Positions 1 to 38,014 of a stretch of 38,014 nucleotides of DNA are shown here, in pieces; within the stretch, counting starts at the first letter, position 1; each line of letters begins with the position of its first letter. Below the pieces are notes generated by a model. It was not told the DNA's origin. It searched no databases and saw nothing but the letters and a program-made list of their open reading frames with translations. The stretch comes from a virus. Taxonomy: Duplodnaviria > Caudoviricetes. The stretch lies in IMG/VR virus record IMGVR_UViG_3300049828_000145, positions 1 through 38,014 of that record; one strand, written 5' to 3'. Position numbers and translations under genes: made by a program.

Positions 1-67
1 CTACAGTTTTATACACTGAGTACAGCTAGGGGAACACCTTGCGTGCTACACACTAATAACTAACACT

Positions 68-199
68 ATGACACTTAGAGACGAAATACTACAATCAATA
101 GAAGAAAACAAAAAGGCAAAATCTTACATGCACAAAGTAGATGTTTATACAATATGTATACTTATAGCGTGTATATTACTAGCAACAACTTTTTTATAA
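68..199 (+). CDS. small hypothetical membrane protein (43 aa)
   Basis: Read by hand: MTLRDEILQSIEENKKAKSYMHKVDVYTICILIACILLATTFL*; hydrophobic C-terminus; tightly packed with the next ORF. Confidence 0.55.
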   Translation: MTLRDEILQSIEENKKAKSYMHKVDVYTICILIACILLATTFL

Positions 200-200
200 T

Positions 201-347
201 ATGTTAAACAAAAAAGACATACAAACAGTAATTGACGGGCTTATGTTACTACTAGATAAAACACTAGAAGAAAATAACAACGATATAGAAAAGATAGAAA
301 ACGAAATAAACGAAATAATATTAAAAATAAAATCACTTGAGATATGA
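201..347 (+). CDS. small hypothetical protein (48 aa)
   Basis: MLNKKDIQTVIDGLMLLLDKTLEENNNDIEKIENEINEIILKIKSLEI*; stop overlaps the next start as ATGA. Confidence 0.6.
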   Translation: MLNKKDIQTVIDGLMLLLDKTLEENNNDIEKIENEINEIILKIKSLEI

Positions 348-742
348 AAAAAACAGATATAATACAACTTATAGAATCAAAAGGGAAAGACTGGGTATAC
401 GTAGGTGACTATCACACCATAGACCAGTACGAAGTGAAGGAGATTATAGAAAATCTTGATAATGAAGAGTATGAAGACTACGAGGAGATATACGACGAGC
501 TAACGTATGACGGGGATTTGCAAGAATACGCCGACAATGCAACACCTATCTACTACTATGACCTCGCCAAATGGTTCGGCGAGAATTGGTACGCAGTCAA
601 CGACTATTTAGACGAGTTTGGAGAGATTGCACACAATAAGTGGCGACCCGACATTATGAAAACAATCCAAGGTGCCTACTGTATAACATACGAAAGAGAC
701 CTAACAAGCGCGATAGAGTTAATTATAGAAGAATTAGAATAA
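344..742 (+). CDS. ocr: Ocr-like (T7 gp0.3) acidic DNA-mimic anti-restriction protein
   Basis: Very D/E-rich 132 aa; ADNATPIYYYDL matches the T7 Ocr core ADNAVPHYYADI; PDIMKTIQ resembles Ocr PDTKDVIRILQ; early-gene context. Confidence 0.75.
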   Translation: MKKTDIIQLIESKGKDWVYVGDYHTIDQYEVKEIIENLDNEEYEDYEEIYDELTYDGDLQEYADNATPIYYYDLAKWFGENWYAVNDYLDEFGEIAHNKWRPDIMKTIQGAYCITYERDLTSAIELIIEELE

Positions 743-754
743 GTAAAATACACC

Positions 755-1072
755 ATGACTTTAGTAGTGGATAAATATTTGATACCGAAAGCGCTCAAAA
801 AAACAACTAAATACACAGATGAAGACCGTGACAAAGTAAAGGCATTACATAAACAAGGCATAAGTATACATGGTATATCTAAACAAATACCCATGTCACG
901 CAGAATGGTGCAGTTTATTCTATACCCCGAACGTGCTGAACTAGCAAAAAAGAACTTTGCAAAGAGACAAAAAGACGGGCGTTACAGGTATACAACACAA
1001 AAACAATCAGATATGGTTAAAGCGTGTAGACAAAGAAAAAAGGAAATAATAGATAAACTTATATTAAAATAG
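755..1072 (+). CDS. basic helix-turn-helix DNA-binding protein
   Basis: YTDEDRDKVKALHKQGISIHGISKQIPMSRRMVQFIL fits a typical HTH pattern. Confidence 0.65.
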   Translation: MTLVVDKYLIPKALKKTTKYTDEDRDKVKALHKQGISIHGISKQIPMSRRMVQFILYPERAELAKKNFAKRQKDGRYRYTTQKQSDMVKACRQRKKEIIDKLILK

Positions 1073-1073
1073 T

Positions 1074-1625
1074 ATGAAAACAATCACAAAGACCATAGAT
1101 ATATACGAATTGCACGAACTTGAAGAAGAAGCAAAAAATAGAGCTTTAGAAGACTGGAGGGTAGGGAATTATTACTTTTTCCTAGAGTCTCACTTATACA
1201 ATCTATTAAAAGAGAAACTTGACGAAAATAATATAAAATATATAGATAATAACTGTAAAACAAAAGACGGACTTTGTTTACTATACTCATTATCACATAG
1301 TCAGGGTGATGGTTTATGTTTTACGGGTACTTTTGAGTATAGAGACATTACTGTTTATGTAACCCATAATTTTAGATATTATCATTCACAAAGTACTACT
1401 ATAGAAGCGCAAGAAACTAACAATCTAGGCTATCATATAGACGAAAGCGAACCTTTATACCAGCAAGAGAAAATATTTAGAGGAATATACGAGAGTATAT
1501 GCAAAGACTTAGAAGTACAAGGCTATGACTTTATAGAGTATGAGGACAGTATGGAAAACTTCGCAGAGTGTTGTATGTCAAACAATTACACCTTTACTAA
1601 AGACGGCGAAATGATAAACGAATAA
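1074..1625 (+). CDS. acidic early protein, SQGDG-motif family (often annotated 'antitoxin of toxin-antitoxin stability system')
   Basis: IYELHELEEEAKNRA N-terminus, YSLSHSQGDGLCFTG core and YTFTKDG C-terminus resemble this mobile-element family; true function uncertain. Confidence 0.55.
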   Translation: MKTITKTIDIYELHELEEEAKNRALEDWRVGNYYFFLESHLYNLLKEKLDENNIKYIDNNCKTKDGLCLLYSLSHSQGDGLCFTGTFEYRDITVYVTHNFRYYHSQSTTIEAQETNNLGYHIDESEPLYQQEKIFRGIYESICKDLEVQGYDFIEYEDSMENFAECCMSNNYTFTKDGEMINE

Positions 1626-1635
1626 TACAAATACA

Positions 1636-1803
1636 ATGGAACACACTACACTAAACACCAACATACTTACAAACGAAGAGCTCACAGAAGCAAGGGAAGA
1701 ACTAATATCTACACTATCAGAAAACACCAACGGGGCTTTAGATGATGTTATAAGCTCTTTACTAGAAGTAGAGAGAGCACTAACACTAAGAGAATCATGT
1801 TAG
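1636..1803 (+). CDS. small acidic hypothetical protein (55 aa)
   Basis: MEHTTLNTNILTNEELTEAREELISTLSENTNGALDDVISSLLEVERALTLRESC*. Confidence 0.55.
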   Translation: MEHTTLNTNILTNEELTEAREELISTLSENTNGALDDVISSLLEVERALTLRESC

Positions 1804-1867
1804 AAGTTATATTGATACTAAGTGTACTAATGCTACTACATAGAATAATAAAGAAAATAATAATATC

Positions 1868-1889
1868 ATTGACAGATTATTGACAGATT
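1868..1889 (+). repeat. tandem 11-bp repeat ATTGACAGATT x2
   Basis: attgacagatt-attgacagatt seen directly; each copy contains TTGACA. Confidence 0.8.
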
Positions 1890-1915
1890 ACAAAAACATT
1901 GTATTTATACACCAG

Positions 1916-1943
1916 AAACACCTTAGAACACAAGGTGTTTTTT
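1916..1943 (+). terminator. intrinsic terminator of the early cassette
   Basis: aaacacctt-agaacac-aaggtgttt followed by a T run. Confidence 0.75.
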
Positions 1944-1947
1944 GTAC

Positions 1948-1975
1948 TTGACACTTGACGCTGATGTTGTATTAT
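1948..1975 (+). promoter_or_regulatory. sigma70-type promoter for terS, probably leaderless
   Basis: TTGACA(1948)-16 bp-TATTAT(1970); ATG 6 nt after the -10. Confidence 0.6.
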
Positions 1976-1981
1976 TATTAA

Positions 1982-2389
1982 ATGGATAATGAAATACTAC
2001 CAGAAGCAAGGATAAAGCAGGCACGTGAATATATTTTAAATAAGGCTAAAGGGCTTAGTAAGTATGATAGCGCTATAGAAGCTGGTTATAGTCATAATAC
2101 AGCTAGAATACCGAAAGTACTCGAAGGCAGGCGCTCTTATGCTGTAGCTTTGCAACAGATTTTAGATGACAACACTAATGTTATAGAGTCAATCTTGACA
2201 AGTGTCTCAAAAGATATAGAAAGTAATAAACTAGACGCGCTAGACATGAAGGAGAAAGTGGACATCTACAAAAAAATGGCAGAAGTACACAAGATATTGA
2301 CTCCACAAGTCACCATTAAAGAGGAACAATTAAAAGACGGTACTACTAAAAGGACTGTTTGGGGGACTACAGGCAACACAGGAGAATAA
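1982..2389 (+). CDS. terS: terminase small subunit
   Basis: KYDSAIEAGYSHNTAR matches the TerS N-terminal A-x-x-AGYS motif; 135 aa; upstream of terL. Confidence 0.75.
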   Translation: MDNEILPEARIKQAREYILNKAKGLSKYDSAIEAGYSHNTARIPKVLEGRRSYAVALQQILDDNTNVIESILTSVSKDIESNKLDALDMKEKVDIYKKMAEVHKILTPQVTIKEEQLKDGTTKRTVWGTTGNTGE

Positions 2390-2467
2390 AAAGGCTTTAT
2401 TTATAAGGCTTTTGCTCGGTAATGTTGTACAGTACTCATTTTGCGACATTGAACTCACGCCACACTT

Positions 2468-2489
2468 GACACTCTTAGAAGAGTGTTTT
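2468..2489 (+). terminator. terminator-like hairpin downstream of terS
   Basis: gacactctt-ag-aagagtgtt followed by tt. Confidence 0.5.
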
Positions 2490-2562
2490 GTTATATACCA
2501 TAATACTAGACCATAGATTTTATGGTTAGTCAATGAGATTGTTGACAGGTTATGACGTACAT

Positions 2563-2640
2563 GGTGATGTGGGGGGGAGACCCTTTCCGCTTGGGTGGGG
2601 TCGTAAAGTAAAAAAAGGAGTCCTGTACCCCTACCATCCC
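2563..2640. other. G-tract/C-tract element, candidate packaging (pac/end) signal
   Basis: ggtgatgtGGGGGGGagaccc...gggtggggtc...cccctaccatccc in otherwise AT-rich DNA just downstream of terS. Confidence 0.35.
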
Positions 2641-2769
2641 ATAACAACTTATATACACAGAGAATAACTTATAGGTTCTGTGTACTGGTTGTAATAAAGT
2701 TAAAAAAGCAACCATAACTATTGCAAACTGTATTATTTAAATTAAATACTGCCCTCGGTAAACCTCGGT

Positions 2770-3141
2770 CAATCAGCTCGATAAACTCGCTGATACGACT
2801 AGTATTATTATATATTGTACACTTTTCATTAAGTACAAGAATGGCCTACTAGCCATATAGCTTCTAGTCTGTAAGATAGTATTAGTTACTTTCCTACTAA
2901 AGAGATTTATCTAATATTTCCTAGCTAGTCATGTGGCCGTTGGTACGGAATTGAGCATCGTCGCTATCTGATACTAGTACGGTATACACGTTACTCCCCT
3001 AGACTCTCCGTGTATATTTTGGGTCTTTTCACCAAGTACTCAGGAGACTGCCTGAGACATCAGACCTTGCACACAAGATTTAATAGGCTTCCAGTGGGGG
3101 CTCTTGTTTGTGCGTTAGCCAACCCTTTCCACCAGGTTTAT
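2770..3141 (-). ncRNA. candidate novel structured ncRNA (~380 nt; 3' end uncertain)
   Basis: Perfect promoter directly upstream, no ORF, about 10 adjacent or nested helices (see findings). Confidence 0.6.
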
Positions 3142-3147
3142 TTTAAT

Positions 3148-3176
3148 ATTATATAGTTTTTACCACTAGATGTCAA
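3148..3176 (-). promoter_or_regulatory. consensus sigma70 promoter, leftward
   Basis: Minus-strand TTGACA (3176-3171)-17 bp-TATAAT (3153-3148). Confidence 0.85.
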
Positions 3177-3193
3177 CTTAAAACCACCACTTG

Positions 3194-3222
3194 TTGACAA
3201 TCTATCTAAGTAGTTGTATATT
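3194..3222 (+). promoter_or_regulatory. sigma70 promoter for terL, leaderless
   Basis: TTGACA(3194)-17 bp-TATATT(3217); ATG 6 nt downstream. Confidence 0.8.
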
Positions 3223-3228
3223 CAGTAA

Positions 3229-4959
3229 ATGGATGTAATCGAACAACTCCTCGATGTAGTAGTAACAATGGACGGTAGACCTGTAAAGGTTAATACCCTA
3301 CCTGTAGATTTGCAGGTAGATTTTTTAGTATCTAACCATTTTGATGTGTTTAGAAGTAAAGAAGCTTGTTTATGGAGGTTGCAACACCTGTACTACATAA
3401 TGACTAAAGACGGTCAGAAGAAAAGATTTAAACTTAACAAAGCCCAGCTACACTTTTTTAATAATTACCTAAGCCTTGGGTATAAGAAGATAGTTATCCT
3501 AAAGTCTCGACAGCTTGGGATGACTACTCTTATAAGTCTTTATTTCCTAGACCAAGTTATATTTAGACCTAACTCTGAAGCTCTACAGATTGCTCACACC
3601 CTTAAAGACGCTAGCGAGATTTTTAATAGAAAGATTGTATATGCAATTAAAAACTTACCAAATCCTATAAAGGAGGTATTGGATATATCACAAGCTAAAG
3701 CCAACAGACAACAGTTTTCCTACCCAGACGGCTCAGTGTCTGCTATCGGTGTCAGCAACTCAGCTCGTTCTGGTACGTTTAGCGTTGGTGTGCATATTTC
3801 TGAGTTGGGTAAACTAGCTAAATTATACCAAGGTCGTGCTGAAGAAATAGTTACTGGTACCTTACCAGCGGTTCCTGTTGGCGGGCAAGCAATAATAGAG
3901 TCAACGGCCGAGGGAGCTTCTGGGTTATTCTACGAGATATTTATGGGGTCGTGGAAGATACGAGATGATATAACTCCAGCAATGAGTAGGGCTCACTTTA
4001 AACCAGTCTTCTACAATTGGACATGGGACACAGAAGAAATAGAAGCTGCGTCAGTTGATGGTTTAATATCAGTGTATCAAATGGAGGAGTGTGAGATTGA
4101 CTGGAAAGAATATCAAATAGAAAACGCTCTAAGTGATAAAGAGATTAACTTCTACTACTTGAAGTACATAAACGCAAACAAAGACGTTGATAAGCTACAC
4201 CAAGAGTACCCAACTCATCCAATGGAAGCGTTCTTGTCATCAGGTTCTCCTTACTTCAATTCACGTAAGGCAGCTCAGTTCCTAGACATGTGTGACAACA
4301 ACTACAAACGTTACTCATTTATAAACGGTAAGTTTGAGCCAGACGACAGAGGTGATTTGATTATCTACGAAGAACCTAAAGGTGGTAAAAACTATGTAAT
4401 ATCTGGTGACGTAGCAGAAGGACTACTTAATGGTGACTACTCTGTTGCTATGGTTGTAGGATATGATAAAAAGATTAAAGCGTTATACAGAGGACACCTA
4501 GAGCCAGACGAATACGAAGCCTTAATACGAGCATTAGGATTTAAATACAACACAGCACTCCTTGCGGTAGAGTTCAATAAAGATGGTAACTGGGTAAACA
4601 CAGCTCTTAGGAACAACGAATATCCTAATTTATATATAAGAACTACAGTAGATGATATTACAAAAGAAGTAACACGTTCTTATGGTTGGTTGACAAACAA
4701 GAAAAATCGTGACTTTATGCTTGGTGAAGCAAAAAAACACTTTAACACCACAGAAAGTATTAACTGTAAACCACTTCTTGAAGAAATACTTACTTTTGTG
4801 AGAGATAAACGAGGTAAACCACAAGCCGCTGAAGGTAAACACGATGACGTTGTAATTTGTTACGCTATTGCTATGGCTGTACTGCAAGGAAGAGAAGATA
4901 CAAAGGAAGAAAAACCACAAACTAGCTCTCTTATTGGTGCTGTATTCAATATTAAATAA
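3229..4959 (+). CDS. terL: terminase large subunit
   Basis: Walker A LKSRQLGMTT, Walker B VHISE, coupling motif ESTA, RNase H-like nuclease GDVAEG...GDYS...HDDVV. Confidence 0.95.
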   Translation: MDVIEQLLDVVVTMDGRPVKVNTLPVDLQVDFLVSNHFDVFRSKEACLWRLQHLYYIMTKDGQKKRFKLNKAQLHFFNNYLSLGYKKIVILKSRQLGMTTLISLYFLDQVIFRPNSEALQIAHTLKDASEIFNRKIVYAIKNLPNPIKEVLDISQAKANRQQFSYPDGSVSAIGVSNSARSGTFSVGVHISELGKLAKLYQGRAEEIVTGTLPAVPVGGQAIIESTAEGASGLFYEIFMGSWKIRDDITPAMSRAHFKPVFYNWTWDTEEIEAASVDGLISVYQMEECEIDWKEYQIENALSDKEINFYYLKYINANKDVDKLHQEYPTHPMEAFLSSGSPYFNSRKAAQFLDMCDNNYKRYSFINGKFEPDDRGDLIIYEEPKGGKNYVISGDVAEGLLNGDYSVAMVVGYDKKIKALYRGHLEPDEYEALIRALGFKYNTALLAVEFNKDGNWVNTALRNNEYPNLYIRTTVDDITKEVTRSYGWLTNKKNRDFMLGEAKKHFNTTESINCKPLLEEILTFVRDKRGKPQAAEGKHDDVVICYAIAMAVLQGREDTKEEKPQTSSLIGAVFNIK

Positions 4960-4974
4960 CTTAGTACAACATAT

Positions 4975-5003
4975 TTGACAAAAAGTAAAGCTAATGCTAA
5001 TAT
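4975..5003 (+). promoter_or_regulatory. sigma70 promoter (extended -10) for portal
   Basis: TTGACA(4975)-17 bp-TAATAT(4998) with TGn extension; ATG 9 nt after the -10. Confidence 0.7.
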
Positions 5004-5012
5004 TTTGTTTAT

Positions 5013-7124
5013 ATGGCAACAACTACAAGTGAGAAATCACAAGAATCTCCTCTTAATAAGAAAAAACACCCAACAATAAGCTTTCTTGAGAACAAAAAGA
5101 CAGAAATGAAAGAAAGTAAGTATCGTAAGAAGTTCGATACTCTTGCTTCTGAGATTAAACAAAATCTTGTTAACACAGAAACAACTCGTGGGACTATAGA
5201 CCAATCACAAAGAACTCTTGTATATTTCCCAACAGTAAGACCAGACGGCTCTACTGATTATGCCGTATTCCCAAGACTACCTTCAAAAGACGATGATATA
5301 TCAGACGTACCAAGAGCAGCGGAACCTATTTCTTTCTCTAAGATTCTTATTGCTGCTTCTGCTATTGCTGGCAATATTCCAGACGGAGAAACTTTCTCTG
5401 TTAATAAAATAAAAGCTCGTGCGTACTATGAACTATGGAAGCGTTCTTGGACTGTGTCTGAATCTAATGGTCAGAACACCTTATCAGTGTCTGCACAAGA
5501 TATATTCACTTACGGTTGGGGTGCTTGGAGGGTGTTCCCTAAATTAGAAGTTGTTGATAAGACAATAAAAGGAACTAAGACTAAAAAGATTATTTTTGAC
5601 GACGTATACCGAGAACCACTAGACCCACGTAGAACATGGCTTGGGTTATCATACAGACCAACAGTAAACGATAACCGTGTAGAGTGTTTGTATGAAATAG
5701 ATATAACCAAAGAAGATTACCAGAAACTAAAGAAACGTTATGGTAAACGAAACAAAGAAACAGCAGGTGTTTCTCTTGAGAGCCAAAACGAAGACCCTAA
5801 CACATCTTCTAAAAAAGTAACCATCACTTTCTATGAAGACCCAAAGAACAATAGAATGATTATTGCTTCTGACACAACTCCTTTGTATGACGGTGAAATG
5901 CCTAATGATGAAGTGTACGGTGGTGTTGTAGTTGGACAGTGTTTCCTAGCAGACCACAACGACCCTTACGGGGTTGGTTTGTATGAAATGATGCGTGGTA
6001 ATGAAACAATCTATAACTACGTTAATTCAATTAACACAGAACAAGTTGTTGCCGAAGTACGACCTATTTTGTTTGGTATCGGAATGACTGGTAATGGAAA
6101 CCTTACATACAAACGAGGTTCTAATCAAATTAACCCACTTCCTCAAGGGGCTAAAGTAGACAAAATACTTACCACAGGAAATGTAACTCTTGGTGTTAAT
6201 TTTGCTAACCAACAGAAACAAGACATCGAAGAAAACACTGGTGTAAATAATATTGTAGCTGGTTCTGGAGCTGACTCAACTCTAGGAGCTACTGTGATTC
6301 TAAAAGAAGCTGCGCTTAACCGTCTTATTCGCCCACGAAACTCACTCAAGCAAATGATTGAGAACGATGCGTGCATTTTCTTCTCATGGCTTGAACAAGA
6401 CCAAATAGAACCAAGAGAGTTTATATTTTCTACCCAAGAAGAAATAGACATGTTTGTGCAAGTTAACCCACAGTTTAATGTAGAAGCAGACGAAGCTGAA
6501 TATGAATACGATGAATTTGGTATTCCACAAAAGATGCCAGTATACGCTAGCATGCGTGTTCCAGTGAACTTTGACTACTCACAAGAAGACTTAATGGATT
6601 CAGACTTTATGAACCAAAACATAAATGAACTTGGTGACGCTAAGTACGTTATGTCTCGTAGAGCTATCCTACAAAGCACACAAGCACTTGATAACCCAGA
6701 GCAGATTGGTTATGACAAAGTAACACTTAAGGTTGATGCCAATTCAATGCTTGTCCCTTCTGTTGAAATCCAGAAACAAACATCAATGCAGTTGTTCCCT
6801 ATTGTACAGAATGCAATAACAATTATATACGGTTTAGCTCGTCAAGACCCAGAACAAGCCGTTGCGCAATTACAGTCTCTTGAAACATTCCTTGAGACAC
6901 AGAAAGAGAATATCTACAACTACATTCCTAAGAATAGTTACGACATGATAATGACAAAACAAATGGCAATGCCTATGCCGATGATGGGGGCAACGCAAGC
7001 AGACGGTACATCAGTAACACAACCACAATCACCAGAAGAGGTTGGTAGCTCACAAAGCCCAATGAACGCAGCAGTGTCAGCATCAATGACAAGAGCAAGT
7101 AAACAAGCTCCAACGAGCCAATAA
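5013..7124 (+). CDS. portal protein (P22/podovirus-like)
   Basis: 703 aa directly after terL; DPYGVGLYE and QDIEENTGVN segments typical of this portal class; low-complexity Q/M/P tail. Confidence 0.85.
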   Translation: MATTTSEKSQESPLNKKKHPTISFLENKKTEMKESKYRKKFDTLASEIKQNLVNTETTRGTIDQSQRTLVYFPTVRPDGSTDYAVFPRLPSKDDDISDVPRAAEPISFSKILIAASAIAGNIPDGETFSVNKIKARAYYELWKRSWTVSESNGQNTLSVSAQDIFTYGWGAWRVFPKLEVVDKTIKGTKTKKIIFDDVYREPLDPRRTWLGLSYRPTVNDNRVECLYEIDITKEDYQKLKKRYGKRNKETAGVSLESQNEDPNTSSKKVTITFYEDPKNNRMIIASDTTPLYDGEMPNDEVYGGVVVGQCFLADHNDPYGVGLYEMMRGNETIYNYVNSINTEQVVAEVRPILFGIGMTGNGNLTYKRGSNQINPLPQGAKVDKILTTGNVTLGVNFANQQKQDIEENTGVNNIVAGSGADSTLGATVILKEAALNRLIRPRNSLKQMIENDACIFFSWLEQDQIEPREFIFSTQEEIDMFVQVNPQFNVEADEAEYEYDEFGIPQKMPVYASMRVPVNFDYSQEDLMDSDFMNQNINELGDAKYVMSRRAILQSTQALDNPEQIGYDKVTLKVDANSMLVPSVEIQKQTSMQLFPIVQNAITIIYGLARQDPEQAVAQLQSLETFLETQKENIYNYIPKNSYDMIMTKQMAMPMPMMGATQADGTSVTQPQSPEEVGSSQSPMNAAVSASMTRASKQAPTSQ

Positions 7125-7147
7125 TTACAAACTAACTAGCAAAAGCT

Positions 7148-7402
7148 ATGAACGAACCAGTGAATCCACTTGAATTACATAAAGAAGCAATCGCTCGAAT
7201 ATTTACTTACGCGAATGTACAACCAATATTAGAGGTATTAAGACATTGTAGACCATTAAAAAGCAGAAACGTCAAGGAGTCAGAATTTGAAACTATAGTT
7301 AATGCAGCTAAAGAAGATGCTTACGATGATTTAATGGAAAGCATTGTACAATTTATTATAAACAATAATGCCGAGCCTAGGGCTAAGGTTATACCAAGAT
7401 AA
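7148..7402 (+). CDS. hypothetical protein (head module)
   Basis: 84-aa ORF co-oriented after the portal. Confidence 0.7.
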   Translation: MNEPVNPLELHKEAIARIFTYANVQPILEVLRHCRPLKSRNVKESEFETIVNAAKEDAYDDLMESIVQFIINNNAEPRAKVIPR

Positions 7403-7403
7403 T

Positions 7404-7907
7404 ATGGAAGGATACATACACGAGAATGACAACTTTTCGATGGTTGTTAAATGGGATAAGGACTCTACAGAAAAAGGTTTAATTAAAATTATTCCAAAGA
7501 AAGAAGAAATAATTATATCAGCAGACGATATGCTTGATGTTATAAGAACTCAGTTTCACGAGAAACAGTTAGCACAAGCGTTATCAACGACAGACACTAC
7601 ATTTATTCCATCTGTTGAGGTTGCTGTTCCAATACACTTTAATGCAAATAAAGACATTAAAAAGGGTGAGTTAGTACAGTTCTATGCACCAATGACTTTT
7701 CCTCTAGGTATAGCTCTTGTAATGGAAGCACACAGACTCTGTATTGATAAAAAAGAAGACATCTTAAAAATACCACGAGAAGCTTATGAAGAAGCTCAGA
7801 AAACTCTTATGCAAAACAGTGAAGAGTTTGTTGAAACTGTTTTCAAGAAACAGATACAAGATGTTAAAGACAAGATAGCTGCCGAAACGGCTAAGGCAGC
7901 TGAATAA
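7404..7907 (+). CDS. hypothetical protein
   Basis: ORF track starts at 7368; ATG 7404 directly after the upstream stop is the more likely start. Confidence 0.7.
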   Translation: MEGYIHENDNFSMVVKWDKDSTEKGLIKIIPKKEEIIISADDMLDVIRTQFHEKQLAQALSTTDTTFIPSVEVAVPIHFNANKDIKKGELVQFYAPMTFPLGIALVMEAHRLCIDKKEDILKIPREAYEEAQKTLMQNSEEFVETVFKKQIQDVKDKIAAETAKAAE

Positions 7908-7926
7908 AAGCCGACTAGTAATAACT

Positions 7927-8454
7927 ATGAACGAAAATACTCAAAAAACAGAAAAAGAAACTAAATCAAAAAAATTTGATGGAGTTGTAACTTTCAAAGA
8001 ACCTATTAACATTAACACATATCAAGACGTAACTAAGAAGATATTTCTTAGTGATGACGAAGTAGAAAAGTTTATTGGAGACACTGACCCAAGTCTTTAT
8101 TTCAAAGACGGAAGAATTCCTTTATATGTACCTAAGTCTTTTGGAACGTTACTTTCAGAAGAACGACCAGAAACACTAGTGTTGCGTAAGGAATGGCCTT
8201 TGTACAAAGAAGCACTATTGTTCAAGCACGACATGCAGAACATTTATACCATTCTTATTCCTAAGAAATATTCTGAACACGAACTTAATGAATCAGGTGA
8301 TTTTAGAAGTAACTTCGTAAGATATGACACACGCTCAGTAGCCTTCACTGGTGGAATGGGTAGACCTTCATCTTTTGAACCAGACTACTTTAAGAAACAT
8401 TTGGTGACGATTAAAAGACATCTTGATAAAGCAAAAGATTTAAGAGGTCTATAA
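7927..8454 (+). CDS. hypothetical protein
   Basis: 175-aa ORF in the operon. Confidence 0.75.
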   Translation: MNENTQKTEKETKSKKFDGVVTFKEPININTYQDVTKKIFLSDDEVEKFIGDTDPSLYFKDGRIPLYVPKSFGTLLSEERPETLVLRKEWPLYKEALLFKHDMQNIYTILIPKKYSEHELNESGDFRSNFVRYDTRSVAFTGGMGRPSSFEPDYFKKHLVTIKRHLDKAKDLRGL

Positions 8455-8457
8455 TAC

Positions 8458-8486
8458 TTGACAAGTTTACAAGCGTAATTTATAAT
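8458..8486 (+). promoter_or_regulatory. perfect consensus sigma70 promoter for the scaffold-capsid operon
   Basis: TTGACA(8458)-17 bp-TATAAT(8481); SD-like AAAGGAG before ATG 8529. Confidence 0.9.
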
Positions 8487-8528
8487 TATAACTAATACAA
8501 CGCCAACCCTTGCGATAAAGGAGTATCT

Positions 8529-9413
8529 ATGATTGACATGTCAGAAAAAATTGACGTTGAAAGTCTTAACTTTCCTGAAGACACAACGGACACAGAGGTA
8601 ACACCTCAAGAAGGAAATGAACAACCAGTGGTAGAGCAGAAAACTGAAGAACCTGCAAAGGAACCAGTAATAGAAAAAACAGAAACTAAAGTAGAGACAA
8701 AAGAAGTAACGAATCCTACTGAGAAAGAAGTTAAGATTTCTAATCCACCACAAAAATACGAAGGTGAAACAGATATACAGTTTAACTTGAGACAGCAAAT
8801 TTATAACGCTGGACAAGCTAAAGCTCAAGCTGATACAGATGAAGAAAAATCTATTCTATCAAAACATATCTCTTCTCTTCGTAAAGAACTAGCACAGTCT
8901 AGTAAATCTACAAAGGTTGAAACCACTCAGTCACAACCAGAACCTGCGAAGGTTGAGGATGATGACAAAGAACAAATAAAACAAAGTTTACGTGAGATGG
9001 GGTTCTTGCCAGCTGATGAAGTTGAAGCAAGAGCAATGCAAATGATTGCACAACAATCAAGACAGCAAGAACACATATCCGCTACTAAAGAGTTTTATTC
9101 TGTGCGCAAAGATATAGCTTCAGACCCGATTAAGAAAGAAATACTTGAGAAGATAGTTGTAGAAAGGTTTAATATTACACCTAACACAACAGGAGAAGAA
9201 TTGAAGACAGCTATGGATATGGCTGCTATGTACTTATTCCCTAAGCAGAGTATTTCAGCAGGAGCCAGAGAAGCAGCTGATAAACGTGATTTATACAACA
9301 CAGGTTCTCCTGTACGTTCTGATGAAAAATCAAATCAGAAAGTAGACGATAAAACACGAAGTGCTCTCAAGTCTCAAGGTTGGTCTGATGAAGATATTGA
9401 ATCATTTACCTAA
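8529..9413 (+). CDS. capsid scaffolding protein
   Basis: E/K/P/T-rich disordered N-terminus, helical core, short C-terminal helix-turn-helix; upstream of the capsid genes. Confidence 0.75.
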   Translation: MIDMSEKIDVESLNFPEDTTDTEVTPQEGNEQPVVEQKTEEPAKEPVIEKTETKVETKEVTNPTEKEVKISNPPQKYEGETDIQFNLRQQIYNAGQAKAQADTDEEKSILSKHISSLRKELAQSSKSTKVETTQSQPEPAKVEDDDKEQIKQSLREMGFLPADEVEARAMQMIAQQSRQQEHISATKEFYSVRKDIASDPIKKEILEKIVVERFNITPNTTGEELKTAMDMAAMYLFPKQSISAGAREAADKRDLYNTGSPVRSDEKSNQKVDDKTRSALKSQGWSDEDIESFT

Positions 9414-9463
9414 TTGGTGTAATCACAGTGGTTTTAACCAGCCACTTATTAAATTAAACAAGT

Positions 9464-9877
9464 ATGTCTTTTAAGCTAACAACAATCAAAAACACACGAG
9501 ATGTACGTAACGTAAAGCGAGCTTCTTCTGTAGCTACTACAGTTGATTACCTTTATGAGTTTTCAGTATCTACTGGGGCTCTTAAAGCTGCTGATGCGTC
9601 TACCGTTGCAAACCAAGTGCTTTTCAAAGCTAACGAAACCACTTCAGCAGGAACTACTCCTGTAAGTGCTACTGTAGTAGCTCTTGGTGATGAGTTCATC
9701 GTTGATTCTGTCAACAACTCAAACGCTGCTCACAACGGTCAGCGTATGATTCTCAACGCCACTGGCGATAAACTTAACAACACTGGAACCGATGCAGCTG
9801 CTGGAGTATTCATGCAGGTCGACGTAATAGGCGCTGCCGCAGATAAGAAAATCCTCGCTCGTAAGGTAGGTGCATAA
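9464..9877 (+). CDS. putative capsid decoration/cement protein
   Basis: 137 aa, A/T/V-rich beta protein between scaffold and major capsid gene. Confidence 0.6.
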   Translation: MSFKLTTIKNTRDVRNVKRASSVATTVDYLYEFSVSTGALKAADASTVANQVLFKANETTSAGTTPVSATVVALGDEFIVDSVNNSNAAHNGQRMILNATGDKLNNTGTDAAAGVFMQVDVIGAAADKKILARKVGA

Positions 9878-9897
9878 TCTAACTACGACTAATATAT

Positions 9898-10941
9898 ATG
9901 TCATTAACTGCTTCATTTTCAACAATTCTTGACGCACGCGTTAAGAAAATCCTCCCAGTAGTGGAGTCTTCTGTAAAAGAAGAATATAAACAGTATTCAC
10001 ACACTGTTTCACATCAAGAATACCAGTACGTAACAACAGGAGTAACTGGACTCTCTATGGGTCAAATTATTGCTGACGGACAAGTACCTGCTTCTGATGC
10101 ACCTATCCAAGGGTACACAAAGACCTTTACACAGGCAATCTTTACAAACCGTGTGCGCCTTTCAAAACAAGCGTACTACTACATGTTCAAATCAAAGAAC
10201 GGTAAGAAGATTGACGAGTCAGTAAAGTCTAAGATTATGAATCTTAAAGATTCTATTGTACACCTCAAGAACTACTACGCTCAGTCAATTCTAGCTAACG
10301 GTCAGTCAACATCTTTCTCTTTCACTCCAATCGGAGGATTCCAAGGAACTGTTACTGTTGACACAACCACAGCAGACGGTGTAGCTCTTTGGTCAGCTTC
10401 TCACACTCGTGAAGACGGTGGTTCTAACTGGACTAACATCGTAGTGTCAGGTGCTACAACAAACCCTGTGTTCTCTTTTGCTTCTCTTCTTGCAGCTCGT
10501 TCACTCCACGCTCAGAAGAAAGATGGTCGTGGTCTTCCACTCCAATCTTCTCTTGACACATTCATGTTCCAGCGTGACTCCACAGCATATTTCCTTGCTA
10601 AGTCACTTAAAGGAACTCTTGAAAGTGGTAAATACCCATCAGCAACACCTGGGTCAACAGGTACTTTCGTTGATGCAGCTCCTACAGAATCATTCAAGAT
10701 TATTCCTCTTGATATTTATGGTGGAACTGGTACTACATCTGTTCAGTGGTTCGCTTTTGACTCATCAAAAGTAAATGCTGAAACTGGATTCCAATACATC
10801 GAGTCTATGCCACTCGAAGTTGGAGACCTTCAGGAAGATTTCGTAGGAAACCTTGACCTTATCATGACAGCAACACTTTACTGTCAGTTTGGTGCTAGTG
10901 ACCTTCGTTACTGGATGTATTCACAAGGAGACGACAACTAG
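9898..10941 (+). CDS. major capsid protein (HK97 fold, Mu gpT-like)
   Basis: 347 aa; ADGVALWSASH, QKKDGRGLP and QWF motifs typical of gpT-like capsids; synteny. Confidence 0.85.
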   Translation: MSLTASFSTILDARVKKILPVVESSVKEEYKQYSHTVSHQEYQYVTTGVTGLSMGQIIADGQVPASDAPIQGYTKTFTQAIFTNRVRLSKQAYYYMFKSKNGKKIDESVKSKIMNLKDSIVHLKNYYAQSILANGQSTSFSFTPIGGFQGTVTVDTTTADGVALWSASHTREDGGSNWTNIVVSGATTNPVFSFASLLAARSLHAQKKDGRGLPLQSSLDTFMFQRDSTAYFLAKSLKGTLESGKYPSATPGSTGTFVDAAPTESFKIIPLDIYGGTGTTSVQWFAFDSSKVNAETGFQYIESMPLEVGDLQEDFVGNLDLIMTATLYCQFGASDLRYWMYSQGDDN

Positions 10942-10950
10942 TTTGTTTTT

Positions 10951-10986
10951 CCTTAGCTCACAGGGCGCAACCTGTGGGTTATAGGG
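10951..10986 (+). terminator. stable stem-loop after the major capsid gene
   Basis: gctcacagg-gcgcaa-cctgtgggt within a longer imperfect stem; no clear U tract, so possibly an mRNA stabiliser or attenuator. Confidence 0.55.
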
Positions 10987-11010
10987 TAAATAAGCCCAAT
11001 ATATATCATT

Positions 11011-11355
11011 ATGCTATGGAACATCCATGGAACGCCTAAAGACGTTTCAGTAAACATTTCTTCTTCTGGAGATAACACAATAGTTTCAGGTTCTACTATT
11101 GGTCGTAATTTAATTCACGCGCTTTCTTTAGTTGCAGCTTCTGCGGTTACAGTAACCATTAAACTTGGTTCAAGAACAGTTGGTACATTTGCTTTGTCTG
11201 CTGGAGGTTCAATCAACTTAAGTAACCTTGCTTCTCAGGAAGGTGGAGCTTTTTACGAGTGTCTTACAGGGGAAGCTTTTATTATAAACCTTAGTGGTGC
11301 TGTAAACGTAACAGGAACAGTTAAGTACAGCAACACTTCAGACGTAGTTTCTTAA
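11011..11355 (+). CDS. putative virion structural protein
   Basis: 114 aa, beta-strand-rich, directly after the capsid gene. Confidence 0.6.
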   Translation: MLWNIHGTPKDVSVNISSSGDNTIVSGSTIGRNLIHALSLVAASAVTVTIKLGSRTVGTFALSAGGSINLSNLASQEGGAFYECLTGEAFIINLSGAVNVTGTVKYSNTSDVVS

Positions 11356-11359
11356 AACA

Positions 11360-11989
11360 ATGACACCAGAGCAAGTAACCACGTTAAAAAGCTTTGCTGA
11401 ACAGCGTGACGTAATTCAAGCTGAGGTGTCTTCACTTACAAAACAACGTGATGAACTCCTTGCTAAAAACAAAGAGCTTTCATCTTCTAACTCAGCACTC
11501 AATTCAGAAGTTGAGATATACCAAGAACAAAGAAAATCGGTAGTAAATGAAATACATTCATCAACCAAAGCACTACTTGAAGAAAAAATAAAGTTAGAAA
11601 AAGATTTATCTTCTATTGAGACAAAGATAAACGAGTCAAGAGCAGAGCTTGCAGAAAATATAAGCAACATTAAGCTAATTAAAGAACAGCTTTCTGGTTT
11701 ACTTGAGTTCACAGAAGAAATTAAATCTAGTATTAAAGATTCATCTGAAGAAGTTTCAAAACATATAGAAACGGTTAAGAAATCTTCTTCTGATTGTGTA
11801 GAGTCTGTTCGTGTAATTAAAAATATTTCAGAAGTGTTCACGTTGGAAGTGTCTTCTGTTTATGAAGAAATAGCAAACAAACGTTCTTTGCTAGACAAAA
11901 GGGAGATATATCTTAACGACAGGCAGAGAGCAATAGATGAACTGGTCGAGGATTATAAGAAAACACTATTACAAGAGCATGGAAGATAA
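11360..11989 (+). CDS. long coiled-coil protein
   Basis: Heptad-like L/I/E/K pattern along 209 aa. Confidence 0.7.
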   Translation: MTPEQVTTLKSFAEQRDVIQAEVSSLTKQRDELLAKNKELSSSNSALNSEVEIYQEQRKSVVNEIHSSTKALLEEKIKLEKDLSSIETKINESRAELAENISNIKLIKEQLSGLLEFTEEIKSSIKDSSEEVSKHIETVKKSSSDCVESVRVIKNISEVFTLEVSSVYEEIANKRSLLDKREIYLNDRQRAIDELVEDYKKTLLQEHGR

Positions 11990-12200
11990 GGAAAATTACG
12001 CATTATTAAAAGTAATCGCTTCATCTGTGGAGACAATAAAAGAAGACTTAAAAGAGATGAAGGAAGGACTTAAAGGTAAAGTTGAGGTCAACGATTTTAC
12101 CGCATTAAAAAAAGACGTAGAAGACTTAAAAAAAAAGAGTTGGTTTGTCGCAGGAATAGCATCAGCGATTTCTTTTTTCGCTAGTCACTTTCTAAAATGA
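11979..12200 (+). CDS. coiled-coil protein with C-terminal transmembrane helix (XhlA/holin-like)
   Basis: MEDKENY...KKDVEDLKKKS-WFVAGIASAISFFASHF; start chosen at ATG 11979. Confidence 0.5.
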   Translation: MEDKENYALLKVIASSVETIKEDLKEMKEGLKGKVEVNDFTALKKDVEDLKKKSWFVAGIASAISFFASHFLK

Positions 12201-12592
12201 TAGAAGTAGACGTAAACCAATTAACAGAAGAGCAGTTAGCTGTTGTAGTTTCACTAGATGACCTACCAACAACACCTGCTGGTCAACATATAAAAAAGAA
12301 CTCTGATGGGTCTTTTTCCAACTCACCAGATACAGGGGGTTCTGTCGCCCCTACGTTCGAAACTGTTTCAAAGAACTTAGATTCTTACCAATCAGTTTTA
12401 AATTACACAGGTGATAACCTTGCAAGTATAGTGTATGACATTGGTGGTGGTGATTTTATAACAAAAACATTCACATACACAGGCGACAATCTTACTTCAA
12501 TAGTTTTGTCGGGTGATATACCTCTTGGAATTGACACAACCAAAACTTTGTTGTACACTGGAGACAATCTAACTGATATAAGTTACTCATAG
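12197..12592 (+). CDS. virion protein with three YTGDNL repeats
   Basis: LNYTGDNLASI / FTYTGDNLTSI / LLYTGDNLTDI. Confidence 0.65.
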   Translation: MIEVDVNQLTEEQLAVVVSLDDLPTTPAGQHIKKNSDGSFSNSPDTGGSVAPTFETVSKNLDSYQSVLNYTGDNLASIVYDIGGGDFITKTFTYTGDNLTSIVLSGDIPLGIDTTKTLLYTGDNLTDISYS

Positions 12593-12628
12593 CACAATAT
12601 CTTATTATCATACTAACTTACTATATAA

Positions 12629-14305
12629 ATGTCATTCGTAGCATCAGATTGGTCAATTGACCGACAAACAAAAAATATCCGTTATATAGGTGATGACCAC
12701 ACAGGAACAACTCCTAGTTATGCAACGGTAATTGAATTTCACCGTGCTTTGCAAGACTTTGCAGACGATGCTGGTTATTCAGGGAATGATGAACTCGACA
12801 TCACAGACCCAACACCTTCAGAGCGTTCAACTGATAACATCGTTACCTTGATTAACTCATGGAACATTGACGATACAGCGGCAGAACATATCTATGACGG
12901 CTCTATTATTCAATCATCTGGAGACGTTATCTATGACGGTATCAAGATTCTTGCTCCTATTGGTACAGCGGTACAGTTTATTCAAAACGGTGCCGTATTA
13001 GCTGATGACTGGTGGAACGCTGATGGTGGTCTAAACTTTGACTCAGCTAACGGTGTTTCTCATAACTTCATGCTCAAGGTGCGTACAGGAGGTGCTGACA
13101 TTGACGGTCGTCGTCTTATTGCAACCACCCGTGAATGGGGTAAGAACTACCTAGAGTTCAAGGTCAATGGTACAACTCGTGGTATCAACGTGGTCGCTCT
13201 TGCTACTGCTTCTGACCTTAACAACACAACATCTATTGGTACAATTGCTGCACTTACCAACATTACAAATACAACTGAAGGCTATAATGGTATAGACGTT
13301 GATAACAACGGCTCAGATGAGTATTATTACTCAGAATGGAACCTAGACGGCGAAGACATCAACGACTTCTACCAGAGAATGAAGTGGCTTACAAGAGATG
13401 GTTCAGCATCGACTCTTTATGGTCTTAATGGTGAATTGTTCCGCGGCATCACACATGAAATAACAGTAGACGGTGGTTCAGGCACATGGAACGCGTATGA
13501 ACCTGTTTCATGGTCTGGAGGTACTGGTCAATTACTTGCTCGTAACAACGCAACAGCTACTTCTTGTACAAAACTATGGATTCAGCTTCTTACTGGAGTT
13601 GCACCTACAGACAACCAGACAATCACAGGCGGAACATCTGGGGCTACTAACACAGTGAACGTCACAGTAACAGAGCGTACAATCTCAACTCCTTTCTGTG
13701 GAGCTTCAACTGGTTCTGCTATAATTGGTTCTTACGGTTTTGGTATTGAAGCATTAGACCTGTCTGCTTCTGATAAAGTATTCGACCTTACAAACACGCA
13801 AGTAACACCTCCTAACTATGTTACATTTACCGTTGGTGGACTTGTCTCAGGAGACCGTGTTCTTGTAACAAATGATGACTCTTCTGCTATTGACTACAAC
13901 CAGTTCACACTTAATGGTGCATTAACTGGTGCAGCAGTTACTTCTGTTGTCGTAAACGGTTCCATTCCAGCAGATACACCTTCCACAGGAACAATTCGTA
14001 TTCAGAGAGCAGACGGACAGTACACTCGTCATCCTTACTCTGCTTGGGCAGGTTCTACATTCACAATTACCTCACACGACTTCTCTTCAAACAATGCTTC
14101 TAACGGCGCAAACACATTCATCTCATATATTGACGACGCTGCATCAGGAGCAACAATGACATTTACATCTGTGTACTCGTCAGATAGAACTCTCTTTATC
14201 CGTGTACGTGACGGTGGAGGAACTCCAATCAAGACTTTCGAGACAACTGGTACATTAGGTTCTTCTGGAGGTTCAACCACAGCAATCCGCACATCAGACG
14301 CATAA
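12629..14305 (+). CDS. putative fibre/appendage structural protein
   Basis: 558 aa, T/G/S-rich, in the structural operon. Confidence 0.6.
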   Translation: MSFVASDWSIDRQTKNIRYIGDDHTGTTPSYATVIEFHRALQDFADDAGYSGNDELDITDPTPSERSTDNIVTLINSWNIDDTAAEHIYDGSIIQSSGDVIYDGIKILAPIGTAVQFIQNGAVLADDWWNADGGLNFDSANGVSHNFMLKVRTGGADIDGRRLIATTREWGKNYLEFKVNGTTRGINVVALATASDLNNTTSIGTIAALTNITNTTEGYNGIDVDNNGSDEYYYSEWNLDGEDINDFYQRMKWLTRDGSASTLYGLNGELFRGITHEITVDGGSGTWNAYEPVSWSGGTGQLLARNNATATSCTKLWIQLLTGVAPTDNQTITGGTSGATNTVNVTVTERTISTPFCGASTGSAIIGSYGFGIEALDLSASDKVFDLTNTQVTPPNYVTFTVGGLVSGDRVLVTNDDSSAIDYNQFTLNGALTGAAVTSVVVNGSIPADTPSTGTIRIQRADGQYTRHPYSAWAGSTFTITSHDFSSNNASNGANTFISYIDDAASGATMTFTSVYSSDRTLFIRVRDGGGTPIKTFETTGTLGSSGGSTTAIRTSDA

Positions 14306-14342
14306 AATGGTCTTTGTGCTATTATAAGGTAATAATTAAATT

Positions 14343-14558
14343 ATGGCACTAAACGCAACATCTGGTTCACTCGTTATAGTAGGTGCAAACACAATCAACG
14401 CAAAGGTATTTTGGGATGGTGTTGAACTTACTGAGGTTATTAAAGGACAAATAAACTTCGATGAAGAAGGATTTGTTCGATTAAAAGTAGAAAATACAAC
14501 AAACTTCGATGCTATTTATGCAGAGATGGAACTTAACAATATTGTAATAAAGAAATAA
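14343..14558 (+). CDS. hypothetical protein
   Basis: 71-aa ORF in a tightly packed operon. Confidence 0.65.
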   Translation: MALNATSGSLVIVGANTINAKVFWDGVELTEVIKGQINFDEEGFVRLKVENTTNFDAIYAEMELNNIVIKK

Positions 14559-14559
14559 T

Positions 14560-14811
14560 ATGTCATCACACAATAACTTTTTACTTGTCACACCTGACGG
14601 ATGGACAGAATTAGAGAACGCTCCAGAAATATTATTTAGTCAAGGAGGTCTTGCTACTGTGTCTGACCTTATTAACAATACTGACTGGCCAGCTTTAAGC
14701 CAGTTACTTGAGAACGCTGGAGTTATAGCAGAAAACACACAAATAACAGAAGCTAGAGTTATTAACACACAAATTGGTGAAACAGCTTATAGATTCTGGT
14801 ACATTCAATAA
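14560..14811 (+). CDS. hypothetical protein
   Basis: 83-aa ORF in a tightly packed operon. Confidence 0.65.
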   Translation: MSSHNNFLLVTPDGWTELENAPEILFSQGGLATVSDLINNTDWPALSQLLENAGVIAENTQITEARVINTQIGETAYRFWYIQ

Positions 14812-14814
14812 CAC

Positions 14815-17331
14815 ATGGCTTCAATTCGTGATTATGCAGTAACAATTTATGCAACAGTAACCGCTTCTATGGTCTGTGAGATGCCAGAACACGCTTCTGG
14901 TGATTTACTCGTAGCTTTCGTAAACAAAGATACCGCATCAAACTTCACGACACCTTCTGGATGGACAGCTGGGCAAACACAAGTTTCAGCTGGTGCAGGT
15001 GGTGGTGTTTATTACAAACGTGCTGCATCTTCTTCTGAAACAGTTACTTTTGCTCTTTCATCAGAAACATGTAATGCTGTAGTGATTGCAGTAAAAGACG
15101 TAAACGGCACAACTGGAGCAGATGCAGTGTCTGGTACTGCAAAATCAGGCGCAGATGACTCAACACTACCACTTACAGGCATTGGTATTACTCCATCACA
15201 TGATAACTGCTTGATTATTCATGGCTTATCAGGAGACGCAGTTACAGCTGCCACAGCACAACCTCCTTGGATTAACTTGTTCGCAGGTGACGCTGGAGCA
15301 AACTCATTATGTGTTGCATATACTCATCAGAACGGTACAGCTTCTGCAATTACAGCACCAGACCATTGGGCACAGGTTGTAGACGACACTCGTGGTTTCA
15401 TAATTGCAATAAGACCAGCTTCATCCAACAATACAGTATCTCCCTATATACCATTATCACAGGTGCCAGCTGTTAGAGTTTCTGCGTTAACTGGTACTAC
15501 TGGTACAGTTGACGGTGGTACATACACAGCAGCAGCAAGTATTGTATTAACAACAATAAATGGTAAAACGGTTTCTGGTATTACTGTATCAAGCACCGCT
15601 GACTCTGGGGTTAACCCATTCAGAGGTTCAACTCTTAATGGTGGTGTTTCTTCGACAACAAACCTAAACCATGTAGAATTACCATTAACATCAGCTGTTA
15701 ACTTAACAGCTGGTGGTGGTTTGTTATTTGGAACTTACATGTTCACAGCCCCTCGTGATTACATTGATACAGGTAAAGCAACACAAGGTGGTGTATACAT
15801 TGTTGCTGGCTCAGACTCTTCCAACTACAGAGCATGGGTTGTTGGAGGACAGTTTGCTAAAACAACAAGAGCTGACGCAAGAAACAACTATCTTATTGAG
15901 GTTGCGACAAATGACACAATATATGGCTCTGCTGGAACTCCATCTTACTCAGCAATGGACTTCTTAGCTTTTGGTGGGGCTGGTTACTATGGGGCAAACA
16001 GTGTTAGATGGAATGAACTATGGAGAATAGACGGCGTTACACTTGCTGGAGGAGTTTCCGCTTCTCCTTTTGGTTTTGATGACATAATTTTTGTTGTAAA
16101 TAATGGCACAGCTCAGCTTCCTCTTATTGTTCAAAATGGTTCTGGTGCCACTGTGTGGACTCCGATTAAATTTGGTGGCGTTGATCCAATTCACGTCTCT
16201 TGTAATTTGAACACATTTCAGATGCCAAGAAAGGCCGATGAAATAGACTATGTAGACTTCCATGTTTCTAACAATAAGATAGGTTATGAGTTTGACGGTC
16301 AAGATAGAGGTTCTGGCGATGTAGACACAATTCATTTTACAAACTGCGTGTTTACTTCACCTTCTCCTTATTACTGGAGATTTGCTTCAACACATGATGC
16401 TGGAGCAAATATAGACTTTACTGGGTCTTCTATTGTGGGGGCAACTGTTACGCTACGTTCAACATCAGACTTAGATGGAGTAACATTTATTGACTGTCCC
16501 ACATTTACACAAAACAGTGCTACGCTAACAAACTGCACGTTCAGTAACACCAAAGTAACATCCGCTTCACCAGCAGACGCCGCTCTTATTTCAGACAGTT
16601 CATTCACATCTGGGGGCACAGGTTATGCTATTGAAATTGGTGGGACTGCTGCTAATATAACACTTACTAACGTTGATTTTTCTGGTTATGCTGGGACAAA
16701 CGGTTCTACTGGCAATGAAGCTATTTATGTAAACATAGCATCAGGCTCAATGACTATCAGTATCTCAGGTGGAACAACACCTTCAATAAGAACAGCTGGG
16801 GCAACTGTGACAGTTCAAAATGCTGTTACTGTAAAAGTTACAGCAAAAGACGCAACCTCACTTTCTGCTATCCAGTCAGCGAGAGTTCTACTTGAAGCAG
16901 ATTCTGGTGGAGATTTGCCAGCTGGAGAAAGTGTTTCAATAACACGTTCTGGTTCAACAGCTTCTGTATCGCACACTGCTCATGGCATGACAGCTGGTAT
17001 GTCTGTGATAATTCGTGGGGCAACACAAGATGAATATAACGGAATCTATACAATAACAAATGTAACAACTAATGCTTATGACTACACCGTAACTGGAACA
17101 CCTGCCACACCAGCAACAGGCTCTCCAACAGCAACTTGTGCAATCCTAAACGGAACAACAGATGCTTCTGGTATAATACAAAATACAGGATTTAACTTTA
17201 CCTCAAACCAACCAATTACAGGTAAAGTCAGGAAAGCAACAACTGGAACAAAATACAAAACAGGAGCAATTACTGGCACAATAACAACAGCTGGTCTTGA
17301 TACAACAGTTCTCCTGATCGCAGACGAATAA
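14815..17331 (+). CDS. large fibre/adhesin protein (beta-helix segment and FCCH-like barrel)
   Basis: 838 aa, T/A/G/S-rich; FTNCVF/LTNCTF beta-helix turns; SITRSGSTASVSHTAHGMTAGMSVIIRGA...YNGIYTIT resembles the phage FCCH-like domain. Confidence 0.65.
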   Translation: MASIRDYAVTIYATVTASMVCEMPEHASGDLLVAFVNKDTASNFTTPSGWTAGQTQVSAGAGGGVYYKRAASSSETVTFALSSETCNAVVIAVKDVNGTTGADAVSGTAKSGADDSTLPLTGIGITPSHDNCLIIHGLSGDAVTAATAQPPWINLFAGDAGANSLCVAYTHQNGTASAITAPDHWAQVVDDTRGFIIAIRPASSNNTVSPYIPLSQVPAVRVSALTGTTGTVDGGTYTAAASIVLTTINGKTVSGITVSSTADSGVNPFRGSTLNGGVSSTTNLNHVELPLTSAVNLTAGGGLLFGTYMFTAPRDYIDTGKATQGGVYIVAGSDSSNYRAWVVGGQFAKTTRADARNNYLIEVATNDTIYGSAGTPSYSAMDFLAFGGAGYYGANSVRWNELWRIDGVTLAGGVSASPFGFDDIIFVVNNGTAQLPLIVQNGSGATVWTPIKFGGVDPIHVSCNLNTFQMPRKADEIDYVDFHVSNNKIGYEFDGQDRGSGDVDTIHFTNCVFTSPSPYYWRFASTHDAGANIDFTGSSIVGATVTLRSTSDLDGVTFIDCPTFTQNSATLTNCTFSNTKVTSASPADAALISDSSFTSGGTGYAIEIGGTAANITLTNVDFSGYAGTNGSTGNEAIYVNIASGSMTISISGGTTPSIRTAGATVTVQNAVTVKVTAKDATSLSAIQSARVLLEADSGGDLPAGESVSITRSGSTASVSHTAHGMTAGMSVIIRGATQDEYNGIYTITNVTTNAYDYTVTGTPATPATGSPTATCAILNGTTDASGIIQNTGFNFTSNQPITGKVRKATTGTKYKTGAITGTITTAGLDTTVLLIADE

Positions 17332-17332
17332 T

Positions 17333-17833
17333 ATGGCGATAACAATTAACTGGGCCACAAAAGTAATATCAGTGCCACAAGCAGAACTAACACTTCTTAG
17401 TGGTAACCTATACGAACTAGATGTTGATGTTTTTCGTCTTGCTTTGAAAGACATTGAAGATAACGTGGATGGTATTGTTTTTCTTGCGACACATAGACAC
17501 AACACTCAAGTTACACTTTCTGGGGTGACATACGCTCGTACTTTTGAAATCATAAACGGTTATACAGTGACCTTTGAAGACACAGGAACACCGTATACTA
17601 TTTCGTGTACAGGCGCTAACCATAACTTAGCAGACGTAACAAATTTTAATGGTTCTTATTCTTTGATTGTAGGCAACTCTGCTGGTCTTATTGTTACAAG
17701 TTCTGGCGGTGGTTCAACTGCATCTGATATCTGGAATTATGACATATCAGGAATTAGTACCACAGATACCGCAGGTAAAGTTCTTAAAGATGCTAAGAAT
17801 AAAGCTGGTTTAGCTGCTTCGCTTTCAGCATAG
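17333..17833 (+). CDS. putative virion protein
   Basis: 166-aa ORF in the fibre cluster. Confidence 0.6.
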   Translation: MAITINWATKVISVPQAELTLLSGNLYELDVDVFRLALKDIEDNVDGIVFLATHRHNTQVTLSGVTYARTFEIINGYTVTFEDTGTPYTISCTGANHNLADVTNFNGSYSLIVGNSAGLIVTSSGGGSTASDIWNYDISGISTTDTAGKVLKDAKNKAGLAASLSA

Positions 17834-17862
17834 TTGACATTTTACTAAAAACATTATAAAAT
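17834..17862 (+). promoter_or_regulatory. sigma70 promoter, leaderless
   Basis: TTGACA(17834)-17 bp-TAAAAT(17857); ATG 6 nt downstream. Confidence 0.75.
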
Positions 17863-17868
17863 ATCTTC

Positions 17869-18864
17869 ATGGAAGACTTCATTATTTACCTTAAAGGTGA
17901 CATTGTCGGCAAAAGTACTAAAGCTGATGGCCATAAAACAATTATTGCATCACTTGTACCAACAACAGTTGAAGCTGGCACATATACTGGGAAATTAGAA
18001 ATAACTGTTGACAAAACAGGTAGAATTACCAGTATCTCAACAATAGAAGAAACTAACCCATTAACACCAATTCTTTCAGGTTCTGGGTTGATATATGTCG
18101 ACAACGGACAAATATCATTTGTAGATAAAGAAGAACTCACACATAAACCAGTAACCGTAGAAATACCTGTAAAGTCTGTAAACGGAAAGACAGGAGATAT
18201 TACTATTGATATTCCTGAATTTAAACAGACATTCAATAATGGAGATTACGACATAAAACAAATATCAAGCGTAAAACTTGGCAAAGGCGTTCTTATGTCA
18301 GATGGAGATACCGTTTTCACTGAAGAAGTAAAGAACCCTGAACCTGCCCTTATAACGATTTCTGGAGATGCAGAAGGAGAAGGTTTTGAGCATATACATC
18401 TAAAATTGCTCAATGTTCCTATTGAAAAAGGTGGCACAGGAGCAACAACAAAAGATGACGCTATTAAAAACCTATGGCCAGAAAACCAGAAAGGTGTTCT
18501 TATAAGAACAAACTCAGAGGTAAAGTCAATAGAAAATACTGGTAGTAAAAAGTTTCTTACTCAAGAGTCTGGTGGCGAACCTGTATATTCTGAAATATCA
18601 TTGCAAGATTTACCTCAAATACCTCACTCAAAATTACATGTAATACCTTTAGAGAAGGGTGGTACAGGCAAGACTTCTTTTACTGATGGTATTATTCTTG
18701 TAAAGAATGGTGAATTTACAACTATATCAGAAAAAGATATTCTATCAGCAATTGATAACAACCTAGCAGTTCTGTCAGCAGAACTTGAATCTTTAACAGA
18801 ATATACCCGTAATATAGAGCGCACACTATCTAGTAGGGTTGAAGACCTAAGTAAACTTGTATAA
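17869..18864 (+). CDS. tail fibre-related protein
   Basis: ITVDKTGRIT, VKSVNGKTGDI tail repeat and two P(I/L)EKGGTG motifs common in fibre shafts; C-terminal coiled coil. Confidence 0.65.
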   Translation: MEDFIIYLKGDIVGKSTKADGHKTIIASLVPTTVEAGTYTGKLEITVDKTGRITSISTIEETNPLTPILSGSGLIYVDNGQISFVDKEELTHKPVTVEIPVKSVNGKTGDITIDIPEFKQTFNNGDYDIKQISSVKLGKGVLMSDGDTVFTEEVKNPEPALITISGDAEGEGFEHIHLKLLNVPIEKGGTGATTKDDAIKNLWPENQKGVLIRTNSEVKSIENTGSKKFLTQESGGEPVYSEISLQDLPQIPHSKLHVIPLEKGGTGKTSFTDGIILVKNGEFTTISEKDILSAIDNNLAVLSAELESLTEYTRNIERTLSSRVEDLSKLV

Positions 18865-18866
18865 CT

Positions 18867-20357
18867 ATGATATTCGTAGCTAATTATGGGACACCTTTAA
18901 CAGCGGCACAAGCAACAGCTCTTAACTCTTTCGTTGCTCTTGCTACCACTCCAGCAGGTTATCACCTAGCTAAAGATTCTAATGGTGAATTTGTTAATAC
19001 CGCTGATACTGGAGGTGGTGGTGGTGTACCAGCAGGTTCTAACACTCAAATCCAGTTTAATGATAGTAGCGCGTTCGGAGCTGACGCTGACTTCACATGG
19101 AATAAAACCACGAATACTCTTGGCGTTGGTGCTTCTGGTGTTGTAAGTACAATTCAAGGTGGTCAAGAACTAAGAATTAACTCTGGTGGTGATGGATATA
19201 ACCTAGAATTGCTTGCTTCTTCTGGTACATCTGCTAGTTCTAGTGGTGGTAATATGACTTTTGATGCTGGTAATGCTAGTTCTACAGGAAGTGCGGCTGG
19301 TGGAGCTATAATGTTTTCTGCTGGTCTTGGTGGAAATAGTGGCGGCGGTACAGGAGCAGGTGGTATTGTTCAACTTCAAGCTGGTAATAGCTATGGTTCA
19401 ACACCTGGTGATGTCAACATAAACGCAGGTAATAGTCTTTCAGGTAATAACGCTGGTGGTAGTTTAAACCTATACGGTGGTAATGGTAATGGCTCTGGTC
19501 AAGGTGGTGAAGTTTTCCTTGAAGGTGGTACAGCAGGCTCTAGTGGAGATGGTGGTTTTGTCCAAGTTTCTGGAAGCAACGCAGGAACATCTGGGACTGG
19601 AACAGGTGGATGGCTTGGTTTATACGGAGGTTATGGAGGTAACGGAGGAACAAGTAACGGTGGTTATGTAGAAATTTTTGCAGGTGGAGCTGGTTCTACT
19701 GGTAATGGCAACGGAGGTAATGTAACACTTGGAGGTGGTGTAGCTAGAGGTTCAGGAACAGAAGGTGTTGTGAGAATACAAGACCCATCAAGTAGTTTCT
19801 ATGCTGTTTTTGATACAGGAACACTAGCAGCAACTAGAACATTCACATTTCCTAACGCTACAGGAACCTTAGCTCTTACTTCTGATATTCCTACAGCCGC
19901 TACTGCTTCTGATATTAACACGGGTACTTCTACTACTAAGTTCAATACTCCAGACGCTCTTGCTGGTTCTAATTTTGGTATTCGATATATTGTATTAGCT
20001 CTTAATGGTACTACCGCCCTTACTACTTCTGATAAAGCTTATGTGCGTATTCCTGCTGCTTATAACGGAATGAACCTTGTTACAGTAACTGGTTCTGTTG
20101 GTACAGGAGCTTCTGGTTCGTCTTCTTCTGGTATACCTACATTTACAGTAAGAAATGTTACAGATAACCAGCAAATGCTTTCAACATCATTGACTATAGA
20201 TGTTGGCGAATATACATCAGCAACAGCAGCAACACCTGTAGTAATTAACACTACTTATGACGACGTAGCTACAGACGATTTAATAGAAGTCGCAGTTACA
20301 ACATCAGGCACTGGTGTTACTTATGCAACTTTAACACTAGGATTTTCTTTGCCTTAA
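18867..20357 (+). CDS. glycine-rich tail fibre protein
   Basis: PAGSNTQIQFND motif; repeated GG-x-V-x-L-x-GG units; RTFTFPNATGT. Confidence 0.7.
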   Translation: MIFVANYGTPLTAAQATALNSFVALATTPAGYHLAKDSNGEFVNTADTGGGGGVPAGSNTQIQFNDSSAFGADADFTWNKTTNTLGVGASGVVSTIQGGQELRINSGGDGYNLELLASSGTSASSSGGNMTFDAGNASSTGSAAGGAIMFSAGLGGNSGGGTGAGGIVQLQAGNSYGSTPGDVNINAGNSLSGNNAGGSLNLYGGNGNGSGQGGEVFLEGGTAGSSGDGGFVQVSGSNAGTSGTGTGGWLGLYGGYGGNGGTSNGGYVEIFAGGAGSTGNGNGGNVTLGGGVARGSGTEGVVRIQDPSSSFYAVFDTGTLAATRTFTFPNATGTLALTSDIPTAATASDINTGTSTTKFNTPDALAGSNFGIRYIVLALNGTTALTTSDKAYVRIPAAYNGMNLVTVTGSVGTGASGSSSSGIPTFTVRNVTDNQQMLSTSLTIDVGEYTSATAATPVVINTTYDDVATDDLIEVAVTTSGTGVTYATLTLGFSLP

Positions 20358-20359
20358 AT

Positions 20360-20860
20360 ATGATTTGTAAAGAATGTAAAAAAGATAAGAGGAAATATTC
20401 AAGTGGCGTGTGTTCTACTTGCTACAGAAATAAGTATAACCAATCAGGAACTTGTGTAGAGTGTAATGGTAAAACCTGCAGACCAGCATACTTGCGGTGT
20501 ATAGGTTGCTCTAACAGAGTACAACCACGACATTTAGGGTATAAACATTCGTTGGAGGTAAGACAGAAAATAAAAGAAAATACACCTATTAAAATTGGTA
20601 AACAACACCCAAGATGGGCTGGTGGGAAAAGTAAATTTTGGAAAAACAAAGCAAAAGAAAGAGATAATTATACATGTCAGAAGTGTGGAATGGGTGATAA
20701 GGATATTCTAGTTGTAGACCACATTGTGCCGAGGTCAGTTCGCCCAGACCTTGATTGTGTTATTGATAACTTAATGACACTTTGCCCGAACTGTCACGCC
20801 AGAAAGACCATGTACGAAAAGAGAAACAATATTTATAAACTTAAATTCCAATTACCATAG
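20360..20860 (+). CDS. free-standing HNH (homing) endonuclease
   Basis: N-terminal CxxC repeats, NUMOD3-like GYKHSLEVRQKI, HPRWAGG, RDNYTCQKC...DHIVP...NLMTLCPNCH. Confidence 0.9.
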   Translation: MICKECKKDKRKYSSGVCSTCYRNKYNQSGTCVECNGKTCRPAYLRCIGCSNRVQPRHLGYKHSLEVRQKIKENTPIKIGKQHPRWAGGKSKFWKNKAKERDNYTCQKCGMGDKDILVVDHIVPRSVRPDLDCVIDNLMTLCPNCHARKTMYEKRNNIYKLKFQLP

Positions 20861-20861
20861 T

Positions 20862-22190
20862 ATGGCGATAACAGCACCAGTAGCATATTGGAAGTTAGAC
20901 GAATCATCAGGCAACGCAAGTGACAGCGTTGGGAGTTACACATTAACAAATAATAATACTGTTGCTTTTTCTTCTGGGAAGATAAACAACGGTGCAGATT
21001 TTGTTGATTCTTCTTCTGAGTATTTTAACGCATCAAGTAATATAATAACTGCAAATAGCGCACTCACGGTTGCTATGTGGGTCAAAGTATCAACCAGAAG
21101 TACAGATAGCCCACTTTGTGCACAATATACAAGTGCTGTAGCTGGTGTGTGGTGGTTTAATATTGCTTCTGGTGATTTTCTTAGTTTCTCACAGTATGAT
21201 GGAGGTTCAGTAAGAACTGCTACCGATAACGTAGACATAGTTGATGGGAACTGGCACTTTATTGTTTTGACAGTAAACTCTGCACATAACTCTGTGAAGT
21301 TTTCTACAGACGGCTCATCATTTAGAACTGTTGCCATAACAGCTGTTACTAATTGGGCGACACAAACGTTTACATTGGGTAAATATGGGACTGGTTCTTA
21401 TTTCAATGGTAGTATGGATGAGGTTGGTATCTGGAATACCGAACTAACAATAGACGAAGTACAAAAAATATATAATGCAAGTCGTGGTAATTCATATCCA
21501 TTTACAGACAACCTTACCACAAGTTTATTTGCTTATTACAAACTAGACGAATCTTCTGGTAACGCTTCTGACTCAAGTGGTAATGGTTATACACTAACTA
21601 ATAATGGCACAGTAACATACACCACAGGAAAGATAAATAATGGGGCATTGTTTGATAATACAATAGGTAAAAACCTAGACTATAACGGTAACTTAGGTTT
21701 CGCTGGAGGTGGTACAAGGACATACGCATGTTGGGTTAATGTTTCTTCTTTTTCTGCTACTGGGTATATATTAGACAACACAACCACAACAGCTGGCTCT
21801 GGTTCTGCTAATAAAAGATTTATTCTTTATAGTGAAAACGACAGCAAAATACACATGTATGCTGGAACTAACGAAGTACTGACTTCTGCTTTATCTACAG
21901 GAACTTGGTATTTTGTTGTTGTAACCCAGAACGGGACTACATGGGAACTGTTCTTAAATGGCACATCTCAAGGTACTACCTCTATGGGGTCTGCAACAAT
22001 ATCAGACAACTCTTTCAGAATAGGTGAATCACACGCTGGTGGTGGTGCTGGTAAATCTACAACAGACGAAGTCGGTATATGGGGAAGAGTTTTGACATCA
22101 TCAGAAATAACATCTTTATACAATTCTGGTACAGGTTTGTCTTATCCTTTTACAACATCAACCTTTGTGCCAAGAATAATAATGATGTAG
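20862..22190 (+). CDS. tandem LamG/concanavalin A-like lectin domain protein
   Basis: Two copies of AY(W/Y)KLDESSGNASDS...W(H/Y)F(I/V)V(L/V)T...DEVGIW...YN. Confidence 0.85.
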   Translation: MAITAPVAYWKLDESSGNASDSVGSYTLTNNNTVAFSSGKINNGADFVDSSSEYFNASSNIITANSALTVAMWVKVSTRSTDSPLCAQYTSAVAGVWWFNIASGDFLSFSQYDGGSVRTATDNVDIVDGNWHFIVLTVNSAHNSVKFSTDGSSFRTVAITAVTNWATQTFTLGKYGTGSYFNGSMDEVGIWNTELTIDEVQKIYNASRGNSYPFTDNLTTSLFAYYKLDESSGNASDSSGNGYTLTNNGTVTYTTGKINNGALFDNTIGKNLDYNGNLGFAGGGTRTYACWVNVSSFSATGYILDNTTTTAGSGSANKRFILYSENDSKIHMYAGTNEVLTSALSTGTWYFVVVTQNGTTWELFLNGTSQGTTSMGSATISDNSFRIGESHAGGGAGKSTTDEVGIWGRVLTSSEITSLYNSGTGLSYPFTTSTFVPRIIMM

Positions 22191-22193
22191 TTG

Positions 22194-22222
22194 TTTACAA
22201 AAACAAACTTTTATTGTATAAT
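22194..22222 (+). promoter_or_regulatory. sigma70 promoter, near-leaderless
   Basis: TTTACA(22194)-17 bp-TATAAT(22217); ATG 8 nt downstream. Confidence 0.75.
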
Positions 22223-22230
22223 ATTTAAAT

Positions 22231-24051
22231 ATGGCTATAGCTTATGGAGGTTCAGCAACTATAAACGTATATGGAACTTCTGGTTCTGGTACAATGTCTT
22301 TTTCTGGTTCAAACAGGTATGTTTTTGCTTTATCTACACAAGAATGTTCTGCCATAACAATAAATGGCGTATCAATGTCTATACTCAATAGTTACACCCC
22401 ACCTTCCTACGGTGGTAACGCTGCACCGCCTATTCGTGTTTGGGGGCTTGCTAACCCAACCACAGGCTCACAAACTGTTTCTGTTACATCTAGTGGAACA
22501 ACGTACTCTACCGCAGTTTTATTATCATATTATACAGGTGCTTCATCAACGCAACCTGATGCTTATAATACCAACGAAACAGGTACAAATACACAAACAA
22601 GTATTACAGACACCATAACAATAACGACAGACAGTTCTTGGCTTATATCATGTGTCGGTGCGTCAAACATGGGTAGTTCAGCTACGCTTGGGGCGGGCAC
22701 ATCAACAACGCTAAGACAACAAGTTAAAACAGACCTTGTAACAGGTTATTCTGTAGTAGACTCTAATGCTGCTAAAACCCCTACTGGTAGCTACTCACTA
22801 CAAACTACAACATCATCTGGGTCAGCAAGATTCGGTTCAATAATGTACTCTATTGAGCCTTATATTTCATATTCTTTCAGTGGGCCATCTTCAGGAAACG
22901 TTAACTCAGCATCTACTAACTTTACAGTTACTCCTGATGTAGCAATCACTGGTACTATTACTATCACACCTTCTGGTACTGGTTCAGCAGGACTATCACC
23001 AGTTGTGTTAAGTTTTAGTAACTCAGCGACACCACAGACTTTTACAATAACACCAACTACAGCTGGCAGCATTACACTAACACCAACCAACGGTCTAGGT
23101 CTTGACAACCCTTCTTCTCTAAGTTACACAGCTAATGCTGTAGTACCAGACGCTCCAACTATTGGAACAGCTATTCCAGGAAACACTCAAGCTACAGTAA
23201 ACTTCTCAGCTCCATCTAATACAGGTGGTGCACCAATAACAGAGTATCGAGCTACATCAACACCAGGTGGTTTTACAGCGACAGGAAGCTCATCTCCACT
23301 TGTAGTTACTGGTTTGTCTAATGGTACAGGGTATACATTCACAGTAAGAGCAACTAACTCAGCAGGTAACTCAGTAGAGTCATCAGCTTCTAACTCAGTT
23401 ACCCCGTATGTTTCTGCTACTTCTTTTACATTTACTGGGCCGTCTTCTGGTAATGTAAGGTCTGCATCAACAGATTTTACTGTTACTCCTAATGCTGTTT
23501 ACTATGGAACTATCACCATAACTCCAACAGGGGCTGGAAGTTCTGGTTTATCAGCAACAACTCTTACATGGAACGGTACATCTACTGCTCAGACATTCAC
23601 AATTACTCCTATAGAATCAGGTTCAATAACCTTGACACCAACCAATTCTAATGGTCTTTCAAATCCTTCCAACCTAACATACACAGCCAATGCTGTAGTA
23701 CCACTAGCACCACAAATAACACTTGTATCTGCTGGAGATTCTCAGGCATTTGTTTCAATAGGAGCTCCTAGTAACGATGGTGGTAGCGATGTAACTTCTT
23801 ACACAGTTACTTCTACGCCAGGCAGTTTCACAGCTGTTGCTACAACTGCCACCACTGTTACAGTTACTGGTTTAGAAAATGGTACCAGTTATACTTTTGT
23901 TGCGAAAGCTACAAACTCTATAGGAGATTCAGCCAATTCAGACGCATCTGACCCAGTAATACCAAGAGAAAGCTCTTCTGATTTCACGAACAACGCACCT
24001 AAGTTTGGCATATCTGGAGATGTGGGGAATGTTATTCAATTTAATATTTAA
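22231..24051 (+). CDS. fibronectin type III / Ig-like repeat virion protein
   Basis: Two FN3 domains (PDAP...VTGLSNGTGYTFTVRATNSAG; VTGLENGTSYTFVAKATNSIG) within a 185-aa tandem duplication. Confidence 0.85.
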   Translation: MAIAYGGSATINVYGTSGSGTMSFSGSNRYVFALSTQECSAITINGVSMSILNSYTPPSYGGNAAPPIRVWGLANPTTGSQTVSVTSSGTTYSTAVLLSYYTGASSTQPDAYNTNETGTNTQTSITDTITITTDSSWLISCVGASNMGSSATLGAGTSTTLRQQVKTDLVTGYSVVDSNAAKTPTGSYSLQTTTSSGSARFGSIMYSIEPYISYSFSGPSSGNVNSASTNFTVTPDVAITGTITITPSGTGSAGLSPVVLSFSNSATPQTFTITPTTAGSITLTPTNGLGLDNPSSLSYTANAVVPDAPTIGTAIPGNTQATVNFSAPSNTGGAPITEYRATSTPGGFTATGSSSPLVVTGLSNGTGYTFTVRATNSAGNSVESSASNSVTPYVSATSFTFTGPSSGNVRSASTDFTVTPNAVYYGTITITPTGAGSSGLSATTLTWNGTSTAQTFTITPIESGSITLTPTNSNGLSNPSNLTYTANAVVPLAPQITLVSAGDSQAFVSIGAPSNDGGSDVTSYTVTSTPGSFTAVATTATTVTVTGLENGTSYTFVAKATNSIGDSANSDASDPVIPRESSSDFTNNAPKFGISGDVGNVIQFNI

Positions 24052-24053
24052 GT

Positions 24054-25397
24054 ATGAACATAGTAATCAATCAAACACTAACAACAGGTAGAACCTATTT
24101 TTCTAGGGACACTGCACCAACAAACACAATACCAGTAGAAAACTCTGAACAACTACAGACAGCAAACGGTCTTATAGTGTTTGGTGTTATTGGTTCTCCT
24201 AATGCTGAACTAACACAGGTTTTGTCATCAAAAACTGCAACAACATTAACAATGGGTTCTAGTTTATCTTTTTCTCACTCTAAAGGAGAGCCTGTTCAGC
24301 AGGTTACTTTTAATAAAGTAGAGATTGAGTCAGCGACATCACCAACTGGGCCATTTACTGTACTTGACACTATTGATATTCAATGGGCTAGTGATAAAAC
24401 TGTTTATACAGACCCAGACGGTACTTCTACAACATACTACAGACAGAGATTCTATAACTCAGTTACCGCTGTATATTCTGATTACTCTAATGGTGGTGTT
24501 GGTGTAGCACAGACAGATATTACCTCTTCTACAGTTGGTGGTATTATACGTTCTGTAAGAGCTTCTACTGGTAACACAGACCTTAAAGATGAGTTCTTTA
24601 TTGATGCACTACAAGACGCTAGAGGTGTTCTTAATACTGAGTTTGGTTACGGTAGGTTAAACGAATGGAGACAAGAGTTTGAATATCCTATTCAGATGCT
24701 TGCTGGAACTAACTATGTTAATCTACCAGCAGACATAGACTTCAACGAAACAAATAGAACATTATTAAATGTCAGATACGGCCGTCAGTCTGTTTCAGCT
24801 AATGTGCCACTAACATACTGTGACAAGAGAGTTTGGAACCATCGCTCCTATGCTAACAGATATTCGTACACAAGTGGTGTAACACTTAGTGGTGCGACTT
24901 CAATCCAGTTAGAAACTACTGGTGATTTTCCTGCAAGTGGTACATTCTTCGTTGCTACAGAGTCTCCTACACAGTCAATAATGCAGGTTACATATACTGG
25001 CAATAACCTTGCTACTAACACCCTTACTGGGGTAACTGGCATTACTAGAGATATATCAAGTGGTGTACAGTGCTTTAGCCAGAGCACATTTACATTTCCG
25101 TGCTACTATACAGTGTTTGATGGAAAGATTTGGTTTGATAACCCAGTTCCTACTTCACTACAAGGGAAAAACATCCTTATTGATTACTATAAGAAGATTT
25201 CAGACCTTACAAACCTGTCAGACGAAATACCAGAACACTACAGAGATATATATAAGAACTACCTTAAGTTTGCCATTAAGAGACGTAGGGATGACACCAT
25301 TGGAGAGAATGACCCTGACTACCAGAGGTTTATAAACGGAGCTAAGAACATACTTGGCAGTCCTTGGACTGGACAAGAACAAATAATTGTACGCTAA
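24054..25397 (+). CDS. putative head-tail adaptor / tail tubular protein A-like with extra domains
   Basis: AGTNYVNLPAD...IWFDNPVP...IDYYKK...IPEHY pattern typical of podovirus adaptor proteins; precedes the nozzle-like gene. Confidence 0.55.
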   Translation: MNIVINQTLTTGRTYFSRDTAPTNTIPVENSEQLQTANGLIVFGVIGSPNAELTQVLSSKTATTLTMGSSLSFSHSKGEPVQQVTFNKVEIESATSPTGPFTVLDTIDIQWASDKTVYTDPDGTSTTYYRQRFYNSVTAVYSDYSNGGVGVAQTDITSSTVGGIIRSVRASTGNTDLKDEFFIDALQDARGVLNTEFGYGRLNEWRQEFEYPIQMLAGTNYVNLPADIDFNETNRTLLNVRYGRQSVSANVPLTYCDKRVWNHRSYANRYSYTSGVTLSGATSIQLETTGDFPASGTFFVATESPTQSIMQVTYTGNNLATNTLTGVTGITRDISSGVQCFSQSTFTFPCYYTVFDGKIWFDNPVPTSLQGKNILIDYYKKISDLTNLSDEIPEHYRDIYKNYLKFAIKRRRDDTIGENDPDYQRFINGAKNILGSPWTGQEQIIVR

Positions 25398-25398
25398 T

Positions 25399-26940
25399 AT
25401 GCCTAACAATATACCTAAAACTGCATACGATATACCATCTACACCTTTAAGGAAAGGGATGATTCAAGAAGAAGTAATGTCTTTTGAGGTAGCTCCAAAG
25501 GACTCTGTTGCGTGGTTAGAAAACGCTAGTGATGATACTCTTGGAGAGATTACTACACGTAGAGAGTTTGATTACAGGGGTACGATGTCTGCAACTGTTA
25601 CTAACGGAGCAATTTTCAACCAAATGTACAATTCAGATAAGGCTATTATGTATACACAGCAAGGAAGAGACCTTATACAACAAAACCTAATTTCTTCAGG
25701 TGGTACAGCAACATATTCTAACTTCTTTGCCAATACTAATAAGAACAGATATGACACACTACTTGGTGGTTACTTGTTAATGACAAACAACGGCAACACT
25801 CCAAGTGTGTACTATGCTACAGGTAATACATCAACCCCAACATCAATGGATACAGAGTTTCCTAACTCAGTTGATTTAATATCAGCTGGGTTTATTGGTC
25901 GTGTTTGGGGGGCTTCATCTAGTGGAGCTTCTCGTGTTTATTATTCTGATGTACTACCAGCAGATTGGCCTTCCACAGCACTCACGACAGCGGCGCAACA
26001 GTATCTTACAATAAACACTAGAGGTGAAGCAATCAGAGCGTTGGTTCAAACCCCATCTATTTTATACGTGTTTTCTAATAACTATATATTCAGGATAGCT
26101 AATGTAAACTCTGTAGAAAATTCACCTTTGTATAACGTAGGCACGGTATCACAGGAGTCTGTCGTAAAAACACGAGATGGTTACTATTTTTACCATTACT
26201 CAGGTATTTACTTCTTAAGCAATAGTGGTGCTTTGCAACCAGTGTCAGACCAGATTTACTACCTAATTAAAAGTGTTCCAGTTACTTCAAAGAAAAGTGT
26301 TTTTGGGTGGAGTAAAGATAAGTGGGTATATTTCTACCTAGGAAATCTTACTGGTAGAGATAGTAATAAATACTATACCATTAAACTTAACACATATACT
26401 GGGTCATGGTCACTAATATCCACAAGAACAGCTATAACATGTGCTATACAGGGTGCGTTGTCAGAGTTTGGGGCAACAGAAACATCAACAACAGAAGACT
26501 GGTACCCAGCTAGTGTTGTATTTAATTCTGATAACGTATACGCTACTTTAGATGTCGTGTCGCCATCAACTGACGGGCAAGACACCTACGGTGATTTTAA
26601 ATCATCTGGGAATATAGCAGAAAATATATTCGTAGACGTTGTGTCCCATTGGGAAACTTTTGAGAACGAAAGAATGTACAAACAAATTAACGGCTTGTCA
26701 ATAGCTCATGAGAAAGCGTCTGGGTTTAGTTTATTTGTCCAGTATGACAACGATAACGAAAGTACATGGCATGATGTTGGTGTATTAAACAGTGAATACA
26801 TTACATTGTTCAGAGATTTCAAGTCAGAAGGATTTTATAGATGTAGGTTTAGGGTAACTGGTATTACAACTGGTACGCGTGTAAAGTTTAGTATGCCAAC
26901 AGTTCTTGAGTTAGATAATCTAGGATTTAAACATGGATAA
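25399..26940 (+). CDS. putative tail nozzle / tubular protein B (beta-propeller)
   Basis: ~513 aa; RVYYSD and VGTVSQESVV...YYFY...GIY blades resemble P22 gp10/T7 gp12-like proteins; start set at the first ATG. Confidence 0.6.
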   Translation: MPNNIPKTAYDIPSTPLRKGMIQEEVMSFEVAPKDSVAWLENASDDTLGEITTRREFDYRGTMSATVTNGAIFNQMYNSDKAIMYTQQGRDLIQQNLISSGGTATYSNFFANTNKNRYDTLLGGYLLMTNNGNTPSVYYATGNTSTPTSMDTEFPNSVDLISAGFIGRVWGASSSGASRVYYSDVLPADWPSTALTTAAQQYLTINTRGEAIRALVQTPSILYVFSNNYIFRIANVNSVENSPLYNVGTVSQESVVKTRDGYYFYHYSGIYFLSNSGALQPVSDQIYYLIKSVPVTSKKSVFGWSKDKWVYFYLGNLTGRDSNKYYTIKLNTYTGSWSLISTRTAITCAIQGALSEFGATETSTTEDWYPASVVFNSDNVYATLDVVSPSTDGQDTYGDFKSSGNIAENIFVDVVSHWETFENERMYKQINGLSIAHEKASGFSLFVQYDNDNESTWHDVGVLNSEYITLFRDFKSEGFYRCRFRVTGITTGTRVKFSMPTVLELDNLGFKHG

Positions 26941-27247
26941 AGTATTAGCCTTTCCACAACCGAATATCTATGCCTTTGGTTATGTAACAAGTGCTGGTGC
27001 GCAGGATTTAACTAGGTTTTTCCTCCCAACTGAAATGAGTGTGACAAAAACAGGTACAGGAGTGTATAAAATATCCCACAAAATAGGATATTCTAACAGA
27101 TATACTATATTAGCAACCCCAGTTGATTCAGCCGCAAAAATTACAGGCATATACAACATTAACGCAGACGATGTAGAGGTTAGAACGTTTGACCAAGCTG
27201 GAACAGCTACAGACACAGCCTTTACATTTGTCATTTTTATTTTATAG
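26933..27247 (+). CDS. small tail-tip/fibre-like protein
   Basis: SVTKTGTGVYKISH...DTAFTF motif common in fibre C-terminal domains. Confidence 0.5.
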   Translation: MDKVLAFPQPNIYAFGYVTSAGAQDLTRFFLPTEMSVTKTGTGVYKISHKIGYSNRYTILATPVDSAAKITGIYNINADDVEVRTFDQAGTATDTAFTFVIFIL

Positions 27248-27256
27248 TGATATAAT
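27228..27256 (+). promoter_or_regulatory. extended -10 sigma70 promoter, leaderless
   Basis: TTGTCA(27228)-17 bp-TATAAT(27251) with TGn; ATG 6 nt downstream. Confidence 0.8.
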
Positions 27257-27262
27257 ACTTTT

Positions 27263-27970
27263 ATGAACTCGTCAAGTAACCTCTCTATGCTTAACTGGGC
27301 TTTGAACCAGCCAGCATTTCAAAATCTTCCAGAAGCTGAAGTAATAAGAACACTTATCGCAACAGGAGACCCTCGTGTTGGGGCTGTTTCTATGGGTCTT
27401 GGTACTTATATTACACAAGACCAGTTTAAGAGCTATATGCAAGCGTCTGCAAAAGACATTGACCCTTACTATAAGACAGAAAAAGATGTAACACAGAAAA
27501 GACTAGAAGGAGATGTGTCTAACGTGCAAGAGCAATATGCAGGTAATGTAGAAGCTCTTAATCAGAGTTTAATGGCAGCTAAAGAGCAACAGGACTCTGA
27601 TGAGGGTGTGCAAGGAACTTGGGCTAGTTCTGCAAGACAGGAACGGCTTAATTCACTAGCTAATAAGTATAATCTCCAGTATAGAAATCTGTATAACCAA
27701 GCCAAAAACTCACTTGGCAATACACTCACGGAAGCTAACTATAACCTAGGAGAAGGTAGTATACCATCCACAAATGTACAACAATTCGGTACTAACCTGT
27801 CTCAAACTTCGCCAGCTCAAGTATCTTCTCTTGAGACTTATAAGTATAACCCTTTCCAGACCGCAGGGAACCTAGCTAAGAACCAGTATACTTCTACACA
27901 AACAAGAGCAAGAGACCTAATGGCTCGTGATTACTATAACCCTTTTAAAAACATTAAGTCAGGACTATAA
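27263..27970 (+). CDS. putative internal virion (ejection) protein 1
   Basis: Q/N/A/Y-rich helical protein after the tail genes. Confidence 0.5.
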   Translation: MNSSSNLSMLNWALNQPAFQNLPEAEVIRTLIATGDPRVGAVSMGLGTYITQDQFKSYMQASAKDIDPYYKTEKDVTQKRLEGDVSNVQEQYAGNVEALNQSLMAAKEQQDSDEGVQGTWASSARQERLNSLANKYNLQYRNLYNQAKNSLGNTLTEANYNLGEGSIPSTNVQQFGTNLSQTSPAQVSSLETYKYNPFQTAGNLAKNQYTSTQTRARDLMARDYYNPFKNIKSGL

Positions 27971-27971
27971 T

Positions 27972-29456
27972 ATGTTAAGTAACGATTTTTTCAATAAACT
28001 AAAAACGATGAACATGCAACCTGTTGGTGTTTCTCCTACAGCTAATACGACACCAATGTTTGCATCAAAAGCAAAGGAAGTTCCTGCACAACCTTCTCCA
28101 TTGCCTGAAGTGCCACAGACTCAAGCTCCTACAATCCCAACAGTACAAGAACAACCACAAGTTGCTCCAACTATATCAGACCAAGATGTAATCAACGCAA
28201 CCAATAAACTGACCTCTATGATGTATTCTAGTGGCAATACTGGTTCAGGTAATGTGATGGGAGATATTCTTAGACTGCAAGCAGAACAAGCTTCTGGCGC
28301 AAGAACAGGTCAAGGAATGTATGATTACGATAGGAACATGGGGTTATCTCCAGACCAGATTAGAAGCATAGAAAACGCTTCTGATAAGGTTTATGAAGAA
28401 AGGTACGGTGCTCTTGGACAAATGCTTGGGGCTGAGAAATCTATGGAGAAATCTTCAGTATCATCAAAATACGGCATAGATTCAATTCTTTCTGGTTTGT
28501 CGTCTCAAGGTGCTAGTAGAGTAAACTCATTAGCTGATAAATTCGATGCTTCTCCTATTGTCAAGAACTTTAACACGGTGCAAGCTTCAGCATTAAAAGC
28601 TAACGAGATACTTAATGACCTTAAGGGAAGGAGAGCAACAGCTGGTGACGATATGACACTTATGTATTTGTTTGCAAAAGCGCAAGACCCTGAATCTGTG
28701 GTGCGTGAAAGTGAGTATGAAAACGTTGCTCAATACTTTTCAAGTATGCCACAGAATGTTAAATACCAATTTAGTCGTCTGTACGAAGCAACTCCAGATG
28801 GGCGTTTAACAGACCAATCAAGAGCAAACATTTATAATAACCTTAACAAGGTGTACTCAGCGCAGAAAAGACAATACGATAACCTTAAGAAGGAGACTGT
28901 AAGAAAAATAAATCAGGTTGCAGGTAGTGAAATAGGGGAAGACTTATTGACAGACTACAATGCAGCTTACGAGTACAATAACGAACCATCTAACGACAAT
29001 AACGCTTTTATTGAAGCAGCTAAGTCAGAAGGGTGGTCTGATGAAGAAATACAGTCTTTCCTAGAAGGGAAACAGTCTTTTAACCAAGTTGGAAATACTA
29101 CAGCTTCCATACCTAAAACATCTAGGCTTGCTTATGTGAATAACAACCCTGGCAATCTAAGGTTTGCAGGACAACCTGGTGCTGTAAAAGGTGAAGGTGG
29201 GTTCGCTAAGTTTAGTTCCGTAGAGCAAGGGGTACAAGCATTAAAGAACCAGATTAGACTAGATTCTTCTCGTGGCTACACTCTTGGCGGTTTTATTAAC
29301 AAATATGCTCCACCTACAGAAAACAATACATCTCAGTATATAACACAAGCTGTAGATTTCCTTAAGGTTCCACCTACAACACCAATAAACCAGATACCTT
29401 TAGACCAGCTTACTAAGTTTATGGCATTAAAAGAAAGCTCAACAAAAATATCATAG
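27972..29456 (+). CDS. putative ejection protein 2 with C-terminal NNPGN-type muralytic domain
   Basis: NNNPGNLR...FAKFSSVEQGVQAL...TLGGFINKYAPPTENNT; start chosen at ATG 27972. Confidence 0.65.
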   Translation: MLSNDFFNKLKTMNMQPVGVSPTANTTPMFASKAKEVPAQPSPLPEVPQTQAPTIPTVQEQPQVAPTISDQDVINATNKLTSMMYSSGNTGSGNVMGDILRLQAEQASGARTGQGMYDYDRNMGLSPDQIRSIENASDKVYEERYGALGQMLGAEKSMEKSSVSSKYGIDSILSGLSSQGASRVNSLADKFDASPIVKNFNTVQASALKANEILNDLKGRRATAGDDMTLMYLFAKAQDPESVVRESEYENVAQYFSSMPQNVKYQFSRLYEATPDGRLTDQSRANIYNNLNKVYSAQKRQYDNLKKETVRKINQVAGSEIGEDLLTDYNAAYEYNNEPSNDNNAFIEAAKSEGWSDEEIQSFLEGKQSFNQVGNTTASIPKTSRLAYVNNNPGNLRFAGQPGAVKGEGGFAKFSSVEQGVQALKNQIRLDSSRGYTLGGFINKYAPPTENNTSQYITQAVDFLKVPPTTPINQIPLDQLTKFMALKESSTKIS

Positions 29457-29457
29457 T

Positions 29458-31998
29458 ATGAAATCATTAGAAGAACTATACAACCAAACACAGCCAAAGA
29501 CTCCTTCTCGAAGGTCTTTAGAAGATATATACGCTTCTTCTAGTGGCCAGACTAAAATACAACCACCTGTGGAGTTTGAACAACCTCTTATGGGTGCAAA
29601 CACAGGTTTACCTAAACGTATCGTATCTGGTGTTATAGAAGCTCCTACTGCCATCGGCGGAGGTGTAATGAACGCCATAAGAGCTGGTGGGAGAGCTGTT
29701 GGGATGGACACTCCTGCACAACCTTACGTTAAAAATATTTTTGGTGATAACGTTGACCCTGTTGGTTATAGAGGTGGTAAAGAACTCGGTGCACTAGATA
29801 CAGCTATACAGGGTGCGGCAGCTGTTGGTGAAACAGCGTTTAACTTTGCACCTATTGGTGTTGGTGGACAGGTTATAAAAACAGCAGGTACTGGGATGAA
29901 GTCTTGGATTCCAACTGTTCTTAAAGGTTCTCTACAAGTAGCTGGTGTTGGGTTTGGAGCTGGTGCAACAAATGAACTACGAGAGTCTGGCGACTTTTCA
30001 GACGCATTGGTTGAAGGTGGTAAAATGTCTCTTGTTGGTACTCCTTTAGGAGGTAGTTTAGCCGCGTTAGGTAAGTATACAAACGCTCCAATAGTTAATG
30101 CTCTCGTTAAAGCAAGAAAAGAAGCCGAGAACGTTGGTGACTTTGCTAGAATTGCTGAGATAGAAGCGATGCCAGAATGGAAGAGTTTTACCAAAGCAAA
30201 CAAATTAGATGACGCTAGTGTAAAAGCAAGAACAGATGCTCAGGTTACTGACCTAAAGAACACTTTAGTAAAAGACTTTAATGATGGTAAATTTACAGAC
30301 GCTGAGTTTGCTCTTAATCTACAAAAAGACGTAGATGGAGAATATGCTGAAGCTTTAAGGAATATCGTTTCTACATACGACAAAACAGGTAACAAAATGT
30401 CTGATACGGTGATGTTTGTACAAAACATGAACGAATCGCTACAGACATTAAGGAAACAAATTGCAGAAGACATCTCTCGTAACATAGATGACCCATTCAA
30501 AGGAATTACTCGCCAACAACTTAAAAATGATTTCTTTAATAAGCTAGAGTCTAATGGTGTTATCTATACACCATCCAATGCTGCTAAGTTCTTTGACGAG
30601 ACATATAATAACGTTACACGTAAAACAGGTGGCAAGTTCTCAATGGAAGCGTTAGATAAACTAAGGCTTAATGCTAACCAGAAGTATGACAACACTGGCC
30701 AGCTGGCTGATTTTTGGAAAGCTTTAGGTATGACTTCAAGGGACACGCTAGAAGGAACCATAGAAGCCCTTAAGCAGTCTAACCTAGACCAAGACCTACT
30801 AGACATACTTAATAACTATAAAGAAATTAACAGGCTTTGGTCTGTAGGTATTAAGACAGAAGAAGCAGCTAATAAACTTACTAAGTATTTCAATAAAAGA
30901 ACAAGTAAGTTAGCAAATATGCTAGGTGGTACAACAGCTATGGTTGGTACAGGAAACCCACTTGGGTATGTTGCTGGTGCACAGCTTACTGACTGGGCTC
31001 AACAGGCTCTTACCATAAATATGAAGAATAAGATGCTGAAAGGTGGCACTGCTGCATCTGTTACTGATTTACCTGGTACTGCTATACGAAAAGGAGCCCC
31101 TACCTTGCTAACAAAGCTTGCAGACAGGTCAAAATCTAAAGTAGAAGAAAACAATAAACTTAAAGAGTTACTAAAGATTCAGGAAGAAAACCGATATAAA
31201 GCAGACTCAGAACTGCCTACCATAGACATGGGGGCTGGTAAAGTTGAGCCATCATCTAAGGTTAAACGTGCTCAGGAAGCTGATTCTAAGTTGCCGTCAA
31301 TAGATTACTCTAAGATAGACGAAGTAGAAGAAGCTAAAGCCATAAGGGTTGCTGAAGAAAATCGTTACAAGCCTGATTCAGAACTGCCAGTTATTGATTT
31401 TGGTAATAAAACCAAGAAGAAGACGAAACAACAAAAAGCTGATTCAAAACTTCCTGTTATAAAATCTTTGCTTGGTATAGGCGCTGTTGCTGGAGCTTCA
31501 AAAGAGACAGAAGCTTCTACGTTTAAAGAAAATAAAAACAAAGAAGAGTTAGCAAAGATAGATAGTGCTATCGAAAAAATAACTAAAGAATCTGAGACAA
31601 TAGCTCCGATGATTAGTAGGAAATATATAAAGACCTTAGTAGACCAAGAATCATCACTTGGAAGAAATGAACTACATAGAACTGGTGATGAAGGTAAATA
31701 CGGGTGGGTGGTTGGTTTCACTAAAGACACATGGGAAGACATTAACAAAAAAGCTAAGACATCTAAGAAATGGAGTAATCTGCGAAACTCTATGCCAGGG
31801 TTTGAAACACCTGAAGACGCTCTTAAATCAGCGATAATATACTCTCAGTTCTTGTTAAGAGACCACACAAAAGAACAACTACCTAGTTCTACTGGAAAAG
31901 AATGGAAGAATATCTCAGCCGCAGAATTATATAAACTATACAACGGCGGTGGTAACAAAAGAGCTAAAGAAGACTTTGAGTCTAGGTGGTCAGAATAA
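29458..31998 (+). CDS. putative large ejection protein 3 with C-terminal SLT-like domain
   Basis: 846 aa; G/A-rich hydrophobic segments; LVDQESS...GFTKDTW...LYNGG lytic transglycosylase-like motifs. Confidence 0.6.
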   Translation: MKSLEELYNQTQPKTPSRRSLEDIYASSSGQTKIQPPVEFEQPLMGANTGLPKRIVSGVIEAPTAIGGGVMNAIRAGGRAVGMDTPAQPYVKNIFGDNVDPVGYRGGKELGALDTAIQGAAAVGETAFNFAPIGVGGQVIKTAGTGMKSWIPTVLKGSLQVAGVGFGAGATNELRESGDFSDALVEGGKMSLVGTPLGGSLAALGKYTNAPIVNALVKARKEAENVGDFARIAEIEAMPEWKSFTKANKLDDASVKARTDAQVTDLKNTLVKDFNDGKFTDAEFALNLQKDVDGEYAEALRNIVSTYDKTGNKMSDTVMFVQNMNESLQTLRKQIAEDISRNIDDPFKGITRQQLKNDFFNKLESNGVIYTPSNAAKFFDETYNNVTRKTGGKFSMEALDKLRLNANQKYDNTGQLADFWKALGMTSRDTLEGTIEALKQSNLDQDLLDILNNYKEINRLWSVGIKTEEAANKLTKYFNKRTSKLANMLGGTTAMVGTGNPLGYVAGAQLTDWAQQALTINMKNKMLKGGTAASVTDLPGTAIRKGAPTLLTKLADRSKSKVEENNKLKELLKIQEENRYKADSELPTIDMGAGKVEPSSKVKRAQEADSKLPSIDYSKIDEVEEAKAIRVAEENRYKPDSELPVIDFGNKTKKKTKQQKADSKLPVIKSLLGIGAVAGASKETEASTFKENKNKEELAKIDSAIEKITKESETIAPMISRKYIKTLVDQESSLGRNELHRTGDEGKYGWVVGFTKDTWEDINKKAKTSKKWSNLRNSMPGFETPEDALKSAIIYSQFLLRDHTKEQLPSSTGKEWKNISAAELYKLYNGGGNKRAKEDFESRWSE

Positions 31999-32026
31999 AG
32001 AATAGCCCCATTGAGGGGCTTTTCTT
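31999..32026. terminator. bidirectional intrinsic terminator between convergent arms
   Basis: aaagaat-agcccc-attga-ggggct-tttctt. Confidence 0.85.
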
Positions 32027-32420
32027 ATACATAACCTAGTATTCTAGCACATGACCACATTCTTATTTGTCCTTTTGATATATTCTTTGCTAGAAAGTCT
32101 ATAGCAAACTCTGGGTCTGTTGCTTGCTCTTTGGTTATATTAGGATGTGAAGGGAGGTGAATTTGAACAAGTCCCCAAGAATCCTCACGCGTGCCGTTGC
32201 TGATAATTCTACTTTGTAAATTAGTGTCCCATTCTCTGTTTTCACAGTTGATTATGTTAATCATCACAGATTCTGAAACCCCGTACTCTTTAGACTTTAT
32301 TCCAACGAGTTCTCGTGGAGTAGGTGTATGAGTAGTTACAACCTCTATTGCTGGTGCAGACGATACAGTAGTGTTTACTGTAAAAAGAATACACCCAAGC
32401 AGTGTTATAATTTTTTTCAT
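32025..32420 (-). CDS. secreted lytic transglycosylase (SLT-like), putative endolysin
   Basis: MKKIITLLGCILF signal-like N-terminus; IINCE catalytic Glu, SWGLVQI, ATDPEFAIDF, W-S-C; start set at ATG 32420. Confidence 0.75.
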   Translation of the reverse strand: MKKIITLLGCILFTVNTTVSSAPAIEVVTTHTPTPRELVGIKSKEYGVSESVMINIINCENREWDTNLQSRIISNGTREDSWGLVQIHLPSHPNITKEQATDPEFAIDFLAKNISKGQIRMWSCARILGYV

Positions 32421-32480
32421 ATTACCCAATTAACGACTATTGGGGTCGCTTGTGTAGGACAAGTTTTACTCTACTATATA

Positions 32481-32509
32481 AGTATAGCAACTGGTTAAAC
32501 GGTCTGCAA
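32481..32509 (-). promoter_or_regulatory. extended -10 promoter for the lysin gene
   Basis: Minus-strand TTGCAG-17 bp-TATACT with TGn. Confidence 0.7.
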
Positions 32510-32587
32510 GCTCCAATATGGGTTATTTTTCTTACTTTGTTCGTAGGTCTCCCATTCTTTAGTAAGTTTATTGTAATACCTTGTCAT
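32495..32587 (-). CDS. very small hypothetical peptide (30 aa)
   Basis: MTRYYNKLTKEWETYEQSKKNNPYWSLQTV* after dnaB. Confidence 0.4.
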   Translation of the reverse strand: MTRYYNKLTKEWETYEQSKKNNPYWSLQTV

Positions 32588-32599
32588 GGTAATGTTATA

Positions 32600-33898
32600 C
32601 TACCAATTTAAATCTTTGTCAACTTCCTGAAAAACCATCTTAGCCCCATCGAAACTTAGAGGAACCTCAAAAGTTGCTCCGTTACGGTTCTTTTCTACTA
32701 GTAAGTCAATGTCTCTCATTCCTAACTCATTGGTTTGAGTATCGGAGCTGTGTAGAAACATTACTATATCAGCATCTTGCTCTATAGAACCAGAATCACG
32801 TAGGTCTGACAATCTAGGTTTACCACCTCTGTGCTCTACATTACGAGACAATTGGCTTAAAGCTAAGATTGGTATATTAAACTCCATAGCAAGTAGTTTA
32901 AGCCCTCTTGATATTTCACCAACTATCTGAACCATACTGTCTTTACCGTTACCAGCTGCCATCAATTGTAGATAGTCAACTATTACAAACCCAACAGGTT
33001 GTTTATGTTTAGCGTTATGATTCTTTATCGCTCGTTTAATGTCTTTTAATGTAATACTTGGTTTATCGTGGAAGTATAAAGGTATATTACTTAGAATGTC
33101 TGATGAAATCTTTAACGCTTCGTATTCGTTATCATTTATCTTACCAGTTCTTATGTTGCCAAGTTCCACCTTAGATTCAGAAGCAAGTAATCTTTGCATT
33201 AACTGGTCTGTTGCCATTTCCAAAGAGAACATTAAAACTGACGTATTACTGTACATTGCAACATTTTTAGCTAGTTGTAAAGCAAAAGATGATTTACCTC
33301 TTGCTGGTCTAGCAGCTAGAATCATTAGGTCTGATTTGTGAAAACCACTTAAGTGTAGGTCTATAGAACCAAACCCAGAAGATATACCAACAACATCTAA
33401 TGGGTTAAGTCGTAGTTTGTCTATACCACTCATAACTTCATCTGATGCTTGTTTAGATGAAATCTCTTCTGAGCCTACTAGTACATTGATGTCTGATATT
33501 GACTTAACCAGTGAATCTATTATCTCGTCTGGGTTTTGGTTTGTGTCAAGTGTTTTAGCTTGTACTTCAACAGATACTAAATTTAGTTTTCTTAATGTGC
33601 TAAGACGTTTAACGTTATCAGCATAGTATCTATAGTTAGAAGAACTACCGACAAACGACATCAGCTCTGCACAGAAAACAGAAACACTGGCGTCATTCGT
33701 TGTTACTGATATTAGGTCTACAGGTTCACCAGAAGATTCAAGTTGTTTAATTATATAGAACACCTTTGAACAGTCTTGGTTTAGAAAATCATGGTGAGAT
33801 ATATCATCTATTGATTCAAGTATCTCTGGAGATAGTAGTATAGAAGACAACAGTGACTTCTCAAATGTTTCAGTGAATTGTATTTGGTTGTTTTCCAT
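32600..33898 (-). CDS. dnaB: replicative DNA helicase
   Basis: AARPARGKS, FSLEM, VDYLQL, LSQLSR, SDLRDSGSIEQDAD, KNRNG. Confidence 0.97.
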   Translation of the reverse strand: MENNQIQFTETFEKSLLSSILLSPEILESIDDISHHDFLNQDCSKVFYIIKQLESSGEPVDLISVTTNDASVSVFCAELMSFVGSSSNYRYYADNVKRLSTLRKLNLVSVEVQAKTLDTNQNPDEIIDSLVKSISDINVLVGSEEISSKQASDEVMSGIDKLRLNPLDVVGISSGFGSIDLHLSGFHKSDLMILAARPARGKSSFALQLAKNVAMYSNTSVLMFSLEMATDQLMQRLLASESKVELGNIRTGKINDNEYEALKISSDILSNIPLYFHDKPSITLKDIKRAIKNHNAKHKQPVGFVIVDYLQLMAAGNGKDSMVQIVGEISRGLKLLAMEFNIPILALSQLSRNVEHRGGKPRLSDLRDSGSIEQDADIVMFLHSSDTQTNELGMRDIDLLVEKNRNGATFEVPLSFDGAKMVFQEVDKDLNW

Positions 33899-33899
33899 T

Positions 33900-34415
33900 T
33901 TAAGAAAGGTGTCTTTTATCTACTGGTAATAACTCACTAAACTCATCCAAGTTTTCTGTATAAATCTCCCATAAGTCAGACCAATACTTTAACTTTTCTT
34001 TGTCTTTCCATTCTATCAAAAATAACTGCTTTTTACCAAGACCGTTATCCACAATTTTAGCAATTTTTGTTTCTATCATAAACTGTGTCTTAACATCAAG
34101 CAATCCATAACCTTTCTCGTATTTACTTGTTTTACTTAAGTAACCATGTTTAGCGTGGAACTCTTCCAAAGTCTCCATGCTCTTAAATCTTCCTACTCTT
34201 CTGACAATCTTATTAGAATCAGATATTGTTCCTATGTCAGCCAGTGTGCCAGACCACGTTCCGTCTATTGTGTCGATAAATAACGGTCTCATGTTTAAGT
34301 TCAAACCACCAGCCAAGAACTCTTTTTTAGCAACGTCAACAAGTTCTCTTATTTCATAAGCTTTCTCCTCTGAAACAATTAGTTCATCGTAATTTCTTGT
34401 TGTTATCTTAGCCAT
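33900..34415 (-). CDS. hypothetical protein
   Basis: 171-aa ORF packed between nuclease and helicase. Confidence 0.75.
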   Translation of the reverse strand: MAKITTRNYDELIVSEEKAYEIRELVDVAKKEFLAGGLNLNMRPLFIDTIDGTWSGTLADIGTISDSNKIVRRVGRFKSMETLEEFHAKHGYLSKTSKYEKGYGLLDVKTQFMIETKIAKIVDNGLGKKQLFLIEWKDKEKLKYWSDLWEIYTENLDEFSELLPVDKRHLS

Positions 34416-34416
34416 G

Positions 34417-35286
34417 TTACCAGAATAATGACTTATACTTCTTATATGTGTTGAATATATCTAATGTAGCCTTAAGCATCGTTCTGTCATCTTGGTCGTT
34501 TGTACTAACCCATGAGTCAGTAAATGTCCCGTCTTTCTTAGCAAGGTTAATTCTTCTGGCTTCTATCTTCTGTGAGTTAAGTGCTGATAGTGTATCCTTG
34601 TACGTGTTGTTCTTGTCTGTCATCATCCATTCAAGCATAAACTGATACCCCATAAGTTGAGTAAAATAGTCGAGAGAATAAACACCAGTGGATGTTTTAT
34701 GGTCTTGTAATTCAATTTTACCATCTCTCAATACAAGTCTATCAAAAGTTCCAGCAACCCAGTTAGTCCATTCTTCTTTAGGTGATTCTGGGTTAGAAGG
34801 AGCAAACACAAGCAATTCTTGAGCTATCGTATGTGTAGAAGTCATTATGTCATTATCAATAACTTTCTTAGCTACCTTATCTTCTGGAGAATCAGTCCAA
34901 TTGTAAACTAGTCCGTTCTGTTTTGCTATTGTTGCGAGTTCAATTATATTGTGAACCTTCTTGCCGAAATCTTTTGAATAGTCAGACTTCTTAGTATGAG
35001 CTCTCACAGCTTCTTCTATTGGTTCACCTGCAAGTAATGCTTTCTTTACTTCCCCTACAGCCCAGTTTATTAGCGTGTCTGATTTAGACATAGCGGCTCC
35101 AGTGTCTTTATTAAATGTTACTGAACCTACTGGTTTCTGTATTGTTGTCATTCCGTAAACTTCATGTTTGTTTCCATCTGGGTGTATAATCCAGTATTTA
35201 TGTTTATCATCGTTGTAGCACAATCTAAAGCCATGAGCTTGTACTTCTTTGTCTACTGGTAATGTGTCTAGGTTTATTTTTGACAT
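34417..35286 (-). CDS. PD-(D/E)XK exonuclease
   Basis: GKKVH...E, VAGTFD...LQDHKTS...QLMGY. Confidence 0.8.
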   Translation of the reverse strand: MSKINLDTLPVDKEVQAHGFRLCYNDDKHKYWIIHPDGNKHEVYGMTTIQKPVGSVTFNKDTGAAMSKSDTLINWAVGEVKKALLAGEPIEEAVRAHTKKSDYSKDFGKKVHNIIELATIAKQNGLVYNWTDSPEDKVAKKVIDNDIMTSTHTIAQELLVFAPSNPESPKEEWTNWVAGTFDRLVLRDGKIELQDHKTSTGVYSLDYFTQLMGYQFMLEWMMTDKNNTYKDTLSALNSQKIEARRINLAKKDGTFTDSWVSTNDQDDRTMLKATLDIFNTYKKYKSLFW

Positions 35287-35290
35287 AAGT

Positions 35291-35422
35291 TTATTTATAT
35301 ATTTTTAATTTCTTTCTTTCGTTTCTTTGTTTGTCCTGACACTGTTTGCAAATATTTCTTTTACAGTAGTTTATTCTGTGTATTTCTAACATGCAAGTGT
35401 CACAGTTTGTAATAAATGTCAT
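35291..35422 (-). CDS. small zinc-finger protein (43 aa)
   Basis: MTFITNCDTCMLEIHRINYCKRNICKQCQDKQRNERKKLKIYK*; two CxxC pairs. Confidence 0.6.
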   Translation of the reverse strand: MTFITNCDTCMLEIHRINYCKRNICKQCQDKQRNERKKLKIYK

Positions 35423-35437
35423 ACTCTATTCTTTAAT

Positions 35438-35459
35438 TAGTTTCTTTACTTCTGATAGA
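35438..35459. repeat. 22-bp direct repeat, copy 1 (flanks the MTase)
   Basis: tagtttctttacttctgataga; 21/22 identical to 36460-36481. Confidence 0.85.
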
Positions 35460-35471
35460 AGGGTTGTCTCA

Positions 35472-36446
35472 TTACAGGGGTAACTTAATAAAACTTAATA
35501 TATGAGCTACTACATCCACATTGAAAGCATTACCACAGCATTTATAGCGTTGGCTATTACTAATTCCTTCAGTGTAGTTGTCGGGCAATCCCTGTAATCT
35601 TTCTGTCTCTATGGGGTGTAATTTTCTGTAGGTACCATGCGTTGTCTCATACAGTCCTGTCTTAGCCCCACGACCACCACCAAGAGCAGACAGTGTTACT
35701 GACTTACCTTCAATGCTATAAACTCTATCTCCTTGTCCACCTTTATTAAACTCACCCACCTTTATCAACTGTCGTGATGACTTCTCAAAGTAATCTCTCG
35801 GACAAGCTCGTGAGTATGTAGCAGTAACACAGAGTGACTTTTCTTTTGTCTCAATGCCATCAATCAGAATATCTTTAAGTAAGATACCTTTGTCTTTTGG
35901 TAATGTTACGTTTGGTATATTAGTCCAGAATAGTCTTTTACGTTGTTGTGCTGATACAAGTGCAGCGTTAATCATTATTGGTTGTACTCCTAGTGTTTCA
36001 CTTATCAAGTCCTTTGCCTCCTTTGGCATACTTGCTACGTTCTCAAGAATAAAATACTTAGGCTTTACTTCCTCTAAGATACGAACATACTCCCAGAACA
36101 AACCAGAGCGTTCACCGTCTAGTCCTTTTCTGTCACGCTTTGCAATAGATAGGTCTTGGCAAGGAGAGCCTCCGATAAGGAGGTCAATTCCTGTGTTTGG
36201 TCTGACTAAAACCGAAGTCCATGCGGGGTCGTTGTTTATAATGTCAGAATAAAATACACCATTCCTATAATCGTATAAAATGCTTTTTACATCTCCAATG
36301 TGGACAATATCAGGATAATTTTTATTACTCACTTGTATCGCATACTTATCAATCTCACTAGCATAGTATGCTTCTACTGGTATTCCTGCTCGTTCTAGTG
36401 CTACTCTTGCACAACTGATTCCATCGAATAGTGATAATACTTTCAT
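35472..36446 (-). CDS. orphan DNA (cytosine-5) methyltransferase
   Basis: Motifs I SLFDG, IV GGSPCQD, VI ENV, VIII QQRKR, IX ERLQGLP, X GNAF. Confidence 0.95.
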   Translation of the reverse strand: MKVLSLFDGISCARVALERAGIPVEAYYASEIDKYAIQVSNKNYPDIVHIGDVKSILYDYRNGVFYSDIINNDPAWTSVLVRPNTGIDLLIGGSPCQDLSIAKRDRKGLDGERSGLFWEYVRILEEVKPKYFILENVASMPKEAKDLISETLGVQPIMINAALVSAQQRKRLFWTNIPNVTLPKDKGILLKDILIDGIETKEKSLCVTATYSRACPRDYFEKSSRQLIKVGEFNKGGQGDRVYSIEGKSVTLSALGGGRGAKTGLYETTHGTYRKLHPIETERLQGLPDNYTEGISNSQRYKCCGNAFNVDVVAHILSFIKLPL

Positions 36447-36450
36447 ATTG

Positions 36451-36849
36451 TTATTGTAATAGTTTTTTTACTTCTGATAGAGCATCGTTTCTTCTGGTTG
36501 ACGGTATAAATATTTCTCCGTTCATGTTTTCATCTGTTTCTAGTAACTCATCAATTTTACCTAGTAGCTCTTCTTTGTATTGGGTGCGTATTACTTCAAT
36601 GGCTTTTAAAGGTGATGAGTAACACTCTTTTTCTGCTTCCTCCCTACCTTCTTCTCTTGCTTTCTCTTCACGGGAGGAGAGGAGTTCTCTAAAAGCATTT
36701 ATAATTTCTTCTTCTGCAATAACTAAGTCACCATGGTCAGGTAGTTCTAACTGTCTAAACCATTGTAGGTTATCCCTCACTATCATTTGAATACTGAATG
36801 GGACTCCTTCACTTTTTGTACTGTTTGTTTCTAATGTCTTTTCTTGCAT
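36451..36849 (-). CDS. hypothetical protein
   Basis: 132-aa ORF; REEKAREEGREE low-complexity helix. Confidence 0.7.
   Translation of the reverse strand: MQEKTLETNSTKSEGVPFSIQMIVRDNLQWFRQLELPDHGDLVIAEEEIINAFRELLSSREEKAREEGREEAEKECYSSPLKAIEVIRTQYKEELLGKIDELLETDENMNGEIFIPSTRRNDALSEVKKLLQ
36460..36481. repeat. 22-bp direct repeat, copy 2
   Basis: tagtttttttacttctgataga, at the 3' end of ORF 36451-36849. Confidence 0.85.
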
Positions 36850-36861
36850 GGTGTGTGGGTA

Positions 36862-37368
36862 TTATTTATGTTCCTTATTGTGAATAATTTTCATATTTAT
36901 CCAACCTTGTGGGGCTAATCCCCATGGTTGCGTTATTCCTATTTCGCTTTGACAGTATGGACAGTTTTGTGGGTCTTTCATATACATCTGCTTCTTAAGG
37001 GCTTCTAAGGCAACTCTCTTATACTTCGTAGTATTTACTAATATATCTCCTTCAAATAATTCTAAGTCTAAACAAAACTCTGGGTATCTTTCTTGCATCC
37101 TTTGGAAGTACTCTACTATTTCTTTGCACTTTCTCTCCTCTGCCTTACGAATCTCTGCTCTAATAATGCTATCTATTTGTTCATCATCGTCTACATAGTT
37201 GTAAGCTCCGAGGTATCTTAGTTTACTCTCCCACTCTTCTGGTTGTGGGAAATGACACTTACATTCGCATGTAACACCATACTTTTCTGGAAGTTCAAAT
37301 ATTTCGTTTGGTTTACAATGTCCACATGCTACTGTTTCCCCAACATTTACATAGTTTATTTCCTTCAT
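36862..37368 (-). CDS. hypothetical Cys-rich protein
   Basis: 168 aa; CGHC, CECKCH, CPYC. Confidence 0.7.
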   Translation of the reverse strand: MKEINYVNVGETVACGHCKPNEIFELPEKYGVTCECKCHFPQPEEWESKLRYLGAYNYVDDDEQIDSIIRAEIRKAEERKCKEIVEYFQRMQERYPEFCLDLELFEGDILVNTTKYKRVALEALKKQMYMKDPQNCPYCQSEIGITQPWGLAPQGWINMKIIHNKEHK

Positions 37369-37379
37369 TTCTTTATAAG

Positions 37380-37736
37380 TTAGTTTTTAAATAAGCAATC
37401 CTCACATCTTATTTTCTTTTTTACAAGGTAGTATTCTTCATTGAAACCAAGTTCTCTTAACTTATCGTTATCTCTTCGTAAATCTTCAAGGATACTTGGT
37501 GTATCTAGCCATCCCATGTTCGGTAAGTCATCTGCTAGTTCTTTTGCTGTCTCGTATCTGTCAGCGTTCCTTGAGTAGTAGCTAATATCTTTTTCAAGAC
37601 CTTCAATCTCTTTGAGAGCTTTATCTATGTTTGGACATGTGTTTGCAGGTATTTCTCCAATAGACTTTTTAAGCTGTTCTATTTCTTGTTCATGAGCTGA
37701 CACACTCTCCTGTACGATTTGGTGTAGTTCTTTCAT
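37380..37736 (-). CDS. hypothetical protein
   Basis: 118 aa; TCPNID...LEDLRRDNDKLR. Confidence 0.7.
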   Translation of the reverse strand: MKELHQIVQESVSAHEQEIEQLKKSIGEIPANTCPNIDKALKEIEGLEKDISYYSRNADRYETAKELADDLPNMGWLDTPSILEDLRRDNDKLRELGFNEEYYLVKKKIRCEDCLFKN

Positions 37737-37877
37737 ACTAGTTTTAATTGTTTTTTATTATGCTTTTTTGCCCAATTACATATTTCACAACCAAGTGTGT
37801 GTTCTTTATGATGAGTACATTTAACAAAATAGTTATTTATCATACTTTCATACTTATTACTATATAGGTTGATAAGG

Positions 37878-38014
37878 TTACACACGTATTACATTACTAG
37901 GAAAGTCTAGCATAATTGATTCAATTTCTTCTTCACTAAATCCTGCTATCCCTGTTCCAATCTTAGTTAATAAAAACTCCTTATCTTGTCTTAATAATGC
38001 GTACTCTTTTAAGT
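37878..38014 (-). CDS. partial macrodomain-like phage protein (C-terminus only)
   Basis: ...KEFLLTKIGTGIAGFSEEEI...FPSNV*; IGxGxAG macrodomain-type motif; truncated by the window edge. Confidence 0.6.
   Translation of the reverse strand, partial: LKEYALLRQDKEFLLTKIGTGIAGFSEEEIESIMLDFPSNVIRV

Follow-up and report, generated by a model that had tools for sequence, protein, structure and literature searches.

What occupies the 839-nt gap between the terS-like open reading frame (ORF) and terL in a phage that is contained in freshwater DNA sequencing runs? The window, i.e. the whole 38,014-nt stretch of DNA analysed here, is identical to a 38-kb virus record with a completeness of 88%. A previous sequence-only reading proposed that the gap encodes an unannotated, highly structured RNA of about 380 nt, divergent from terL. 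The features of the gap and its borders are as follows:

1982..2389, plus strand: terS-like ORF (PHROG 641, E 8e-6, match confined to the N-terminal part)
2616..2632, minus strand: terminator-like site from a terminator scan, the latest likely 3′ end of the RNA
2702..2724, minus strand: weak hairpin and U-run, a possible 3′ end that would give a transcript of ~440 nt, read from the sequence and not called by the terminator scan
2795..3135, minus strand: conserved RNA element of ~341 nt, homologous to L013:1345-1656(-) and L050 ~1308-1620(+)
3148..3176, minus strand: perfect sigma-70-type promoter TTGACA-17-TATAAT (12/12) from a promoter scan
3194-3222: terL's own divergent promoter-like site, from the promoter scan
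3229..4959, plus strand: terL (PHROG 2, E 2e-30)

The TerL protein of the window shares 33% identity with the nearest TerL of a named phage, and its top matches in the genome collection reached 42–45% (three bins from different phyla), followed by 33–35% (two Patescibacteria-type bins). Overlong TerL frames were seen in the related phages L004 and L005 (3983-6547; 854 aa vs the usual ~575) and in L021 (944 aa), possibly reflecting an intein or a fused domain. Around the terminase genes of the window, the promoter-like sites at 1948-1982 and 3194-3229 stop a few bases 5′ of the terS and terL start codons, a placement which suggests leaderless mRNAs. Just 3′ of terS, at 2560-2635, lies a block composed of a G-run, CCCTTT, a second G-run and an A-run, which is also found in the RNA-less related phages L256, L230, L009, L021, L246, L007, L298 and L004 (E 6e-5 to 0.5) and is a candidate packaging-start signal or terminator.

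The minus-strand promoter described by the sequence-only reading was recovered at 3176-3148 with all 12 positions matching. Perfect TTGACA-17-TATAAT sites occur twice in the window compared to 0.01 expected from shuffles, the second one (8458-8486, plus strand) preceding an ORF at 8529. The predicted transcription start, near 3141, lies 6 nt upstream of P1, the first conserved helix. L013 marks this 5′ border independently, as the stretch it has in common with RNA-less relatives stops at P1. The ATG frames within the element span only 6, 9, 3, 27 and 18 codons, in agreement with the earlier statement that no real ORF follows the promoter, and a 61-codon ATG frame at 2715-2530 runs across the terminator-like site (2632-2616). 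A short coding frame towards the 3′ end of the RNA was considered and dropped; it is open in L013 and L050 and interrupted by stops in the window. The minus-strand orientation was thus retained, and the length of ~380 nt was replaced by a conserved unit of ~341 nt (3135-2795).

Composition and folding energy gave a divided picture. The region has a GC content of 40.9% compared to 38.2% for the window, and its immediate flanks have 30.8% and 26.4%; the proposed enrichment over the flanks holds for the 5′ ~220 nt (47.7% at 2920-3141) and fails for 2770-2920 (31.1%). When compared to shuffles, a check that the earlier reading had itself called for, the folding energy corresponded to z = -1.82 for the minus strand, a value equalled or bettered by 5 of 100 shuffles, and z = -1.60 for the plus strand, with sub-regions at -0.66 and +0.13 and the homologues at -1.08 and -0.04. 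As the region folds little better than shuffles, the finding is weak on energy alone, and the term "highly structured" is supported by covariation with the homologues but not by folding energy (z from -1.82 to +0.13).

No match to known RNA families was obtained in the window with Rfam 15 (4227 models) at the gathering cut-off, and with E ≤ 10 only weak matches far below the cut-off appeared in the window gap, L050 and L175, none of them to a ribozyme family. ARAGORN found no tRNA or tmRNA genes, and blastn against named phages and plasmids returned nothing relevant. The sequence-only reading had likewise not recognised the RNA as tRNA, tmRNA, RNase P, 6S or an intron. No description of the RNA was found in the literature searched, where the alignment files of PMC10690425 could contain the motif. 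A K-turn and a hammerhead (its core word was found only in the leader of L050) were also considered and dropped. HDV-like and theta ribozymes form a nested double pseudoknot with P3/L3, P1.1 and P4; an HDV-like fold was provisionally set aside. Rfam gave no match to one, and inspection of the conserved 5′ pseudoknot showed neither P3/L3 nor P4. A loose HDV-like descriptor gave 14–30 matches per sense strand, and among the first five of each none lay at homologous places.

Homologues of the element were found in two other phages. A search with TerL yielded 25 loci, one of which was identical to the window and one of which, L013, contained an RNA match next to a TerL 58% identical to that of the window. 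A pattern built from the window and L013 then identified L050 as the third copy. The window RNA shares 54% identity with each homologue (144/269 and 148/272 columns), whereas L013 and L050 are 89% identical to each other (251/283 columns) and differ at only two of 106 positions in the 3′ block. Further searches indicated that the RNA is rare. Pattern scans of viral contigs gave 21, 3, 4 and 39 loci, with only the three known RNA sequences being genuine, and in a metagenome scan covering 36 of 64 parts, two of 119 loci were genuine, both scoring the same as L013. The pattern had no matches in the genome collection, and another 80 viral and 80 genomic TerL loci added no RNA copy. The sequencing runs listed as containing the window included no RNA run, and DNA contigs from the runs provided neither joints nor a new homologue. 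A model of the RNA using sequence only matched none of five genomes, and within the phylum of a Staskawiczbacteria-titled record it matched 5 of 150 at chance level (E 0.006–0.04). A descriptor of the 5′ pseudoknot matched only the three known RNA sequences in 5.05 Mb.

The predicted anatomy of the RNA, from 5′ to 3′, comprises the following elements:

3069..3135, minus strand: 5′ pseudoknot in which P1 (3135-3129/3097-3091) crosses P2 (3113-3102/3078-3069), from covariation
3022..3066, minus strand: Domain II, a helix (3066-3062/3026-3022) closing the P4 hairpin (3056-3051/3044-3039), from hand alignment
2983..3016, minus strand: hairpin P5 of 8 bp with an 18-nt loop, its homology to the window being positional only
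2922..2966, minus strand: extended hairpin P6 of 4+3+4 bp with an ANCA tetraloop and conserved internal loops (3 two-sided changes in the unfitted alignment)
2881..2900, minus strand: putative 3′ strands of a tentative long-range helix with the 5′ linker region (3123-3115), hand-aligned
2793..2858, minus strand: terminal helix of 12 bp (2858-2847/2804-2793) around a window-only hairpin (2838-2815)
2772..2794, minus strand: window-only 3′ hairpin

The 5′ pseudoknot contains an invariant GGCUAAY linker (3120-3114) and an invariant GCC (3088-3086); P1 has two two-sided and two one-sided changes and P2b two two-sided changes, with no pair broken. P1 corresponds to the loop-loop pairing between 3129-3135 and 3091-3097 that the sequence-only reading had suggested, and is among the best-supported parts of the structure. 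Domain II includes conserved GAUG and CAG words, with a closing helix whose register differs among the copies. The P5 loop varies between 16 and 18 nt, and in L013 and L050 it pairs with a downstream strand over 7 bp (one compensatory pair), forming a predicted second pseudoknot of which four of seven pairs are broken in the window in the same register. P6 is the most conserved sequence block, the long-range helix has a spacer of 11 nt in the window vs 3 nt in the homologues, and the 5′ strand of the terminal helix is conserved in both homologues. Some of the helices are mutually exclusive. A single strain contig of low depth differs from the window at 2 of 168 positions, both in the loop of the 2772-2794 hairpin.

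Of the eleven listed helices that were checked, nine are exact reverse complements at the coordinates given; the stem at 3069-3113 and the loop-loop pairing require a bulge or G-U pairs, as the sequence-only reading had implied. The 3069-3113 stem, ctcagg/cctgag and ccgt/acgg are kept in the homologues, and the 2983-3016 hairpin (tatacacg/cgtgtata) is kept by position only. Both ttgtac/gtacaa and atcagc/gctgat are exact in the window but belong to window-only additions, and aacc/ggtt, tattag/ctaata and atggc/gccat found no support in the homologues, the last competing with the 12-bp helix 2858-2847/2804-2793.

The covariation anticipated in homologues was observed. In an unfitted MAFFT alignment of the three copies, 25 pairs in 5 helices were scored; all 75 cells were paired and six pairs showed two-sided changes, a number reached by 3 of 500 shuffles, while slid controls were 25–43% paired. 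The test is a favourable one, as the helices were picked from that same alignment. A blind helix count on L013 and L050 found four compensated pairs where the null mean was 0.54 and none of 150 shuffles came as high; the corresponding three-way count was not significant (5 vs 1.9 expected, reached by 16 of 150 shuffles). The hand alignment comprised 41 pairs, with 20 invariant, 4 one-sided, 17 two-sided (7 of these from P5, matched by position only) and none broken. Within the 106-nt 3′ block, one of the two differences between L013 and L050 is exactly compensated ~95 nt upstream, and the G-U pairs of the element are workable on the minus strand only. We consider the covariation of the predicted helices strong, at a level below R-scape grade given three sequences of which two are close. 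Taken with the lack of Rfam and ARAGORN matches, the two covarying homologues uphold the proposal of a novel structured phage ncRNA, whose transcription is predicted from the promoter, and 3135-2795 is very probably a genuine structured RNA that founds a family of its own.

The location between the terminase genes had suggested a role in packaging, in antisense regulation of terS or as a replication primer. In relatives, the same gap holds tRNAs, HNH or endonuclease VII genes, or small ORFs, and is thus an accessory slot. Of 26 records, the RNA model matched two, only one of which belonged to the 24 TerL relatives, and it matched none of 50 additional records; most of the surveyed records are fragments, and among the near-complete ones 1 of 7 and 0 of 8 had the RNA. 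The carrier of L050, G025, shows no match to any window ORF of ≥90 aa, and here the RNA lies ~1 kb upstream of, and on the same strand as, a presumed terS, named by reading and without a Pfam match. This distribution, including a third carrier with unrelated head proteins, speaks against the packaging role. Antisense control of terS is likewise not supported, as the element stops ~400 nt short of terS with the terminator-like site in between; a search for a 12-nt complement of the RNA to plus-strand genes gave none. A replication primer is unlikely, given that a TOPRIM primase-helicase is among the genes of G012, the complete carrier.

In the two other phages, the RNA adjoins a nuclease-like gene. 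The L013 and L050 RNAs end 12 or 17 nt before the ATG of an ORF with Pfam RNase_H matches just below the cut-off, an RNase H fold, and residues D55, E95 and D115 invariant in 60 relatives. The two proteins are 43% identical compared to 89% for their RNAs. The subfamily comprises 403 clusters at E ≤ 0.001, and the Atlas cluster closest to it is 95% viral. The RNA and ORF of L013 stand in for a 103-aa ORF and an HNH gene of L014 and L015; the left border of this exchange coincides with the opening pairs of P1, and the block lies between two similar promoter sequences. Among 77 records, the only two strong matches to the nuclease subfamily were the two RNA carriers, a count that is biased since G025 was found through the RNA, and a third, weak match was an ordinary RNase HI without the RNA. 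With only three RNA sequences, two of them close, the RNA-nuclease link represents at most two events. Two viral scans with the protein returned only the two known loci, the nuclease alignment matched 15 of 401 genomes, only weakly and to generic RNase HI, and a second set of 401 genomes had none at E ≤ 1e-9. The window, at 88% completeness, does not contain the nuclease.

Sequence features surrounding this cassette were recorded as well. In the RNase H subfamily (L013:826-1335(-), L054:2814-3317(+)), an NLAG motif replaces the fourth aspartate of RNase HI, and a conserved glutamate follows four residues after the NLAG position. A leader of ~130 nt (L013:1657-1789(-), L014:1779-1910(-), L015-L018 and L050:1184-1305(+); absent from the window) precedes the exchangeable cassette and combines a promoter and a small hairpin with a very stable terminator (z -5.5 and -7.1 in L013 and L050, upstream of the RNA) and a covarying alternative pairing whose formation would open the terminator; it is a candidate attenuator or small RNA. 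Genome G012 additionally encodes a polynucleotide kinase/phosphatase and an adjacent RNA ligase (L380:5120-6939(-)), which together form an RNA-repair module and lie several kb away from the RNA.

The retention of the fold behind a dedicated promoter in the window, where no ORF could be translated, makes the RNA itself the likely product. Since the RNA accompanies one nuclease in both other phages, we tentatively favor a reading, possible rather than probable, in which the RNA is a partner or regulator that binds and restrains the RNase H-fold nuclease, with the window copy being an orphaned decoy. The RNA would be transcribed from its own minus-strand promoter as a stand-alone pseudoknotted molecule; in the other two phages it would bind and restrain the neighboring nuclease, which would be toxic unless so restrained, and the orphan copy in the window may act as a decoy by analogy to type III toxin-antitoxin systems. 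Such systems employ pseudoknot RNAs that inhibit a nuclease, with a phage decoy copy known (PMC5086642). The reading overlaps with the decoy or sponge idea already raised from the sequence. It is strengthened by the 12–17 nt spacing and the exchange of RNA and ORF as one block between close relatives, by the RNAs being 89% identical where the proteins are 43%, and by the window copy retaining helices and a perfect promoter at 54% identity. It is weakened by the lack of a nuclease in the window, by the large size of the RNase H subfamily, by the absence of tandem repeats and of a terminator between RNA and ORF, and by RNase H normally cutting RNA:DNA hybrids; cleavage of dsRNA by RNase H is reported for one archaeal case (PMC9719913).

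A close rival, itself somewhat unlikely, is that the RNA acts alone, as a new ribozyme or a GOLLD/ROOL-like scaffold carried as accessory cargo beside an incidental RNase H gene. The invariant unpaired words, at least one covarying pseudoknot and the stand-alone promoter-RNA-terminator layout of the window fit such a molecule, as do the tRNAs in the same slot of relatives, GOLLD and ROOL being located near phage tRNAs (PMC12286853). However, ROOL, with an average of 581 nt (PMC5737381), is about twice as long as the RNA, no ribozyme family matched, and this view would leave unexplained why the distance to the nuclease gene is constant and why the two are exchanged together. Another close rival, though distinctly unlikely, is a cis-acting 5′ leader of the RNase H-like gene (an enhancer, stabilizer or switch) surviving in the window as a remnant after loss of the ORF: in two phages, the RNA stops 12–17 nt short of the start codon, lies downstream of a terminator-bearing leader with a covarying alternative pairing and has mutually exclusive helices as in a switch, yet the ORF-less window copy has kept its helices at 54% identity behind a perfect promoter.

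The remaining explanations are considerably weaker. Folding z-scores near zero and the existence of only three copies could indicate a non-functional relic or an untranscribed DNA-level element, which we regard as very unlikely in view of the two-sided changes in crossing helices, the G-U pairs that work on the minus strand only and the perfect promoter. Group I introns have a P3-P7 core with a P4-P6 domain and a G-binding pair, as well as consensus Q, R and S elements, and words resembling the latter are present, with a P3/P4/P7-like order drawable for L013 and L050; a derived group I intron-like ribozyme is nonetheless highly improbable, as there is no Intron_gpI match at E ≤ 10, the Q-like word sits in the local hairpin P6 with its three two-sided changes, the copies share no homologous P4-like pairing, P1 has no conserved U-G splice-site pair (L050 has U-A as its second pair) and there is no interrupted gene. 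The several-hundred-base structured RNA II of ColE1 has a strong promoter and is processed by RNase H, and our RNA shares its size class, promoter strength and an adjacent RNase H gene; a pre-primer of this kind would be a very long shot by this analogy, against which stand the TOPRIM primase-helicase of G012, the DnaB helicase encoded in the window, the close relatives without the cassette and the occurrence of the downstream G-rich block in phages without the RNA. A pRNA-like component of the packaging motor, suggested by all three copies lying within ~1 kb of terminase-like genes, has the lowest probability and is already largely refuted by its occurrence in a single one of the 24 TerL relatives and in none of the 50 other records, the tRNAs, HNH or endonuclease VII genes filling the slot in relatives, the unrelated head proteins of the third carrier, where the RNA is upstream of the presumed terS, and the lack of an Rfam match.

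The RNA can also be compared with known systems. The pRNA of phi29 binds the prohead and forms a ring via intermolecular loop pairing. Like our RNA, it is a phage RNA near packaging genes with loop-mediated pairing (PMC5850374). The phi29 motor cannot do without it, and every phage with that motor has a pRNA; the window phage, in contrast, has TerS and TerL, and most of its relatives lack the RNA. HEARO/omega RNAs adjoin the IscB nuclease ORF, and the processing of retron msr-msd RNA involves RNase H. The former resemble our RNA in being structured and directly upstream of a nuclease-domain ORF, and the latter in the link to RNase H; unlike these, our RNA has no Rfam match and neighbors a lone RNase H domain, and reverse transcriptase (PF00078) was detected in none of the three RNA carriers, one of which is complete.

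The type III systems ToxIN and CptIN likewise have a pseudoknot RNA upstream of a ribonuclease gene, and the pseudo-ToxI decoy of phage TE is a phage RNA copy without the nuclease (PMC5086642; see also PMC3475682). The predicted, covarying P1/P2 pseudoknot agrees with a type III antitoxin. In contrast to the short tandem repeats there, a single complex RNA is found here (TRF gave no rows, and only chance-level two-copy repeats were seen), and the strong terminator lies upstream of the RNA instead of between RNA and gene, where L013 and L050 have only a short imperfect hairpin before the ATG and no rho-independent terminator. The protein has an RNase H fold and is not ToxN; no ToxN/CptN/TenpN-type endoribonuclease was found downstream of the RNA or anywhere in the window.

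GOLLD (RF02032) and ROOL (RF03087) are similarly large, pseudoknotted, phage-borne and accessory, and are found in phage tRNA regions (PMC12286853, PMC5737381). They range from roughly 580 to over 800 nt; our RNA has ~310–340 nt where membership requires more than ~550 nt, gave no covariance model match to them or any other Rfam family, and is linked to an RNase H-fold gene. The RNA resembles an ornate phage accessory RNA and is a member of no family tested, GOLLD and ROOL included. Large pseudoknotted RNAs of bacteria and phages are rare, and those studied have yielded new ribozymes or RNA nanocages. What emerges here is a new, rare RNA family which, unlike GOLLD and ROOL, has a named candidate protein partner and is small enough for in vitro synthesis, making its function directly testable. 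Rather unlikely as a whole is the most far-reaching interpretation, a new RNA-protein module in which a 310–340-nt multi-pseudoknot RNA would control or guide a viral RNase H subfamily of ~400 clusters, as a promoter-bounded cassette mobile between unrelated phages, with the window RNA serving as a decoy against nuclease-carrying rivals. If the RNA does control the RNase H-fold enzyme, it would represent a new RNA-nuclease pairing in phage-phage competition.
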